From an uncultured Acidobacteriaceae bacterium (GTDB lineage: Bacteria > Acidobacteriota > Terriglobia > Terriglobales > Acidobacteriaceae), in assembly GCA_964247625.1 (NCBI GenBank), contig CAXTVA010000003.1, forward strand, positions 228,849-292,848: DNA of 64,000 nucleotides, given 5' to 3'. Made by a program: the position numbers and the translations under genes. The number at the start of each line of letters is the position of its first letter. The first letter of the stretch is position 1. A model generated the notes under the pieces. That model was not told the origin of the DNA and searched no databases. It saw only the letters and a program-made list of their open reading frames with translations. Positions 1 to 64,000 of this stretch are shown in pieces.

Positions 1-110
1 CGGGCGAGATGGTGCCGGCCAGCGGGCGGATGAAGGACGCGCGGTCGCGGATGGGGTGAAGGAGCTGTCGAGCGTCTGGATAGCGACAGGGATGTGGAGG
101 AAGGCCTTCC

Positions 111-1055
111 ATGATGGTCGAAACTCGCGCGTGTCTCATGCTCCTTGTGGCCGTTATGGCGCCGTCTCCGGTCAGGAGTGATACGGACGCGCCGAAGCCT
201 CTGGGGAGGCTGATCGATGTGGGTGGCTACCGGGTTCACCTCTTCTGCACGGGAGCCGGGTCGCCGACGGTGGTAATCGCGGGTGCGGGATACTCGTTCG
301 ACTGGGGACTGGTGCAGCCGGAGGTGAGCGCATGGACACGGGTGTGCGCCTACGATCATTCCGGAGTCGCGTGGAGCGAAGCAGGGCCACCGGACAGTTG
401 TCCTCTGCGTGTGCGGGAGCTGCACGTTATTCTCGAGAAGGCAGGGATCGAGGGGCCCTACGTCCTGGTGGGACACTCTCTGGGCGCACTCGTCAGCCGC
501 CTGTACGTGAGCCGATATCCCGCCGACGTGGCCGGTCTGGTGTTTGTCGATCATGCCATTCCGCTGCATAACCGACCTGCCGAACCGGCGGGGTCCGCGC
601 GGCTAACCTTCGGGCCGAAGGCGGAGCCGGCGGGACCGGCCGCGCCGCGCGATACGCTGCCCGTTCCGGTGCCGGAGAGCGATTCGAGCTGGAAGAAGCT
701 GCCGGCGGCGGACTATGCACTTCACCTGTGGGCGGATTCATTGCCAGGCCACGAGGCGACGATGGCGCGCGATGGCCGGATCGTGCCGGAGTGTCTGGCG
801 AAGATCGAGACGGTGACGCGCGGAGAGGCGAAGCCGCTGGGCGAGCGGCCCCTCATTGTGCTGCGGACGTCGGACGTCTCGGCAGCCACTGCGAATCTGG
901 ACCTGCTCTCTGCACGGGGGAGGGAGGAGTTCGTCACGAACAGCGGACATGTCGTGATGGTGGACCGACCGGACGCGGTCGTTGACGCGATTCACGAGGT
1001 GGTCGATGAGGTCCGGAGCGGGGGGCGATCGCGGCGCACGGTGAATGAGCCTTGA
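111..1055 (+). CDS. secreted alpha/beta-fold hydrolase
   Basis: 314-aa ORF. ATG at 111 is preceded by GGAGGAAGG (96-104). N-terminus is hydrophobic and signal-like. Nucleophile elbow GHSLGA is present. Third codon positions are G/C-rich. Confidence 0.8.
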   Translation: MMVETRACLMLLVAVMAPSPVRSDTDAPKPLGRLIDVGGYRVHLFCTGAGSPTVVIAGAGYSFDWGLVQPEVSAWTRVCAYDHSGVAWSEAGPPDSCPLRVRELHVILEKAGIEGPYVLVGHSLGALVSRLYVSRYPADVAGLVFVDHAIPLHNRPAEPAGSARLTFGPKAEPAGPAAPRDTLPVPVPESDSSWKKLPAADYALHLWADSLPGHEATMARDGRIVPECLAKIETVTRGEAKPLGERPLIVLRTSDVSAATANLDLLSARGREEFVTNSGHVVMVDRPDAVVDAIHEVVDEVRSGGRSRRTVNEP

Positions 1056-1114
1056 CGTGGCGTGTGGGGTGCGGGAGGCTTGAGGGACTGACAACACCAA
1101 GCAGGAGGACACGT

Positions 1115-1939
1115 ATGAGCACCTCCGGGCCATCGCTGCAGCAGGTGAAGGCATCGATGCGCGCCACGTGGATGGCGGGCGACTTTGGGGTGGTAGCACG
1201 GACGATTGCTGGGGGGGCGGAGCGCTTTGTGGAGCGGTTGGGGATTTCCGCGGGGGCGCGGGTGCTCGACGTGGCGTGCGGGACGGGGAACGTGGCGGTG
1301 CCGCTGGCGCGTGGCGGCGCGGTGGTGACCGGGGTGGACCTTGCGCCGACTCTGCTGGTGCAGGCGCGGGAGCGAGCGGAGGGGGAGGGCCTGGCGATCT
1401 CGTTCGATGAGGGAGATGCGGAGGCGCTGCCGTATGGCGAGGGCTCGTTCGACGCGGTGGTGAGCATGTTTGGGGCGATGTTTGCACCGCGGCCGGAGGT
1501 GGTGGCGGCAGAGATGGCACGGGTGCTGCGGCCGGGTGGGCTGGCTGCGATGGCGAACTGGACGCCTGCGGGGTTCTCCGGACGGCTATTTGCGGTGAGT
1601 GGACGGCATGTGCAACCAGCGGCCGGGCTGCCGGCGCCGGTGCTGTGGGGGGACGAGGAGACGGTGCGCGGGAGGCTGGCGCCATACTTTCGGGAGATAC
1701 GGACGGAGCGGGTGGAGATCGAGTTCAGCCTGCCGATGAGCGCGGCGGGGGCGGTGGCGTTCTTCCGGAGGTACTTCGGGCCGACGGCGGTGGCGTTCAG
1801 CCGGCTGGACGAGGCCGGTCAGGCGGCGATGGCGGCGGAGCTGGAGGCGCTATGGGCGGGGGCGAATGAGGCTCCGGATCCAGCGAGCCAGACGTTCGTG
1901 CGGAACGAGTACCTGCAGGTGACGGCTAGACGGCGGTGA
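1115..1939 (+). CDS. class I SAM-dependent methyltransferase
   Basis: In-frame ATG at 1115 is preceded by AGGAGG (1103-1108), so I prefer it to the TTG at 1052. Motif I VLDVACGTGN and the typical Methyltransf_11-like layout are present. Confidence 0.8.
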   Translation: MSTSGPSLQQVKASMRATWMAGDFGVVARTIAGGAERFVERLGISAGARVLDVACGTGNVAVPLARGGAVVTGVDLAPTLLVQARERAEGEGLAISFDEGDAEALPYGEGSFDAVVSMFGAMFAPRPEVVAAEMARVLRPGGLAAMANWTPAGFSGRLFAVSGRHVQPAAGLPAPVLWGDEETVRGRLAPYFREIRTERVEIEFSLPMSAAGAVAFFRRYFGPTAVAFSRLDEAGQAAMAAELEALWAGANEAPDPASQTFVRNEYLQVTARRR

Positions 1940-1996
1940 GGCGTGCCGATCGCGGAAGTCCGCGATGGGGGCGAGCTGCTTCCAGGTCTCGTGCCG

Positions 1997-2767
1997 TTAG
2001 CGGCCCTCGCGGAGGCGGGCGGCCAGGCGCTCGGGCAGGCCGGCCATGAGGATGCGGCCCTGGGCGCTGGTGACGTCGTAGGGGACGCGATGGTAGGTGA
2101 TCTCGGCGGATGCGGTGTCGTAGATGGCGAAGGCGGCGCGCCAATCGGCGTCACGGGGCTGGCCGACGGAGCCGGGGTTGATGAGGTGGCGGGTGCCGGG
2201 GGTGAGGGGGAGGGTCCAGCGGGCGGGGCCGGTGCGGGTCGCGAACTGGGGGCGGACCTCGTACCAGTCGTGGTCGCGCTGGGAGAAGCCGCCCTGCAGG
2301 TGGGTGTGGCCGATGAAGGTGACGGCGGTCGACATCTGCTGCAGGGGCATCCAGGCGTCGCGCATGTTGAGGATGTAGTGATCTTCGTTGAGCGGCGAAC
2401 CGTGCGCGCAGGTGACGCGGACGCCGTCAGGGAGGTCATCGGGGTGGAGCGGCCCGGGGGGAACGGCGCGGAGCCAGGCGAGATTGGCCGGGGTGAGGGT
2501 CTTATGGGTCCAGAGGGCGGCGGCGCGGGCGACGGGGTTGAAGCCGAGGGCGGAGGTGGCTCCGGTGGCGACGCGATCGTGGTTGCCGCGGACGTGGAGA
2601 GCGGCGAGGGGGCCAATGCGGTCGATGACCTGATTGGGGCTGCCGCCGTAGCCGACGGTGTCGCCGAGGTTCCAGATGGTCTCGAAGCGCTCGTCGGCGG
2701 CGGCGGCGAGGACGGCGTCGAGGGCTTCGAGGTTGGCGTGAATGTCGGAGAGGACGAGGGCGCGCAT
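1997..2767 (-). CDS. metallophosphoesterase (calcineurin-like, YfcE/MJ0936-type)
   Basis: 256-aa product starting MRALVLSDIHAN (ATG at 2767). Motifs DxH, GDxVGYG, GNHD and GHTH are all present. The upstream part of the 502-aa ORF is R/P-rich junk. Confidence 0.85.
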   Translation of the reverse strand: MRALVLSDIHANLEALDAVLAAAADERFETIWNLGDTVGYGGSPNQVIDRIGPLAALHVRGNHDRVATGATSALGFNPVARAAALWTHKTLTPANLAWLRAVPPGPLHPDDLPDGVRVTCAHGSPLNEDHYILNMRDAWMPLQQMSTAVTFIGHTHLQGGFSQRDHDWYEVRPQFATRTGPARWTLPLTPGTRHLINPGSVGQPRDADWRAAFAIYDTASAEITYHRVPYDVTSAQGRILMAGLPERLAARLREGR

Positions 2768-2875
2768 GAGCGGGGGAGGACTGTTAAGAATAGCGCGTTG
2801 CCGGGCGCTCAGGGTGGGAGTGGTGACTTGAAGTCTCTGGTATACAGGCGGGGCACTTCGGGGGAGACTGGCGGG

Positions 2876-4044
2876 ATGAGACGCTTGACCTGGTGTCTGC
2901 TGGCTATGTGCGCGTTCACGCAAGGCAAGGTGGGTGTAGCCGCACAGCCTGGACGGACAGGAACGGTGCAGGGAGTGCTGTTGCTGGCCGATACGGGGAG
3001 GCCCGCGGCGGGCGCGACGGTTTCGCTGCGGCCGGTGGTTCTTCCACAGAGGCCGTTGCCGGATGCGGTGACTGGAGAGTTCACTGTTCGCGATGAGCCG
3101 CACGGAAGCAGGCTGTACGCGACGGCTGGAGCGGACGGACGCTTTGAGATCGACGGTGTGACGCCTGGTGATTTCTTTGTGTTCACGTATCTGGAGGGGT
3201 ATGTGTCGCAGAACGAGTACACGTTCACGTATCCGGGGTCGGTTGCGCCGGACAGGAGCGGCGATGCGGGACCGTTGCCGGGCTTTGTGCGCCGGATCCA
3301 CGTGGCAGTGGGAGGTGCCGTGACGCTGCGGCTGCTGATGGAGCGAGGTGGATCGATTACGGGCACGGTGCACTTCCGTGACGGAGGACCGGCCCACACG
3401 GGCAAGGGACCTGCGGATGAGGTCGCAGTGAGTGCCGAGGTGAAGACCAGAGAGGGCAAGTATCTGCGGGCGGGCGGAGCGGCGCACACGGATGCGACGG
3501 GCCACTACCGGCTGAGTGGGCTTGTGCCAGGTGGGTATGTGGTGTTTGCTGGTCTGCCGATCACGATGGTGCCGGTGAAAGGGGACTTGAGGGACAGGGT
3601 GGTCCGCTGCTCTACGCTCCGGGTGTGGTGCGGGCGAGTCGCGCGCGCGTGGTGGAGGTTCAGGGACGAGAGAGCAACGACGGAGTTGATATCGAGCTTC
3701 CTGTGCAGGGACTGCATACGATTGCGGGGAAGGTCGTCACAAGGGAAGGCGGCGCGGTGGACCAGGGGATCGTGCGGGTCTACCCGACAGGGGAGCCGGA
3801 GGTCGCGCGAACCGGCCCGCTGGGGGTGCATGGCGAGTTCCGGTTCGAGGATGTGATGGATGACGACTACACGGTGTCGGTGGAGTTTGTGGGTGCCACG
3901 GAGTTTGTGGGTCTCACGGAGGACAAGACCGGTGTACGCATGCGAACGCGCAAGGCACCCTATGTGACCGTGACGCAGGAGGTGCGGGTTGCGGGCCAGG
4001 ATGCGCCGCCGGTGGTGTTCCACGTGCGGCCAGCTTCGCCGTAA
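2876..4044 (+). pseudogene. carboxypeptidase-regulatory-like (CarboxypepD_reg) repeat protein, interrupted by a -1 frame change near 3575-3600
   Basis: ATG at 2876 gives a signal peptide MRRLTWCLLAMCAF and beta-sandwich-like repeats (GRFEIDGVTPGDFFV, GHYRLSGLVPGGYVV) in frame 2. After ..PITMVPVKG the sensible sequence continues in frame 1 (GPLLYAPGVVRASRARVVEVQG...GKVVTREGG...FRFEDVMDDDYTV) to the stop at 4044. The frame-2 continuation is R/W/C-rich junk. The length 1169 nt is not a multiple of 3. This could also be a sequencing error. Confidence 0.55.
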
Positions 4045-4092
4045 TGCGAGGATCGATTCGTTGCTCTCTCGATGACGCACCGGATGCAGAGC

Positions 4093-4968
4093 TTATCGGG
4101 CGGTCGCGAGGGGTTGGGTGCGGTCGGTTTGCATGGTGGGAGCGGAGCGGAGGAGGCGCTGGGTATAGGGGTGCCGGGGGTTGCGAAAGAGGGTGGCGGT
4201 GGGGGCGGTCTCGACGATGCGGCCGTGCTGCATGACGGCGACCCGGGTAGCGATCTGGCTGACGACGGCGAGATCGTGCGAGATGAAGAGCATGCTGAGG
4301 CCGTGGGTGCGCTGGAGGGTACGGAGGAGGTCAAGGATCTGGGCCTGGACGGTGACGTCGAGGGCGGTGGTGGGCTCGTCGGCGATGAGCAGGCGGGGAC
4401 GGTTGAGGATGGCCATGGCGATGAGGATGCGCTGGCGCTGGCCGCCGGAGAACTGGTGGGGGTAGTGGAGGAGGCGCGACGCGGGGTCGGGCAGGGCGAC
4501 CTCGTGCAGGCTGCCGAGGACGCGCGCGCGGACCTCCGCGCGGGAGAGGCCGGGATGGTGGGTGGTGAGGGCTTCGGCGATCTGGCGGCCGATGGGCATG
4601 ACCGGGTTGAGGGCGGTCATGGGCTCCTGAAAGATCATGCTGAGATCGCGGCCGCGCAGGCGGCGCATGGCAGGCTCAGGGAGGGTGAGGAGGTCGTGCG
4701 CGCCCGGTGATCGCTCTGGGGGTGTGCCGGAAGCAGACGGGCCAGCGAGGCGGATGGCGCCGGTGAGGGTGGCGGTGAGGGGAAGGAGACGGAGCAGGGC
4801 GAGCGAGGTGGCGGACTTGCCGGAGCCGGACTCGCCGACGAGGCCGAGGGTCTCGCCGGGGGCGATATGGAAGGAGATGCCGTCGACGGCGGTGTGCTGG
4901 CCGAAGCGGATGTGGAGGTTGGTGACCTCAAGCAGGGGTGGGAGAGCGGTGGCCGGCGGGGAGGTCAC
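4093..4968 (-). CDS. ABC transporter ATP-binding protein, OppD/DppD-like, with no permease or binding-protein genes nearby
   Basis: Walker A GESGSGKS, signature FSGGQRQR, Walker B LLIADEPTTALD and a C-terminal HPYT motif are present. The start is GTG at 4968 and is uncertain. Confidence 0.8.
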   Translation of the reverse strand: MTSPPATALPPLLEVTNLHIRFGQHTAVDGISFHIAPGETLGLVGESGSGKSATSLALLRLLPLTATLTGAIRLAGPSASGTPPERSPGAHDLLTLPEPAMRRLRGRDLSMIFQEPMTALNPVMPIGRQIAEALTTHHPGLSRAEVRARVLGSLHEVALPDPASRLLHYPHQFSGGQRQRILIAMAILNRPRLLIADEPTTALDVTVQAQILDLLRTLQRTHGLSMLFISHDLAVVSQIATRVAVMQHGRIVETAPTATLFRNPRHPYTQRLLRSAPTMQTDRTQPLATAR

Positions 4969-5006
4969 AGCGCCATGCTACCGGAGGGAGCGTCTAACGT
5001 AGAGCT

Positions 5007-6737
5007 ATGGGGAAGATTGCGGGCAGAACAGGGCGGCGGTGGCTGACGCCGGGATTGCTGGGATCGGTGTGGATGGCGGCGGCGCAGACGCACAAGGTGG
5101 CGAAGCCGGAGCAGGTGGTGCGCGCGGTGGGCGTGTACGAGTGGACGGGGGACCAGACCAAGCCGTCCGCGAGCCGACTGGTGCCGGTGACGGTGTACAT
5201 CGACGGTGAGCTGCGGGACGGGGGGGTGTATCTGCCGCGGCCGATTCCGTTCGCGCTGGTGCCGGGCAATGAGTATGAGGTCGAGCGGGCGGGCGTGACG
5301 CAGGGCCTGGTGGTGCTGGACTATGCACGGCATCTGACGCCGGCCGCGGGGGGTGGAGGGGCGGCGCTCGACGAGGATGGCTGGTACGGGTACGGGACGT
5401 ACAAACCAGTCGTGGCGAAGAAGGAGCCGGCACTGAAGGCGGCGCGGACGCCGGGAGTGATCGCGAGCTCAGGCGGTAGTGCGAAGGCGGGCGCAGACGC
5501 GAAGGACGCAGGGACGGCGCCGGGCGGGACGGCTTCGGGGAAGGATGCGGACCGGCCGACGCTGCATCGCAAGGACGGCAGCGGTCGTAGTGACAGTACC
5601 GGGTCTCAAGGCGGCGGGGGGACGACGGCGACTCCGCCGGGGGCCACGGGAGGTTCGCCGGATCCGGACCGGCCGACGCTGGGGCGAAGGGCGGACGGCA
5701 GCGGGTCGGGGGATACGGCGAGCGGGGCGGACAGTCAGGCGGACCCGGACCGGCCGACGCTGAAGCGGCGCAGCGCGGACTCCGGAAAGAAGGGCAAGCC
5801 GAAGGATGATGTGGCAAGCGTGACCTCGGCCGACGTGCTGGGGACGGATCCGGATCGGCCGAGTCTGCATCGCGGGCGGCCGGCGCACCTGGACACGGCG
5901 GAGTTTGCGCCGAAGTCGCTAGTGGGAGTGCCGGCGGATGTGCATCAGGTCGCGGCGGTGTCGGATGCGGTGACGCGGCCGGAGCACGACTTCGCGCGGC
6001 CATGGACGGATGAGACGGAGCGGCTGGCGGTGCTGGGACAGATGCGGACGATGGCGACGCAGAGGCTGGCGCAGTATGCGGCGGACCCGGCAAATAGACC
6101 GGCCACCGGGGCGGTGAGCGGGGGGTCGGCGGCTGCGGGCGCGACGGGAAGTGCGAGTGCGAGGGCGGGAGAGGCGACGACGGCGAATGGGACCGGGTCA
6201 AGCGGGACGGGGTCAAGCGGGACGGGGTCAAGTGGGACGGGATCGAGTGGGACTGGATCGAGTGGGACTGGATCGAGTGGGACGGGGACTGCGGGACATG
6301 CAGCTGCTGCGGGGCAAGGGACGGCGGCGGCGCGGGCACGGGCACGGGCTGCGGCGGCGCGGGCAAAGGCGGCTGGGGCGCCGGGGGTGTCTCTGGTGGA
6401 TGAGCAGCTGCGGGGCTTCGTGCTGAGCTATGGCGGGGCGGCGACCTACGTGTATACGGCGCATATTGCGGGTGAGGGCGCGAGTCTGCGGTATGTGACG
6501 GTGGTGGCGCAGGCGGAGGTGACGGGGGATCTGCGGCCGGCACTGATCAGCGCGACCGATGCGGCGCACCTGGACCGGACGCCGTGGATGCGCTTTGTGG
6601 ACGTGGTGGACGCGGAGGCGTCGAATCGGGCGAGCCTGCTGTTTGAGCTGCGGGCGCAGAACAGCCGGCAGTTTGCGCTCTACCGGGTGCTGGGGGACCG
6701 GGCGGATCAGCTGGTGGCGACGGGGACTTCGCCTTAG
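5007..6737 (+). CDS. hypothetical secreted protein with folded N- and C-terminal domains and a long low-complexity repeat-bearing centre
   Basis: 576-aa ORF with an ATG start, a signal-like N-terminus and G/C-ending codons throughout. The antisense 512-aa ORF is P/S/A/R junk. Confidence 0.7.
   Translation: MGKIAGRTGRRWLTPGLLGSVWMAAAQTHKVAKPEQVVRAVGVYEWTGDQTKPSASRLVPVTVYIDGELRDGGVYLPRPIPFALVPGNEYEVERAGVTQGLVVLDYARHLTPAAGGGGAALDEDGWYGYGTYKPVVAKKEPALKAARTPGVIASSGGSAKAGADAKDAGTAPGGTASGKDADRPTLHRKDGSGRSDSTGSQGGGGTTATPPGATGGSPDPDRPTLGRRADGSGSGDTASGADSQADPDRPTLKRRSADSGKKGKPKDDVASVTSADVLGTDPDRPSLHRGRPAHLDTAEFAPKSLVGVPADVHQVAAVSDAVTRPEHDFARPWTDETERLAVLGQMRTMATQRLAQYAADPANRPATGAVSGGSAAAGATGSASARAGEATTANGTGSSGTGSSGTGSSGTGSSGTGSSGTGSSGTGTAGHAAAAGQGTAAARARARAAAARAKAAGAPGVSLVDEQLRGFVLSYGGAATYVYTAHIAGEGASLRYVTVVAQAEVTGDLRPALISATDAAHLDRTPWMRFVDVVDAEASNRASLLFELRAQNSRQFALYRVLGDRADQLVATGTSP
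6189..6293 (+). repeat. 15-bp in-frame tandem repeat, 6 full units plus 1 degenerate, encoding (GTGSS)n
   Basis: The units are GGGACCGGGTCAAGC, GGGACGGGGTCAAGC, GGGACGGGGTCAAGT, GGGACGGGATCGAGT, GGGACTGGATCGAGT x2, then GGGACGGGGACTGCG. The repeat is in phase with the 5007 CDS. Confidence 0.95.
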
Positions 6738-6892
6738 AAGGTGGTCTCCTGACGAGGTCTCGAAGCGAAGCGGGCCCAGGGACGATGCTCGGGATTGGTC
6801 TTGCAGGGTCGGCTACACACTGTGGCGCGGGACATGGTCTGATAGACCGCGTGCCACTGCAGCGGCTTGCAGCCGAGCGGAGCGGTGCATTA

Positions 6893-6918
6893 GGGGGCAC
6901 GACGGAAGCCGTGCCCCT
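6893..6918 (+). terminator. GC-rich hairpin between convergent genes (possible intrinsic terminator)
   Basis: GGGGCACG-acggaagc-CGTGCCCC forms an 8-bp stem and is followed by TTCGG. It lies 156 nt after the 6737 stop and 47 nt after the 6965 stop of the opposite gene. The U-tract is weak. Confidence 0.4.
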
Positions 6919-6964
6919 TCGGTCGGATCAGGACTCTGACCTGGCGGCTCAGGGGGAGAAAGGG

Positions 6965-8050
6965 TTAGTGAGTGAGGGCGGGTTCCTTCGCTGCGCTGGA
7001 CGTCAGCGTGGGGTAGTCGAGGTAGCCCTCCGGGCCGTGCGCGTAGAAGGTTGCGGGCACCGGTTCATTGAGAGGGGCGTGCTCGCGGAAGCGGGCGGGC
7101 AGGTCGGGGTTGGCGATGAAGAGGTTGCCAAAGGCGACCGCGTCGGCTTCCCTGTGCTCGAGGATGGTCTGAGCCGTCTCAAATGTGAAGCGTTCGTTGG
7201 CGATGTAGTTGCCGCCAAAGACCTCTTTGAGCTGGGGACCGATGCGACCCTCGCCGAGGCCTTCGCGGGCCATGATGAAGGCAAGGTGGCGGCGGCCGAG
7301 CTCGCGGGCGACGTAGCGGAAGGTGCCGAGACGGTCGGAGTCCGAGATGCCGTGGACGTCCGAGCGCGGAGAGAGGTGCATGCCGACGCGATCCGGGCCC
7401 CAGACGGAGATGGCGGCATCGGCGACCTCGAGCATGAGGCGGGCGCGGTTCTCGACGGAGCCGCCATAGCCGTCGGTGCGGTGATTCGAGCCGTCCTGGA
7501 GAAACTGGTCGAGGAGATAACCGTTGGCGCCGTGGATCTCGACGCCATCAAAGCCGGCGGCCTGCGCGTTCTGTGCGGCGCGGCGGTAGCTCTCGACGAT
7601 GCCGGGGAGCTCGTCTTCACGGAGGGCGCGGGGGGTGACGAAGGGGCGCTCCGGGCGGAGCAGCGAGACGTGTCCAGAGGCGGCGATGGCACTGGGGGCG
7701 ACGGGTAGCTCGCCGCGCAGGAAGCTGGGGTCAGAGATGCGACCGACGTGCCAGATCTGCATGAAGATGCGACCGCCGCGCTCGTGAATGGCGCGGGGAA
7801 TCGGCTTCCAGGCCTCGACCTGCTCCTGGGACCAGATGCCGGGAACCTGGGCGTAGCCGAGGCCCTGGGGCGAGACGGGTGTGGCTTCGCTGATGATGAG
7901 CCCGGCAGAGGCGCGCTGGCGGTAGTAGTCAGCCATCATGGGTGTGGGGACGTTGTCGACGGTGCCGCGCAGCCGCGTAAGAGGCGCCATGAAGATGCGA
8001 TTGGGCAGGTGCAGATCGCCGATCTGAATGGGGTCAAAGAGAGTAGGCAA
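6965..8050 (-). CDS. Old Yellow Enzyme family NADH:flavin oxidoreductase (alkene reductase)
   Basis: 361 aa. The N-terminus MPTLFDPIQIGDLHLPNRIFMAPLTRLR and the overall sequence are typical of OYE/NemA-like FMN reductases. Confidence 0.9.
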   Translation of the reverse strand: MPTLFDPIQIGDLHLPNRIFMAPLTRLRGTVDNVPTPMMADYYRQRASAGLIISEATPVSPQGLGYAQVPGIWSQEQVEAWKPIPRAIHERGGRIFMQIWHVGRISDPSFLRGELPVAPSAIAASGHVSLLRPERPFVTPRALREDELPGIVESYRRAAQNAQAAGFDGVEIHGANGYLLDQFLQDGSNHRTDGYGGSVENRARLMLEVADAAISVWGPDRVGMHLSPRSDVHGISDSDRLGTFRYVARELGRRHLAFIMAREGLGEGRIGPQLKEVFGGNYIANERFTFETAQTILEHREADAVAFGNLFIANPDLPARFREHAPLNEPVPATFYAHGPEGYLDYPTLTSSAAKEPALTH

Positions 8051-8110
8051 TGGTGAGACCTCGCTGAGCGTGCCTCTACAAGATGTCTGGCCGACGGAAA
8101 GGTTGCGGGC

Positions 8111-9775
8111 TCAAGGAATGGAGAGCGATGCGGGCTGCTGCGCGGTGAGAAGCGGAGAGTGAAGGAGAGGGCTGCCGCGACGGATGTAGAGGCGATAGGC
8201 CTCGATGTGAGGGTCGGTGAGCGGCAGGGGGCTTTGTTCGTTCTCACGGGGAAACTGCCGGTTGAGGGCGTCGGTGTAGTTGGTGTTGAGGTAGGTGAGG
8301 AACTCGGGCCAGCGCTGGAGCTTGGCGAAGCTGGGGTCCTGGCCGAACCACTCGTTCGAGACGACCAGGACCTCGGCGGGGTCCTTGCGGGCGAGGCGCC
8401 AGAACATGTCCTTATAGAAGCGGGCGGCGCGGCTATCGGAGCCGCTGAAGAAGAGCAGGTCGCCGGTGAAGCCGGAGTTCTGCAGGATGTCGTCGTGGTA
8501 GAGAGCGTTAAGGCAGCCGAAGACGAGATCGAAGCACTGGACCTTGTTCTGGAGGCGAGCGGCGCCACCGAGGGTGCGGAGATCCTGTTCGAGCTGCAGG
8601 GTGAGATCGCTGTTGGGGACGACGGTGCGCTGCTGATGGATGTTGTAGGGGACGAGGAGAAGGGCGATGGCGATGGCGGTGATGCCAACGGCGCGGGACC
8701 AGCCGGGCCGCCTGAGCGCCGTCATGAACTCGATGGCGGCGAGCAGAAGGAAGAAGCAGAGGAAGGTGTAGCGGTGGTGGTTGAAGCCCTTCTGCTGGAT
8801 GAAGTAGGACGCAAGGCCGAAGAAGAAGCCGGCGGTAAGGGCGGTCTTCTCCCAGTTCCAGCGGCGATTGAGCGCGAGGGCGAGGAGGGCGAGGGGCAGC
8901 AACGGAACGAAGCTGACGGGCCAGCTCCGGCGGACGAGCGACAGGAAGCCGGGGTGCCAGAGGGCGACGTAGGACGGTGTGATCACGCGTAGGACGAAGA
9001 GGAACGCGTGAACGGCCTGGAAGTGAACGAGGAAGCGAAGGACGACGGCGGTGGTGAGGGCACAGCCGGCGAGTGTCCAGAGAGTGAGGCTGAGGGCGGT
9101 GCGGCGATCTGATGGGGTGGTGCGATGGTCCGTGTAGGCGGTCCAGACGGCGATCGCGAGGACGACCGCAGGCAAGGGGGCGAGGGTCGGTTTGATCGCG
9201 ACGGCAAGGCTGGTGAGCGTGCCGAAGAGAACCATGAGCCAGGGCTGGCGGCGGCGCACGGCGGTGAAGCAGGCCGCGTAGCCGAGGATGAGGAGCGTCG
9301 CCATGACCTCCTCGCGCTCGACGGCGTAGCGGGGCCCCTCGTGGCCGTGGAGGAGGATAAAGAGGCCGCCGGCGTAGAGGCCGGCGAGCCAGTCGTAGGG
9401 GCGCGCGATGACGACCATGCCGAGGGTGAGCGCGGCGAGCAGAACGAACTCGTAGACGCGCCAGCCGAGGTCGCCTGCGCCGAAGACGGTCATGGCCCAG
9501 CGCTCGGTGAGGTAGGCGCCGGGCATGTTGTTGTCTGTGATGTCCTGGTACGGCTTGAGGCCGTGGTCGATCATGTAGTTGACGTAGTGCATGATGGGCG
9601 AGTCGACCATCAGAGGCCAGCGCCAGGACGAGACAGCATAGACGAGCGCGCCGGTGACGAGCGCGAGGACGAGCAGAAGACGCAGTGCGGCGACAAGTGA
9701 GGAGATGCGGTCTGGCGCGGGCAGAACGGGAGCGGGACGGGTGCGCACGGTGGCGGCCGCCGGGGTCATCGACAT
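8111..9775 (-). CDS. polytopic membrane protein, GT-C-type glycosyltransferase-like (ArnT/PMT/GT87-like)
   Basis: 554 aa with many hydrophobic segments followed by a soluble C-terminal domain. The first-loop motif is DSPIMHYVNYMIDHGLKPYQD. The gene starts 9 nt after the galU stop. The family assignment is tentative. Confidence 0.55.
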   Translation of the reverse strand: MSMTPAAATVRTRPAPVLPAPDRISSLVAALRLLLVLALVTGALVYAVSSWRWPLMVDSPIMHYVNYMIDHGLKPYQDITDNNMPGAYLTERWAMTVFGAGDLGWRVYEFVLLAALTLGMVVIARPYDWLAGLYAGGLFILLHGHEGPRYAVEREEVMATLLILGYAACFTAVRRRQPWLMVLFGTLTSLAVAIKPTLAPLPAVVLAIAVWTAYTDHRTTPSDRRTALSLTLWTLAGCALTTAVVLRFLVHFQAVHAFLFVLRVITPSYVALWHPGFLSLVRRSWPVSFVPLLPLALLALALNRRWNWEKTALTAGFFFGLASYFIQQKGFNHHRYTFLCFFLLLAAIEFMTALRRPGWSRAVGITAIAIALLLVPYNIHQQRTVVPNSDLTLQLEQDLRTLGGAARLQNKVQCFDLVFGCLNALYHDDILQNSGFTGDLLFFSGSDSRAARFYKDMFWRLARKDPAEVLVVSNEWFGQDPSFAKLQRWPEFLTYLNTNYTDALNRQFPRENEQSPLPLTDPHIEAYRLYIRRGSPLLHSPLLTAQQPASLSIP

Positions 9776-9784
9776 ACGACCCTC

Positions 9785-10660
9785 CTAGAGGGGAACGTTC
9801 TTGAGCCAGGCGCGAAAGGCGGGGCCGAGGTCGTCGCGCTTGAGGGCGAACTCGACGGTGGCCTTGAGAAAGCCGAGCTTGTCGCCGGCGTCGTGGCGCG
9901 TGCCCTCGTAGGAGAAGCCGAAGACCGTCTCATGCGCAAGGAGAGCCTTGATGCCGTCGGTGAGCTGGAGCTCGCCGCCGGCGCCGGGGGTGATGGTCTC
10001 GAGCATGTTAAAGATGCGGGGGGTCAATATGTAACGGCCGATGATCGCGTTCTGCGAGGGGGCATCGGCGGGCCTGGGCTTCTCGACGAGGTTGCGGACG
10101 GCAAGCAGGCGCGGGTCCTCGGGTGAGGGCGTGCAGTCGAGGCAGCCGTAGTTCTGGATGGCGGCACCTTCGACGACTTCCGAGCCGAGGATGGAGCTGC
10201 CAACCTTGCTGAAGGCCTCGACCATCTGCTTCATGCACGGCGTGGTGGCATCGACGATGTCGTCAGGCAGGAGGACGGCGAAGGGCTCGTTACCGACGAG
10301 CGTCTTGGCCATGAGGACGGCGTGGCCGAGGCCGAGCGCCTCCGGTTGGCGGACGTAGCTGATCCGGGCGAGGCGGGAGACGGAGCGGGCGATCTCGAGC
10401 AGAGCCTGCTTGCCGCGGGCTTCGAGCGAGGCTTCGAGCTCGGGGGAGCGGTCGAAGTGATCTTCCATGGTGGCCTTCCCGCGGCCCGTGACGATGATGA
10501 TCTCCGTGCAGCCCGCGGCGACGGCCTCTTCAACGCCGTACTGGATGAGGGGCTTGTCGACGAGAGGAAGCATCTCCTTCGGGGTGGCCTTGGTGGCGGG
10601 GAGGAAGCGGGTGCCCATGCCTGCGGCGGGGAAGACGGCTTTGCGAATCAGCTGTGGCAT
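9785..10660 (-). CDS. galU: UTP--glucose-1-phosphate uridylyltransferase
   Basis: 291 aa. The N-terminus KAVFPAAGMGTRFLPATKATPKEMLPLVDKPLIQY is diagnostic. Confidence 0.93.
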   Translation of the reverse strand: MPQLIRKAVFPAAGMGTRFLPATKATPKEMLPLVDKPLIQYGVEEAVAAGCTEIIIVTGRGKATMEDHFDRSPELEASLEARGKQALLEIARSVSRLARISYVRQPEALGLGHAVLMAKTLVGNEPFAVLLPDDIVDATTPCMKQMVEAFSKVGSSILGSEVVEGAAIQNYGCLDCTPSPEDPRLLAVRNLVEKPRPADAPSQNAIIGRYILTPRIFNMLETITPGAGGELQLTDGIKALLAHETVFGFSYEGTRHDAGDKLGFLKATVEFALKRDDLGPAFRAWLKNVPL

Positions 10661-10799
10661 GGGGAGGTCAGTGATCCTCGATTCGGAGAGATGTGCAATC
10701 TGCTGATGCTACCAAGCGGAGCGGGAACGCCGCCACTCGCACAGCGGCGTGAGCGCACCCGCATTTGCGGCGGCGGAGCGATGTTCGTAGCTGGGATGG

Positions 10800-12581
10800 T
10801 TACAGTACCGGCGAGTCGTTGTGGAGCATGTCTTTGCGGATGACCTTGATGGGGACGGGGCCTTCGCGCATGAAGGCGTCGTGGAACTGCTGAAGGTTGA
10901 AGCTGGCTCCCTGCTTGGCCTGAACGTCGGCGCGAAGCTGGAGGATTTGGAGTTTGCCGAGGGTGTAGTAGAGGTAGGTCGCGTCGGAGGTGCCGCGCTT
11001 GGTCTCGATGAGGCCGATGGCACGCGACTGAAAGCCTTCGCGAACGAAGAAGTCGACGGCCTGGTCGGTGGTCCACTTGCCGCCGGGCTCGCCCTCGCCG
11101 GTGTGGAGCTTGATGGAGTTGACGAAGCGGGCATCGCGCAAGAGAGCATCCTGGAGCTGGCCGAGGCGGATGAGTTTGGCCTCTCGCGAGCCGGCAGTGA
11201 CGCCGGGTGGAAGATAGCCCTCGTCCAGCATCATCTGCTCGCAGTAGTGCGCCCAGCCCTCGATGTTGGTCGCGGAGCCGGTGAGCTTGCGAATCTTCGA
11301 GGGGAACTGGTCCTGCCAGAGGAACTGCACGTAGTGGCCGGGGTAGGCCTCGTGCACGGCGGTTGACGTGATGGTGCCGACGTTAAAGGCGGCCATGTGC
11401 TCGGCGACGTGCTCCGGCGTCCAGTTTTTCTCAGGCAAGGTGACGTTGAAGTAGGCCTTGGTGGAGTGGGTCTCAAAGGCGCCGGGTGCGTCCATGGAGG
11501 CCTGGGTAGTCGCGCGCTCGAAGGGCGGGGTCTCCTCGAGAGTGGGCTCGACCTTGGAGGGAATGGTGATGATCTGTTTGCTGTTGATGAAGGCGATCAG
11601 GCTTGAAAACTGGGCTTGAAACGTTGCAAGGAGAGCATCAGGCGAGGGATGAATGGTTGCGAGCTGGGCGAGGACCTCCTGAGGCGTCTTCGACGGATCG
11701 ATCTCCTTGGCGATGCGGGCGAACTCGGTCTGATTCCTGTGCAGGTCGGTGTAGGCGATCTCGAGCAGGCGCGGGAGCGGGAGGTCGACCATCTCGTCGT
11801 AGGCGAGCTTCTTACGGAAGGTGTCGCTGCCGAGGCGGTAGTCGCCGTTTGAACGCGGAAGCAGGTCGGTGCGCATCCACGTGCCGTAGCTCTTGAGGGC
11901 CTCGATGACGGCCGCGTTGGACTGGGCGAAGTCAGCTTTGGTCTTCGCATCGGTCGCGTCGGCGAAGGCGGAGGGGACGTCGTTCTGGAAGAAGCTGACG
12001 AGGCCGCCGATCTGCTCGAGCGCGATCTCGGTGAAGATGTGTGGCGGATTCTTGAGGTTCTGGCGGGCGGCGGAGAAGGCGGCGGGGATCTGCCGCTCGC
12101 GTTCGATGGCGGCGCGAAGGCGCACGTCGGTGGGCGCGAAGGGACGCTCCATGAGGACGAAGATGGAGCCGGTCACGCCAGAGGAGTAGAGATCGGGATT
12201 CTTCTCCCAGTTGCGGATGGTATCGAGCGAGAGGAGCTGGGAGCGGATGCTGTTGAGGAGGATCTCGCGGTCGGCGGCGACGGGGGCATCGAGCGCACTG
12301 GGGTCGACGGCAGCGAGCTTCTGCTCGTAGCTGCGCAGGGCCGCGATGTTGCGCTGAACGCCGGGAGCGGAGTAGTCCTCGAGCTGCTTATCGTACTGGT
12401 GGAAGCCGATCGATGTGGCTTGGCTGGGATTGAAGTAGAAGAAGACGTCAGTGAAGTACTGGTCGGCAAGAGTCTGGAAGGTCTGGGCGGCGCCGTCGGC
12501 GGCGGTGTGCTGGGCGAGGGCGGTGGGCATCATGGCGAAGGTGAGGAGCGCGGCGGTCAACGTGGCGAGGGGTGTCTTCAT
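10800..12581 (-). CDS. DUF885 family secreted protein (putative metallopeptidase-like)
   Basis: The start was re-picked at ATG 12581 (MKTPLATLTAALLTFAMMPTALAQ signal peptide). The conserved HEAYPGHYVQ motif of DUF885 is present. Confidence 0.8.
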   Translation of the reverse strand: MKTPLATLTAALLTFAMMPTALAQHTAADGAAQTFQTLADQYFTDVFFYFNPSQATSIGFHQYDKQLEDYSAPGVQRNIAALRSYEQKLAAVDPSALDAPVAADREILLNSIRSQLLSLDTIRNWEKNPDLYSSGVTGSIFVLMERPFAPTDVRLRAAIERERQIPAAFSAARQNLKNPPHIFTEIALEQIGGLVSFFQNDVPSAFADATDAKTKADFAQSNAAVIEALKSYGTWMRTDLLPRSNGDYRLGSDTFRKKLAYDEMVDLPLPRLLEIAYTDLHRNQTEFARIAKEIDPSKTPQEVLAQLATIHPSPDALLATFQAQFSSLIAFINSKQIITIPSKVEPTLEETPPFERATTQASMDAPGAFETHSTKAYFNVTLPEKNWTPEHVAEHMAAFNVGTITSTAVHEAYPGHYVQFLWQDQFPSKIRKLTGSATNIEGWAHYCEQMMLDEGYLPPGVTAGSREAKLIRLGQLQDALLRDARFVNSIKLHTGEGEPGGKWTTDQAVDFFVREGFQSRAIGLIETKRGTSDATYLYYTLGKLQILQLRADVQAKQGASFNLQQFHDAFMREGPVPIKVIRKDMLHNDSPVL

Positions 12582-12633
12582 CGGCGTGAGGGCAGTGTAC
12601 GACGAGGACGGGCGATGGAGGTTGTCTGCGTCG

Positions 12634-16617
<3,984 letters not shown>

Positions 16618-16798
16618 GGCTCAGTGGCTAGGATAGAGCAGTTCTGCTGAGGAGATGAAGCGGAGGGCGGGGGGCGTGCTGTTTCGACGGAAGAACGGCG
16701 CAGACGATCCTGGCTCGTGGTGTCTCCTGCGGAGATCGCTCGAGCTGCCTGGCGGGTGTCGCTGAGCGATGGCTCGACGTTTGCTGCTGCAAACGGAA

Positions 16799-16827
16799 GC
16801 GGGCCGCGAGAGAGTCTCGCGGCCCGC
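16799..16827 (-). terminator. intrinsic terminator downstream of the receptor gene
   Basis: A 13-bp perfect stem GCGGGCCGCGAGA/TCTCGCGGCCCGC lies 20 nt after the stop at 16847. On the minus strand it is followed by TTCCGTTTG. Confidence 0.6.
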
Positions 16828-16846
16828 TGGTGTGGTGCGGTGAGGA

Positions 16847-19800
16847 TTAGAAGGTGAGGCGGCCGCTCAGCTGGCCGTTTCGGGCGCCGCTGTTCGAGCC
16901 GTTGAGGCTTTGCTGTCCTGAGGGGATAAAGCCGAAGTTGCTCGAGTTATCGATGTTTGCATTGGGTGAGTTGAAACGAACGCGATTGAGAAGGTTGAAG
17001 TAGTTCATCTCGAGCACAAAGCTAGCGTGTTCACCCAAGGCGAACTTCTTCGAGGCTTTCAGGCTCTCCTCGTAGACGCCTGGACCACGCAGCTCAGGAT
17101 AGTTCCGTTTTGCATTGCCGAGAGTAAACGAACTGCTGGTACTGACGAAGGCGTTCGTACTGAAGACCGTGCGATTGCTCTGTCCTGTTGCGAAGTTGAA
17201 GTTCTTGTAGTTTGTCGAGCTGCGGGAGACTCCCGGCACCTCATTGGGTCGATTGAAGCATCCAGCACAGCCGAGAGGATTGCCATTCTCACTGATGCCG
17301 AACGGATTTCCAGTCTCGTAGTCGAGGATGAAGCCAAGCTGGATGCCGCCGACGATCTGACCGGTGATTCCCTTGTTATTGACAAAGGACTTTCCAGGCC
17401 CGATCGGTAGCTCATAGGTGCCACTGACCTTGGCATTGTTGAGTTCGTCGGCGCCGCTTACGGTGTATTCCGCCTTCTGGTTGTACTTGTTCTCGGGCAG
17501 CGTGGCAAAGGTGGCGAAGGCACTATCGACGTTGGCGAGCGTTCTCGACAGAGTGTATGACGTGAGGAAGGAGAGGCCGTTTGAGAAGCGCTTTTCCAAG
17601 CTGGCCTGCAGGCCGTTGTATGCGGCGGTACCGGTCAGGTCGAAGTTGTTGTAGACGTTTGAGTACTGCGGGAAAGGAGAAAGTGCGTGAGCTACGGTCG
17701 CGCTCCCACCCAGATCGTTGACGAAATTGGGATATGGAGAGGTGAAGCCGGCTGCGATGGCTTGCGGCGAGTTGATGGGCTGGCTGAGCAGTGCACCGTA
17801 CTGCAGGATGGATGGATTTGGTTGACTGATGGGATTGAGCTGTCCATCGAGATGGAGTGCACGGTTCCCGATGTAGGCCACCTGGAGGAAGGTGTTCCAG
17901 GGGAGCTGATGCTGCACGTTCACATTCCATTGTTGTAGATACGGAGGACGGCCACTTCCCACCGGGTCGAAGGCGCGGATAGTGGTGCCGATGCCAAGAG
18001 CCGGGCTGATCGTGGCGGCTGCGGGCGCGGGAAGGGGTTGCGTATCCCACGATCCGTAGCCGGGAGTGACGCCACCGGTGCTATTTGCGGTGAACGATCC
18101 TTGCAAGAGGTTGCCGTAGCTGGTGGCAACCTTGCTGGTACCGAACTCATAAGAGCCACCGTTGAGGTAGGCGACGTTATAGCCCGCCTGGATGACGGTC
18201 CGACTGTTAACGGCATAGGCGAAGCCAATGCGGGGGCCGAAGTTCTTGAAGTGGATATCTGCCCGGTTCACGCCGCCGGACGCATTGCTGAATTGATTGG
18301 CGACACCCGGCAGGTTCCCTGCGAGAGGGTTGAGCGCGGTCTGGTTGAGAAAGACGATCTGGTTCTTCTTCTCAGTGAAGGGAAGCATAAGATCCCATCG
18401 AAGGCCGAGGTTGACGGTCAGCTTGGGTGTGAGCTTGATGTCATCCTGAATGTAGGGCGCAATGAGAAGGTTACGCAGGCTGAGCTCATTCGCGAAGATA
18501 CGTTGTGCGCTGTCAACCTGTCCGAGGAGGAAGCTGGCGAAGGAGTTGCCGGTCGTCCCGATGTTGTTCGGATCAGCGGTGGTTCGCTGGCTGAAGCTGA
18601 ATCCGCCGGTGCACTCCTGGCACTCGTTATCGTCCTGGTAGCTGCGCCGAGCCTCGCCGCCGAAGTTGAAGGTGTTTCGACCCTTGGTCCAGAGCCAGTT
18701 GTTGACGGCAGAGAGACCGAGCTTGCGGTTGATGGACTGCGTCTCTCCGTTGGTGTTGACGCCAAAGCCGGTGGTGGCATTTTGCCCGTCGAAGGAGATC
18801 GCCGGCGGAAGACCCTGGGCGATAGGACTGGGGGCCGTGGGGAAGATGTTCGATTTAGGACTCTGAGAGAACTCGTTGTTGATCTCTCCAATCCAGGCGA
18901 CACCGGCAGTGAAGACAAGCTTCGGCGTGACGGCGTTGACGTAGTTCAAGAGGAAGACCGTGCCCAGGTCGGGTTGATATTTGGTGCTCTGCAGGGGGCT
19001 GCTCACGGGGAAGATATCTCCACCACCGGGTCCGCTGCCGTTGAAGACGATTGTGCTGTAGGAGTTACGCCATTCCGCGAAGTGCAGCGACTGCTTCGAG
19101 TTCAGGTTGTGATCGATCGTAAAGCCAAAGACGTGATTGACTGTCGGCAGAGGGGTCGGAAGGTAGTTCTTGTTGGTGTTCAGACCGGGACGATCGGGAT
19201 CCGGAATAAGCGGAAGGATGGCGCGTGACGCTGCACTGAAGCGCGCGGGATCGATCACATTCAACCTGCCCTGATACTGGAACTGCTGGCCGGTGGTCGG
19301 ATCAAAGATCGGAATCAGGTTGCCGTTCCCGTCGACGAAGTCGGAGAAGTCACCGGTCTTCTGCTGGGCGGTCGGAACCGTTCCGAGGCTGGTCTGCGTG
19401 TTATTGGTCTTGGCGAAGTCGAGAGCAAAGAGGAAGAACGTGCGGTCTTTGCCGTTGTAGAAGTGAGGGATGCTGGCTGGTCCGGCGATGGTGAAGCCGT
19501 AGTTATTCTCGCGATCGCTCGGGGTGGTTGTGTTGAAGTAGCCGCGCGCGTCGAAGAACTCGTTGCGATTAATGTAGAAGGCATCGCCGTGATACTGGTT
19601 GGTACCGGAGGCCGTCTGGTAGGTGACGGCGCCCTGGGCGAGACCGTACTTCGCGGAGAAGGTGGAGCGCTCCAGGCGGAACTGGTTGACAAGCTCGAAG
19701 GGCGGATTGAAGTTGCCGGTGTTGCCGGCGGTCTCGGATTGCGGCGCCGGAATGCCGTTGTAGAGAACCTCCTGTTCGAAGTTGACGCCGCCGTTGATGT

Positions 19801-20371
19801 TGTGGGAGAAGGTACTGCCGGTGACGCCGGGGGCGAGAAACTGGAGGGTATCGATCTGACGGCCACGACCGCCTCCGATGGTCACGGGAAGCGACGTGAC
19901 GACCTCAGGCTCAATGGTGGTCCCGAGCTCGGGCTGGGTCGTGTTCAAGGCGATGAGGTCCGCGTTGACCTCAATGGTCTGATTGGACTCGCCATTCGAG
20001 AGTTTGACATCGATCGTGGATTGGAGGGTGACCTCAATATTGACGTCGTTCTTCACGGTCTTGCTGAAGCCGGGCGCGGTGACAGTGATGGTGTAGCGGC
20101 CGGGTAGCAGGCCAGTCGCCGTGTACTCCCCGGCAGAGCCGGAGACGACGTTGGTAGTGATCTGGGTCGCGACGTTGGTGACGGCGACCGTTGCGCCGGG
20201 CACGATAGCGCCGGAGTTGTCGGTGATGGTCCCGGTGACACCGCTGGACGCCTGGGCGAGGCAGGCGACGGAGCTGGTCGAAAGGATCGCGACTGCTGAG
20301 AGCGGGAGCAGGGTTCGCCGGACGCGCGACAGGGCGAGGACCCAGGTGTGGATGTGGTGCATGCGTGCCAT
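16847..20371 (-). CDS. TonB-dependent receptor with N-terminal carboxypeptidase-regulatory-like domain
   Basis: ATG at 20371 is preceded by GGAGG. It has a signal peptide, a CarboxypepD_reg-like segment (GTITDNSGAIVPGATVAVTN...PGRYTITVTAPGF) and a plug-like segment. The long beta-barrel ends in ...GRLTF (C-terminal Phe). Confidence 0.85.
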   Translation of the reverse strand: MARMHHIHTWVLALSRVRRTLLPLSAVAILSTSSVACLAQASSGVTGTITDNSGAIVPGATVAVTNVATQITTNVVSGSAGEYTATGLLPGRYTITVTAPGFSKTVKNDVNIEVTLQSTIDVKLSNGESNQTIEVNADLIALNTTQPELGTTIEPEVVTSLPVTIGGGRGRQIDTLQFLAPGVTGSTFSHNINGGVNFEQEVLYNGIPAPQSETAGNTGNFNPPFELVNQFRLERSTFSAKYGLAQGAVTYQTASGTNQYHGDAFYINRNEFFDARGYFNTTTPSDRENNYGFTIAGPASIPHFYNGKDRTFFLFALDFAKTNNTQTSLGTVPTAQQKTGDFSDFVDGNGNLIPIFDPTTGQQFQYQGRLNVIDPARFSAASRAILPLIPDPDRPGLNTNKNYLPTPLPTVNHVFGFTIDHNLNSKQSLHFAEWRNSYSTIVFNGSGPGGGDIFPVSSPLQSTKYQPDLGTVFLLNYVNAVTPKLVFTAGVAWIGEINNEFSQSPKSNIFPTAPSPIAQGLPPAISFDGQNATTGFGVNTNGETQSINRKLGLSAVNNWLWTKGRNTFNFGGEARRSYQDDNECQECTGGFSFSQRTTADPNNIGTTGNSFASFLLGQVDSAQRIFANELSLRNLLIAPYIQDDIKLTPKLTVNLGLRWDLMLPFTEKKNQIVFLNQTALNPLAGNLPGVANQFSNASGGVNRADIHFKNFGPRIGFAYAVNSRTVIQAGYNVAYLNGGSYEFGTSKVATSYGNLLQGSFTANSTGGVTPGYGSWDTQPLPAPAAATISPALGIGTTIRAFDPVGSGRPPYLQQWNVNVQHQLPWNTFLQVAYIGNRALHLDGQLNPISQPNPSILQYGALLSQPINSPQAIAAGFTSPYPNFVNDLGGSATVAHALSPFPQYSNVYNNFDLTGTAAYNGLQASLEKRFSNGLSFLTSYTLSRTLANVDSAFATFATLPENKYNQKAEYTVSGADELNNAKVSGTYELPIGPGKSFVNNKGITGQIVGGIQLGFILDYETGNPFGISENGNPLGCAGCFNRPNEVPGVSRSSTNYKNFNFATGQSNRTVFSTNAFVSTSSSFTLGNAKRNYPELRGPGVYEESLKASKKFALGEHASFVLEMNYFNLLNRVRFNSPNANIDNSSNFGFIPSGQQSLNGSNSGARNGQLSGRLTF

Positions 20372-20442
20372 ACAGCCTCCAGAAACACTCTGGCACCTCA
20401 TCGAACGGACGCCGAGTGGAAACGATTCCAAGTAAGGAAAAA

Positions 20443-20471
20443 ACGTTATGCGCCGGCGGTGTGAAAGTCAA
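20443..20471 (-). promoter_or_regulatory. candidate sigma70-type promoter for the receptor gene
   Basis: The minus strand reads TTGACT (20471-20466), a 17-nt spacer, then TAACGT (20448-20443). It sits in an AT-richer 228-bp gap. Confidence 0.3.
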
Positions 20472-20599
20472 TCCTGAAATGTGGTCCCGGAGTGTGGAGA
20501 TTAACGGCTTGCCCGCCACTCGAAGATCTCCCATAGGAAGGGCCTTTCCCCAGAGCGACTCGTTGATCTGTACCGGGATGGAAGCACATACGGACACGT

Positions 20600-21607
20600 T
20601 TAGGCCGGGGGCACGTTTGGCGTCTCCGTTTCTGAGTGGGTGCCGGCGATGCGCTCGACCTCGCGAAACTGCGCGGCGGCCGCCGTATTCTGGCCGAGGC
20701 GCCGATAGAGGCGACCTAGCAGGAAGTGCGGCTGCTCGGCATCGGGGGCGAGCTCGGTGGCCCGCTGGAGGGCCTGGATGGCCTCGGTGTCGAGGCGAAG
20801 GATATCGAGGGCGCGGCCGAGCTCCTGGTGAGCGAGGGCGTTGTTTGGTCCGAGCGTGGTGGCCTCCCGGAGCGGGGCCAGAGCGCGGTCGGCGTGCTGT
20901 TGCGAGAGCAGGAGCATGCCGAGGTCGAGGTACGGCTGCGGGTCGCGAACGGCTGCGGCCTTCTGCCACGCGATCGCAGCCTGGAAGGCGGCTTCGGCTT
21001 CGGGAGCGCGGTCGAGTCTTTCGAGGGCGAGGCCGCGGTTGTACTCGGCACGCACGTCGTTTGGGGAGAGCTGGAGGCAGCGCTCAAAGGAGGCGAGGGC
21101 GTCTGCGGCGTGATCGAGGGTGTACTGGGTGCGACCGAGCATATACCACGCGAACCGGTTGCGCGGCGCCTGGGCCGTTGCGTCCTGCAGCCAGTGTTCC
21201 GCCTCCGTATAGGCCTTGAGCAGGATGTAGTCCGACGCAACGACGATGAGGTCATCCGGCGTTGGCGGACGCAGACGGGCGCCTGCGGTGTACTCGGCGA
21301 GCGACTCGGTCGCGCGGTCGCGGCGGAAGAGAACGTAGCCGAGGAGATAGTGAGGCTCGGGCGCCTCCGGGGTGGCGGCGAGCAGCGGCCGGAGCGCCTG
21401 CTCGGCAGCGGTCCAATCGGCGATCTTGATGGCTTGGTAGGCCGCCTGAAGGGTCTGCTGGGTCGGGGTTGTTGCGATGTGGGCTGGTGTCGCTTGCGCC
21501 GGCAGCGACGGGCCCTTCGCGACGGCGAGGGTCACCGTAGCAGCGATGGCCAGCCGAGCGCCGCGGCCGAGGGTGTGCGGCCGTCCAGGTGTGCGCGGGA
21601 GGTGCAT
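20600..21607 (-). CDS. secreted TPR-repeat protein (paralog of 27989..28966)
   Basis: The start was re-picked at ATG 21607 (MHLPRTPG...AIAATVTLAVA). It has multiple TPR units. The upstream part of the 491-aa ORF is R/H/P junk. Confidence 0.7.
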   Translation of the reverse strand: MHLPRTPGRPHTLGRGARLAIAATVTLAVAKGPSLPAQATPAHIATTPTQQTLQAAYQAIKIADWTAAEQALRPLLAATPEAPEPHYLLGYVLFRRDRATESLAEYTAGARLRPPTPDDLIVVASDYILLKAYTEAEHWLQDATAQAPRNRFAWYMLGRTQYTLDHAADALASFERCLQLSPNDVRAEYNRGLALERLDRAPEAEAAFQAAIAWQKAAAVRDPQPYLDLGMLLLSQQHADRALAPLREATTLGPNNALAHQELGRALDILRLDTEAIQALQRATELAPDAEQPHFLLGRLYRRLGQNTAAAAQFREVERIAGTHSETETPNVPPA

Positions 21608-21735
21608 GGACGAGGAGAGTGTACCGCTGTTCGACGCAGAGGATCTCGTGCGTGCCGCTGTGTCGCGTGTCGCTCTGGGTGGCGGCAACTTGCCGGGAAG
21701 TTGGGCAGGTTGAGGGTCGGCCGGCGTACTTGGAG

Positions 21736-22602
21736 CTAAGCGGCGGTGCGCTCCTCGTCGGTGCCAGCCGTGGCTTCGACCTTTGGAGGAGAGACCACCT
21801 GGCCGTACTCGAGCAGGGTGACCATGCCGACACCGCCACAGATGTTGCCCGCGACTGCAGGGAAGAACCACGCGGGAAAGCCCTGCCACGGGAGCATGCC
21901 GGTGAGAACAGCGGCCAGGACCTCGCCTGAGCCGGCGATGCAATGGGCGAAGTTGCCGAGGCCGACGACGAAGGTCAGCATCCAGATGATCATGACCGAG
22001 CCGGTGATGGAGTGAGAGCCGGAGACGAGCCACGCGGCGAGCGCGATGATCCAGCCACCCATCACCCCACTCCAAAAGATGGAGCTGGGAACGCGCTGTG
22101 TCGCTTCCAGGCCGAGCTGGGCGAGGGCGTGAACGACGTCGGGGCGGACGGCGTTCGTCTTGGTCGCAAGCAGGGCAAAGGTGAGCGCGCCAAGTACGTT
22201 GGCCGGCAGAACGGTGAACCAGAGCCGCGTGGTGTTCCAGAAGTGGCGCTTCTCGGTAAGGACGAGCGCGACGGGATAGAGCGTGTTCTCCGTAAAGAGC
22301 TGGGCGCGGCCGAGGATGACGACGATGAAGCCGAGCGGATAGAACATCTTGGCAATGAACTGGATCTTGGAGGAGGTCCCGAGCATGGCGAGCGCGATCG
22401 CGTTGCCGATGGCAGACAGACCCATGAAGATGCCGCCCGCGAAGCCGGAGAAGCCGAGCGAGACGCTGGACCGCTTGAGCTCCTGGCGCGCATTGTTGGC
22501 GACCTGCTCGAAGATCTCCTGGGCGCTGGGCCGCTCGAGGTTCTTCTGCGCGTCCTGCGCGGGTGCGGCGTCGAAGGCTCGTTTGCGGCGGCGAAAGGCC
22601 AT
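21736..22602 (-). CDS. formate/nitrite transporter (FNT) family channel
   Basis: 288 aa starting from ATG 22602 (MAFRRRKRAF). It has six hydrophobic segments and FNT-like motifs (FTENTLYP, GNFAHCIAG). Confidence 0.8.
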   Translation of the reverse strand: MAFRRRKRAFDAAPAQDAQKNLERPSAQEIFEQVANNARQELKRSSVSLGFSGFAGGIFMGLSAIGNAIALAMLGTSSKIQFIAKMFYPLGFIVVILGRAQLFTENTLYPVALVLTEKRHFWNTTRLWFTVLPANVLGALTFALLATKTNAVRPDVVHALAQLGLEATQRVPSSIFWSGVMGGWIIALAAWLVSGSHSITGSVMIIWMLTFVVGLGNFAHCIAGSGEVLAAVLTGMLPWQGFPAWFFPAVAGNICGGVGMVTLLEYGQVVSPPKVEATAGTDEERTAA

Positions 22603-22692
22603 ACCTGGATTGTAGTCAACGCGTAGGGCCGCACACGGCATCACGGTCCAGGCGAACGGGGGCGGGGTTCGGCTTGGTAAGATTTTGAGACG

Positions 22693-24183
22693 ATGCCGAC
22701 ACAGACCCGTCTTGCGCCCGAGGTTCTTGCGAAGTACCAGCCTGTGATCGGGCTTGAGGTGCATGTCCAGCTGCTCACGGCGTCCAAGGCGTTCTGCGGG
22801 TGCCGAAACGAGTACGGTGGAGAGCCGAATACGCACGTCTGCCCGACGTGCCTCGGTCTGCCCGGAGCGCTGCCGGTGCTGAACCGGAGAGCGGTGGAGT
22901 TCGCCGTTCTGGCGGGGAAGGCGATCGGCTGTGAGATTCGGGAGCGCAGTATCTTTTCGCGCAAGAACTACTTCTATCCGGACTCGCCGAAGGGCTACCA
23001 GATCTCGCAGTTCGACAAGCCGGTCGCGGAGCACGGCGCGATTGTGATCCCGGACGCGGAGGGCCGGCCGAGGCGGATTGGCGTGACGCGGCTGCATCTG
23101 GAGGAGGATGCCGGCAAGAGTCTGCACGACGGATTTGCGGACTCGTCGACGCGCAGTTATATCGATCTGAATCGCTGCGGAACGCCGCTGGTCGAGATCG
23201 TGAGCGAGCCCGATCTGCGCACGCCGGACGAGGCCTTCGAGTACCTGACGCGATTGAAGGAGATCCTACTCTACACGGGCGTGAGCGACTGCAATATGGA
23301 GGAGGGATCGCTGCGCTGTGACGCAAACGTGAGCGTGATGCTGAGCGATGCGGAGACGTTCGGCACCAAAGCCGAGGTCAAGAACGTGAACTCGTTTCGC
23401 TACATCCGGGCCGCGCTAGAGTACGAGATCGAGCGGCAGATCGAGGTACTCGAAGAGGGCGGCCGCGTGGTGCAGGAGTCGCGGCTGTGGAATAACGCCG
23501 AGGGCCGCACGTTCTCGATGCGATCGAAGGAGCAGGCACATGACTACCGGTACTTTCCGGAGCCAGACCTGCCGGCGCTGGTGGTCGACGCTGCGTGGCA
23601 GGCGGAGATTCTGGAGGCGATGCCGGAGCTACCCGAGGCGCGACGTGCACGCATGGTGCAGGAGTACGGCATCAGCATGCAGGACGCGGCGACGCTGACG
23701 GCGACGCGGGCGTTCGCGGACCAGTTTGAGACGGCGGCAAAGGTGGCGAGGTCGCCGCGACGCGTGGTCGCGCTGTTGACCAGCGAGCTGACGCCACGGC
23801 TGCGCGCGGTGGAGATGGAGATGGAGAGCTCGCCGGTGACGCTGGCGGGTGTGGTGATGGCGGCCGATCTGCTGGAGTCGGGCGAGCTCTCGTCCAAGCA
23901 GCTGAAGGGTCTGCTGGACCTGTGCTTCGAGCGGCGCGCCGACTTCGCGCTTGTGTATGAGCAGGAGCGACCGCAGCAGATCTCGGACACGGGCGCGATC
24001 GAGGCGATGATCGATGAGGTGATCGTCGCGAGTGCGAAGCAGGTCGAGCAGTATCGCGGCGGCAAGAAGACAGTGGCGGCGTTCTTTGTCGGGCAGGTGA
24101 TGCGGCTGTCGAAGGGACAGGCGAATCCGGCGCTGCTGAACGCGCTGGTGACGAAGAAGCTGGACGCTCTGGGGCCGCTTTAG
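22693..24183 (+). CDS. gatB: Asp-tRNA(Asn)/Glu-tRNA(Gln) amidotransferase subunit B
   Basis: 496 aa. The N-terminus YQPVIGLEVHVQL...KAFCGC...CPTCLGLPGALPVLN is diagnostic. Confidence 0.95.
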   Translation: MPTQTRLAPEVLAKYQPVIGLEVHVQLLTASKAFCGCRNEYGGEPNTHVCPTCLGLPGALPVLNRRAVEFAVLAGKAIGCEIRERSIFSRKNYFYPDSPKGYQISQFDKPVAEHGAIVIPDAEGRPRRIGVTRLHLEEDAGKSLHDGFADSSTRSYIDLNRCGTPLVEIVSEPDLRTPDEAFEYLTRLKEILLYTGVSDCNMEEGSLRCDANVSVMLSDAETFGTKAEVKNVNSFRYIRAALEYEIERQIEVLEEGGRVVQESRLWNNAEGRTFSMRSKEQAHDYRYFPEPDLPALVVDAAWQAEILEAMPELPEARRARMVQEYGISMQDAATLTATRAFADQFETAAKVARSPRRVVALLTSELTPRLRAVEMEMESSPVTLAGVVMAADLLESGELSSKQLKGLLDLCFERRADFALVYEQERPQQISDTGAIEAMIDEVIVASAKQVEQYRGGKKTVAAFFVGQVMRLSKGQANPALLNALVTKKLDALGPL

Positions 24184-24231
24184 ACCAGGGTTCGGTGACG
24201 TGGCGCGCAATCTCGCGTACAAGGGTTCATC

Positions 24232-25812
24232 ATGATGGACCGTCGATGGCTGGTGCGGAGTGGATTCGCCTTGGGCGTGAGTGCGGTGCTGCTTGGCGCG
24301 GCGAGCTGTCGCGAGCGGGGCTATGTGGCGCCGACTGAGCCGATGCCGCCCAACACGATCCTGCTCTCGGGCATGATGCGGCAGCTGTCGGATCGGCCTG
24401 GGTTCACGGACGCGGTGCTTGCGGAGCTCGACCATGGCCGGCGCACCGGGGCGGCGCTGATGACACCGCAGCTTATAGATCGGATGCGCGAGCTGATCCT
24501 GGGCAAGGACTGGGAGGGACTGAACCGGTTCCCGGGGTGGACGATGCGCGCGATTACGCCGACGGTGGGTGTCGCCGCGCGCGTGGTGAACCGGCGCTCC
24601 GGCGGACCGGACGCTGCTGCGGATAAGCCGACGGATGTGCCGCAGGCGACGCTGGAGTCGCCGAATCTGGCGAGGCAGCCCTCGGCCGAGGAGGTGGCGG
24701 GGTACCTCGATCTGGGCGAGTTTGCGCTTGGCCGGACGCTGATGGTGGATCTAGATGAGGCTCCGCAGGGAGCTGCACCGGCGGTCTCTGAGGTCAAGCC
24801 GCTGGGCTATGGGGTGGTGAGCGGCGATGACCCCGATCCGCAGCTGGCGGGCACGCACGCGGAGAGTGCACGGCTGGCGCAGCTGCTGAACCGCATGAGC
24901 GTGAATGGGCTGAACCTGAGCGGCGTCGAGTCGGCGGCTCCGGCGGCGGCAGGGATCGGAGGTCATGTGGCGCGGTCGCCCGAGGAGCTGATGGCGATGC
25001 TGGTGACCGCCGGCCACACGGTGCGTGTGGCGGATGCGCGTTACTTCGCCAACTTCGGGCACTTCCATTTCAATGGGCAGGACGTGATGATGCCGTTCTG
25101 GGTCGATACGCAGCTTCGTGTGCCGGAGACGCGGCGACCGCTGCTGGTGCCGGTCGCGCACGCGGAGTATGAGTGGCAGGTCCGCGGACCGAAGGTGAAT
25201 GCGGACGTCGCGTTCTACTACGGCATCGATGGGCGTGCGGAGTTTCGCACGATGGACGAGCGGAATCAGGGGTGGGTGCTGGGCCGATTTGCGCACGTCT
25301 ATGAGGGCGCACAGGCGGTCGAGGTGACGCGACTGACGGCAAAGATGGTCGTGGCTTATATGCATCAACACGTCGCCCGGCCGAAGCTGCCGTTCGGCGG
25401 CTACTACACGCTGGGCGTATGCCAGGACGCGGTGGCGGCGATCGAGCGGCACATGACCGGCAAGGTGACGCTGTTTCCGAACACGGCGGATGTGAGCCTG
25501 TTTGATGACCCGCGTGATGCGGAGGTGAACGGGCTGATGGCGGCGATTCCGAAGGATCGTGCGTCGGCACCGCTCGATCCGGAGCGTGTCTTTGGCTCAC
25601 TGCCGACGACGGATCTGCGAGCGATCACGATCCCCGGGCTCGCCAAGGACCTTGTGGCGACGCAGGCGGCGTGGCACGACGGCACACTGCGACGCTATGA
25701 CCCGAGGCAGCGGCACTTGGTGCTCGCGCTCGAAGCGGGCGGGATCGTGCTGGCGTTTGCCGTGGCGCTCTGGGTGTACCGCAGCAGGCGACGAGGCCGA
25801 ATGACGCGGTAG
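24232..25812 (+). CDS. hypothetical lipoprotein-like protein with C-terminal TM anchor
   Basis: 526 aa. It has a lipobox-like LLGAASC at the N-terminus and a C-terminal hydrophobic helix (LVLALEAGGIVLAFAVALWVY) followed by RSRRRGR. I recognise no family. Codon usage is good. Confidence 0.65.
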   Translation: MMDRRWLVRSGFALGVSAVLLGAASCRERGYVAPTEPMPPNTILLSGMMRQLSDRPGFTDAVLAELDHGRRTGAALMTPQLIDRMRELILGKDWEGLNRFPGWTMRAITPTVGVAARVVNRRSGGPDAAADKPTDVPQATLESPNLARQPSAEEVAGYLDLGEFALGRTLMVDLDEAPQGAAPAVSEVKPLGYGVVSGDDPDPQLAGTHAESARLAQLLNRMSVNGLNLSGVESAAPAAAGIGGHVARSPEELMAMLVTAGHTVRVADARYFANFGHFHFNGQDVMMPFWVDTQLRVPETRRPLLVPVAHAEYEWQVRGPKVNADVAFYYGIDGRAEFRTMDERNQGWVLGRFAHVYEGAQAVEVTRLTAKMVVAYMHQHVARPKLPFGGYYTLGVCQDAVAAIERHMTGKVTLFPNTADVSLFDDPRDAEVNGLMAAIPKDRASAPLDPERVFGSLPTTDLRAITIPGLAKDLVATQAAWHDGTLRRYDPRQRHLVLALEAGGIVLAFAVALWVYRSRRRGRMTR

Positions 25813-25928
25813 ATGCGCCTCTGCTCACAACCGGGACCGTTAATCGAGCCGGTTTTGCTTGCACCATTTATGAGGCAACGCGTATCGTCGCAGTCGAGTT
25901 TCTCTTTGGAGAACCTGGAGATGACGAG

Positions 25929-26336
25929 ATGGCGACGAAGAAGGCTGTGAGCAAGAAGGCCCCTGCGAAGAAGACCGTAGCAAAGAAGACTTCAGCGAAG
26001 AAGGCGAAGACGGCGGCGAAGAAGACGGCGGCGAAGAAGGTGCCTGCCAAGAAGACTGTAGCGAAGAAGACCGTGGCCAAGAAGGCTCCGGCGAAGAGCT
26101 CCGCGGCGAAGAAAACGACCGGCAAGTCGGTGTCCAAGAAGGCCAACCCGGGGACGAAGTATGCGCCTGCGGCACACGCGAACGTCGAGCGCGAGATGAA
26201 GGCGATGAAGCAGGGCAAGCTACGCAGCGGAAGTGGACAGAAGGTGACGAATCCAAAGCAGGCCATTGCCATTGCGCTCTCGGAGGAGCGCCGGGCCGGC
26301 GCAGACGTTCCGCCGAACCCGAATGAGAGTAAGTAG
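25929..26336 (+). CDS. histone H1-like Lys/Ala-repeat protein fused to a DUF6496-like C-terminal domain
   Basis: 135 aa. I count 28 Lys in the first 78 residues, arranged as xxAKK pentads. The C-terminus KQGKLRSGSGQKVTNPKQAIAIALSEERRAG resembles DUF6496 proteins, from memory. GGAGA lies 7 nt upstream of the ATG. Confidence 0.75.
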   Translation: MATKKAVSKKAPAKKTVAKKTSAKKAKTAAKKTAAKKVPAKKTVAKKTVAKKAPAKSSAAKKTTGKSVSKKANPGTKYAPAAHANVEREMKAMKQGKLRSGSGQKVTNPKQAIAIALSEERRAGADVPPNPNESK

Positions 26337-26378
26337 GTCTGAACGACGAGGCTATATGGCGCGGCGGGGTGACTGCCG

Positions 26379-26756
26379 CTAGCTCTTCGCGGGGGCCGCG
26401 GGTGTGCTCGCCGGGGCGGGTGCGGCTGCGGCCTTGCTCTCGCTGCTGGCGCTCTTGCTCTCGCCGTTAGCGCTCTTGCTCTCGCCGCTGGCGGGCTTGC
26501 TCTCGGAGGAGCTCTCGGATTTTGCGCCTGGGGCAGTGTCGCTCTTGCCCTCGGCTGCGCCGGAGGCTGCCGGTTTGTTCGAGGAGTAGAGGTCCTTGTA
26601 CCAGCCGCCGCCCGCAAAGGAGAACGCAGGGGCGGAGAGGACGCGCTCCAGTGGGCCTCCGCAGTGGGGGCACTGGGTGATCTCAGGGTCCGAAAACTTC
26701 TGGCGTTTTTCGGTGTGACGATGGCAGGTCTGACACTCGTACTCGTAGATCGGCAT
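26379..26756 (-). CDS. FmdB-family zinc-ribbon protein (CxxC_CxxC_SSSS) with Ser/Glu/Lys-rich tail
   Basis: The ATG at 26756 gives MPIYEYECQTCHRHTEKRQKFSDPEITQCPHCGGPLERV, the classic FmdB signature. Confidence 0.85.
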   Translation of the reverse strand: MPIYEYECQTCHRHTEKRQKFSDPEITQCPHCGGPLERVLSAPAFSFAGGGWYKDLYSSNKPAASGAAEGKSDTAPGAKSESSSESKPASGESKSANGESKSASSESKAAAAPAPASTPAAPAKS

Positions 26757-26978
26757 GGTGTCGCGTGGACTCCTCAACCTTCATCTTAGCGGCTGCTGTG
26801 GGATCGAGGAGGGATTTGCCATCCGGCACCCGATGACTTTGAGGAGGGCTTCCCCACGCAGCGCTGTCGGTGAACGTCGGGCGCGGAGTACGCCTGTTTG
26901 AACGAGGCGCACCGACTGCGTCCGGCTGGGGCCGGAGTCGCACGAGCGGGCTCCCCGGGGTGGGATGATGGGAGGGGG

Positions 26979-27968
26979 ATGCGAGCCGACTGCGGGATCG
27001 AACGGGTGGTGGCGATCGACTGGTCAGGACGGGTGGATGTCCCGGGGCAGCGGCGGCATATCTGGGCGGGCGTCTGGACGGCGGTGGGCTCACTGCCCGC
27101 GGGACAGGCGGAGCGGGTGCGGGCGCGCGGTGCGGATGGCGCGGTGCGCATGGAGTCGGGGAGGACGCGCGAGGAGGTCGGCGAGTGGCTGATCGGCATG
27201 GCGCGGGAGACGCCGCGGATGGTGGTCGGGATCGACATGTGCTTCAGCTTCCCGGAGTGGTTTGTGCGGGGGGAGCTGGGGATCGGGACGGCGCCGGCGT
27301 TCTGGAGGCTGGTGACGGAGACGCACGGGGAGCGGTGGCTGCTGCGGCGGGCGGCGGAGGATCCGGAGCTCGACCGGCGATTCTGGGGCAAGCCGCACAG
27401 ACGGCCGGCGGAGTTCTCAGGTGAGCACCTGCATCGGATGCTGCGAGCGACGGACATCGACTGCAAGATCATTGCGGAGATCCCGGAGGCGGAGCGGGCG
27501 GCCAGGGTCAAGGGGATCACGCCGAAGAGCGTCTTTCAGATTGGCGGGTCGGGGTCAGTGGGGACGGGGTCGCTGCGGGGGATGCCGACCCTGCTGCGAC
27601 TCTGGGAGGCGGGGTTCCGGGTGTGGCCGTTCGACTCGCCGGCGCTGACTGGAGCGGCGCCGCGGCCGATGGTGGTTGAGATGTATACGCGGCTGATGAC
27701 GGGGGCGGTGCACAAGGCGAATCCGGCGAAGCGAGCGGCGTACCTGGCACGACGACGAGCGCGCGGAGAGGCGGAGTTCGATGAGCGATATGCAAAGCTG
27801 GGGCGGACGGTGCTGCGGCAGGCGGAGACAAGCGAGGACGCCTTCGATGCGCTGGTCAGCTGCATGGTGATGAGCGAGCGGCGAGGGAGCTTTGCGCGGC
27901 TGCCGGCGCCACGGGACCCGGCGCACCGGATCGAGGGGTGGACGTGGGCGCCGGAGATGGGTGTCTGA
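26979..27968 (+). CDS. DUF429-like predicted RNase H-fold protein
   Basis: ATG at 26979 follows GGAGGGGG. The N-terminus is VVAIDWSG, followed by GIDMCFSFP, then EDAFDALV and EGW near the C-terminus. This matches my recollection of DUF429. The assignment is tentative. Confidence 0.55.
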   Translation: MRADCGIERVVAIDWSGRVDVPGQRRHIWAGVWTAVGSLPAGQAERVRARGADGAVRMESGRTREEVGEWLIGMARETPRMVVGIDMCFSFPEWFVRGELGIGTAPAFWRLVTETHGERWLLRRAAEDPELDRRFWGKPHRRPAEFSGEHLHRMLRATDIDCKIIAEIPEAERAARVKGITPKSVFQIGGSGSVGTGSLRGMPTLLRLWEAGFRVWPFDSPALTGAAPRPMVVEMYTRLMTGAVHKANPAKRAAYLARRRARGEAEFDERYAKLGRTVLRQAETSEDAFDALVSCMVMSERRGSFARLPAPRDPAHRIEGWTWAPEMGV

Positions 27969-27988
27969 AGGAGCTGCGCGGCGCGCCG

Positions 27989-28966
27989 TTAGCGCTCTGG
28001 GGAGGAGTGGGTGCCGTTGAGTGCGGCGGCGCGTGCCAGCTCGGACGATGCTCGGGCTTCGAGACCTTCCTTGCGATAGACCTGGCCGAGCTGAAAGTGG
28101 AGGGCGGCGTCATTGGGGGTCACGGCGAGGGCGGACTCGAACTCTGCCTGGGCTTGGGGGAGATTGTCGCGACGACGGTAGAGCTTGCCAAGGGCGGTGT
28201 GGATCCTGGGGTCCTGGGGGGCGATGGCGACGGCTTGCTGGAGAAGGGCGAGCGCCTCGTCGAGCTGATTCCGGTCGGAGAGGAGAGTCGCCAGATTGAG
28301 GAGAGGCTGCTCGCTCGGCTGTTTCGCGCCGGCCTGCCACGAGATGGCCTGGCGGTAGGCGCGGATGGCCTCGTCGGGCTGGTTGAGGCCTTCCCATGCG
28401 AGGCCGAGGTTGTTCTCGACTTTGACGGAGCGGGGGAGGAGAAGGAGCGCCCGCTGAAAGCTGACGACGGCGTCGTTGAAGCGGTTCTCCGTGTAACGAA
28501 TTCTGCCGAGGGCGTACCAGGTCTCGCCGTCGCGCGGATTCATCTGCGAGGAGCGCGTGATCCAGATATCTGCGTCGGGGTAGTCATTTAGTAACACATA
28601 GTCCAAGGCGACGGTCTGGAGGTCGACGGCGGTGGGCGGACGGAGCTTCGCGGCTTGGGTGTACTCGGCGAGGGACTCTTTCGCGAGGCGTTCGTGAAAG
28701 AGGGTCGACGCGAGGAGATAGCGGGCCTCGGGCGAGCTGCTGTCGTGCGCCAGGTAGGAGCGAAGGAGGATATCCGCGTCTTTCCATTGATGATCCGCGA
28801 TGGCGGCACGGGCCCGGTCGAGCTCGGGCGGGGAGGGTTGGAGCGGCAGAGGGAGATGTAAGCAGCGTGCGTCGCGGCCTGCCAGCGAGAGCAGACCGCA
28901 GAGCAGGAGACCAGTTCCGCAGGGGACCAGAGAGAAGCTTATTGACGGAAGGAGACGGCCCTTCAC
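27989..28966 (-). CDS. secreted TPR-repeat protein (paralog of 20600..21607)
   Basis: It has TPR units and a hydrophobic N-terminal segment (LVPCGTGLLLCGLLSLAG). The start is uncertain: GTG at 28966 is preferred because codons upstream (to ATG 29059) have AT-rich third positions. Confidence 0.65.
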   Translation of the reverse strand: MKGRLLPSISFSLVPCGTGLLLCGLLSLAGRDARCLHLPLPLQPSPPELDRARAAIADHQWKDADILLRSYLAHDSSSPEARYLLASTLFHERLAKESLAEYTQAAKLRPPTAVDLQTVALDYVLLNDYPDADIWITRSSQMNPRDGETWYALGRIRYTENRFNDAVVSFQRALLLLPRSVKVENNLGLAWEGLNQPDEAIRAYRQAISWQAGAKQPSEQPLLNLATLLSDRNQLDEALALLQQAVAIAPQDPRIHTALGKLYRRRDNLPQAQAEFESALAVTPNDAALHFQLGQVYRKEGLEARASSELARAAALNGTHSSPER

Positions 28967-28999
28967 GTGTAAACGATAACAGGCCGAGAAAATGCGTGT

Positions 29000-29029
29000 T
29001 TGACAGACCTTTGCTATGGACCCTAAGCT
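29000..29029 (+). promoter_or_regulatory. candidate sigma70-type promoter for the second receptor gene
   Basis: TTGACA (29000-29005), an 18-nt spacer, then TAAGCT (29024-29029). It lies about 130 nt upstream of ATG 29162. Confidence 0.3.
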
Positions 29030-29161
29030 TTGTCTCGGGTTGGCCGTAGTCCTCACCATTGGGAGACGGTCAGCGATACTGCCTCGAGCACGTGGCCAGC
29101 ACGTTTGCCCCAGCCGAGCAGACGATCCGTTTCCTGTGATGCTTTTTCTGGAGAGGTCTAT

Positions 29162-32100
29162 ATGCGCCGTTTCAAGAGGACTTATATTTTTCTGTTGTTG
29201 GTTTCGACGCTGGGGCTGGTGAGCCTCTCGTCGATCGCACAGTCTGTGCGCGGAGCGCTCGCGGGCAACGTCACGGATGCGACCGGGGCGGTGCTGGCTG
29301 GAGCCACCATCACGGCGAAGAACACCGCGACGGGTATCTCGCGCACGACGGTCTCCACCTCGGATGGAGCGTACCGCTTTCCAGAGATCGCGCTGGGCAC
29401 GTATGACGTGACGGCCACGGCTCAGGGCTTTTCGACGCAGGTGCAGCACGGGGTTGAGGTCACGATCGGAAGCACGTCCGCGCTGAGCTTCAAGCTTCAG
29501 CCGGGTGGCGGCGAGACGACCGTCAATGTGGACGCGTCGGCGCCGACGATCGAGTCGCAGTCGTCGGACGTGAGTGGAACGGTCGAGTCGCGCCAGATCG
29601 TGGAGCTGCCGCTAGCGCTTGGCGGCGTCGGCGCGCTTCGCTCGCCGGAGGCGTTCGAGTTCCTTTTGCCGGGCACGACGGGTCCTGGATCGGCGAACAG
29701 CAACAACGGCATCTTCCTGTCGAAGATCTCGGGCGGCCAGGAGTATGGCAACGAGGTTCTGCTGGACGGAGCCAGCCAGACCCGAAGCGAGAACGGATCT
29801 TCGTTTGATGAAGAGGCGCCGTCGGTCGAAGCGCTGCAGGAGTTCAAGATCACAACGGCTATCCCCTCCGCGGAGTTTGGCCGCACGACGGGTGGCATCG
29901 AGAACTTCGTCACCAAGAGCGGAACCAACAGCTATCACGGGACGGCGTTCGACATCTTCCGCAACGAGGCGATGGACGCAAATACCTGGTTCAACGACGG
30001 CCATCTGGCACAGGACTGCGTGGGCGCGGGCGACACAGCGGCTTGCCGAGCGCAGTTTGTGAAGCCGAGCGACCGGCAGAACGACTACGGCGGCAGCTTC
30101 GGTGGGCCGCTGGGGATTCCACACATCTACAACGCCCAGAACAAACTCTTCTTCTTCTTCGCCTGGGAGCAGTTCCAGCAGAAGCTGGGTGCGACCCAGA
30201 CCAGCACCGTGCCCACCACTACAGAGCGGATGGGAGATTTCACGGACCGGTACAATCCGGCGGCGCCGCCGGCGACTGGCGGATCGATCAACCCGTGCGA
30301 CGGAACGACGATCTACCCCGGCGAGATCTTTGACCCGGCGACCCAGCGGACGGTGAACGGTGTGCAGTGCCGCACGGCGTTCTTCCGCAACGTGATTCCG
30401 ATGTCTCGCTTCAGCACGGTTGCGCAGAACACCCTCAACTTCATCCCGACGCCTTCAACGGCGGCGCTTGCGAACAACTTCTTCTTCCAGAGCACGATTC
30501 CGCTGAAGAATACGACGTACACGGTTCGCATCGATGCGAGCGTGGGCGCGCGGAGCAAGATCTTCGCGTCGTACAGCACGCGCGACAACAACCGCACCTC
30601 GGGTGGCAATCCGCTGCTGCCGTACCCGGAGGATCCGAACACCTGGAATCAGGACTTTGAGACGCACCTGAGCCGCTTTGGCTGGGACTTCATCGTCAAG
30701 CCGACTGTTCTGAACCACCTGAACTTCGGCTATAACCGGACGAACAGTGCCAACTTCGCGATCCCGATCTCAAACGGCATCGACTATGCATCGACGCTGG
30801 GCCTGAAGAACTCGCCGACCTCGCTGAACTTTCCGCAGGTCACCTTTGACGGACGCGACTCGTATGTCAATCTGGGCAATCCCGGACAGAATGACGACAA
30901 CATCGATAACGGCTGGCGGGTGAACGACAGCGTGAGCATCGAGAAGGGCCGGAACAGCTTCAAGTTCGGCTTCGATTACCGGTTGCAGCAGTACTCGCCG
31001 ATCAACAATCCCACGCCGGCCGTCAACTTCGCCCGCGTCCAGACCTCGTCCGATCCGTCGAACTCCGAGAACAACGGAAACAGCTTCGCCAGCCTTCTCC
31101 TCGGGGCGACCTCGGGCGGAAACTTCGCGCTCGGTATCTACTCCGAGAAGCCGCGCTGGACGTCGTACTACTACGCCCTGTTCGCGCAGGATGACATCAA
31201 GGTCTCAAACAACCTCACGATGAACGTCGGCGTTCGCTGGGATGTGGACGTCCCCCGGTCCGAGGCACACAATGCGACGTCGAACTTCAGCCCGACGGCG
31301 CTTGATCCGGAGTATGGTGTTCCCGGCGCGCTGGTCTTCGGAACACAGCTCAAGGGGACGTCTCGCTGGGCCAACACGTACTACAAGGACATTGCTCCGC
31401 GCGTTGGCTTCGCCTATACGCCCCCCGGGGATGGCAAGACGGTCTTTCGCGGCGGTGGAGCGATCTTCTACGGTCCGCTTCAGTTCTCTGACTTCGGCGG
31501 ATCGATGAACACCGGCTACAAGACGCAGCCGACGTTTACCAGCGGCGACGGGTTCTCCTCCGCGTTCGCGCTGGACAGCGGCTTCCCGAGCTACGCGCAG
31601 CCGCCGAACCTGGATCCCGGTGTCTTCAACGGTCAGGCAGTTACGAGCTCCTACATTCAGCCGCAGGATGGTAAGCCGGCAGCTGTGTACGAGTGGAGTC
31701 TGCAGCTGCAGCGAGAGCTGGCGCCGGATCTGATCCTGTCGATCGGCTACCTCGGCAACAAGGCGCAGAACCTCCGCTCGAACGTGCAGAACATCAACAA
31801 CATCCCGATCGCTGACTTCGCGTACGGCAATCAGCTGGGCAACCCGCTGAGCAGCAACACGGTCGGTGTGGCGGCTCCTTTCGGCGGCTTCACGACACTC
31901 TGGGGCGCGAACGCGCCACTGCAGCGTGCTCTGCGGCCGTTTCCGCAGTATGACTACATCGACTCCGGCTGCTGCCTGCAGAACGTCGGCATGTCGACGT
32001 ACAACGCTCTCCTGGTCTCGCTCAGCCGCCGCTTTCGCAACGGGCTGAGTCTCCAGGCCTCCTATACGTGGGCAAAGAATCTGACGGACGCGGACAGCGC

Positions 32101-32809
32101 TCTGCCGAATAACGGAATCGGTGTCTCCCAGGTGCAGAACCCGTTTGATCTGCACCAGGACAAGGCGATCAGTGCGCAGGATATCCCGCACACGTTCGTC
32201 ATCGCACCGCTCTATCGCCTGCCACTGGGCAAAGGTATGCCGTTCCTGAACCATGGGATCGCGAGCTACGTCGCAGGTGGATGGGAGATCGGGTCGGTTC
32301 AGCGATATGAGTCCGGCCAGCCGTTCTCGATCTGCTGCGCGAACGGGATTCCGGGCTTCGAGAACTCGATTTACTTCAATCGCGTTCCCGGCCAGCTGCT
32401 CAAGAGCGCGAACTACCAGAATGGGAAGATCAATCCACTTATCGCGTCGGAAAATAACTTCTTCAACTTCGCGGCGTTCCAGGATCCGAATCCCAGCGGT
32501 GCCATTCTGAGCGGAGCGTCGTATGGATTCGGCAACATTCCACGCGTTACCGGAGAGATCCGGACGCAGCCTTACCTGAACGAGGACTTCAGCCTTCTGA
32601 AGACCACTCCGATCAAGGAGGGTGTGGACTTCGTTCTCAAAGGAGAGTTTCTGAACGGCTTCAACCGCCACCAGTTCGCGCTTCCCAATCTGCAGCCGGG
32701 AGAGGTCGGGAACGCGGGTGCTGTTGCTGACAATGGAAACTTCGGTGTGCCGACAAGCACGATCACCACGCCGCGCAACCTGCAGATCACGGCGCGTATC
32801 TCCTTCTAA
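29162..32809 (+). CDS. TonB-dependent receptor with N-terminal carboxypeptidase-regulatory-like domain
   Basis: ATG at 29162 follows GGAGAGG. It has a signal peptide (MRRFKRTYIFLLLVSTLGLVSLSSIAQS), a CarboxypepD_reg-like segment, a plug-like segment, and a barrel ending ...TARISF. Confidence 0.85.
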   Translation: MRRFKRTYIFLLLVSTLGLVSLSSIAQSVRGALAGNVTDATGAVLAGATITAKNTATGISRTTVSTSDGAYRFPEIALGTYDVTATAQGFSTQVQHGVEVTIGSTSALSFKLQPGGGETTVNVDASAPTIESQSSDVSGTVESRQIVELPLALGGVGALRSPEAFEFLLPGTTGPGSANSNNGIFLSKISGGQEYGNEVLLDGASQTRSENGSSFDEEAPSVEALQEFKITTAIPSAEFGRTTGGIENFVTKSGTNSYHGTAFDIFRNEAMDANTWFNDGHLAQDCVGAGDTAACRAQFVKPSDRQNDYGGSFGGPLGIPHIYNAQNKLFFFFAWEQFQQKLGATQTSTVPTTTERMGDFTDRYNPAAPPATGGSINPCDGTTIYPGEIFDPATQRTVNGVQCRTAFFRNVIPMSRFSTVAQNTLNFIPTPSTAALANNFFFQSTIPLKNTTYTVRIDASVGARSKIFASYSTRDNNRTSGGNPLLPYPEDPNTWNQDFETHLSRFGWDFIVKPTVLNHLNFGYNRTNSANFAIPISNGIDYASTLGLKNSPTSLNFPQVTFDGRDSYVNLGNPGQNDDNIDNGWRVNDSVSIEKGRNSFKFGFDYRLQQYSPINNPTPAVNFARVQTSSDPSNSENNGNSFASLLLGATSGGNFALGIYSEKPRWTSYYYALFAQDDIKVSNNLTMNVGVRWDVDVPRSEAHNATSNFSPTALDPEYGVPGALVFGTQLKGTSRWANTYYKDIAPRVGFAYTPPGDGKTVFRGGGAIFYGPLQFSDFGGSMNTGYKTQPTFTSGDGFSSAFALDSGFPSYAQPPNLDPGVFNGQAVTSSYIQPQDGKPAAVYEWSLQLQRELAPDLILSIGYLGNKAQNLRSNVQNINNIPIADFAYGNQLGNPLSSNTVGVAAPFGGFTTLWGANAPLQRALRPFPQYDYIDSGCCLQNVGMSTYNALLVSLSRRFRNGLSLQASYTWAKNLTDADSALPNNGIGVSQVQNPFDLHQDKAISAQDIPHTFVIAPLYRLPLGKGMPFLNHGIASYVAGGWEIGSVQRYESGQPFSICCANGIPGFENSIYFNRVPGQLLKSANYQNGKINPLIASENNFFNFAAFQDPNPSGAILSGASYGFGNIPRVTGEIRTQPYLNEDFSLLKTTPIKEGVDFVLKGEFLNGFNRHQFALPNLQPGEVGNAGAVADNGNFGVPTSTITTPRNLQITARISF

Positions 32810-32860
32810 CAACAACTGCAACGAGGAAAGAGGGCGGCTTTGGCCGTCCTCTTCCATTGT

Positions 32861-33799
32861 ATGAACCTTCTTTTCCTCGCCGTGATGATGTCTTTCGGAA
32901 TGCAGGCGCCGGCGACTGTCCCGGGGCGGGCGGGATCGCTGGCGGAGGCTGGGGCGCGGCTCGAGACGGGCGATGCGGCGGGTGCCCGCGCGGAGTATGA
33001 GGCGCTGCTGGCGCAGGATGCGGCGAACCCGGAGGCACAGGAGGGCGAGGTCCGGGCGAGCGAGCGACTGGCACTGGAGGCGCGTGCGAAGAGAGACTTC
33101 GCCGGGGGGCTTGCGGAGCTCGAGCGGGCCCAACGGTTCGCTCCCGACAACGCGCGTCTGCTGTACGACCTGGGCGTGCTCGAAGAGCAGATGGGGCGCT
33201 TTGCCGACGCGGAGAAGGTCGCCGCCAGGCTGCGGGGGATAAAGCCGGACGACGGTGACGCGTTGTACCTAGCGGCGCGCGTGGAGCTCGACCTGGGCCA
33301 GTCTCCCGCGGCGGAGAAGGATCTGCGGGCGTACCTGGAGATGCGGCCGTCGGATGCCTCGGCGCACTATGGGCTGGGCCATCTGCTGATGATGGAGCAG
33401 CGGATTCCAGAGGCTCGCGCGGCCTTTGCGCGATCGATCGAGCTGCAGCCGGTGCAGACGGAGTCGTACTATCAGCTAGGCCAGATTGCGACGGATCTGC
33501 GCCATGACGCGGAGGCGAAGCCGCTGCTAGAGAAGACACTGGCGCGGGATCCGAGGCACGGTGGAGCTCTGACGTGTATGGGAGTCCTGGCGTATCGGGC
33601 AAAGGAGTATGCGGAGGCGCGGCGATGGCTGTCGGCGGCGGTAGAGAGCTCGCCGGAGTACCAGCCGGCGCACTACTATCTCGGGCTGACGCTGAACCGG
33701 CTCGGGGAGAAGGAGGCATCGGCGCGGGAGATGGCGGAGGCGACGCGGCTGGCGTCGGGGCAGCATGCGGCTCCGGTCGCGGATGCGACGGCGCCGTAG
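32861..33799 (+). CDS. secreted TPR-repeat protein
   Basis: It starts 51 nt after the receptor stop. ATG at 32861 (MNLLFLAVMMSFG) is preferred to TTG at 32840. It has several TPR units. Confidence 0.7.
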   Translation: MNLLFLAVMMSFGMQAPATVPGRAGSLAEAGARLETGDAAGARAEYEALLAQDAANPEAQEGEVRASERLALEARAKRDFAGGLAELERAQRFAPDNARLLYDLGVLEEQMGRFADAEKVAARLRGIKPDDGDALYLAARVELDLGQSPAAEKDLRAYLEMRPSDASAHYGLGHLLMMEQRIPEARAAFARSIELQPVQTESYYQLGQIATDLRHDAEAKPLLEKTLARDPRHGGALTCMGVLAYRAKEYAEARRWLSAAVESSPEYQPAHYYLGLTLNRLGEKEASAREMAEATRLASGQHAAPVADATAP

Positions 33800-33919
33800 G
33801 AAGCGCCTCGTGCTGGAGGTTCGGGGGCGAGGCGAGTGACGACGAGGTCGAGAGGACGTGTGAGCGTGCGGCGGTGACTCGGGAGGGGTGCTCGCGGGAG
33901 GCACTAGCGCGACACAGAT

Positions 33920-35446
33920 CTACGACGTGACACGAAGTTCGGCGAGATAGTTCGATACGGTTGCGATGTCCCCGGCGTCGGAGATCAGCGCGATGTAGCC
34001 GTCGGGACGGATGAGAACGAGGGTGCGATCGGAGGCAGCGTAGGCGCGGGCGAGATGGCCTTCGGAGTCGACGACGTCGGCAGGGCTGGCCGGTTGTGTG
34101 ACGATGTGAAGGGACCTGAGGCTCGACGGAGGGTCGGCGAGCAGGGCGGTCTCGCCGAAGTTGAGCAGGGTGAAGTGCCCGCCGCGTGTGAGGTCGAAGA
34201 GCCGGCGTTCGCCCTCCGCCGTCATCAGCCGAGTCGCATCGGGGGCGCGGTCGCCGGCGCGCAGGGGAGCGGTCTGGTCGCGGTCGTCACGTGCCAAGGC
34301 TGAGCCGCGGTAGGTGATGCCGAGCTGCATCGTGCTTGCATCGCGCTGGGTGGGTATGTCCTTTTGCTCGATCGCCTGTTTGAGGCGCGCGTTCGAGAGC
34401 GCGAGCACGCCGGCTGCGACCGGTCGCCGCTCGGCCTCGTAGGTGTTGAGCAGCGCTGGCAGGGCACCGTTTACGACGGCTGCGAGCTTCCAACCGAGGT
34501 TCTGCGCGTCCTGGATGCCGGTGTTCATGCCCTGGCCACCGGCGGGCGAGTGAATGTGTGCCGCATCGCCGGCGAGGAAGACGCGTCCCTTACGGTAGCG
34601 GTCTGCGAGGCGGATGTTGGCGCGCCACAGGGATGCCCACTCCGGCTGGTGGAGGCGGATCCCGGTGCGTCTGCTCCGCTTATCCAAGATCGCCTGCATC
34701 TTGACGAGGCTGAGCTCGGGGTCTTGTCCAGGCGCGATGCTGGCCTGGTACTGGAAGGCGTTGGTCGAGGGCAGCGGGCAGAGGGCGACGAGGCCCTCCG
34801 GGTGCGACCACATGTGCCAGGCGTTGCGATCGAGGCCGTCGAGATCCACATCGGCAACGATCATCCGGACGTCCTCGCGGGTCTCACCTTCAAAAGCGAT
34901 GCCGGCCTGCTTGCGGACGACACTGTGGCCGCCGTCGCAGCCGACCAGCCAGCGCGCGGTGACCGTCTCGGGCTCGCCGTTTGTGGTGAGTGTCGCCGAC
35001 ACGCGCTCGTCCGTCTGCTCGAGGCTGGCGAGCGCGGTGCCGAAGTCGACTCTGCCGCCGAGCTCTCCGAGCCGCCCTCTCAGGGCCTCTTCGATCCGCC
35101 ACTCGGGCGTAATGAGGGTTGCGGAGTACGGGATATCAGGCCGGTCGCCGAAGGTCTCCGTACCGCCCAGAGTTACTTGTCCATCGAGCGCTGTCTTGCG
35201 GATGGGCATGGCAAGCTGGCCGTTAGCGATCACGCGATCGACGATCCCGAGATCGTCGAAGACTTCGAGAGTGCGCGGCTGAATGCCTTTGCCGCGCGAG
35301 CCAGGCTGTGGGCCAGGCGAGGCCTCGATGAGGCGGTGGGAGATGCCGCTGCGGCCGAGTGCGCACGCCAGCGTCAGCCCGGTGGGGCCTGCACCGACGA
35401 TCAGTACTGCAAGGCCGTCTTCGCTGCTCTGTTTCTCTCGCATCAT
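33920..35446 (-). CDS. FAD-dependent aromatic-ring monooxygenase (PheA/TfdB-like)
   Basis: It has the GxGxxG motif VLIVGAGPTGLTLACAL, the DG and GD(AAH) FAD motifs (FLAGDAAHIHSPAGGQG) and a C-terminal thioredoxin-like domain. The start (35446, 35503 or 35545) is uncertain. Confidence 0.85.
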   Translation of the reverse strand: MMREKQSSEDGLAVLIVGAGPTGLTLACALGRSGISHRLIEASPGPQPGSRGKGIQPRTLEVFDDLGIVDRVIANGQLAMPIRKTALDGQVTLGGTETFGDRPDIPYSATLITPEWRIEEALRGRLGELGGRVDFGTALASLEQTDERVSATLTTNGEPETVTARWLVGCDGGHSVVRKQAGIAFEGETREDVRMIVADVDLDGLDRNAWHMWSHPEGLVALCPLPSTNAFQYQASIAPGQDPELSLVKMQAILDKRSRRTGIRLHQPEWASLWRANIRLADRYRKGRVFLAGDAAHIHSPAGGQGMNTGIQDAQNLGWKLAAVVNGALPALLNTYEAERRPVAAGVLALSNARLKQAIEQKDIPTQRDASTMQLGITYRGSALARDDRDQTAPLRAGDRAPDATRLMTAEGERRLFDLTRGGHFTLLNFGETALLADPPSSLRSLHIVTQPASPADVVDSEGHLARAYAASDRTLVLIRPDGYIALISDAGDIATVSNYLAELRVTS

Positions 35447-35763
35447 CCTCTCCCGTACAAGAGTTTCGTTCCTCTGCCCTCTGCTCGCGCTGCCGTTCGA
35501 CATGGTGCGACCTGCTTCACGAAGTTTAATCGTGTCGGCGGGCACGCATCCAAGTCGAAGCTCGATGAGATCTTTCTCCCTCTCGTCGACGCATCCACAA
35601 CAATAGAAGACGAGAGACTTGCTACAAGAAACGTAGCCAGCGTGAGATTACTTCGAGGTCCGCAGTCGAGTCTTCCGGGGTGGAGTTCCACCTTCCGGCT
35701 TCCGTCCAACGCTGTGACTTGCGGCGGGCGGATCGGGCAGGCGTAGGATGAAGCCGCTCCAAG

Positions 35764-36024
35764 GTGGAGTACTCCGTGCCGATCGACTACGACAAGATGC
35801 TGCAGTACACCACGCCGTTCCGCTGTCCGGAGTGCGGCGAGCACACCTTCCAGACGGATGCGACGCCAAGCTCGCCCGCTGCGCTCATCGATGCGGAGTG
35901 CACCAGCTGCGGCCACGCCCTGACGAAGGAAGAGGTTGAAGCGCAGCTGACGACTCTGCCGCCGGGTGCGATCCAGGCGATGGTGACCAGGTACCAGGGC
36001 AGCCGGTCGGACGAGTCACTGTAG
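35764..36024 (+). CDS. small zinc-ribbon-like hypothetical protein
   Basis: It has two CxxC pairs (CPECGEH, CTSCGH) and strongly G/C-ending codons. The likely true start is GTG 35776, preceded by GGTGGAG. Confidence 0.5.
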   Translation: MEYSVPIDYDKMLQYTTPFRCPECGEHTFQTDATPSSPAALIDAECTSCGHALTKEEVEAQLTTLPPGAIQAMVTRYQGSRSDESL

Positions 36025-36064
36025 ACGATTCGCGTGGTGGCGAAGCGCGGGCCATCCTCTTCGG

Positions 36065-39000
36065 TCACGGCGTTGGAGTGCTGATGACGAGGGGTGCGGA
36101 GGTTGAGGGCATGTAGGCTGCGGAGCCGGAGTAGGTTGCGGTGATCGTGTTGGTGCCCGGACCGGGAAGGGTGATGTTGACGATCGCGGCGAGGGTCGAC
36201 TGCTCGGTCAGAAGCGCGCGAACGAAGCTGCGTCCGCTGTCCGCATAGGCGACGTCGGGCACACCACTTCCGTCGAAGTCGCCCAGAGTTAGCGGACCGA
36301 GAGGTGAGTTGAGAACCGGCGCGCGCAGTGTCTGGAAGGTGCCATCGCCGTTGCCGCGCAGGAGCAGAAGGGAGTCGGTGAAGGTTCCTGCGGGCGTGGT
36401 GTTTCCGAAGCGCGTGGCGATGTCGAGCGTGCCGTTGCTGTCGAAGTCCGCAAGCTGAACCTCGGAGTAGTTCTCCTGTGATCCACTCAGCGTGATGCCG
36501 GTGTGGAAGGTTCCGTCCCCATTGCCGAGCAGGACGGTCAGATCCTGTCCGCTCACAACCAGGTCGGGCGTGCCGTCGCCGTTCAGGTCGCCGAGCGCCA
36601 GGTCATGAACGAAGACGAGAGGAGAGAGCGGCAGGCTGGATTTGGCGGTGAAGGTTCCATCGCCGTTTCCGAGGAACGAGAGCACTGACTCGCCGGCGCT
36701 GGTGAAGTTGAGGAGTGCGAGATCGGGCAGGCCGTCGCCGTTGAGATCGGCGAGGACCGCGTTGCCTTGCTGTCCACTGACGCGCATGGTCTTGGGAGCG
36801 GCAAAGCTGCCATCGCCGCGACCAAGGGAGGTCGTGACGGCGTTGCCCAGCGTGGAGAAGCTGCTCGTGGTGACGAGATCGGGAATGCCGTCACCGTTGA
36901 CATCGGCGACCACGGCTGCGGAGATGTCGGGTTGCTGCACGACAATCACAGGTGCGCCGAAGGTGCCGTCTCCGCGGCCGGGAACGACGACGACGGCGCC
37001 CTGGTCACTCTGGTCGGCGGAGATGATGTCGAGCAGGCCGTCGCCAGTCGCGTCCGCGACGAGCAACAGACCAACCGCGGCGCCCGGAACCGGCTGCGGC
37101 GCGCGGAAGGTGCCGTCGCCGTTCGCCAACAGCACTTCGACGCCAGACTCACCCGCGACGACCAGATCGGAGATGCCGTCACGGTTGAAGTCGCCACTTG
37201 CGATGGAGAAGGGGCTCGGGGCGGTGTTAGCGGAGGGCGCGGGGGTGAAATTGACGGTCGAGATCGCGGAATTCAGCGTGGCGCTTCCGAGCGCAAGGGG
37301 AGTGGCGCCGTTCAGGGAGTCGCTAAATGTCACTGTTCCTGTTACAGGAAGAACTCCGAAGGCCTGCACCGTATTGCGGAAGCTGTAGATGCCGTTCTCC
37401 GCGCGCGGGATGATGGTGGTGGTCAGGTTGCGTCCGGCGCCGGTGGTGACGACGTTGACGGCGGCGGAGATCACGCGAGCAACCGGCGACGGGGTGCGCG
37501 GCGTGCCCTGAAAGATGGCGCGCACGACCGTGGTTCCGACCGGCAGGCGCACGGGCAGGACGGCTACGCCGTTGACGACCTGCGCCTCGCCGAGGATGTC
37601 GGGATGATTGAAGGGCGTGGTGTTGACGCTGCACGGCACCACGGTCGCGTTGCAGAAGACGACCTGGCCGTGCGGCACGGGGCTGCCGCTGCTCAGAACC
37701 TGCGCGGTGAGGTTCAGCGTTGTGCCGGCGGCGACGGTCGTCGATGGAGAGCCGGTCAGCGCGATGGTCGCCGTTGATGCGATGAAGTAGGTCGCTGTGG
37801 CGGGGGCGCTCGGGACGTGGTCAGGAGCGACGACGATCGCTCTGATGGTGACGATGCCGGGCGCGGTGAAGGTCAGCGGGCCAGTGTAGAGCGTCGAGCC
37901 TGGGGTGGGCGTGGTGCCGTCGAGCGTGTAGTCGATGGTGCACGGGCCGGAGGCGCAGCGGGTGGGGTCGGCGAGGATGCTGATGGTGAGTGGCGCGGGG
38001 TAGACGCCGGGCTGGGGTGTGAACGTGGGCACGGGCAGGCGGATGAGATACACGGCCGTCACGACGGGACTGGAAGAGGCACCGGAGAGCAGAGCGATCG
38101 CCTTGATGGTCGTCTGGTTCGTTGCGCGAATGGCCCCGGTATACCGCGTCGCATTCGCCGTGGGTATAGAGCCGTCCAGGGTGTAAAAGATGACGGCTCC
38201 TGGCGTCGCGTCCGTGATGGTCACGTTCTGAACGTCCGGGTAGATCGCAGGCGCGGGGTGGAATACGGGAGCCGCGGTCGAGTTGCTGAGGGAGAGCGCT
38301 GGCGCACTGCTGGCGGCGTAGTGAAGGTCGCCGGAGTAGGTCGCAATGATGCTGGTTCCCCCCGGCATGGAGAGGTTGACGTTGCTGGCGACGACGGTGG
38401 TGACCTGACGGCCGAGGCTGACCCCGTTCTCGGTGACGATGTCGGAGAGTCCGTCGTTGTTCAGGTCGCCTGTGGTGAAGGTGCTGACCTGCTCGGGGAG
38501 CTGCATCGCGAGATGGAAGGTGCCGTCGCCTTTACCCAGATAGACAGCCAAGGGCGAGCCGGCTACGAGGTCTGGGATGCCGTCTCCGTTCTGGTCTGTG
38601 GCGCTGATGGACGGCGTGCCCCCTTGTACCGGCACGGGCGGCGCTGCAGTGAAGGTGCCGTCGCCCTTGCCGAGAAAGACCGAGACAAAGGTGTCGTTGA
38701 CATTGGCCACCGCGAGATCGGGGCTGCCGTCACCGTTGAAGTCTGCGGCCACGACCCCTTGCGGATTGATGCCCGTGGGCAGCGTCGCGGACGTGCGGAA
38801 GGTGCCATCGCCGTTGCCGAGACGGATGGTGAGACTATTCTGCGTTGCGGGGCTGGTGGAGACGTTGGTGATGGCGAGGTCGGGGATGCCGTCCCCATTG
38901 AAGTCCGCCGACGTGATCGCCTCGGGAGAGCTCAACGAGGTGTCCGTGCCTGTGCCAAAAAAGCCGCCGGTACCGTCGCCGAGCAGGATCATGACGGCGT

Positions 39001-40018
39001 TGCTGTTGTTGCCGATGTAGGCGACGACGGCCGCGTCCAGAAGACCGTCTCCGTTGAAGTCTGCAAGTGTGATCGCGAGGGGATCGGCCTGCAGGTCTGA
39101 CTTGAAGAACGCGGTGAAGGTCCCGTCGCCTCTGCCATTTAACGTCTGCAGGCTCAGGAAGCCGTTACTGACACTGCTGGAGATGCCCAGCAGAATGTCG
39201 GGAATGCCGTCGCCGGTGACGTCGGCAATGGCGAGCGCCGTGGCTGAGAGGCTGTTGCTAAGTGTCCAGGTCGAGGTGAAGGTTCCGTCGCCGTTGCCGA
39301 GGAGAACGGTAAGGGCATTGCCGTTCTGGTTGGCCACGACCTTGTCCAGGATGCCGTCGCCGTTGAGGTCGGCAAGAGCAATGGGGGGAAGGCCGTCGAA
39401 GACGAGAGGCGGCAGGGCTGTGTACTGGAGCGTCGTGTGGGTGCTGGACAGCGGCACGGACGCGAGCAGGGCACCGCCGGTTGTCTGATTGCGAAAGCTG
39501 ACGGAGCCGGTGGGCGCGGGCACGCCGAGCGCGGTGACCGTGCTCGGCAGCGTGAAGTTGCCGGCTACACCGGTGGCCTGCGCGGTGGTGCTGGTCGTAG
39601 CGAGGCCGGTGACGGTGAGCGTCTCGGCGGGAGAGACGCTGGGGGCAACCGGCCTGGGCGCATGAGGCGCGCCCTGGAAGAGGGCGGCGACGCTGTAGGC
39701 TCCGGGCGCGAGTCGGAGGTGGATCTGCGCGACGCCCTTGCTGGTCAGCTGAGCCTGCCCCAGAACAGCCGCGTCCTCGCAGTGAGCCGCGCTGGCGTTA
39801 CAGAACAGAACCGTGCCGGCGGGCACGCCCTCGCCCCCGCTGACGACCTGGGCCGAGAGCGTTACAGGCGAGCCTGCCACAACGGAGGCGGGGCTGACGG
39901 TGAGCGTCGTTCTGGTCGGAGCAGGCGTGGCAGCAGCCGCGACAGCGGTCAGCGTAGCCAACACCAACGCTGCAGGCAGAGTCGAGACGAGGCGAGCCGA
40001 GAGTTGAACCATTGGCAT
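36065..40018 (-). CDS. giant secreted FG-GAP (VCBS/integrin-alpha-like) repeat protein with Ig-like and chitobiase-C-like domains
   Basis: 1317 aa with a signal peptide. It carries 14 copies of the Dx(N/D)GDG(I/L)xD motif in two groups of seven. Ig-like modules contain FCNAxxxxC. Two segments resemble CHB_HEX_C domains. Confidence 0.85.
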   Translation of the reverse strand: MPMVQLSARLVSTLPAALVLATLTAVAAAATPAPTRTTLTVSPASVVAGSPVTLSAQVVSGGEGVPAGTVLFCNASAAHCEDAAVLGQAQLTSKGVAQIHLRLAPGAYSVAALFQGAPHAPRPVAPSVSPAETLTVTGLATTSTTAQATGVAGNFTLPSTVTALGVPAPTGSVSFRNQTTGGALLASVPLSSTHTTLQYTALPPLVFDGLPPIALADLNGDGILDKVVANQNGNALTVLLGNGDGTFTSTWTLSNSLSATALAIADVTGDGIPDILLGISSSVSNGFLSLQTLNGRGDGTFTAFFKSDLQADPLAITLADFNGDGLLDAAVVAYIGNNSNAVMILLGDGTGGFFGTGTDTSLSSPEAITSADFNGDGIPDLAITNVSTSPATQNSLTIRLGNGDGTFRTSATLPTGINPQGVVAADFNGDGSPDLAVANVNDTFVSVFLGKGDGTFTAAPPVPVQGGTPSISATDQNGDGIPDLVAGSPLAVYLGKGDGTFHLAMQLPEQVSTFTTGDLNNDGLSDIVTENGVSLGRQVTTVVASNVNLSMPGGTSIIATYSGDLHYAASSAPALSLSNSTAAPVFHPAPAIYPDVQNVTITDATPGAVIFYTLDGSIPTANATRYTGAIRATNQTTIKAIALLSGASSSPVVTAVYLIRLPVPTFTPQPGVYPAPLTISILADPTRCASGPCTIDYTLDGTTPTPGSTLYTGPLTFTAPGIVTIRAIVVAPDHVPSAPATATYFIASTATIALTGSPSTTVAAGTTLNLTAQVLSSGSPVPHGQVVFCNATVVPCSVNTTPFNHPDILGEAQVVNGVAVLPVRLPVGTTVVRAIFQGTPRTPSPVARVISAAVNVVTTGAGRNLTTTIIPRAENGIYSFRNTVQAFGVLPVTGTVTFSDSLNGATPLALGSATLNSAISTVNFTPAPSANTAPSPFSIASGDFNRDGISDLVVAGESGVEVLLANGDGTFRAPQPVPGAAVGLLLVADATGDGLLDIISADQSDQGAVVVVPGRGDGTFGAPVIVVQQPDISAAVVADVNGDGIPDLVTTSSFSTLGNAVTTSLGRGDGSFAAPKTMRVSGQQGNAVLADLNGDGLPDLALLNFTSAGESVLSFLGNGDGTFTAKSSLPLSPLVFVHDLALGDLNGDGTPDLVVSGQDLTVLLGNGDGTFHTGITLSGSQENYSEVQLADFDSNGTLDIATRFGNTTPAGTFTDSLLLLRGNGDGTFQTLRAPVLNSPLGPLTLGDFDGSGVPDVAYADSGRSFVRALLTEQSTLAAIVNITLPGPGTNTITATYSGSAAYMPSTSAPLVISTPTP

Positions 40019-40331
40019 GCTCCTAGGTGACCAGCGACGTAGCGCCGAGAGGTGCGGAGATGAGGCCGATCAGCAGGGCAGTCCGCAGACAAGGACGACG
40101 GTATGTCGATCGTGGAAGCAGCAGCACTGTACCACGGCGGAGTCACGGGCCGTACGCTGTGCTGTTCCAAGACGATTCACCTGAGGCGAAGACCTTGCTC
40201 AGCAACGGTCTCTGCCGACCGCACGTCAAGGCGGCCGGCAGCTCGTCACGCGCGGTCTGAGAAAGGTCGGGAGCTTTCGCGATGCGCACCGGCCCGACTC
40301 GGGCGACTTGAACCTCAGCGGGCTGCAGATC

Positions 40332-41453
40332 CTAGAAGCTGATCTTTAGAATCTGGCCGTTGTTGCCGACGAACCAGCCGGCATGCGGATTCGCGAACGC
40401 GACTGCCCAGTATCCGCTCACCTGGGGTAGTGTGAACCAGGTCTGTCCTTCGTCGGGCGTCCACGCCGCGGCTCCGGCGGCGAAGCTTGGCAGTGTTTCA
40501 GTGGTGATCACGACGGTGCGGTCGTGCTCATGGCCGAAGCGATCCTCGTCGGTCCAGGGGTCTGCGGGTTCGCGACCACGGACATAGGCGAGGCAGAAGA
40601 TGGCTCCTGGAATGGGAGGTTTTTTTGTCAGGGTCCAGGTCCGGCCGCCGTTGTCCGACGTTGCGGCCTGGGCTGCGCTGTCGGTGGTGAGATCGCCGCC
40701 GCCCACGATGCCGTGCCGCGCATCACGGAAGGCGACCGAAAAGCCGCCCGCGTTGGGGTTGCTGATGAGCGGTGTGTCATAGGCGTCCCAGGTGTCGCCT
40801 CCATCGCGCGTGGCCAGGATACGGGCTACGCTGGAGCCGCCGGTCGCGATCCAGGCGTTCTGCCATCCCTCGGTCGTGATGCAGGTTCCGCTCGAGGAGA
40901 AGGACGCCTCCCCCGCCAGGGCGGAAGGCATCCTGCGGGCGATTGAGTGCCAGGTGAGACCGTCGAAGGTGCGAATGTCCGGGAAGATGCCGTTGACCGA
41001 GTCGCTGTGGGTGATGCCGCGGTCCGGCGTCCAGAAGGCGAAGCAGTCATAGAAGGCGTTTGCTGTCTGGTTCTGGAACTCAACGGTCCACTGTGCGCCG
41101 CCATCGACCGTCTTATAGATGCGGAAGTCGCCGGTGTTGTCGCCGATCGACATAAGGTACGCGACCCGCTCGCTGACGCCTTGCACATCGCGGAACTGGA
41201 GACTCTCGGCCCCGGGTACGACTCCGGACTTCCAGGTGGCGCCGCCATCGGTGGTGACGGTGTACGTCCCTCCAGCGCCCGCGGCCCAGACGACTCTGGA
41301 GTTGACTGGACTGACGGCGATCAGCAGCTGCGACGTTCCGCTCTGCTGCGGAACCAGGGTGGGTTGATGACCTCTCCGTGCGTCCTGTGCATGGCCAGCA
41401 TTGGCGGCGCAGGTGGCAAGGAAGAGGGTGAGCAGGAGCGAACGCCTAGACAT
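40332..41453 (-). CDS. secreted BNR/Asp-box beta-propeller protein (Ycf48/sialidase-like fold)
   Basis: ATG at 41453 gives the signal peptide MSRRSLLLTLFLATCAANAGHA. Five SxDxGxTW-like boxes are present (TTDGGATW, TVDGGAQW, TRDGGDTW, SDNGGRTW, TPDEGQTW). Confidence 0.75.
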   Translation of the reverse strand: MSRRSLLLTLFLATCAANAGHAQDARRGHQPTLVPQQSGTSQLLIAVSPVNSRVVWAAGAGGTYTVTTDGGATWKSGVVPGAESLQFRDVQGVSERVAYLMSIGDNTGDFRIYKTVDGGAQWTVEFQNQTANAFYDCFAFWTPDRGITHSDSVNGIFPDIRTFDGLTWHSIARRMPSALAGEASFSSSGTCITTEGWQNAWIATGGSSVARILATRDGGDTWDAYDTPLISNPNAGGFSVAFRDARHGIVGGGDLTTDSAAQAATSDNGGRTWTLTKKPPIPGAIFCLAYVRGREPADPWTDEDRFGHEHDRTVVITTETLPSFAAGAAAWTPDEGQTWFTLPQVSGYWAVAFANPHAGWFVGNNGQILKISF

Positions 41454-41597
41454 AGAGTCCCCCGGAGACGCCACGATGAGTGTTGTTTTTGGATAGTACC
41501 GCCGCCCGGCGGTATGCGCCAGACCAGGGATGCAGATACGTGATGTCTGGAAGGAGGCCGGGCGACTTCAGCTTCAGGGCCGGAGATATTGCTGCCG

Positions 41598-44500
41598 TTA
41601 CAGTTTGCTGACGTCGGTCTCATTGTCGTCGGAGATGCGATCGACGAGCTTGTTATAGGGGTCAATGCCGGCGCGGGTCGGTCGCTCGTCGACGACGATC
41701 TCGAAGGTTTGCTTCTCCTGGGTGATCTTCTCCTTCTTCAAATAGAGCGGCTTCTCGTGCTCTTTTTTCCCGGAGAAGACACCGATGTCGATGAAGTCGT
41801 TCAGGGGCAGGGGCGATTCGGCGCCGTTGCCATCGGCCTTTGCCTTGCGCGCCTGCACGGTCAGGGTGATCTTGTACTTCTTCTCGGGAGTCTCGACGTA
41901 GGTGGCGGCGAGGGCTTTGTTGTCGTAGAGGACGATGTTCTCGAAGGCATCAGTGATGTAGTACTGGTACTCCGGCGGCGTAGCGGCGCGGAGGGCGTTT
42001 ACAAACTGACGGGTGTCGGGGTAAGGGATCTCCTGCGAGGTATGGGCGTTGGGATACTGGTGCTGCATGAGGAAGTCACGCAGCGCGGCGTTGAGCTTGT
42101 CTTCGCCGATGTAGTCCGACAGCGCATAGAGAACGATCGCACCCTTTTGATACCAGACGTACTGCTCGTTCTGGACGAGGACGAGCGGGTTCTCGTGGCG
42201 GATCTCACCGGACCTGCCGCGAAGGTAGCCGTCAAGCTCATGCGCGAGGAACTTGCGCATGTTGTCCGTGCCGTACTTCTTCTCCGCCACGCGCAGCGCG
42301 GAGTACTCGGCGAGCGACTCGGACATCATGTTTGAGCCTTCGACGTTGCCGCCGAGAAGCTGATGTCCCCACCACTGGTGGGCGAACTCGTGGGCGGTGA
42401 CGAAGTAGGCGAAGTCGATGTCGTCCGGCTTCTCGACGCGATCGATGAAGCCGATTGCTTCAGAGAACGGCACAGTGTTGGCCAGGGACTCCGCAAACTG
42501 ACGATAGCGGGGGTACTCGATGATGCGGTACTGCTTGAACTGATAGGGGCCGAAGTTCTTCTCGTAGTAGGCGAGGCTTGCCTTGGACGACTGAATCATG
42601 TCCTGCACGTCGTACTCATGCGTGGGGATGTGGTAGACCTCGATGTTGATGGGCCCGTTGACGCCCGGGTAGACATCGCGGGTGACGACGTAGCGGCCGG
42701 AGTTGAAGCTGAACCAGGCTGCCATGGGCACATCGCCCATGTCGTAGGTGAAGTAGTGGCGGCCGTTCTGGTGCCACTCCTTCTGGAGGTAGCCGGGGGC
42801 GATGGCGATCTGCGGCTTTCCTTCGTCATCAGCGTCAGAGGTACTGACGGTGGTGCGGAACTTGATGTAGTCCTGGCTGATGAGCGAGCCCCACGGGTCG
42901 CCGCGGTGGGGCAGAAGCTGGAGCTCGCCGAGGTGCTCTTCGCGACGGCGGCGTGGGTCCTGGAGCTCCACGCCTGTGTCATACCCGATGTTCGGAAACC
43001 AAGCCTGGTCAAAGAAGGTGCCTGAATGGGCGAACTCCGGAGACTCGTGGCCGTCCCGGAAGCCGTGCTCCGTGTGACGGACGGTGAAGGTCATGTCCAC
43101 GGTCTCGGTGGGCGCGACCGGTGTCTCGAACTGGTAGATCGTGTACTGGCGGTTGGAACTGACCGAGACGACATGGAAGGGACGGTTAAAGCTGATGTTT
43201 TGAATGGAGGGCTCGGTGTTGATCGCGCCGAAGGCACCGGAGTGCGCGTCGGAGATGTGGACCTGCGAGATGGGTGTCGGGTATTTGTTCTGGAGAACGA
43301 AGCGTCCGGTGCCGGAGAAAGAGCGGCGCTCGGGGTAGATGTCGACGCTGGTCTCGGCCGCGACCAGCTTGAGCTGCAACTGGTGCAGGTATCTTCTGTT
43401 CTCACGCTCGTACTGCGCCTGAATTCTTCTTCCATCCTTCGCGTTGATGTAGACGTTCAGGATGTGAGCGTTGTAGAAGAACCAGGCCCCGCTGAGAACA
43501 GTGACGAGCAGAAAGAAGATGCCGGCTGGAAGCAGCCGGGGCGCGCGCTGCCGGGCAAGCCTAAAGCGTGCGGACCAGCCATCTTCCGAACCGCGCCGGG
43601 CAAGCGCGATGGAGAGGACACCAAGCACGCACATGAAGCCGAGCCAGTAGGCGGTCGACCAGAGGAGCGCCTGCACGAAGTGGCCGTAGCCGTTCATGTC
43701 CGAGTAGGTGACGGAGGTGGTGTTGCCGATGAGGTAGAGGGTGTTCTCCCAGCCAAACCCTTGCAGGAAGGGCGTGATCACAAAGACGAAGATCACGATG
43801 CCGTGACCGATGAACTTGTTCGAGACCACCGTCTGAACGAAGAGCGCGAGCAGGACGAAGATCAAGACCTCTGGAAAGGCGACGAGGTAGAGCTCCTTTG
43901 CGTACTGGAGCAGCTCGTAATGAAAGTAGCCGGCGACGGTCTGCATGAGGACGCCGCAGAGGCCTGCGACGGTGAGCAGGACGAGTTCGACGAAGCAGAG
44001 CGCGGCGAGCTTTGAGAGCCAGTCGGTAGTCTCGCGCAGGGGAAGCGCATCGTGGATGCCGGAGAAGTGGGTGTCGCGCTCGCGCCACATGAGCTCCGCA
44101 CCATAGAGCGTGGCGACGATGTAGAAGAAGAGGCTGGCGCCGCCTTCCACCGACTGCAGCATGAGGTAGGTGACGGGCCAGACGTTCTCACCAGCCAGAT
44201 GCCCGGCGAAGTGGCCGTTCACGGTCGCGAGGGCGATCATCAGGATGAGGATGCCCCAGAACGGGATCTCGCGGACGATGTTCGCGATGCGAATGCGGGT
44301 GAGTGAGAGGAACTGGGCGAAGGAGGTTCCAGCGCCGAAGACCTGGTGTACCCGAGGAAGTGGAACCGCGACGAGCGAGGGTCGAGGTCGGGCTGCCTCT
44401 TCCTGCTCCCGCTGCAGGTTGGCGCGCTTGCTGCTGGTCTTTGCGGTCAGAGCCTCGACGGACAGGGGAAAGAACTTCCAGACAGCGAGCAGGCTGCCGA

Positions 44501-45266
44501 GGCCGATCGCGCTCCAGAGCAGGCGGTTGTAAAGGAAGACTCCTGACCAGGCAAAGAGGAGAGTGTTCTTCTCGATGACCGTCCAGTAACGGGCGATCGC
44601 ATCGCTGTAGACGAAGCCGATTGGATCGAAGATCGCGGTCCAGAAGTGCTCGAGCGTCCTGTTCGCCAGAATTGCATTTGCGCCGATGAAGTACAGGATG
44701 AAGAGTGCAGCGCCTTGGAGGTACACGATGAAGATCTTGCGGGAGAGGGCGGCGACGAGGAAGAAGAGCGAGCCCAGAAAGAAGATCTGAACGACGGAGA
44801 CCGAGAAGAAGGGCTGGAGGAGCCAGAGGAGGTGATTGGGAGCGATGCGGGAGTGGTCCGCCCAGGGCGCGAAGGTGCCGAGGACGCCGCCGAAGAGCAT
44901 TCCAGAGAAGGCGAAGACGGTGGTGACGAAGGATCCGGCCCAGCGGCCGCCAAGGTAGGCGAATCTGAAGATGGGCTTTGTGAAGAGGATCTGGATTGTG
45001 TCGCGCTGGAAGTCGCGCAGGATGGACGTGCCGAAGATGGCGGCGATGACGATGACACCGAAGAAGCTGGCGCCGATGTAGTTAAACGTGTTCGCGTAGG
45101 GGCCGTTGAGAAGGACCTTGCCGTTGGCGTTGCCGATTGGCCCGAAGCTTTCGCTCGCGATGCAGAGGAACTCGAAGGCGAACCAGAGCAGGAAGTAGAC
45201 GTAGGTCGAGATGCTCTTGGCACGGAACTTGAGCTCGAAGGTGAAGAACTCCCAGAACTGGGTCAT
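41598..45266 (-). CDS. ABC-2-type permease fused to an M1-family (aminopeptidase N-like) metallopeptidase domain
   Basis: ATG at 45266 follows AAGGAGAG. By eye there are about 13 hydrophobic segments in the first ~560 aa. The C-terminal ~650 aa carries HEFAHQWWGH...SESLAEY (gluzincin HExxH+E). Confidence 0.85.
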   Translation of the reverse strand: MTQFWEFFTFELKFRAKSISTYVYFLLWFAFEFLCIASESFGPIGNANGKVLLNGPYANTFNYIGASFFGVIVIAAIFGTSILRDFQRDTIQILFTKPIFRFAYLGGRWAGSFVTTVFAFSGMLFGGVLGTFAPWADHSRIAPNHLLWLLQPFFSVSVVQIFFLGSLFFLVAALSRKIFIVYLQGAALFILYFIGANAILANRTLEHFWTAIFDPIGFVYSDAIARYWTVIEKNTLLFAWSGVFLYNRLLWSAIGLGSLLAVWKFFPLSVEALTAKTSSKRANLQREQEEAARPRPSLVAVPLPRVHQVFGAGTSFAQFLSLTRIRIANIVREIPFWGILILMIALATVNGHFAGHLAGENVWPVTYLMLQSVEGGASLFFYIVATLYGAELMWRERDTHFSGIHDALPLRETTDWLSKLAALCFVELVLLTVAGLCGVLMQTVAGYFHYELLQYAKELYLVAFPEVLIFVLLALFVQTVVSNKFIGHGIVIFVFVITPFLQGFGWENTLYLIGNTTSVTYSDMNGYGHFVQALLWSTAYWLGFMCVLGVLSIALARRGSEDGWSARFRLARQRAPRLLPAGIFFLLVTVLSGAWFFYNAHILNVYINAKDGRRIQAQYERENRRYLHQLQLKLVAAETSVDIYPERRSFSGTGRFVLQNKYPTPISQVHISDAHSGAFGAINTEPSIQNISFNRPFHVVSVSSNRQYTIYQFETPVAPTETVDMTFTVRHTEHGFRDGHESPEFAHSGTFFDQAWFPNIGYDTGVELQDPRRRREEHLGELQLLPHRGDPWGSLISQDYIKFRTTVSTSDADDEGKPQIAIAPGYLQKEWHQNGRHYFTYDMGDVPMAAWFSFNSGRYVVTRDVYPGVNGPINIEVYHIPTHEYDVQDMIQSSKASLAYYEKNFGPYQFKQYRIIEYPRYRQFAESLANTVPFSEAIGFIDRVEKPDDIDFAYFVTAHEFAHQWWGHQLLGGNVEGSNMMSESLAEYSALRVAEKKYGTDNMRKFLAHELDGYLRGRSGEIRHENPLVLVQNEQYVWYQKGAIVLYALSDYIGEDKLNAALRDFLMQHQYPNAHTSQEIPYPDTRQFVNALRAATPPEYQYYITDAFENIVLYDNKALAATYVETPEKKYKITLTVQARKAKADGNGAESPLPLNDFIDIGVFSGKKEHEKPLYLKKEKITQEKQTFEIVVDERPTRAGIDPYNKLVDRISDDNETDVSKL

Positions 45267-45294
45267 GGTGCTGCCGCTCTCCTTTCTGCCTGGG

Positions 45295-46248
45295 TTAGTT
45301 CCTTGCCTGACTCGCAGAGCTCTGGCTGGCGAGATTGAGGAAGTAGACGTCCTCCAGGCCGGAGTCGACGGGCGAGAAGCCTTCGCCAGGATGGGCATCC
45401 GCGTAGATGCGAACCTCGTGCAGGCCACCGACGAGATGGGTGGAGATGACGTTCAGACTGCTTTCGAGAGCACGAAGTTCGTCGTCGGAGGAGACGACCT
45501 TGCTCCAGATCTTCCCCTTCAACTGATGCAGGGCCTCGGCGGGGGAGCCTTCGAGGAGCAACTCGCCATTGGCGATGATGGCCATGCGCGGACAGAGTTC
45601 GCGGACGTCATCCACGATGTGCGTGGACAAGATGACGGTCACGTTGGAGCCGATCGAGCTAAGAAGATTGAGGAAACGATTGCGCTCGGCGGGGTCGAGC
45701 CCGGCCGTCGGTTCGTCAACGATGATCAGCTTCGGGCTCGCAAGGAGCGCCTGCGCGATGCCGAAGCGCTGCTTCATGCCGCCCGAATAGGTGCTGAGAG
45801 CCTTCTTGCGCGCAGCCCAGAGATTCGTCTGATTCAACAGCGCATCGACCATCTGGTTGCGCTCGGTCTTATTCGTGACGCCTTTCAGGATGGCGAGATG
45901 CTGGAGCATGTCGAGCGCCGACATCCTCGGGTAGACACCGAACTCCTGGGGAAGATAGCCAAGGACCTTGCGGACGGCGTCTTTCTCCTTTAGTACATCG
46001 AGGCCGTCGAGGACGATGGTGCCGGTGTCGGGATCCTGAAGGGTGGCGACTGTGCGCATCAAGCTGCTCTTGCCCGCGCCATTAGGACCGAGCAGACCAA
46101 ACATGTTGTTGCCGATCGTCAACGAGAGATTCTTCAGCGCTTTTACACCGTTTGGATAGGTCTTCGACAGACCGGCGATGGCGAGTCCCAAGCAGTTGTC
46201 CTCCAACTCTTGTCGTTCTCTATTTGTGCGTAAGCCGCACTTTATCAT
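45295..46248 (-). CDS. ABC transporter ATP-binding protein (ABC-2 subfamily)
   Basis: Walker A GPNGAGKS, signature YSGGMKQR and Walker B LIIVDEPTAGLD are present. It ends 28 nt before the permease-M1 gene. The start (ATG 46248) is uncertain. Confidence 0.85.
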   Translation of the reverse strand: MIKCGLRTNRERQELEDNCLGLAIAGLSKTYPNGVKALKNLSLTIGNNMFGLLGPNGAGKSSLMRTVATLQDPDTGTIVLDGLDVLKEKDAVRKVLGYLPQEFGVYPRMSALDMLQHLAILKGVTNKTERNQMVDALLNQTNLWAARKKALSTYSGGMKQRFGIAQALLASPKLIIVDEPTAGLDPAERNRFLNLLSSIGSNVTVILSTHIVDDVRELCPRMAIIANGELLLEGSPAEALHQLKGKIWSKVVSSDDELRALESSLNVISTHLVGGLHEVRIYADAHPGEGFSPVDSGLEDVYFLNLASQSSASQARN

Positions 46249-46881
46249 GGCGCGAAGCCCACGCAGCGTGTGTCGACGCGAAGGAAGCTGCATCGAGCCG
46301 CTCAGATCCGAGGCGGATTCGCTCGGAGTGTGAGGCAGACGGGGAAGCCCGCACCTCCTTCGTGGAGAGTTCAGCGGCGTCAGGTGCAGTCTCCCCTTGA
46401 ACTCTTACCCGTTTCAGCAGACTTCCCAGACGCAACGGGATGCCCTCTCGAAGGGCGTCTCATCTCCGGTGTAAGGGGAAATGGTAATGATGATGTTCTG
46501 GCCCGTCCTCAGGCGCCCATGGATGAGTCATGACTCGCCGATGCACTCATCGAGGCTGAGCTGATTCAGGGCTACCTTTACACCTACGCTGACGCCTCGC
46601 CTTTCTCTGGTGATAGGCGGGACGTGCGTATAAGGCTTCGTAACACGATGTCTTCCATAGTGAACAAAGCCTACTTGCGAGCTGTGTTCACTTAAGGATC
46701 ATCCCACTGCGGCACATCCTGCCGTGTCCCTGAGTGCCATGGAAGGGGAGCTGGCAACTTGATTGCAATGAATTCCGACGAGCGAATGACTGCCGATGCT
46801 CTACCACGTCGTCGGCGTCTCACCCGTACTGCGAATCGAGAGTGACTAGGGTCGGAACGGCAGCTCTTGCATGTTGGAACG

Positions 46882-47808
46882 CTACAATCGCTGTGGCTCA
46901 ACGCGGCGAGCGCGCATGTAATCGCGTGGAGAGCTGCCCCAATGCCGCTTGAAGGCCGCACTGAACGCACTTTCGGATTGATAGCCAAGCACAGGCGCCA
47001 GTGATGCAATCGACTCAGTGGGGTCTTGCACTCGCTTCGCAGCCAGTGTCATCCGCCACTTCGTGAGATATTCCATCGGCGAGCTTCCCACGAATCTCTT
47101 GAACGTCTGCGAGAAGGCAGTCCTTGACATGCCGACGGTGCGGGCGAGCTCCTGCACCGTCCAAGCACGTGCGGGTTGCTGATGCATCGAGGAAAGTGCC
47201 GCCCGCAGGCGTTCATCTGCAAGAGCCGGTAGCCAGCCCTTGCCGCGTTGCGCATCGTCCCTCAGGTGAAGGCGAAGAGCTTCGACCAGCAGGGTATAGG
47301 CAATCTGTTGTGCTACAAGAGTGCCTCCCGGTTGCGGGTCGCGCATCTCGCGCTGTAAGCGCTCCACTGCCCAGCGCATCGACTCCCGCTGCATGTCGTT
47401 GTCGACCCTAACAATTGGCGGGAGAACATCTAGAAGGAAGCGACCATCGCCTTCAAGTGCGAAGTAGCTGCCGAGCAGAAAGAAGCTGTCACCGGGGCTT
47501 GCAGAGACGACGCCGTTGTATCTCTCCACGGAAGAGAGGAACTCCCATGCGTCTCTGCTTGGAAGGAACAGATCGCTTCCGATGACAAATGACCTTCCGT
47601 GCGGCAGCAGCACACAGGCGCCTGCCCGGAGTTGAATGGGCTCTGCGACGCCATCCATCGAGAGCCAGCACTCGCCTCGAACGACGCTGTAGCACTTCAG
47701 CCCTTCGTGAGCCTCGAAGCGGAGCGACCAAGGTTCACCCGCCGTGAGAGCGCCGGTCACGTAGTTGTGCGGCTTGAGGAGCGATAGGACGTCAGACAAG
47801 GGATCCAT
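46882..47808 (-). CDS. AraC-family transcriptional regulator (cupin-type sensor + HTH)
   Basis: ATG at 47808 gives MDPLSDVLSLLKP, which is typical of this subfamily. The C-terminal double HTH is WTVQELARTVGMSRTAFSQTFKRFVG...GYQSESAFSAAFKRHWG. Confidence 0.85.
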   Translation of the reverse strand: MDPLSDVLSLLKPHNYVTGALTAGEPWSLRFEAHEGLKCYSVVRGECWLSMDGVAEPIQLRAGACVLLPHGRSFVIGSDLFLPSRDAWEFLSSVERYNGVVSASPGDSFFLLGSYFALEGDGRFLLDVLPPIVRVDNDMQRESMRWAVERLQREMRDPQPGGTLVAQQIAYTLLVEALRLHLRDDAQRGKGWLPALADERLRAALSSMHQQPARAWTVQELARTVGMSRTAFSQTFKRFVGSSPMEYLTKWRMTLAAKRVQDPTESIASLAPVLGYQSESAFSAAFKRHWGSSPRDYMRARRVEPQRL

Positions 47809-47927
47809 AGCTGTGGACGATCGCGACGATAAAGTGAACGTAGCAGCATTGATCGTACGTTTGGGCGTCGTTACAGTCAATGCTGGCAGTTGGACGTGAA
47901 CGAATGCAACCGGCCCACAGGAGAACT

Positions 47928-48890
47928 ATGAACACCGCTGAACACAGATCCATCAATACGAGAACACTTCGCTTTCACGAATACGGCAGGCCGGAGGATG
48001 TGCTCCGTTTGGAGGAGGCTGAGCTTCCTGCTCCACGTCAGAAGAACATTCGAGTGCGCGTTAACGCCTGTGGTCTGAACCCGGCCGATTGGGCATTGTG
48101 TCAGGGGCTCTACGCCGGCCTCATGCCACGTGGAGTCGGACTGGACGTCTCCGGAACCGTCGAGTCGATTGGCGAGGGTGTTCAGGATGTCGCGGTCGGC
48201 GACGCTGTTCTTGGACGCGTCGATTTCACCGAGTACACCAGTGCCGGCGCAGCAGACTACGCAGTTCTGAACTACTGGGCGAAACTCCCGTCCGGCCTGG
48301 ACTTCTTGCAGGCAGCAGCGCTGCCGATGGCCGTCGAGACCGCATATCGAAGCCTCGACAACCTAGGGCTCACCGCTGATCAAAGCATTCTGATTCACGG
48401 GGCAGGAACCATGGTGGGCTTTGCGGCTGTCCAGATGGCGCTGATGCGTGGCGCCCGTGTCACCGCGACCGCCGGTTCTACCTTTGCGGATCGCTTACGC
48501 ACGCTTGGCGCAACAGTGACTCCCTACGGCAATGGCCTGGTCGATCGCGTGCTGCAGATCGTCGGTGGCTCACCGGACCTGGTTCTAGACGCCGCTCCGC
48601 CCAGCGGTGTCCTTCCTGACCTTGTCAGCATTTCAGGCGATCCAAAGCATGTGCTGACCATCACCGATTTCGCCACCGCGAAAGAGCTCGGCGTCCGAGA
48701 CAGCTTGAGCGAGGACATGACGATGCGATTCGACATTTTAGGCAAGTTCGCTCAACTCGCAGCAGAAAGGAAGTTCGAGGTGCCAGTGGCCCGCGTATTC
48801 CCCCTCGAAGAGTGGCGCTCAGCGCTCGAACTCAGTCAAGGTCAAAGCCCGCGTGGCAAGGTCATGCTTTCACTGCGTGCGATCGCCTAA
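47928..48890 (+). CDS. NADP-dependent MDR-family oxidoreductase (quinone oxidoreductase-like)
   Basis: ATG at 47928 follows AGGAG. It has a GroES-like N-domain and a Rossmann motif (ILIHGAGTMVGFAAVQ). It is divergent from the AraC gene. Confidence 0.8.
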   Translation: MNTAEHRSINTRTLRFHEYGRPEDVLRLEEAELPAPRQKNIRVRVNACGLNPADWALCQGLYAGLMPRGVGLDVSGTVESIGEGVQDVAVGDAVLGRVDFTEYTSAGAADYAVLNYWAKLPSGLDFLQAAALPMAVETAYRSLDNLGLTADQSILIHGAGTMVGFAAVQMALMRGARVTATAGSTFADRLRTLGATVTPYGNGLVDRVLQIVGGSPDLVLDAAPPSGVLPDLVSISGDPKHVLTITDFATAKELGVRDSLSEDMTMRFDILGKFAQLAAERKFEVPVARVFPLEEWRSALELSQGQSPRGKVMLSLRAIA

Positions 48891-49183
48891 AGTCCATCCC
48901 GCACGCGCTCCCTGTGGGGCGCTTGCGATGGGTACCTGACGCTCTTCCTTCAGCGACCTAGGAAGCTCGGGAGATGCGCGTCAGAAAAGTAGGGTTCTCA
49001 GGCCAGCTCATATCTGCTCGGTGCGGGCATCGGCCTGTTCTCGCCATTGAGACGCCTGGGCTGATCGCTCCGAGGTGTGTCGACTTGGAATCTCACGAAG
49101 TGAGGTCTAGGTCCACGCTGAGGAGGGAAGATGCACGCTGCCAGCGAATGCTCCGTCGCCCAGGATGCGATCATAAGGGGAGT

Positions 49184-50470
49184 ATGCGCGAACCGGCCCA
49201 CCAGTTCTTCGTGCCTCTCACGGCAAAACGCGTGGCGGCGGGTCTGCTCTTCGCACTGCTACCTGCTTTCAATGCGGGCTGCAGCAACGGGGGAACGGTC
49301 CCAACCGCACCGACCACATTCACCTTACAACTGCAGCCGGCAAGCCCGGTGCTGACCGTTGCGCAGCGAGCGTCACTGGGTTTGATTGACGGGCCGCCGG
49401 ATGGGACGCTTGGGGTGCTGCTGACGAATGGGACGTACAGCTTCTACGGGGCGGGGCTGGGCGGAACAAACTGTGCGGGGACGCCGAAGGTGCAGGGGAC
49501 CTATCGGTTTGGCGGGAGTTTCACGGCTATCACAGCGCCTTACGGATGTGCGGCGCTCATCCAGCCCGGCGGCGATCCGAATGGGTACACCTTTGACACC
49601 AACTACGCCGGCGGAGGGCCTGTGCTTTCGGTGACCAGTTCTACGGGGCAGGCCGGCGTGCTGCACGTCTACCATGGAGAGTTTCATGGCGGTACGTGCG
49701 GGACGGGGACCTGCACCTACGCTTCGCTCGGAATGGCGCTTTCCAAAGACGGCGGAGCGACGTTTCAGAAGCTCGGAGAGATCGTGCAACCCTATGTGAC
49801 GCGGAGCACGCAGATCAACTCGGGAGTAGAGACTCAAGTAGGCGGCGGCACGCTGGTGCTGGCGGATGGAGACGGGCACCACATTACGAATGTGAGCACC
49901 ACCGATCCTTCCACGGTGTATCTCTACCTCTTCTATTACGACGCGGACCCGTCTGCGGCCTCGCCGTGCAACACGGGTCAGTGTCTCGCCGTGGCGCGGG
50001 CGCAGCTTTCCGCCGTGCTCACCGCGGCGTTCACAGGCAATACGGCGGCGTTCCCGGCGTTGTTCACGAAGTATTACAACAACGGCTGGACACAACCGGC
50101 TACGAGCGGAGATCCCAATGCCGCCGCCAACTCGGGACACTACACTCCCGTGATCGCCGCTACGGGCGCATTTCCGAGTGTTATTTACGACAGCACGACA
50201 CAGCAATACCTGATTGCCTATGCGGCGGCAAATCACACATCAATTACGATGCAACACGGTTCCAGCCTCTTGTCGTGGTCCGGTCCCATATCGACGGGAG
50301 TCGTTACGGACGGCACCAATGCGGTTCTCTATCCGACCTTGGTCGGTGAGGGTAGCGATCCAACGACCAGCTCCGGCGAACCGTGGCTGTTCTATCTGGA
50401 TGCGACCACGTGGCCCGACTGGGCTGCTGCAACGATCATGAACCGCCGTGTGCAGCTTAGTTTGCAGTAG
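49184..50470 (+). CDS. hypothetical lipoprotein, possibly a beta-propeller glycosidase-like protein
   Basis: ATG at 49184 follows AAGGGGAG. It has a lipobox LLPAFNAGC and one Asp-box-like SKDGGATF. It is Gly/Thr-rich. I cannot assign a family. Confidence 0.6.
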   Translation: MREPAHQFFVPLTAKRVAAGLLFALLPAFNAGCSNGGTVPTAPTTFTLQLQPASPVLTVAQRASLGLIDGPPDGTLGVLLTNGTYSFYGAGLGGTNCAGTPKVQGTYRFGGSFTAITAPYGCAALIQPGGDPNGYTFDTNYAGGGPVLSVTSSTGQAGVLHVYHGEFHGGTCGTGTCTYASLGMALSKDGGATFQKLGEIVQPYVTRSTQINSGVETQVGGGTLVLADGDGHHITNVSTTDPSTVYLYLFYYDADPSAASPCNTGQCLAVARAQLSAVLTAAFTGNTAAFPALFTKYYNNGWTQPATSGDPNAAANSGHYTPVIAATGAFPSVIYDSTTQQYLIAYAAANHTSITMQHGSSLLSWSGPISTGVVTDGTNAVLYPTLVGEGSDPTTSSGEPWLFYLDATTWPDWAAATIMNRRVQLSLQ

Positions 50471-50527
50471 GCACTCGCGGCTGCGGCGCGGCACCTTCCT
50501 TGGTTCGGTGATCCTAGCGTCCGGTCA

Positions 50528-51550
50528 TTAGAGCAATGTGTGGCGGATGCTGTGAGCTGCGAGACCGTAGCTTGCATTTGTGAGGAAGTCCTGTCCCCAT
50601 GGCGTTAAGTTCGCGAACGTACCATCCACACTTAGTTGGCGATCGTCGCTGTCATCCGGTCCCCAAGACCAGGCGAGCCATCCAATCTCGTGGTGGAAGC
50701 ATGTTCCCAGCAGCGCCTGGTAAGTAAATCCATTTTCGGCGGCTGGCCACGGATTGTTTCCGTTTGCATCAAGCGAGATGTAGGTATTGGGATCGTCCCC
50801 GTCCTCGATATTAGACATCTCACCAAAAACGATCGGAAGACCGGCGGAGACACAGGCATTAATCTTGTCCAGACCGTCATACTCGGCCCAATAGGCATGA
50901 GCGCTAAGAAGTATATTCTGAAGTGGATCGGCCCCAATGAACTGCTCACCTACTTTGAGGAACACATCCAGCGTGCTGCCACAATCGGTGGCGTCGATCA
51001 TCAGCGGAACGCTAAGACCAGCTGAGCGGATGCTCTTGATGGCAGTTGTGTAGTCGGATGCATATGCGACGAGTGCGTCATCTGGATCGCCTGTCCAGCG
51101 AGACTTACCCACCTCACTGCCTATGTTAATGATGAGATATGCTGCGTGTTTTTGCAGCACGGCGACTACGTCGGGCCTTGTCCACCAGGTAACCAGGACG
51201 GAATTTAACTGACTCGTGTCTAGAGAGCATGTAAGATCCGCGAGCATAAGAATCGGGACCATCTTGGCCTTGGCACATCGCAGCAGAAAACCGTCGAGGT
51301 CAGATAGTGTGTAGGGCCCTCTCTGCTGTGGAGTGGGATCATCCTGCGTGGGCTGTACCGGCGGATAAGTGACGTACCACTGGATCCGGATTGCATTGGC
51401 GCCAGATTGGGCTACGGCATTGAGGTAGTCCGATGCCGGGAACTGCCAGTCATCCAGCAAGGGAAGATTGATGCCGCGAAGGATGAGCTTGGCGCCGGAG
51501 CGCGTGTACAAGTGCCGGCCGGATACATACAGACTCGCCTTCGTCGCCAT
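50528..51550 (-). CDS. glycoside hydrolase family 5-like enzyme without signal peptide
   Basis: 340 aa. ATG follows GGAGGGAG. The N-terminus LYVSGRHLYTRSGAKLILRGINL is typical of the start of GH5 catalytic domains. The putative acid/base is in IGSEVG and the putative nucleophile is in FGEMS. An in-frame stop lies 11 codons upstream of the ATG. Confidence 0.65.
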   Translation of the reverse strand: MATKASLYVSGRHLYTRSGAKLILRGINLPLLDDWQFPASDYLNAVAQSGANAIRIQWYVTYPPVQPTQDDPTPQQRGPYTLSDLDGFLLRCAKAKMVPILMLADLTCSLDTSQLNSVLVTWWTRPDVVAVLQKHAAYLIINIGSEVGKSRWTGDPDDALVAYASDYTTAIKSIRSAGLSVPLMIDATDCGSTLDVFLKVGEQFIGADPLQNILLSAHAYWAEYDGLDKINACVSAGLPIVFGEMSNIEDGDDPNTYISLDANGNNPWPAAENGFTYQALLGTCFHHEIGWLAWSWGPDDSDDRQLSVDGTFANLTPWGQDFLTNASYGLAAHSIRHTLL

Positions 51551-52141
51551 ACTCCCTCCGACTTGTTTTGAGTACTTCCCTCAACACGCAGTAGTCATCG
51601 CGGGATCTTTGAGTCAATGCGCGTTTAACGGCGTGGCGCCGGCGCGTACGACGATAGCTAATCCCAACAGGAACATCTCATGCCACCAAAGCTTTGTCAT
51701 TCGAGTACGTCTCTCATTCAAATCAGGAACTACTCGTCACCTAACTGAAGATACTCCGTACTACTGGCAGACACCGGTCGGCGATGTCTTTCCGCACCTA
51801 CACACAAATTACCGGTGTCCTTAGAGACCACTTGGCGCAGCTGCAGCTAGCATCGAGCTCCCTAACCTGCTCTGGGGGCACCTTGCGGCGGCCTCGACGC
51901 AACCCCAGTCTGCACCCAAGAACCCACCCTCGGGTGTAGGAGCTTGTCGGGTGGAGAGCGTCACGCACAGGCCGTTCATGGTGCTTGCGGCGGCTGGCAC
52001 CCGCATCATGAGACGAAGGGCTTGGCTCCCGCCCTGGAGCAGACGCTCATCGACAAGCAAGAACTGAGGTGGCTCAGGCTAGCGAACGTTGTAGCGGACA
52101 GAGAGTCGTTTGGTTTCCGGCCCGGAGGAGCGCCCTTGTGA

Positions 52142-52717
52142 TCAGGTGGTGGCGAGTGGCGGCCCGAGGCGCTCGATGCCAAAGGCACGAGCGCGGGCGG
52201 CGTCGGTGGCGTAGGAGCGCCCGCCATTCTGATCCTGATAGTTGAAGTATTCCTCCATGCGTCCGGCAGGAGCGTAGGTGATGAGCATGCGACCGTCTGT
52301 GGCGCCGACGAACGCGAAGGAGTGGGGGATGCCCCGGGGACCGAGGACGGAGTCGCCAGGGTGCAGGGTATAGAGGGTGTTGCCGACCATGACGCGGTAC
52401 TCCCCGTCGAGGACGTAGAAGAACTCGTCTTCGACAGTGTGGCGGTGGAGGGGAGGGCCGCCCTTGGCAGTGTGGTGGTGCTCCATGGCAAAGAAGTCGT
52501 TGCGGCACTCGGCGGAGGAGACTTTGAAGGTGGTAGTGCCATTGGGAAGAGCACGCTTGACGGCGTAGCGGTCCTCTTCGCGCGCCAGAGGTTTGAGGGT
52601 GGGGACTGGATTGAGGGCTGTCGTGGACTGCGCGGCGGCGAGGGGCCGGGCGAGGGTGGCCGCAGGAAGCAGGGCGGCGGCCGAGCGCAGGAAGGAGCGG
52701 CGTGGAAGCTTGAGCAT
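52142..52717 (-). CDS. Tat-signal cupin-domain protein
   Basis: 191 aa. It has a twin-arginine signal (MLKLPRRSFLRSAAALLPAATLA) and a cupin core (GGPPLHRHTVEDEFFYVLDGEY...PGDSVLGPRGIPHSF). Confidence 0.75.
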   Translation of the reverse strand: MLKLPRRSFLRSAAALLPAATLARPLAAAQSTTALNPVPTLKPLAREEDRYAVKRALPNGTTTFKVSSAECRNDFFAMEHHHTAKGGPPLHRHTVEDEFFYVLDGEYRVMVGNTLYTLHPGDSVLGPRGIPHSFAFVGATDGRMLITYAPAGRMEEYFNYQDQNGGRSYATDAARARAFGIERLGPPLATT

Positions 52718-53166
52718 GAAGGCACCTTTGCCGTTGGTAATGGCGAAGCGCGGCCCGGTGGAGAGGAGTAGTGTAGCGCGGACCGGTGTGGTGCTTGGGG
52801 GATCGTCCCGGTAGAACCCCGATCTTAGGGCGAAGGTGAGATTGTCGCGGGCGCGTTGACGGTGCCGGAGCTCTCTCCACTCGGGGCTGCTTGGAACCGG
52901 ACTTACGGGCTTGCTTGGAATTGCGCGTCCAAGACTCTGCTAGTCGTCATTGAGCCGGCAGGACCCTTCCTCGTTGAGGTCGCGGGCAGGAAGGGTAGTG
53001 ACGCCTTTTCGCCGGACGGGAGGCGGGGAGCGAGGCTATGGCGGGGGAAGAGGGCGTGCGCTTGAGGTAGCCGGATGTTCGCAACCGGGGGAAGACACTT
53101 CAGCCATAGCGGCCTTACAATTCGTTTAGCCGCTTTAGCTAAACTGCTGTATCAACGAGGGATGTG

Positions 53167-53242
53167 TGGAGCCGACGAACGGACTTGAACCGTTGACCTG
53201 CTGATTACGAATCAGCTGCTCTACCAACTGAGCTACGTCGGC
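53167..53242 (-). tRNA. tRNA-Thr, anticodon CGU, with encoded CCA
   Basis: Manual cloverleaf: GCCGACG/TA/GCTC-AGTTGGTA-GAGC/A/GCTGA-TTCGTAA-TCAGC/AGGTC/AACGG-TTCAAGT-CCGTT/CGTCGGC/T/CCA. All stems are perfect Watson-Crick. Confidence 0.95.
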
Positions 53243-53254
53243 GAAACCTCTCGT

Positions 53255-53283
53255 ATTCTAGCGACTCGCAGCTTATCGCGCAA
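53255..53283 (-). promoter_or_regulatory. candidate promoter of tRNA-Thr
   Basis: The minus strand reads TTGCGC (53283-53278), a 17-nt spacer, then TAGAAT (53260-53255). The -10 element ends 12 nt upstream of the tRNA 5' end. Confidence 0.45.
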
Positions 53284-53335
53284 AAGGTCTCGCGCGGCGG
53301 GCGAGCGGATGCTGCTGCGGTGACCGTCGCAGACC

Positions 53336-53491
53336 TCAGAGATCGCGAGCAGAGACCCGCAGTCCGTCGACCGACGATGGCTCGTGGTGTTCACCTTTTT
53401 GCTCGCGCTCCCGCCGCTCGAACGAGCTCGCCAGAAGACAGGGTCCAAGGAACATGACGATGAAGATGACGACTGTGAGTGCGTGGTGCAT
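53336..53491 (-). CDS. hypothetical 51-aa single-TM protein
   Basis: The ATG at 53491 is preceded by GGAGGG with a 7-nt spacer. The product is MHHALTVVIFIVMFLGPCLLASSFERREREQKGEHHEP..., one TM helix followed by a charged tail. I know of no homology. Confidence 0.4.
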   Translation of the reverse strand: MHHALTVVIFIVMFLGPCLLASSFERREREQKGEHHEPSSVDGLRVSARDL

Positions 53492-53651
53492 TGGATAACC
53501 CTCCGCGGCGGAGAGCGTTCTGCGCCTCCTCCGTACCCGGGTCATCGGCACGCACGGTGAAGTCTGCTTCGTTGTCTCGATTCAGGACATCTGACGAATG
53601 ATTTCGCCCCACCATCGATCCATCGGTAGGAGTCTCCGCGTGCGAGGTTCA

Positions 53652-53698
53652 CACCAAAAGAAAGAGAAGGCCGCCTGGCAACGAGTGGCGGCCTTCTC
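53652..53698 (-). terminator. canonical intrinsic terminator
   Basis: It has a perfect 12-bp stem GAGAAGGCCGCC / GGCGGCCTTCTC and an 11-nt loop. On the minus strand it is followed immediately by TTTCTTTTGGTGT. Confidence 0.8.
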
Positions 53699-53744
53699 GC
53701 TAGGGAGAATAGTTCCAACGGAGGCAAAGCCATCAGAACTTTCT
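53652..53744 (-). ncRNA. candidate ~90-nt small RNA (promoter-to-terminator unit)
   Basis: It is bounded by the promoter at 53751-53779 and the terminator at 53652-53698. The body contains an unpaired GCCUCCG inside an AGUUC/GAACU stem-loop. No credible ORF is present. Confidence 0.5.
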
Positions 53745-53750
53745 GGCGAA

Positions 53751-53779
53751 ATAGTAAGTTTGGCGCAAAGGGGTGTCAA
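53751..53779 (-). promoter_or_regulatory. near-consensus sigma70-type promoter
   Basis: The minus strand reads TTGACA (53779-53774), a 17-nt spacer, then TACTAT (53756-53751). The predicted TSS is near A53744. Confidence 0.5.
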
Positions 53780-53998
53780 GCGGGAAAGGAATCACGCCTA
53801 AGATCTTCATATGAGGGGACTTATCTTAAGTTAGGGATGCTCGCCTGCGTGTCACGAATTCGCCTTTTCTTCGTAATCAATAGACTCTACTCTGCGTTGA
53901 ATGTGCAGCTTACGGGTTCGGATGCACCGAAAGCAGGGCGCTCGCTGTGTGAGCCTACGCCCGAGAGATGACTTCGATCCTACTGTCGTAACGACACC

Positions 53999-55255
53999 TC
54001 AGAGGGAGGGATCGTTCGTTCCCGACGACTCCGTCCCGCCCGCCCGCTGTCCAGCGAGGTTCAGCCGCAGGAACTCCGGCTCGGTGGCCGCAGGCTTCCC
54101 CATCATGACCCGGATCGACGCTCGCCCGAAGCCGAGAAAGGCTCCCAGCAGTATTGCGGCCAGCCCCGCTACGCCGCTGAAGGTGGCGATACTGACCAGC
54201 AGGCTCGCTGTCTTGCGCACCTCGACGTGGAACTCCGGCGGCACCGGCTTGTCGAGCGTGACGTCCAGGCGTAGATGGATGTTCTCCACCAGCTCCTGCG
54301 CCTCAGCCGCCGAGAAGCTCCCAGTCGCCAGCAGAACCAGCGGGCCCTCTCGCCGCAGCTTTACGGTCTGCGCGCCTGCCGCATGGATTCCCGTCGCCAG
54401 CTGCATCACTGGCCCATCCGGCGGCAGCTTTACCTCTGTCGTGCTGGCCTGCGTGCCCGCTTTGCTGTTCAGGTAGGCCTCGATCGCGCGCCCACGCTCG
54501 GCTGCGATCTGCGGCGTCGGAAACAGCAGCAGGGTCAGAACGCCCGAGCCACTTCGCTCCGCATAGTTCGCTGTGATCGCCTCCGCTGCCTTCTCGAAGC
54601 CGATGAGGTCGGCCGGGAGCACCCCGTGCGTCGCCGCATACCCTGCTGGCCCGAGCGCATACCGCACGGAACCTGCCTCGAGCCCGTGCGCCGGCACCAA
54701 GGTCGGCAACAGCGCCGGCAGACCCTGCCGTCCGCCGACCTTCGGCAGCCGCTGGATGATCTCCCGCAACACCGCATCCCGCGTTCCGCGCGTTGGCAGC
54801 GTTGCCATCACCACGGAGACGCCCGACTGCAGCACCACATCGTTGCCGCTTACCGAGCCGGTCGCCGCGATCCCCGGCGGCAGCGCTCCGGCTCCCGTTT
54901 TCTGCAAGAGTGTGTACGCTGCAAGCGCGCCTGTCGCGTCGCCAAACCGATACGCCCGTATACTCGCCGGCTCACCCGGGCCGTAGCTCGCCGAGGCCCA
55001 CTGTGTCAGGCCATCTTCCTTCAACACCGCGGCGGCCTCACCCGCATCGGCAGGTACACCCGATCCCATCTGTGGCTCGCCCGTCATGTGCAGGGATCCG
55101 GCAGTCTGCGGCAGCAACGGAGTGGGCGGCTCTACCAGCGTCGTCTTGCCCTGCTGTGCCGAGGCTGCGGCCCCGCCGCCGCTTACGAGCACGATTACGA
55201 GAGAGATCGCGCGCAGACTGCGCCAAACCAGCGGTGTGGGAGGAGAAACGCCCAT
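53999..55255 (-). CDS. hypothetical exported protein with C-terminal TM anchor
   Basis: ATG at 55255 gives MGVSPPTPLVWRSLRAISLVIVLVSGGGAAASA. A C-terminal hydrophobic helix (LLVSIATFSGVAGLAAILLGAFLGF) is present. It lies 173 nt downstream of the amidase gene on the same strand. I recognise no family. Confidence 0.6.
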   Translation of the reverse strand: MGVSPPTPLVWRSLRAISLVIVLVSGGGAAASAQQGKTTLVEPPTPLLPQTAGSLHMTGEPQMGSGVPADAGEAAAVLKEDGLTQWASASYGPGEPASIRAYRFGDATGALAAYTLLQKTGAGALPPGIAATGSVSGNDVVLQSGVSVVMATLPTRGTRDAVLREIIQRLPKVGGRQGLPALLPTLVPAHGLEAGSVRYALGPAGYAATHGVLPADLIGFEKAAEAITANYAERSGSGVLTLLLFPTPQIAAERGRAIEAYLNSKAGTQASTTEVKLPPDGPVMQLATGIHAAGAQTVKLRREGPLVLLATGSFSAAEAQELVENIHLRLDVTLDKPVPPEFHVEVRKTASLLVSIATFSGVAGLAAILLGAFLGFGRASIRVMMGKPAATEPEFLRLNLAGQRAGGTESSGTNDPSL

Positions 55256-55428
55256 GATTAAGCCTACCACCGCACTGGGCCCGCTCCGCCGCGCTCGCAT
55301 CGCATCCACAAACCGCCCGTCTAACCCGACCCTTGCGAAGAGAAAACAACATCATCATCACTGGCAGTTCTGACGAGCCCGCGCCGCGAAGGTCACTTTG
55401 CATTGCGCGCCATGCACAGACACGGTCG

Positions 55429-57864
55429 TTACTGGCCGCTCGCGCGCGCCACCATCGCCGGCCCCGTTCCGCTCAGCCCCCCCGCGTATCGCGAGACCCC
55501 CTTGAACAGGCTCTCCGCGACACGCTCGCGGTACTCCGGCTGCCGCAGCTCGCCCGCGTCCCGCGGGTTTGTGACGAAGCTGATCTCCGCCAAGATGGAC
55601 GGCATATTGGCGCCGATCAGCACCACGAAGGGCGCCTTCTTGACACCGCGATCCTTCAGCCCGTCATTGCCGCGCGCCAACCCGCCGTAGAGTCCCTGCT
55701 CCACATCCGTTGCAAACTCCCGGCTCTCCGCGATCTTGTCCTTTAGCGTGATCTTCTTGACGAGGTCGCTCAGCTGATAGATCGACTGACCGCTCACCGC
55801 GTTCTCCCGCGCGGCTACCTCGAGTGCGTCCGGCTGCGCCGTGAAGTTCAGGTAGTACGTCTCGACCCCACGCGCACTCGGCTCCGGCGAGCTGTTCGCG
55901 TGAATGGAGAGGAACAGATCCGCCTGCGCCTTGTTTGCGATTGCGGTTCGTGTCTCGAGCGGCACAAACGTGTCGTCCGACCGGGTGTAGATGACCTCCG
56001 CACCCAGCCGATCGTGCAGCAGCTTGCCCAGCCGCAGCGCCACATCGAGCACCACGTCCTTCTCCTCGAGTCCGTCCACCCCGATGGTTCCCGAGTCGTG
56101 GCCGCCGTGGCCCGCGTCGATCACGATGCGGTTGATCTTGAGGCCCAACGCCCGCACCAGACTTGTCTCACCCTCGGCCGTCTTTACCGCCGCCCGCGCC
56201 GGCACTCCCGGATACCCCACCACCTTTGCGTCTGAGGTGGTGGAGCGGCTCTTCTTCGTTCGCCGGCCGGCCAGCGAAGACGGACTGCTCTCGCCACCGG
56301 GCGCGACCACTCCGGTGGAGGTCAAAGCTCCCGCGGAGGCAGGGGGTGCGGAGGCACTGCCCGAAGCGCGGGGTGCCAGGGGAGCGATCGATCCACCCCC
56401 GGCACCGCGCGAGAGATCAGAGACCCCGGTCGGGGGCGTCGCCGGCAGCCCCGCTCCCGAGCTTCCCGAACCCGCACCCCGCCCCGCTACGACCGCCGCG
56501 ATCGGCTGCGACGTCGGCACGGTTGTCGCCTCCACCCTGCCCGGCTGCTCACTCAGCCGTGTGACGTCGGTCGAGCTCCCGGCGGCCATGGCCCGAGTGT
56601 TCGGCACGGTTGCCGTCGGCCGCGCCGCAGCGTCTACCGACGCGACCTCCGCCGCCGCCGGCTTGCTTCTTCCATGGATATCGATGATGAGCCGGTACGG
56701 GTTCGGCAGCAGAAAGGCCGAGTACTCCGTCACGTCGTTCACATCCAGCACGATGCGCGCGAAGTCCCCGCCTGACTGCGCCACGCGTATCTTCTTCAGA
56801 AATCCGTCATCGGTCACGGCGAAGCTCTTGCCCACCAGCTCCGGCGCCAGCCGCGCCCCGTGCAGGTCAAAGTAGATCCGATCGGGTGATGGCACCCGGG
56901 CCGCCTCGTACTCGACCGCGTCTCCCAGGTCGATCGCGACGCGGGTATAGCTTGGGGTCGACCAGTGCCGGATGCCCGTCACCAGCGCCAGCTTGCCCAC
57001 GGGCCGCGCTACCGAGCGCACAACCGGCGCGCCCGCAGCTGCCCCGTCCAACGTCACCCCATTCGCGCGCCCGTTCCCGGCCGCCGCGCCCGCTCCGGCG
57101 CGCGAAGCATCGATCGCCTGGTCACGGCGAGCTGGCGCCACTCCTGCCTCTTCCGAGGGAGGCGCGCTTTGAGCGGCCGACGTCGTGGCATTGCGGCGAG
57201 CCGTCTCCGCGCCGCCGCCTCCAGCCTGGCCCTGAGAGGTCGCAACTGCCTGCCGGTCGGTTCCTGGCTCGTTCGCTACCTGCAGACGTGGGCTGCTGCC
57301 CGCATCCAGAGACAGCAGCCCCGCCCGCGCCTCCTCCGCCACGCTGCTCCGCGGATAGCTTTCAAGAAACGTCGCATACCGCTCGCGCGCCGCGTTCCGG
57401 TCTTTGAGGTCGTTCTGATCGATCTGCGCTTCGGCCAGCAGCGCTCCCGCACGCAGCGAGCTGCCGGGATATTGCGTCCGCAGGAACTCATACTGCTTGA
57501 CGGCGGCTCGCAGCAGACCGGCATCGTGCTCTCCGCGACCCTCTTCGGTCAGCAGCTCCGCCACGGCGTTGACCGCTTCGGCCGCGTGCAAGTCTTGCGG
57601 ATGCTCGTGGTAGATGGCGCGAAAGCTGTCGAGCACCCGTGTGTATCCGGCCTTTGTTCGCGCCGCCTCCGTAAGGGTCTCGAAGGCGCCCCGCGTCCGC
57701 TCCGCCTGCTCCCACGCCGTGATCTCTCCCCGCGCTCCACGCGCCGGGTAACTTCGCGAGCTCGCAAACTGTGCGGAAGCTCCGGGGGCGCCGCCCAGCG
57801 CCTCGGCGAGCAGCGCGAGGAGCCCACATGCCAGCAGACGCCGGTCTGTCGTTTGGAAGCCCAT
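55429..57864 (-). CDS. N-acetylmuramoyl-L-alanine amidase (AMIN + Amidase_3) with N-terminal YbgF/BamD-like TPR domain
   Basis: 811 aa with a signal peptide. The AMIN-like segment is IRHWSTPSYTRVAIDL...YRLIIDI. The Amidase_3 motifs are VIDAGHGGHDSG, LFLSIHANS and GANMPSILAEISF. Long Ala/Ser/Gly/Pro linkers join the domains. Confidence 0.88.
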   Translation of the reverse strand: MGFQTTDRRLLACGLLALLAEALGGAPGASAQFASSRSYPARGARGEITAWEQAERTRGAFETLTEAARTKAGYTRVLDSFRAIYHEHPQDLHAAEAVNAVAELLTEEGRGEHDAGLLRAAVKQYEFLRTQYPGSSLRAGALLAEAQIDQNDLKDRNAARERYATFLESYPRSSVAEEARAGLLSLDAGSSPRLQVANEPGTDRQAVATSQGQAGGGGAETARRNATTSAAQSAPPSEEAGVAPARRDQAIDASRAGAGAAAGNGRANGVTLDGAAAGAPVVRSVARPVGKLALVTGIRHWSTPSYTRVAIDLGDAVEYEAARVPSPDRIYFDLHGARLAPELVGKSFAVTDDGFLKKIRVAQSGGDFARIVLDVNDVTEYSAFLLPNPYRLIIDIHGRSKPAAAEVASVDAAARPTATVPNTRAMAAGSSTDVTRLSEQPGRVEATTVPTSQPIAAVVAGRGAGSGSSGAGLPATPPTGVSDLSRGAGGGSIAPLAPRASGSASAPPASAGALTSTGVVAPGGESSPSSLAGRRTKKSRSTTSDAKVVGYPGVPARAAVKTAEGETSLVRALGLKINRIVIDAGHGGHDSGTIGVDGLEEKDVVLDVALRLGKLLHDRLGAEVIYTRSDDTFVPLETRTAIANKAQADLFLSIHANSSPEPSARGVETYYLNFTAQPDALEVAARENAVSGQSIYQLSDLVKKITLKDKIAESREFATDVEQGLYGGLARGNDGLKDRGVKKAPFVVLIGANMPSILAEISFVTNPRDAGELRQPEYRERVAESLFKGVSRYAGGLSGTGPAMVARASGQ

Positions 57865-58155
57865 GCCAGCTCTCAGTTTAGGAGGCAGCCCTCGCTGCCT
57901 GCTTGAAAATGCGGGACGGTACTTTCACCGATACCCCTGCCTGTCGCTCTCGCCGGCGTCACTCCCGCGCAGGCCCGCGCCTGTGCGACCTTAGCTCAGA
58001 CCCCGCGCTCTCGCCAAAGTTGTCACCGGCCGTTCCGCACGCTGGCCCGAGATCGGAGGCCGCTTCAGGACGATCCTGACGCCAAGCCGGGGAGTGCCCC
58101 GGTAAGGGAGGCTGCGGGAGCCGAGAGCCTGTCGAAGAACACGGCCGCGGTCCCG

Positions 58156-60981
58156 TCAGTCCCCGAGCAGCCCTTCGACCACCTCCGCCACCCGCGCCAG
58201 GGCCCGATCCAGCTCCGCCGCGTCACTGCCCCCCGCCTCCGCGAGATCCGGCCGGCCCCCGCCCTTCCCCCCGACCATGGCCGCGAGCGCCGACACCACC
58301 TTTCCGGCCTGCACGCGACTCGTGAGATCCTTCGTCACCCCAGCGATAAGCGAGACCTTTCCCTCCGCCGCCGTTCCCAGTACGACCACGCCCGAGCCGA
58401 GTCTTCCTCGCAGCTCATCGACCAGATTCCGCATCTGGGACTTGGCCTCCTGTGACCCGCCCAGCGCCTCCACCCGCCGCGCCAGCACCTTAATCCCTTT
58501 CACCTCGGCCGCCGACCCTGCCGCGTCGGCCACTGACGCCGACGCCGACTTCAGCCGCATGCTCTCGATCTCGCGCCGCAGACGCTTCAGCTCCTCGTCC
58601 TGCGCCGTCAACCGTGTGCGCAGCGCCTCTGCGGGATCGGCCTCCGCCCCGCCCGTCAGCTGGCCCGCCACCCGCGCCACTCCGGCATCCCGTCGGAACG
58701 CCGCCAGCGCCCCGCCACCGGTAACGGCCTCGACCCGCCGGATGCCGCTCGCGACCGAGCTCTCGCCCAGCAGCTTGATCAGCCCGATCTCGCCCGTTGC
58801 TGCCGTATGCGTGCCGCCGCACAGCTCGGTGGAGAACTCTCCGATCTTCACCACGCGCACCCGGTCGCCATACTTCTCGCCGAAGAGCGCCATTGCATGG
58901 AACTCGTTGACCGCCACATCGATCGGCACATCGACCATCGTCTCCACCGGCACGTTTCCCAGCACCTCGCGGTTGACGATGTCTTCGACCTGCTCCAGCT
59001 CCGGCTCCGCCACGCCGGCGAAGTGCGAGAAGTCAAAGCGCAGTCTGGCCCGGTCGACGAGCGATCCCGCCTGCTTGACCTGCGGGCCCAGCACCTCACG
59101 CAGCGCCGCATGCACCAGGTGCGTCGCCGTGTGGTTGCGCCTCGTCGCCCGTCGCACGTCGCCGTCCACCACTGTGTCCACTACGTCGGCGATGGCGATT
59201 CGCTCCCGTGCCACGACGCGGTGCGCCCACACTCCCTGCACCGGCTTGGAGCACCCGCTCACGTCCGCCACGACTGTCTGATGATCCGCCGCCGTCAACA
59301 CGCCCACATCGCCCACCTGGCCGCCGGAGTCCGCGTAGAAGCTTGTCGCGTCGAGGACGACCTCCCCTGCCTGGCCCGCGGTCAGCTCCGGGACGCCGAC
59401 ACCGTCGCGCACCAGCGCCAGGACGCGCGCCCCGTCGAGCCGCAGCGCTGTGTACCCTGCGAACTGTGTCTTCTCGAGCTCCCGGTAGACGGGAGCCGCC
59501 GACTTCTGCGACCCACCCTTCCAGGAGGCTCGCGCCCGCGCCTGCTCTTCTTGCTTGGCGCGCTCAAAGCCCGTCATGTCGAACTTCAATTTAGCGTCTC
59601 GAGCCGCATCGACCATGAAGTCCAATGGCATACCAAAGGTCTCGTAGAGGTGGAACGCGTCCTCCCCCGTCAGCTCTGCCATGACCGCGCGCGGCTCCGA
59701 CAGATGCGATACCCCTTCCGCCCCCGGCATTCCGTCCTCGAGCTCCGCCAGTGCAGACGCACTTCCCAGGGCCACCTTCGACGCGATCAGCTCGTCCAGG
59801 TGCCGCGACCCAAGCTCCATGACCCGCGCAAACTGCTCCTCCTCTGCGAGCACGGTCTTACTGACCCGCTCTGCGGTCTCCCGCAGCTCCGGATACGCCA
59901 CTCCCATCTCGTCCTGCACCGCATGCACCATCTGATACATGAACGGCTGCTCCTGCCCCAGCAGCCGCCCATGCCGGATGCCTCGCCGCAGGATCTTCCG
60001 CAGCACATAGCCACGCCCCTCATTGGCCGGCAGCACCCCGTCCGAGATCAGGAACGTCGCCGCCCGGGCGTGATCCGCGACGATGCGCAGGCTCGCCGCC
60101 CCCTTTGGATCCGAGACCGCCGCCTCTGCCGTAGGCAGCGCCGTGAACCCCGTCAACGCCGCCGCCTGCGCGATCAATGGCGTAAACAGGTCTGTCTCGT
60201 AGTTCGAGAGCTTTTCCTGCAGCACCGCCGCAATTCGCTCCAGCCCCATGCCTGTGTCGATCGAGGGCTTTGGCAGGGGTGTCAGCACCCCGTCGCTTGC
60301 CCGGTCGAACTGCATGAAGACGAGGTTCCACACCTCGACATACCGCTGGTCATCTTCGGGGAAGGGTCTGTCCTCGCCGGTCTCGGAGGCTGCCACGCCC
60401 AGGTCATAGAAGATCTCCGAGCAGGGGCCGCACGGACCGGTATCTCCCATGGCCCAGAAGTTGTCCTTCGCGCTCATCGCGAAGATGCGCTCCCTGGGTA
60501 CGCCGACCTCGATCCAGAGCTTTTCCGCCTCGTCATCCCGCGGCACCGGGGTTCCACCCGCGCCTCCCGCGCTTCCCTCGAAGACGGTCACGTAGAGCTT
60601 TGTGGGATCGATCCCGAACCACTCCGGGCTGGTCAGCAGCTCCCACGCGTAGCGGATCGCGTCCCGTTTGAAGTAGTCGCCGAACGAGAAGTTTCCCAGC
60701 ATCTCGAAGAAGGTGTGGTGGCGCCGCGTGAACCCCACGTTCTCGAGATCGTTATGCTTGCCGCCGGCGCGCACACACTTCTGACTCGAGGCCGCGCGCG
60801 AGTAGGCCCGCTGCTCCGCCCCAAGAAACACGTCTTTGAACTGATTCATTCCCGCATTGGTGAACAGCAGCGTCGGATCATTGGCGGGCACCAGCGACGA
60901 CGAGTGCACCCGACGATGCCCTTTCGTCTCAAAAAACCGCAGAAAATCTTCACGAATCTGGCTGCCGGACCTGTAGTTCAT
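58156..60981 (-). CDS. alaS: alanine--tRNA ligase
   Basis: 941 aa. The N-terminus [32 protein letters not shown] and the editing-domain motif HTATHL are present. The C-terminus is DHHA1-like. Confidence 0.95.
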
Positions 60982-61291
60982 AGACCCAAAGTCTAGCAGC
61001 GCCGTATGCGGCCGCTCGGGTGGGCGCGCTCTGCGCGACGGCGCTGCTGCTGCAATCTTGCTTCGCGAACGATGGAGCGAGCCGGGAGACGATTAGGCGG
61101 AGATCTCCTGTGAGGAGGTCGCATGTGGGCGCTGCTGGGCTGTTCCTGGCGCGGGGATCGAGATTGGTACACGATATCCACGTGAATTTTGTAACAGGAA
61201 CGGGTTTGCACTTGCGCGGCGCGGGCCGGCGACGCATACTCCCGGCAGAGGCGGGTGGGAAGATGCATTCCGCCTGCCGTGAGGAACCCTG

Positions 61292-62194
61292 GTGACTCGA
61301 TACAGCCGTCAGGATGCCGTGCGAATTCTGCACCTGAAGATCAGCGATCTGGCCGCATGGGAGCGGGCCGGATTAATGGCACAGCGAGAGCAGTACAGCT
61401 TCGATGAGTTAGGACAGCTGCGCACGCTGCGGGAGCTGCGGAGGCGGCGCGTTTCCACGCGAAGGATTCGTGCGGGTCTCGATGCGATGCAGCGCATCTC
61501 CGGTCGGCGCGATGGGCTCCTGAACGCGATCGGGTCTGCGGCCGGGCTGCACTTCCGACATGCCGGTGCGCTGCTTGAGCCGGTGACACAGCAGCTGGCG
61601 TTTGATTTCGAGGCGGGCATGCAGCGTCGCCTGGAGACGGTGCCGCAGCTGCGCGGGGACGGGCTGAGGCGGCGGAGTGCTGAGATACAGGCACTGTTTC
61701 TGCGGGCGGTGCGACTGGAGGAGGCGACGGAGACGCTGACGGAGGCGGCCGAGGTGTATGAGGCGATCCTGCGGCTCGAGCCGGCGCACGCGTCGGCGCT
61801 GATCAATCTGGGTACGATCGAGTACAACCGGGGAGCGTTCGGCGCGGCAGAGGGTCTCTACCGGCGCGCGACGGAGGCGGACCCGCAGTACGCGCTCGCG
61901 TTCTTCGACCTCGGCAACGTGCTCGACGAGATGCAGCGGGTGGTGGAAGCGACGGCCGCGTATGAGCGAGCGGTCGAGCTGGTACCGCAGTATGCCGACG
62001 CCCATTACAACCTTGCGCTCGCGTATGAGCGGCAGGGAAAGCGGCGGCGAGCGCTGCGTCACTGGCTGACGTATGTGCGGCTGGACCCGAGCGGACCGTG
62101 GTCTGCGCACGCGCGCGGGCAGGCGAAGCGAACCCTCCGGGCGGAGAAGCTCTCCATCGTGAGCCGCCGCGGGCGGCTGGTGCAGGCGGGATAG
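61292..62194 (+). CDS. MerR-like HTH domain fused to TPR repeats
   Basis: GTG start. The N-terminus YSRQDAVRILHLKISDLAAWERAGLM...YSFDELGQLRTLRELRRRRVS is MerR-type. The C-terminus has about 4 TPR units (AHYNLALAYERQGK). Confidence 0.7.
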   Translation: MTRYSRQDAVRILHLKISDLAAWERAGLMAQREQYSFDELGQLRTLRELRRRRVSTRRIRAGLDAMQRISGRRDGLLNAIGSAAGLHFRHAGALLEPVTQQLAFDFEAGMQRRLETVPQLRGDGLRRRSAEIQALFLRAVRLEEATETLTEAAEVYEAILRLEPAHASALINLGTIEYNRGAFGAAEGLYRRATEADPQYALAFFDLGNVLDEMQRVVEATAAYERAVELVPQYADAHYNLALAYERQGKRRRALRHWLTYVRLDPSGPWSAHARGQAKRTLRAEKLSIVSRRGRLVQAG

Positions 62195-62234
62195 CCGCCG
62201 CTGCCGGCCTCTGTGAGCAAGAGGCCTGGAGAGG

Positions 62235-63554
62235 ATGGCGGGTTGCCGGCCCGGTGAGAGCGAGACGCCGTACACTGGGGTGACGGCTGTCGCGTCAACG
62301 TTCTCTCCTCTGATCACTCAAGACCACCTCCGGCCTAAGTCCTCTTCACCGCTGCCCCTGCTGGGTCTGGCGTGTGCGGTCGGGGTCTCGACGATCTACT
62401 ACAACCAGCCATTGCTGCTGGAGATGGCGCACAGCTATGGCAGCACGCCGGCTGAGGCGGGACTGGTTGCGGTCGCGACGCAGGTGGGCTACTCACTGGG
62501 AATTCTGTTCTTTGTGCCGCTGGGCGATGTGCTGGAGCGGCGCGCGCTGATGATGCGCCTCTTTGCGGCGGTGTCGGTCGCGTTGCTGCTGGTCGCGGGA
62601 GCGCCGTCGCTGGGCTGGCTGATTGTGCTGAGCGCGGTCGCGGGCCTGCTGGCGTCGGTGACGCACATTGTGGTGCCGATTGCGGCGGATCTGGCGCCTC
62701 CGGCCGAGCGGGGGCGAGCGATTGGCCTCGTCATGACGGGGTTGCTGGTCGGTATTCTTCTGGCGCGAAGCTTCGCCGGCTGGGTGAGCGGGATCCGCGG
62801 GTGGCGTTTCGTCTTTGTACTGGCGGCGGTGATGAACCTGGCCTTCGTGCCCCTGCTGTGGTGGCGCATGCCGGTGCTCGCGCCGAAGCAGACACTGCGG
62901 TATCGGGACGCGATGCGATCACTATGGACGCTCTTTCGCGCGCAGCCGCTGCTGCGCGAGTCAGGCGTGATCGGCGGCCTTGGCTTCGGGGCGTTCTCAT
63001 GCTTCTGGACGACGCTGGCATTCCTGCTGGATGGCCATTACCACCTGGGACCGGGGGTTGCAGGGACCTTCGGCCTGGTCGGTGCGGCGGGGGCGCTGGT
63101 CGCGGGTTGGGCGGGGCGCCTGGCGGACCGGCACGGTTCACGATGGGTCGTGTCGGTCGGGCTGGGGCTGTTTGCGGTGGCGTTTCTGCTGATGGGGGGC
63201 GAAGAGGCGGCTCCGTTGAGTCGCTCCGTACATCTCGCGATGCTGACCGTCGGCGTCATTCTGCTGGACATGGGGGCGCAGTTCACGCAGATTGCGAACC
63301 AGACGCGCGTCTTTGGACTCGATCCCGCGGCGCGCAGCCGATTGAACACGGTGTATATGGTGATGTACTTTGCGGGGGCGGCGAGCGGTTCGGCCCTCTC
63401 GGCGCTGGCGTGGGAGCACTGGCGGTGGAACGGTGTGTGTGGGCTCGCGCTCGGGTTTATCGGACTTGCTGCCATCCGGCATGTGACGGGAACACGAGGT
63501 GGACGTGCCGAGGCCGTTCGGTTTGGTCGCAAGGGAGAGATGGTGCGTACGTGA
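62235..63554 (+). CDS. MFS transporter
   Basis: About 12 hydrophobic segments. The MFS loop motif is PLGDVLERR. The start is uncertain, and GTG 62279 is an alternative. Confidence 0.8.
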   Translation: MAGCRPGESETPYTGVTAVASTFSPLITQDHLRPKSSSPLPLLGLACAVGVSTIYYNQPLLLEMAHSYGSTPAEAGLVAVATQVGYSLGILFFVPLGDVLERRALMMRLFAAVSVALLLVAGAPSLGWLIVLSAVAGLLASVTHIVVPIAADLAPPAERGRAIGLVMTGLLVGILLARSFAGWVSGIRGWRFVFVLAAVMNLAFVPLLWWRMPVLAPKQTLRYRDAMRSLWTLFRAQPLLRESGVIGGLGFGAFSCFWTTLAFLLDGHYHLGPGVAGTFGLVGAAGALVAGWAGRLADRHGSRWVVSVGLGLFAVAFLLMGGEEAAPLSRSVHLAMLTVGVILLDMGAQFTQIANQTRVFGLDPAARSRLNTVYMVMYFAGAASGSALSALAWEHWRWNGVCGLALGFIGLAAIRHVTGTRGGRAEAVRFGRKGEMVRT

Positions 63555-63577
63555 GTCTACAAAGGACCGCCCGAAGG

Positions 63578-63654
63578 TGGTGAGCGAGGCAGGGCTCGAA
63601 CCTGCAACCGTCAGCTTAGAAGGCTGATGCTCTATCCAGTTGAGCTACTCGCCC
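63578..63654 (-). tRNA. tRNA-Arg, anticodon UCU, with encoded CCA
   Basis: Manual cloverleaf: GGGCGAG/TA/GCTC-AACTGGATA-GAGC/A/TCAGC-CTTCTAA-GCTGA/CGGTT/GCAGG-TTCGAGC-CCTGC/CTCGCTC/A/CCA. There is one G-U pair in the acceptor stem. Confidence 0.93.
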
Positions 63655-63671
63655 GGAAGGTGCTGCTGCTG

Positions 63672-63700
63672 ATTGTAGCGGCTCAGCGCTCTTCGCTCAC
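63672..63700 (-). promoter_or_regulatory. candidate promoter of tRNA-Arg
   Basis: The minus strand has TACAAT (63677-63672) 17 nt upstream of the tRNA 5' end. The -35 element is weak (GTGAGC at 17-nt spacing) and overlaps the end of the upstream CDS. Confidence 0.3.
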
Positions 63701-64000
63701 GTGTCGTTCGAGGCCGAAGCGGCGGTGTGCGGCATGAGGTCCCGGTTGCGCAGGACGGCGACGACGGCGGCGAGGGCGCGGGACCAGAGTGACTCTGCCT
63801 CCGCGGCCGTGTGGGCGAGCGCGCGGATGTAGAGGCTTACGGCAAATCCCTCCTGAACGGTCTCGAAGTCGAGCACGGCGGGCCGAATGACGCACGCGGC
63901 CGCGGCCTGCGGCTCCTCCAGGGCGGTGATGCGCCGCTCCAGGCGGTGGAGCATGTGCTGATGCTGGTGGAAGGACGCGAAGATGGACCGGTCGCGCCAC
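63697..64000 (-). CDS. hypothetical protein, 5'-truncated by the window edge
   Basis: The frame is open from the window edge (..WRDRSIFASFHQHQHMLHRLERRITALEE...) to the stop at 63697. The sequence looks helical. The overlapping 63683 frame is R/P junk. Confidence 0.45.
   Translation of the reverse strand, partial: WRDRSIFASFHQHQHMLHRLERRITALEEPQAAAACVIRPAVLDFETVQEGFAVSLYIRALAHTAAEAESLWSRALAAVVAVLRNRDLMPHTAASASNDT

Follow-up and report, generated by a model that had tools for sequence, protein, structure and literature searches.

Acidobacteriaceae are among the most abundant bacteria in soil and peat, yet the literature we searched yielded no regulatory RNA of this family with a characterised function; searches on Acidobacteria small RNAs (sRNAs), on Hfq in Acidobacteria, and on DUF6599 likewise returned nothing relevant. 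Among the closest described systems, RsaE/RoxS of the Bacillales is an sRNA of ~100 nt, unusually well conserved order-wide, which is transcribed from a regulated promoter of its own up to an intrinsic terminator, and which pairs with the Shine-Dalgarno (SD) regions of many mRNAs through C-rich loop and linker motifs. The anti-SD "cuckoo" sRNAs (alpha-r14: NfeR1, CcsR1-4) carry loops with CCUCC-type motifs repeated within one RNA, and DapZ and MicL are sRNAs at an mRNA 3′ end, with an internal or own promoter and a terminator shared with the mRNA. NfeR1 and alpha-r14 are named in a study (PMC7143759) that also describes MmgR, a 77-nt Hfq-dependent trans-acting sRNA with an RpoD-type promoter and an anti-SD motif. 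In the MmgR/SuhB family (alpha-r8), a 5′ hairpin and a Rho-independent terminator accompany a pyrimidine-rich anti-SD stretch that is strictly conserved, with the consensus UUUcCUCCCUAg (PMC7143759). From Acidobacteria, Acido-1 (RF01686) and Acido-Lenti-1 (RF01687) have been reported as candidate non-coding RNAs (PMC2864571), and only four annotated sRNAs are counted for the whole phylum by one review (PMC9029176).

Here we describe a minus-strand promoter-to-terminator unit within the window, i.e., the whole 64,000-nt stretch of Acidobacteriaceae DNA that was analyzed. Judged by its conservation, this unit is a real ~90-nt non-coding RNA gene, preserved nearly letter for letter across Acidobacteriaceae. 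Present once per genome, preceded by a near-consensus promoter, and conserved above the level of the adjacent tRNA, it represents a ready candidate regulatory RNA. Should it act as a global regulator at the post-transcriptional level, it would give access to RNA-based regulation in the phylum along with a new Rfam family. Because carriers are also found among cultured Edaphobacter, Granulicella, and Tunturiibacter, namely Edaphobacter modestus DSM 18101, Granulicella aggregans M8UP14, and Tunturiibacter psychrotolerans X4BP1, it is directly testable. In addition, its invariant core provides a precise Acidobacteriaceae marker for metagenomes and metatranscriptomes.

Anatomy and conservation of the unit

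The unit had been picked out from the letters of the window as an orphan sRNA gene, and when we re-read the sequence, the promoter, hairpin, and T-tract were all found on the minus strand where this sequence-only reading had placed them (Table 1). The flanks were also as described, with an upstream open reading frame (ORF) ending at 53999 and a tRNA-Thr(CGU) at 53167-53242, and the gap between them is indeed AT-richer (GC 0.47-0.55 vs 0.60-0.70 in the flanks). A search across the full 64 kb bore out the statement that no rival hairpin with a T-tract of like quality exists: among perfect stems of 8 bp or longer, a T-rich tail was limited to the sRNA hairpin and one 8-bp stem (59967-59944), and the sole other perfect stem of at least 12 bp (16798-16828) has no T tail. 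For the predicted 93-nt RNA, the calculated folding energy is -39.2 kcal/mol (z = -4.5), a stability matched by 0 of 200 shuffles, and its minimum free energy (MFE) structure is identical to the centroid structure. When scored with a covariance model of 150 sRNA homologues, the window copy reached 95 bits and was the sole copy in the window.

Table 1 Features of the sRNA locus and its surroundings, in window positions
Feature	Position	Strand	Remarks
Predicted sRNA gene, ~90 nt	53655..53744	minus	From predicted start A53744 to end of T-tract
-35 hexamer TTGACA	53774..53779	minus	Invariant in 187/187 homologous copies listed
-10 hexamer TACTAT	53751..53756	minus	17-nt spacer from -35
5′ stem-loop, RNA nt 1-39	53706..53744	minus	15 pairs, bulged A35, 8-nt loop
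Loop 1 CUUUGCCU, nt 16-23	53722..53729	minus	Exposed part of GCCUCC and first UUGCC motif
C-rich single-stranded linker CCCUAGC, nt 40-46	53699..53705	minus	3′ part of UUCUCCCU
Terminator hairpin, arms GAGAAGGCCGCC / GGCGGCCTTCTC	53664..53698	minus	Perfect 12-bp stem, 11-nt loop ACUCGUUGCCA
Second UUGCC motif, in terminator loop	53677-53681	minus	
T-tract TTTCTTTTGG	53654..53663	minus	Directly after hairpin
Conserved non-coding region	53780..53998	minus	DUF6599 stop to sRNA promoter; block conservation in 76 loci
Direct repeat ACGAA-N6-GCGAA	53859-53874		Candidate DNA site
GGTGCA arm, remnant of family palindrome TGCAC-N8-GTGCA	53923-53928		Candidate DNA site
DUF6599 protein gene	53999..55309	minus	Pfam PF20244, E = 7e-17; constant upstream neighbour
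tRNA-Thr own promoter TTGCGC-17-TAGAAT	53283-53255		Window copy; promoter conserved in relatives

Taken alone, the promoter match is at chance level (2 found in 16 kb vs 2.1 expected), unlike the hairpin, which exceeds chance, and on sequence evidence it is conservation that settles that the promoter-to-terminator unit is not a chance match. Loci from 80 Acidobacteriaceae species genomes, fetched solely via the neighbouring DUF6599 protein, carried the sRNA unit in 75 cases, 170-700 nt downstream of the DUF6599 gene and with 83-92% nucleotide identity over ~113 nt; the DUF6599 proteins of this genome set share merely 42-51% identity with the window protein. At least 120 metagenome contigs contained further copies. 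In these relatives, the promoter and the two stems are conserved, as is, to a lesser degree, the U-tract, so that the unit withstands the refutation by lack of conservation that the sequence-only reading had named. Mean identity over RNA nt 1-43 was 98.6%, vs 91% for the adjacent tRNA-Thr. The gene is single-copy and strictly syntenic, and no second or diverged copy was detected by the covariance model in the window or at the loci without the RNA. These comprise two of the species loci and those of the three closest DUF6599 relatives (69-71% identity), at which the same covariance-model search found the sRNA to be absent, so that it is either not universal or relocated in those genomes. A phage origin was also considered and rejected, with no match in IMG/VR.

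Promoter sequences were left outside every pattern used to search for homologues. Among the copies listed, the -10 hexamer reads TAGTAT in 134, TAAGAT in 28, and TACTAT in 22, and the spacer measures 17 nt in 175 and 18 nt in 12. The discriminator is variable among homologues, and the invariant block begins at the predicted +1. An apparent promoter of its own thus lies directly 5′ of the conserved RNA block, and this near-consensus sigma-70-type element would start transcription at or near A53744.

At the opposite end of the unit, covariation of the terminator helix is clear. In relatives, the helix takes the form of a 13-bp stem closed by a 7-nt loop, UGUUGCC, and 12 of the 13 pairs show compensatory (double-sided) changes, with 99.7% of cells paired; the observed values were reached in 0 of 500 shuffles and by no slid control. 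Within the 187 copies listed, the loop is UGUUGCC in 147 and contains UUGCC in 170. The T-tract is weaker in relatives than in the window, which has the best one of the family: the 10 nt that follow the stem usually contain 4-5 T, and if the U-rich lower 3′ arm is included, the count is 7-8 T of 13. The unit is therefore equipped with a hairpin kept by compensatory changes and a U-tract, strong in the window copy but only moderate elsewhere in the family, as in an intrinsic terminator, and this GC-rich hairpin and U-rich tail would end the sRNA.

The 5′ helix is maintained to a similar extent, with 99.8% of cells paired across 150 sequences. Ten of its pairs vary on one side, always in a wobble-compatible manner, and double-sided changes were seen in 0 pairs, part of the 3′ strand being fixed by the search pattern in the metagenome copies. 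One variant accumulates four 3′-strand changes, all of them pairing-compatible, and the one-sided substitutions in relatives all favour the longer 5′ stem. Covariation had been looked for in both stems; the terminator helix displayed it as compensatory changes, and the 5′ helix offered one-sided changes alone. Overall, conservation and terminator covariation lend strong support to a stand-alone ~90-nt sRNA gene, as originally proposed.

Loop 1 is invariant in all 76 protein-anchored copies. Its nt 16-23 have an unpaired probability of at least 0.9, and that of C24 and C25 is ~0: in the MFE structure as well as in the ensemble, G15 and G14 are the partners of these two CCUCC residues, so that CCUCC is only half exposed. 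The exposed CCUCC anti-SD loop described at first therefore holds for GCCU, which lies in the loop, and fails for C24/C25, which lie in the stem. In a few copies, CCUCC is replaced by CCUCU. The linker is partly unpaired (unpaired probability 0.3-0.9), and across the family UUCUCCC is invariant, the bases that follow varying in sequence and through 1-3-nt indels. The accessible segments of the sRNA are consequently loop nt 16-23 and the linker. A short seed would not require complete invariance over 43 nt, which is at least as compatible with an interface for a protein or for multiple partners.

Proposed pairing with mRNAs and possible binding of a protein

We put at roughly even chances the reading that the locus encodes an independently transcribed sRNA of ~85-90 nt, representing a new sRNA family conserved across Acidobacteriaceae, that acts in trans via pairing with SD-like sequences. 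Such an sRNA would act on several partners. Its invariant 5′ domain offers the 8-nt loop, running into CCUCC, together with the linker UCUCCCU, and loop and linker could pair with G-rich SD-like sites on mRNAs, which would reduce the translation or stability of these mRNAs. The terminator hairpin would in turn lend stability and possibly a chaperone platform. Trans action and anti-SD pairing are what we infer from this arrangement. The GGAGGC site that had been cited as an example of a complementary ribosome-binding site, in front of the receptor gene at 20371, is present on the minus strand, 3 nt before the ATG. Searches with 8-mers and 10-mers over 1.3 Mb of related loci and the window revealed no conserved complementary target site, and complementary matches of at least 10 nt numbered 60 vs ~100 expected by our own estimate, with no recurrent positions. 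A ranking of all start sites in the window by RNAduplex was uninformative because long artificial duplexes dominated it, and was set aside.

A smaller yet still appreciable probability goes to a role as protein-binding decoy or scaffold, in which an RNA-binding protein, possibly dimeric, would be titrated or recruited by the two UUGCC hairpin loops, much as CsrA is by CsrB/RsmZ or RNA polymerase by 6S RNA, and mRNA pairing would not be the main activity. The occurrence of UUGCC in both hairpin loops keeps this protein-binding decoy a live rival: loop 1 is identical in every protein-anchored copy, and loop 2 retains UUGCC in 170 of the 187 copies listed even though its stem covaries freely. The whole 43-nt 5′ domain, stem included, is moreover invariant beyond what a seed requires and beyond tRNA-Thr, and the target searches over the 1.3 Mb of loci and the window yielded no mRNA partner. 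However, no protein partner is encoded nearby, the DUF6599 protein models as a non-RNA-binder, and two motifs are few beside those of known decoy RNAs. Nor is UUGCC known to serve as a recognition motif for proteins. A bolder version, which we regard as doubtful, casts the RNA as an ultraconserved, family-wide master riboregulator with a hitherto undescribed mode of action, either a UUGCC-loop protein decoy or a mimic of the 16S anti-SD tail that tunes translation initiation globally. If this were true, a constraint above that of a tRNA gene would mean an essential multi-partner interface.

Neighbouring genes and cis-acting alternatives

The DUF6599 gene lies upstream and on the same strand at all 75 genome loci carrying the sRNA and, among the matches listed, at 97 of the ~98 metagenome loci with enough sequence; one contig has the sRNA behind a different upstream gene. 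Relative to the sRNA start, the median position of the DUF6599 stop codon is -226, the sRNA promoter follows ~190 nt past this stop codon, and 167 of 169 loci have no terminator-like hairpin between the two. The sRNA thus occupies a fixed place behind one gene without an intervening terminator, as expected of a 3′-end-associated sRNA. Since no other terminator follows DUF6599, the sRNA hairpin probably also ends DUF6599 read-through transcripts, and with a terminator shared in this way, the locus would resemble a 3′-end-associated sRNA with its own promoter. The DUF6599 protein itself is modelled as a membrane-anchored extracytoplasmic protein, not an RNA binder. A fold search yielded nothing beyond weak matches (TM <= 0.3) to extracytoplasmic proteins that bind ligands or lipids, TP0453, the PknH sensor domain, and RseB among them, and these matches constitute a lead at most.

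Regulatory DNA sites probably lie in the stretch that separates the sRNA promoter from the DUF6599 stop codon. In the family palindrome, of which the window copy keeps a remnant, the arms are invariant and the spacer is variable; the other upstream blocks are a GCGAA-N6-GCGAA repeat and GTAAC repeats. An RNA structure in the 200 nt 5′ of the promoter was rejected, as RNAalifold detected no covariation there, and the conserved blocks look like DNA sites. Such blocks 5′ of the promoter suggest that transcription of the sRNA may be regulated.

The strict same-strand synteny with DUF6599 and the lack of any other terminator behind it would also be expected of a cis-acting 3′ element that mainly terminates and stabilises the DUF6599 mRNA or governs its 3′ end, the promoter-like sequence then being secondary. 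We consider this improbable. A -35 hexamer that is perfect in 187 of the 187 copies listed, at a fixed spacing from a good -10 and combined with an invariance that sets in precisely at the predicted +1, would be difficult to account for unless transcription starts there. In addition, the contig with a different upstream gene separates the RNA from DUF6599, the closest DUF6599 genes lack the RNA, and an invariant 43-nt upstream domain would be superfluous for a plain terminator.

On the downstream side, the sRNA has no constant neighbour: 39 loci have a GH28 hydrolase there, 37 of 172 have a small membrane ORF, and in others tRNA-Thr comes next, the position of tRNA-Thr ranging from +125 to +2200. 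The sequence-only reading had offered as its alternative a transcription-attenuating leader for the 51-aa ORF and tRNA-Thr, which found no support. More broadly, an attenuator or leader for the small membrane ORF, tRNA-Thr, or GH28 is very unlikely, given these changing neighbours and the conserved promoter that belongs to tRNA-Thr itself. It is true that the next gene lies on the same strand in many loci, that the small ORF sits at a fixed distance in the 37 loci that have it, and that the hairpin could serve as a conditional terminator. However, no constant downstream gene shares a transcription unit with the sRNA, as GH28 insertion illustrates, inspection of the alignment by eye revealed no conserved antiterminator pairing, and Rfam returned no riboswitch or leader family match. 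The variable neighbours and the separate tRNA-Thr promoter show the unit to be independent of its downstream genes. A type I antitoxin for the adjacent small hydrophobic ORF was rejected as well: this ORF is present in just 37 of 172 loci, and sRNA/ORF duplex energies were close to those of shuffles in most of the 18 loci compared, 4 of them reaching ~2 sd or more below the shuffles.

Finally, the reading of the unit as a small protein gene, a leader peptide (MALPPLELFSL...), or an opposite-strand ORF appears effectively refuted: it could draw on an ATG at nt 12-14 and on variable positions (nt 29, 32, and 35) that are third codon positions of the ATG frame, but coding is excluded because this sole ATG is ACG in 12 copies and because indels (2 nt in the terminator loop, 1-3 nt in the linker) break the frame on both strands, while no SD sequence precedes the ATG, the frame stops after 11 codons in loci L045 and L077 and elsewhere runs through the terminator, and the wobble pairs of the 5′ helix, together with its bulge, account for these variable positions just as well. 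The unit is crossed by three mechanical ORFs (53542-53733 and 53582-53779 on the minus strand, 53598-53801 on the plus strand), rather than the single one noted initially, and the unit is non-coding.

Relation to described RNA families

No Rfam 15 family matched the sRNA at gathering score in the window, in a 131-nt slice, or in 20 relatives, and the Rfam hits obtained overall (gathering score and E <= 10) were tRNAs and one unrelated cobalamin riboswitch. The two acidobacterial motifs suggested for comparison at the outset, Acido-1 and Acido-Lenti-1, gave no match in the window and 20 relatives, whether at gathering score or with the cut-off relaxed to E <= 10, and membership in RsaE/RoxS (RF01820) was rejected with no covariance-model hit at E <= 10. 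Sub-threshold hits of the 131-nt slice, i.e., ctRNA_pGA1 at 20 bits and suhB at 15.5 bits, are for the most part due to the terminator. For ctRNA_pGA1 (RF00236), a plasmid copy-number antisense RNA with a gathering score of 45, the terminator part alone aligns, and the sRNA locus is chromosomal and syntenic, not one of plasmid replication. Membership in suhB/MmgR (RF00519) was likewise rejected, its score falling short of the gathering score of 41 (E = 0.34 on the 131-nt search). Over the full model, suhB/MmgR is the best full-length Rfam resemblance. The sRNA is thus a new sRNA family, absent from Rfam, of a kind already known.

The likeness to MmgR/SuhB of alpha-proteobacteria lies in the stretch between the 5′ hairpin and the terminator, where the window RNA carries the conserved CUCCC anti-SD sequence typical of that family: its UUCUCCCUAG aligns to the consensus of the model, with the terminator in register. 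Unlike MmgR/SuhB, however, the window RNA has a far longer, invariant 5′ hairpin and a second UUGCC loop motif, belongs to another phylum, and has no PHB-related or NtrC context. RsaE/RoxS differs by its UCCC repeats and Gram-positive hosts, whereas the window RNA has GCCUCC, UCUCCC, and UUGCC. The "cuckoo" sRNAs are multi-copy or tandem, in contrast to the single syntenic copy found here, which has no Rfam match. Lastly, the strict synteny and the lack of a terminator between DUF6599 and the sRNA recall DapZ and MicL, although the promoter of the window sRNA lies past the stop codon instead of inside the coding sequence and the shared 3′ end is putative.

Conservation of the unit in Acidobacteriaceae

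The gap between an ORF ending at 53999, identified as DUF6599 (Pfam), and tRNA-Thr(CGU) at 53167–53242 holds a conserved promoter–RNA–terminator unit that is constrained at the RNA level, codes for no protein, and does not depend on the genes downstream. We consider it very likely to be a genuine conserved RNA gene, encoding an sRNA of ~90 nt (53655–53744, minus strand, predicted +1 at A53744) within a trough of GC content (0.47–0.55, flanks 0.60–0.70). The promoter, 12-bp hairpin, and T-tract described in a sequence-only reading were all recovered on the minus strand, and the hairpin is, as had been claimed, unique: no other perfect stem of ≥9 bp with a T-rich tail occurs in the 64-kb window. 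By itself, the promoter match is at chance level (2 in 16 kb vs 2.1 expected); the 93-nt RNA has a fold energy of −39.2 kcal/mol (z = −4.5). Perfect stems of ≥12 bp are otherwise limited in the window to a 14-bp inverted repeat at 16798–16828 (AGCGGGCCGCGAGAGAGTCTCGCGGCCCGCT), which has no T tail.

Features of the sRNA locus and its neighbours in the window
Feature	Position	Strand	Basis or remark
−35 hexamer TTGACA	53779-53774	−	sequence
−10 hexamer TACTAT, after 17-nt spacer	53756-53751	−	sequence
Perfect 12-bp stem GAGAAGGCCGCC / GGCGGCCTTCTC, 11-nt loop, then TTTCTTTTGG	53698-53664	−	sequence
UUGCC motifs, one per hairpin loop	53677-53681 and 53722-53726	−	sequence
Conserved spacer blocks, DUF6599 stop to sRNA promoter	53780-53998	−	equivalent 190 nt in related loci L002-L081
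DUF6599 protein gene	53999-55309	−	structure model, pLDDT 73.5
Small membrane-protein ORF	53336-53491	−	directly downstream of sRNA
tRNA-Thr(CGU) promoter TTGCGC-17-TAGAAT	53283-53255	−	~12 nt upstream of mature 5' end

With the DUF6599 protein serving only as an anchor, 80 loci were taken from the representative genomes of GTDB species. All belong to Acidobacteriaceae or Terriglobales (Edaphobacter, Granulicella, Tunturiibacter, strains KBS 89 and KBS 146), and their DUF6599 proteins are 42–51% identical to that of the window. The unit was present in 75 of them (blastn and nhmmer), always on the DUF6599 strand and with 83–92% nucleotide identity over ~113 nt, while two of the five remaining loci are contigs ending short of the site. 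A pattern made of invariant alignment columns retrieved at least 120 more copies from soil and peat metagenomes, and none from viral contigs. The conservation in relatives that the sequence-only reading had left to be checked is thus borne out in both sets. The element is neither repeated nor mobile, being present once in the window and strictly syntenic.

The alignment divides into an invariant −35, a conserved −10, a variable discriminator, and a near-invariant block, AGAAAGUUCUGAUGGCUUUGCCUCCGUUGGAACUAUUCUCCCU, that begins exactly at the predicted +1. Among the matches listed, TTGACA occurs in all 187 copies with upstream sequence, the promoter spacer measures 17 nt in 175 copies and 18 nt in 12, and the −10 reads TAGTAT, TAAGAT, or TACTAT. 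Mean identity to the window copy among these matches reaches 98.6% over RNA nt 1–43, whereas the neighbouring tRNA-Thr gene reaches 91%; 23 core positions are fixed by the search pattern in the metagenome subset, and the core invariance is equally seen in the protein-anchored subset.

Helices and loop motifs

Pairs were counted on 150 distinct sRNA sequences among the matches listed. In the terminator helix, 12 of the 13 pairs showed compensatory changes of both bases and 99.7% of cells were paired, values that neither shuffles nor slid controls approached. The predicted 5' helix (15 pairs and a bulged A35, 99.8% paired) is also supported, although less rigorously, because its changes are one-sided only (U·G to C-G, C-G to U·G, G·U to A-U or G-C); four 3'-strand substitutions, every one pairing-compatible, occur together in a single variant. 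The extent of this helix argues against a shorter AGUUC/GAACU stem that would leave an anti-Shine-Dalgarno CCUCC fully open, as had been proposed. In the predicted structure, CCUCC is only half exposed: loop 1 is CUUUGCCU (nt 16–23), but C24 and C25 are base-paired to G15 and G14.

Loop 1 carries UUGCC, the same motif as loop 2, which reads ACUCGUUGCCA in the window. Among the matches listed, loop 2 is UGUUGCC in 147 of 187 copies and contains UUGCC in 170, and the motif is kept although the second stem covaries. This twin-loop motif is an addition to the original finding; we know of no binding partner for UUGCC.

Genomic neighbourhood

In 75 of 75 genome loci carrying the sRNA, the gene upstream on the same strand encodes DUF6599, as it does, among the matches listed, in 97 of ~98 metagenome loci with enough sequence; the median position of its stop codon is −226 relative to the sRNA start. 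The sole contig among these matches with the sRNA elsewhere is L091 (Ga0207694_10002893; ~11683–11780, minus strand), where a 410-aa secreted protein with no match to DUF6599 is encoded upstream and a 1526-aa protein, by eye resembling an Lhr-type helicase, downstream. The sRNA gene is not universal behind DUF6599, since the three closest relatives of the window's DUF6599 (69–71% identity; ENA metagenome contigs L001, L202, and L203) come without a copy: the alaS-amiC-DUF6599 order is retained, downstream genes differ (PMT_2, SnoaL, RecX), and neither sRNA nor tRNA-Thr was found within the fetched 9–13 kb.

The 190-nt spacer between the DUF6599 stop codon and the sRNA promoter holds a terminator-like hairpin in only 2 of 169 loci among the matches listed, so DUF6599 transcripts probably end at the sRNA hairpin as well. 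The spacer blocks comprise a palindrome, TGCAC-N8-GTGCA (arms ~99% conserved, spacer variable, 5' arm degenerate in the window), CTAAGCGGCTGAT, a direct repeat GCGAA-N6-GCGAA with an 11-bp period, and GTAAC repeats. No RNA covariation was found in these blocks, the palindrome included, and they may be transcription-factor-binding DNA sites regulating the sRNA promoter. In the model of the DUF6599 protein, a helix at the N terminus precedes a well-predicted alpha/beta core (residues ~60–285); a long C-terminal helix, which probably anchors the protein in the membrane, comes before a conserved GKPAATEPEFLRL tail. Its weak fold matches (TM ≤ 0.3; TP0453, PknH sensor domain, RseB) hint at extracytoplasmic ligand- or lipid-binding proteins, and the position of its gene after an AMIN-domain amidase gene suggests a cell-envelope role.

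Downstream, the slot that separates the sRNA terminator from the tRNA-Thr promoter (a conserved TTGCGG...TAGAAT arrangement in relatives) varies in content. A GH28 glycoside hydrolase (~500 aa) is inserted in 39 loci among the matches listed (e.g., L003, L016, L042); in other loci the slot is nearly empty, with tRNA-Thr just 125–140 nt from the RNA core. The small membrane ORF was detected in 37 of 172 loci among these matches (including L045, L033, L032, and L152), at +230 to +400 from the sRNA start, always on the sRNA strand, and nowhere else in the 1.3 Mb searched. Its family (~30–51 aa, no Pfam match) has the consensus MHDFLAGLVFVAIVMAPCVxALT..., in which a hydrophobic helix contains an invariant P-C, and a conserved GCCGATA motif lies ~55 nt upstream of the start codon. 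In one Granulicella MAG (L046), an unrelated cobalamin riboswitch scoring 101 bits occupies 5387–5584 (minus strand), ~0.9 kb beyond the sRNA on its downstream side.

Mode of action and known sRNAs

The sRNA may be a trans-acting regulatory RNA. Its predicted accessible parts, the first loop and the UCUCCCU(A) linker, are rich in pyrimidines and show complementarity to ribosome-binding sites of the GGAGG type; one such site, GGAGGC, does precede the ATG at 20371, as the sequence-only reading held. We give the full trans-acting pairing model an even chance. A simple seed model is disfavoured because no conserved complementary site was found in 1.3 Mb of related loci, and because pairing with the small-ORF leader was in most loci not above that of shuffled sequences; the fact that the 43-nt domain is invariant throughout, together with the twin UUGCC loops, suggests instead a protein or multi-partner interface. 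A protein-binding decoy RNA could present such an interface, a reading that we judge unlikely. Less probable still is the reading that the unit serves chiefly in cis, at the 3' end of DUF6599 transcripts: it has its own promoter and, in L091, follows another gene. An attenuating leader, the earlier alternative, is highly implausible, as downstream genes vary and tRNA-Thr(CGU) ranges from +125 to +2200 with its own promoter. Three mechanical ORFs cross the unit rather than the single one claimed, but a coding function is no more plausible: the only ATG (nt 12–14) is ACG in 12 copies, its frame closes at 11 codons in two genomes yet continues through the terminator in others, and frames on either strand are broken by a 2-nt loop indel and 1–3-nt linker indels.

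For the window copy and 20 relatives, Rfam 15 returned no family at gathering score and, at E ≤ 10, weak matches only, driven mostly by the terminator; Acido-1 and Acido-Lenti-1, previously suggested, were absent even there. The family is absent from Rfam 15, and we found no description of it in the literature on sRNAs of Acidobacteria, a phylum for which hardly any sRNAs have been annotated (PMC9029176). It is a new family of an already known kind, the stand-alone, terminator-ended bacterial sRNA. What sets it apart is mainly how strongly it is conserved and how strictly it is tied to one gene, and it is directly testable in cultured strains. Its closest functional analogue is MmgR/SuhB, MmgR being a 77-nt Hfq-dependent trans-sRNA (PMC7143759); the Rfam match is sub-threshold, and its alignment places UUCUCCCUAG and the terminator of the window copy in register with the MmgR/SuhB anti-Shine-Dalgarno stretch.
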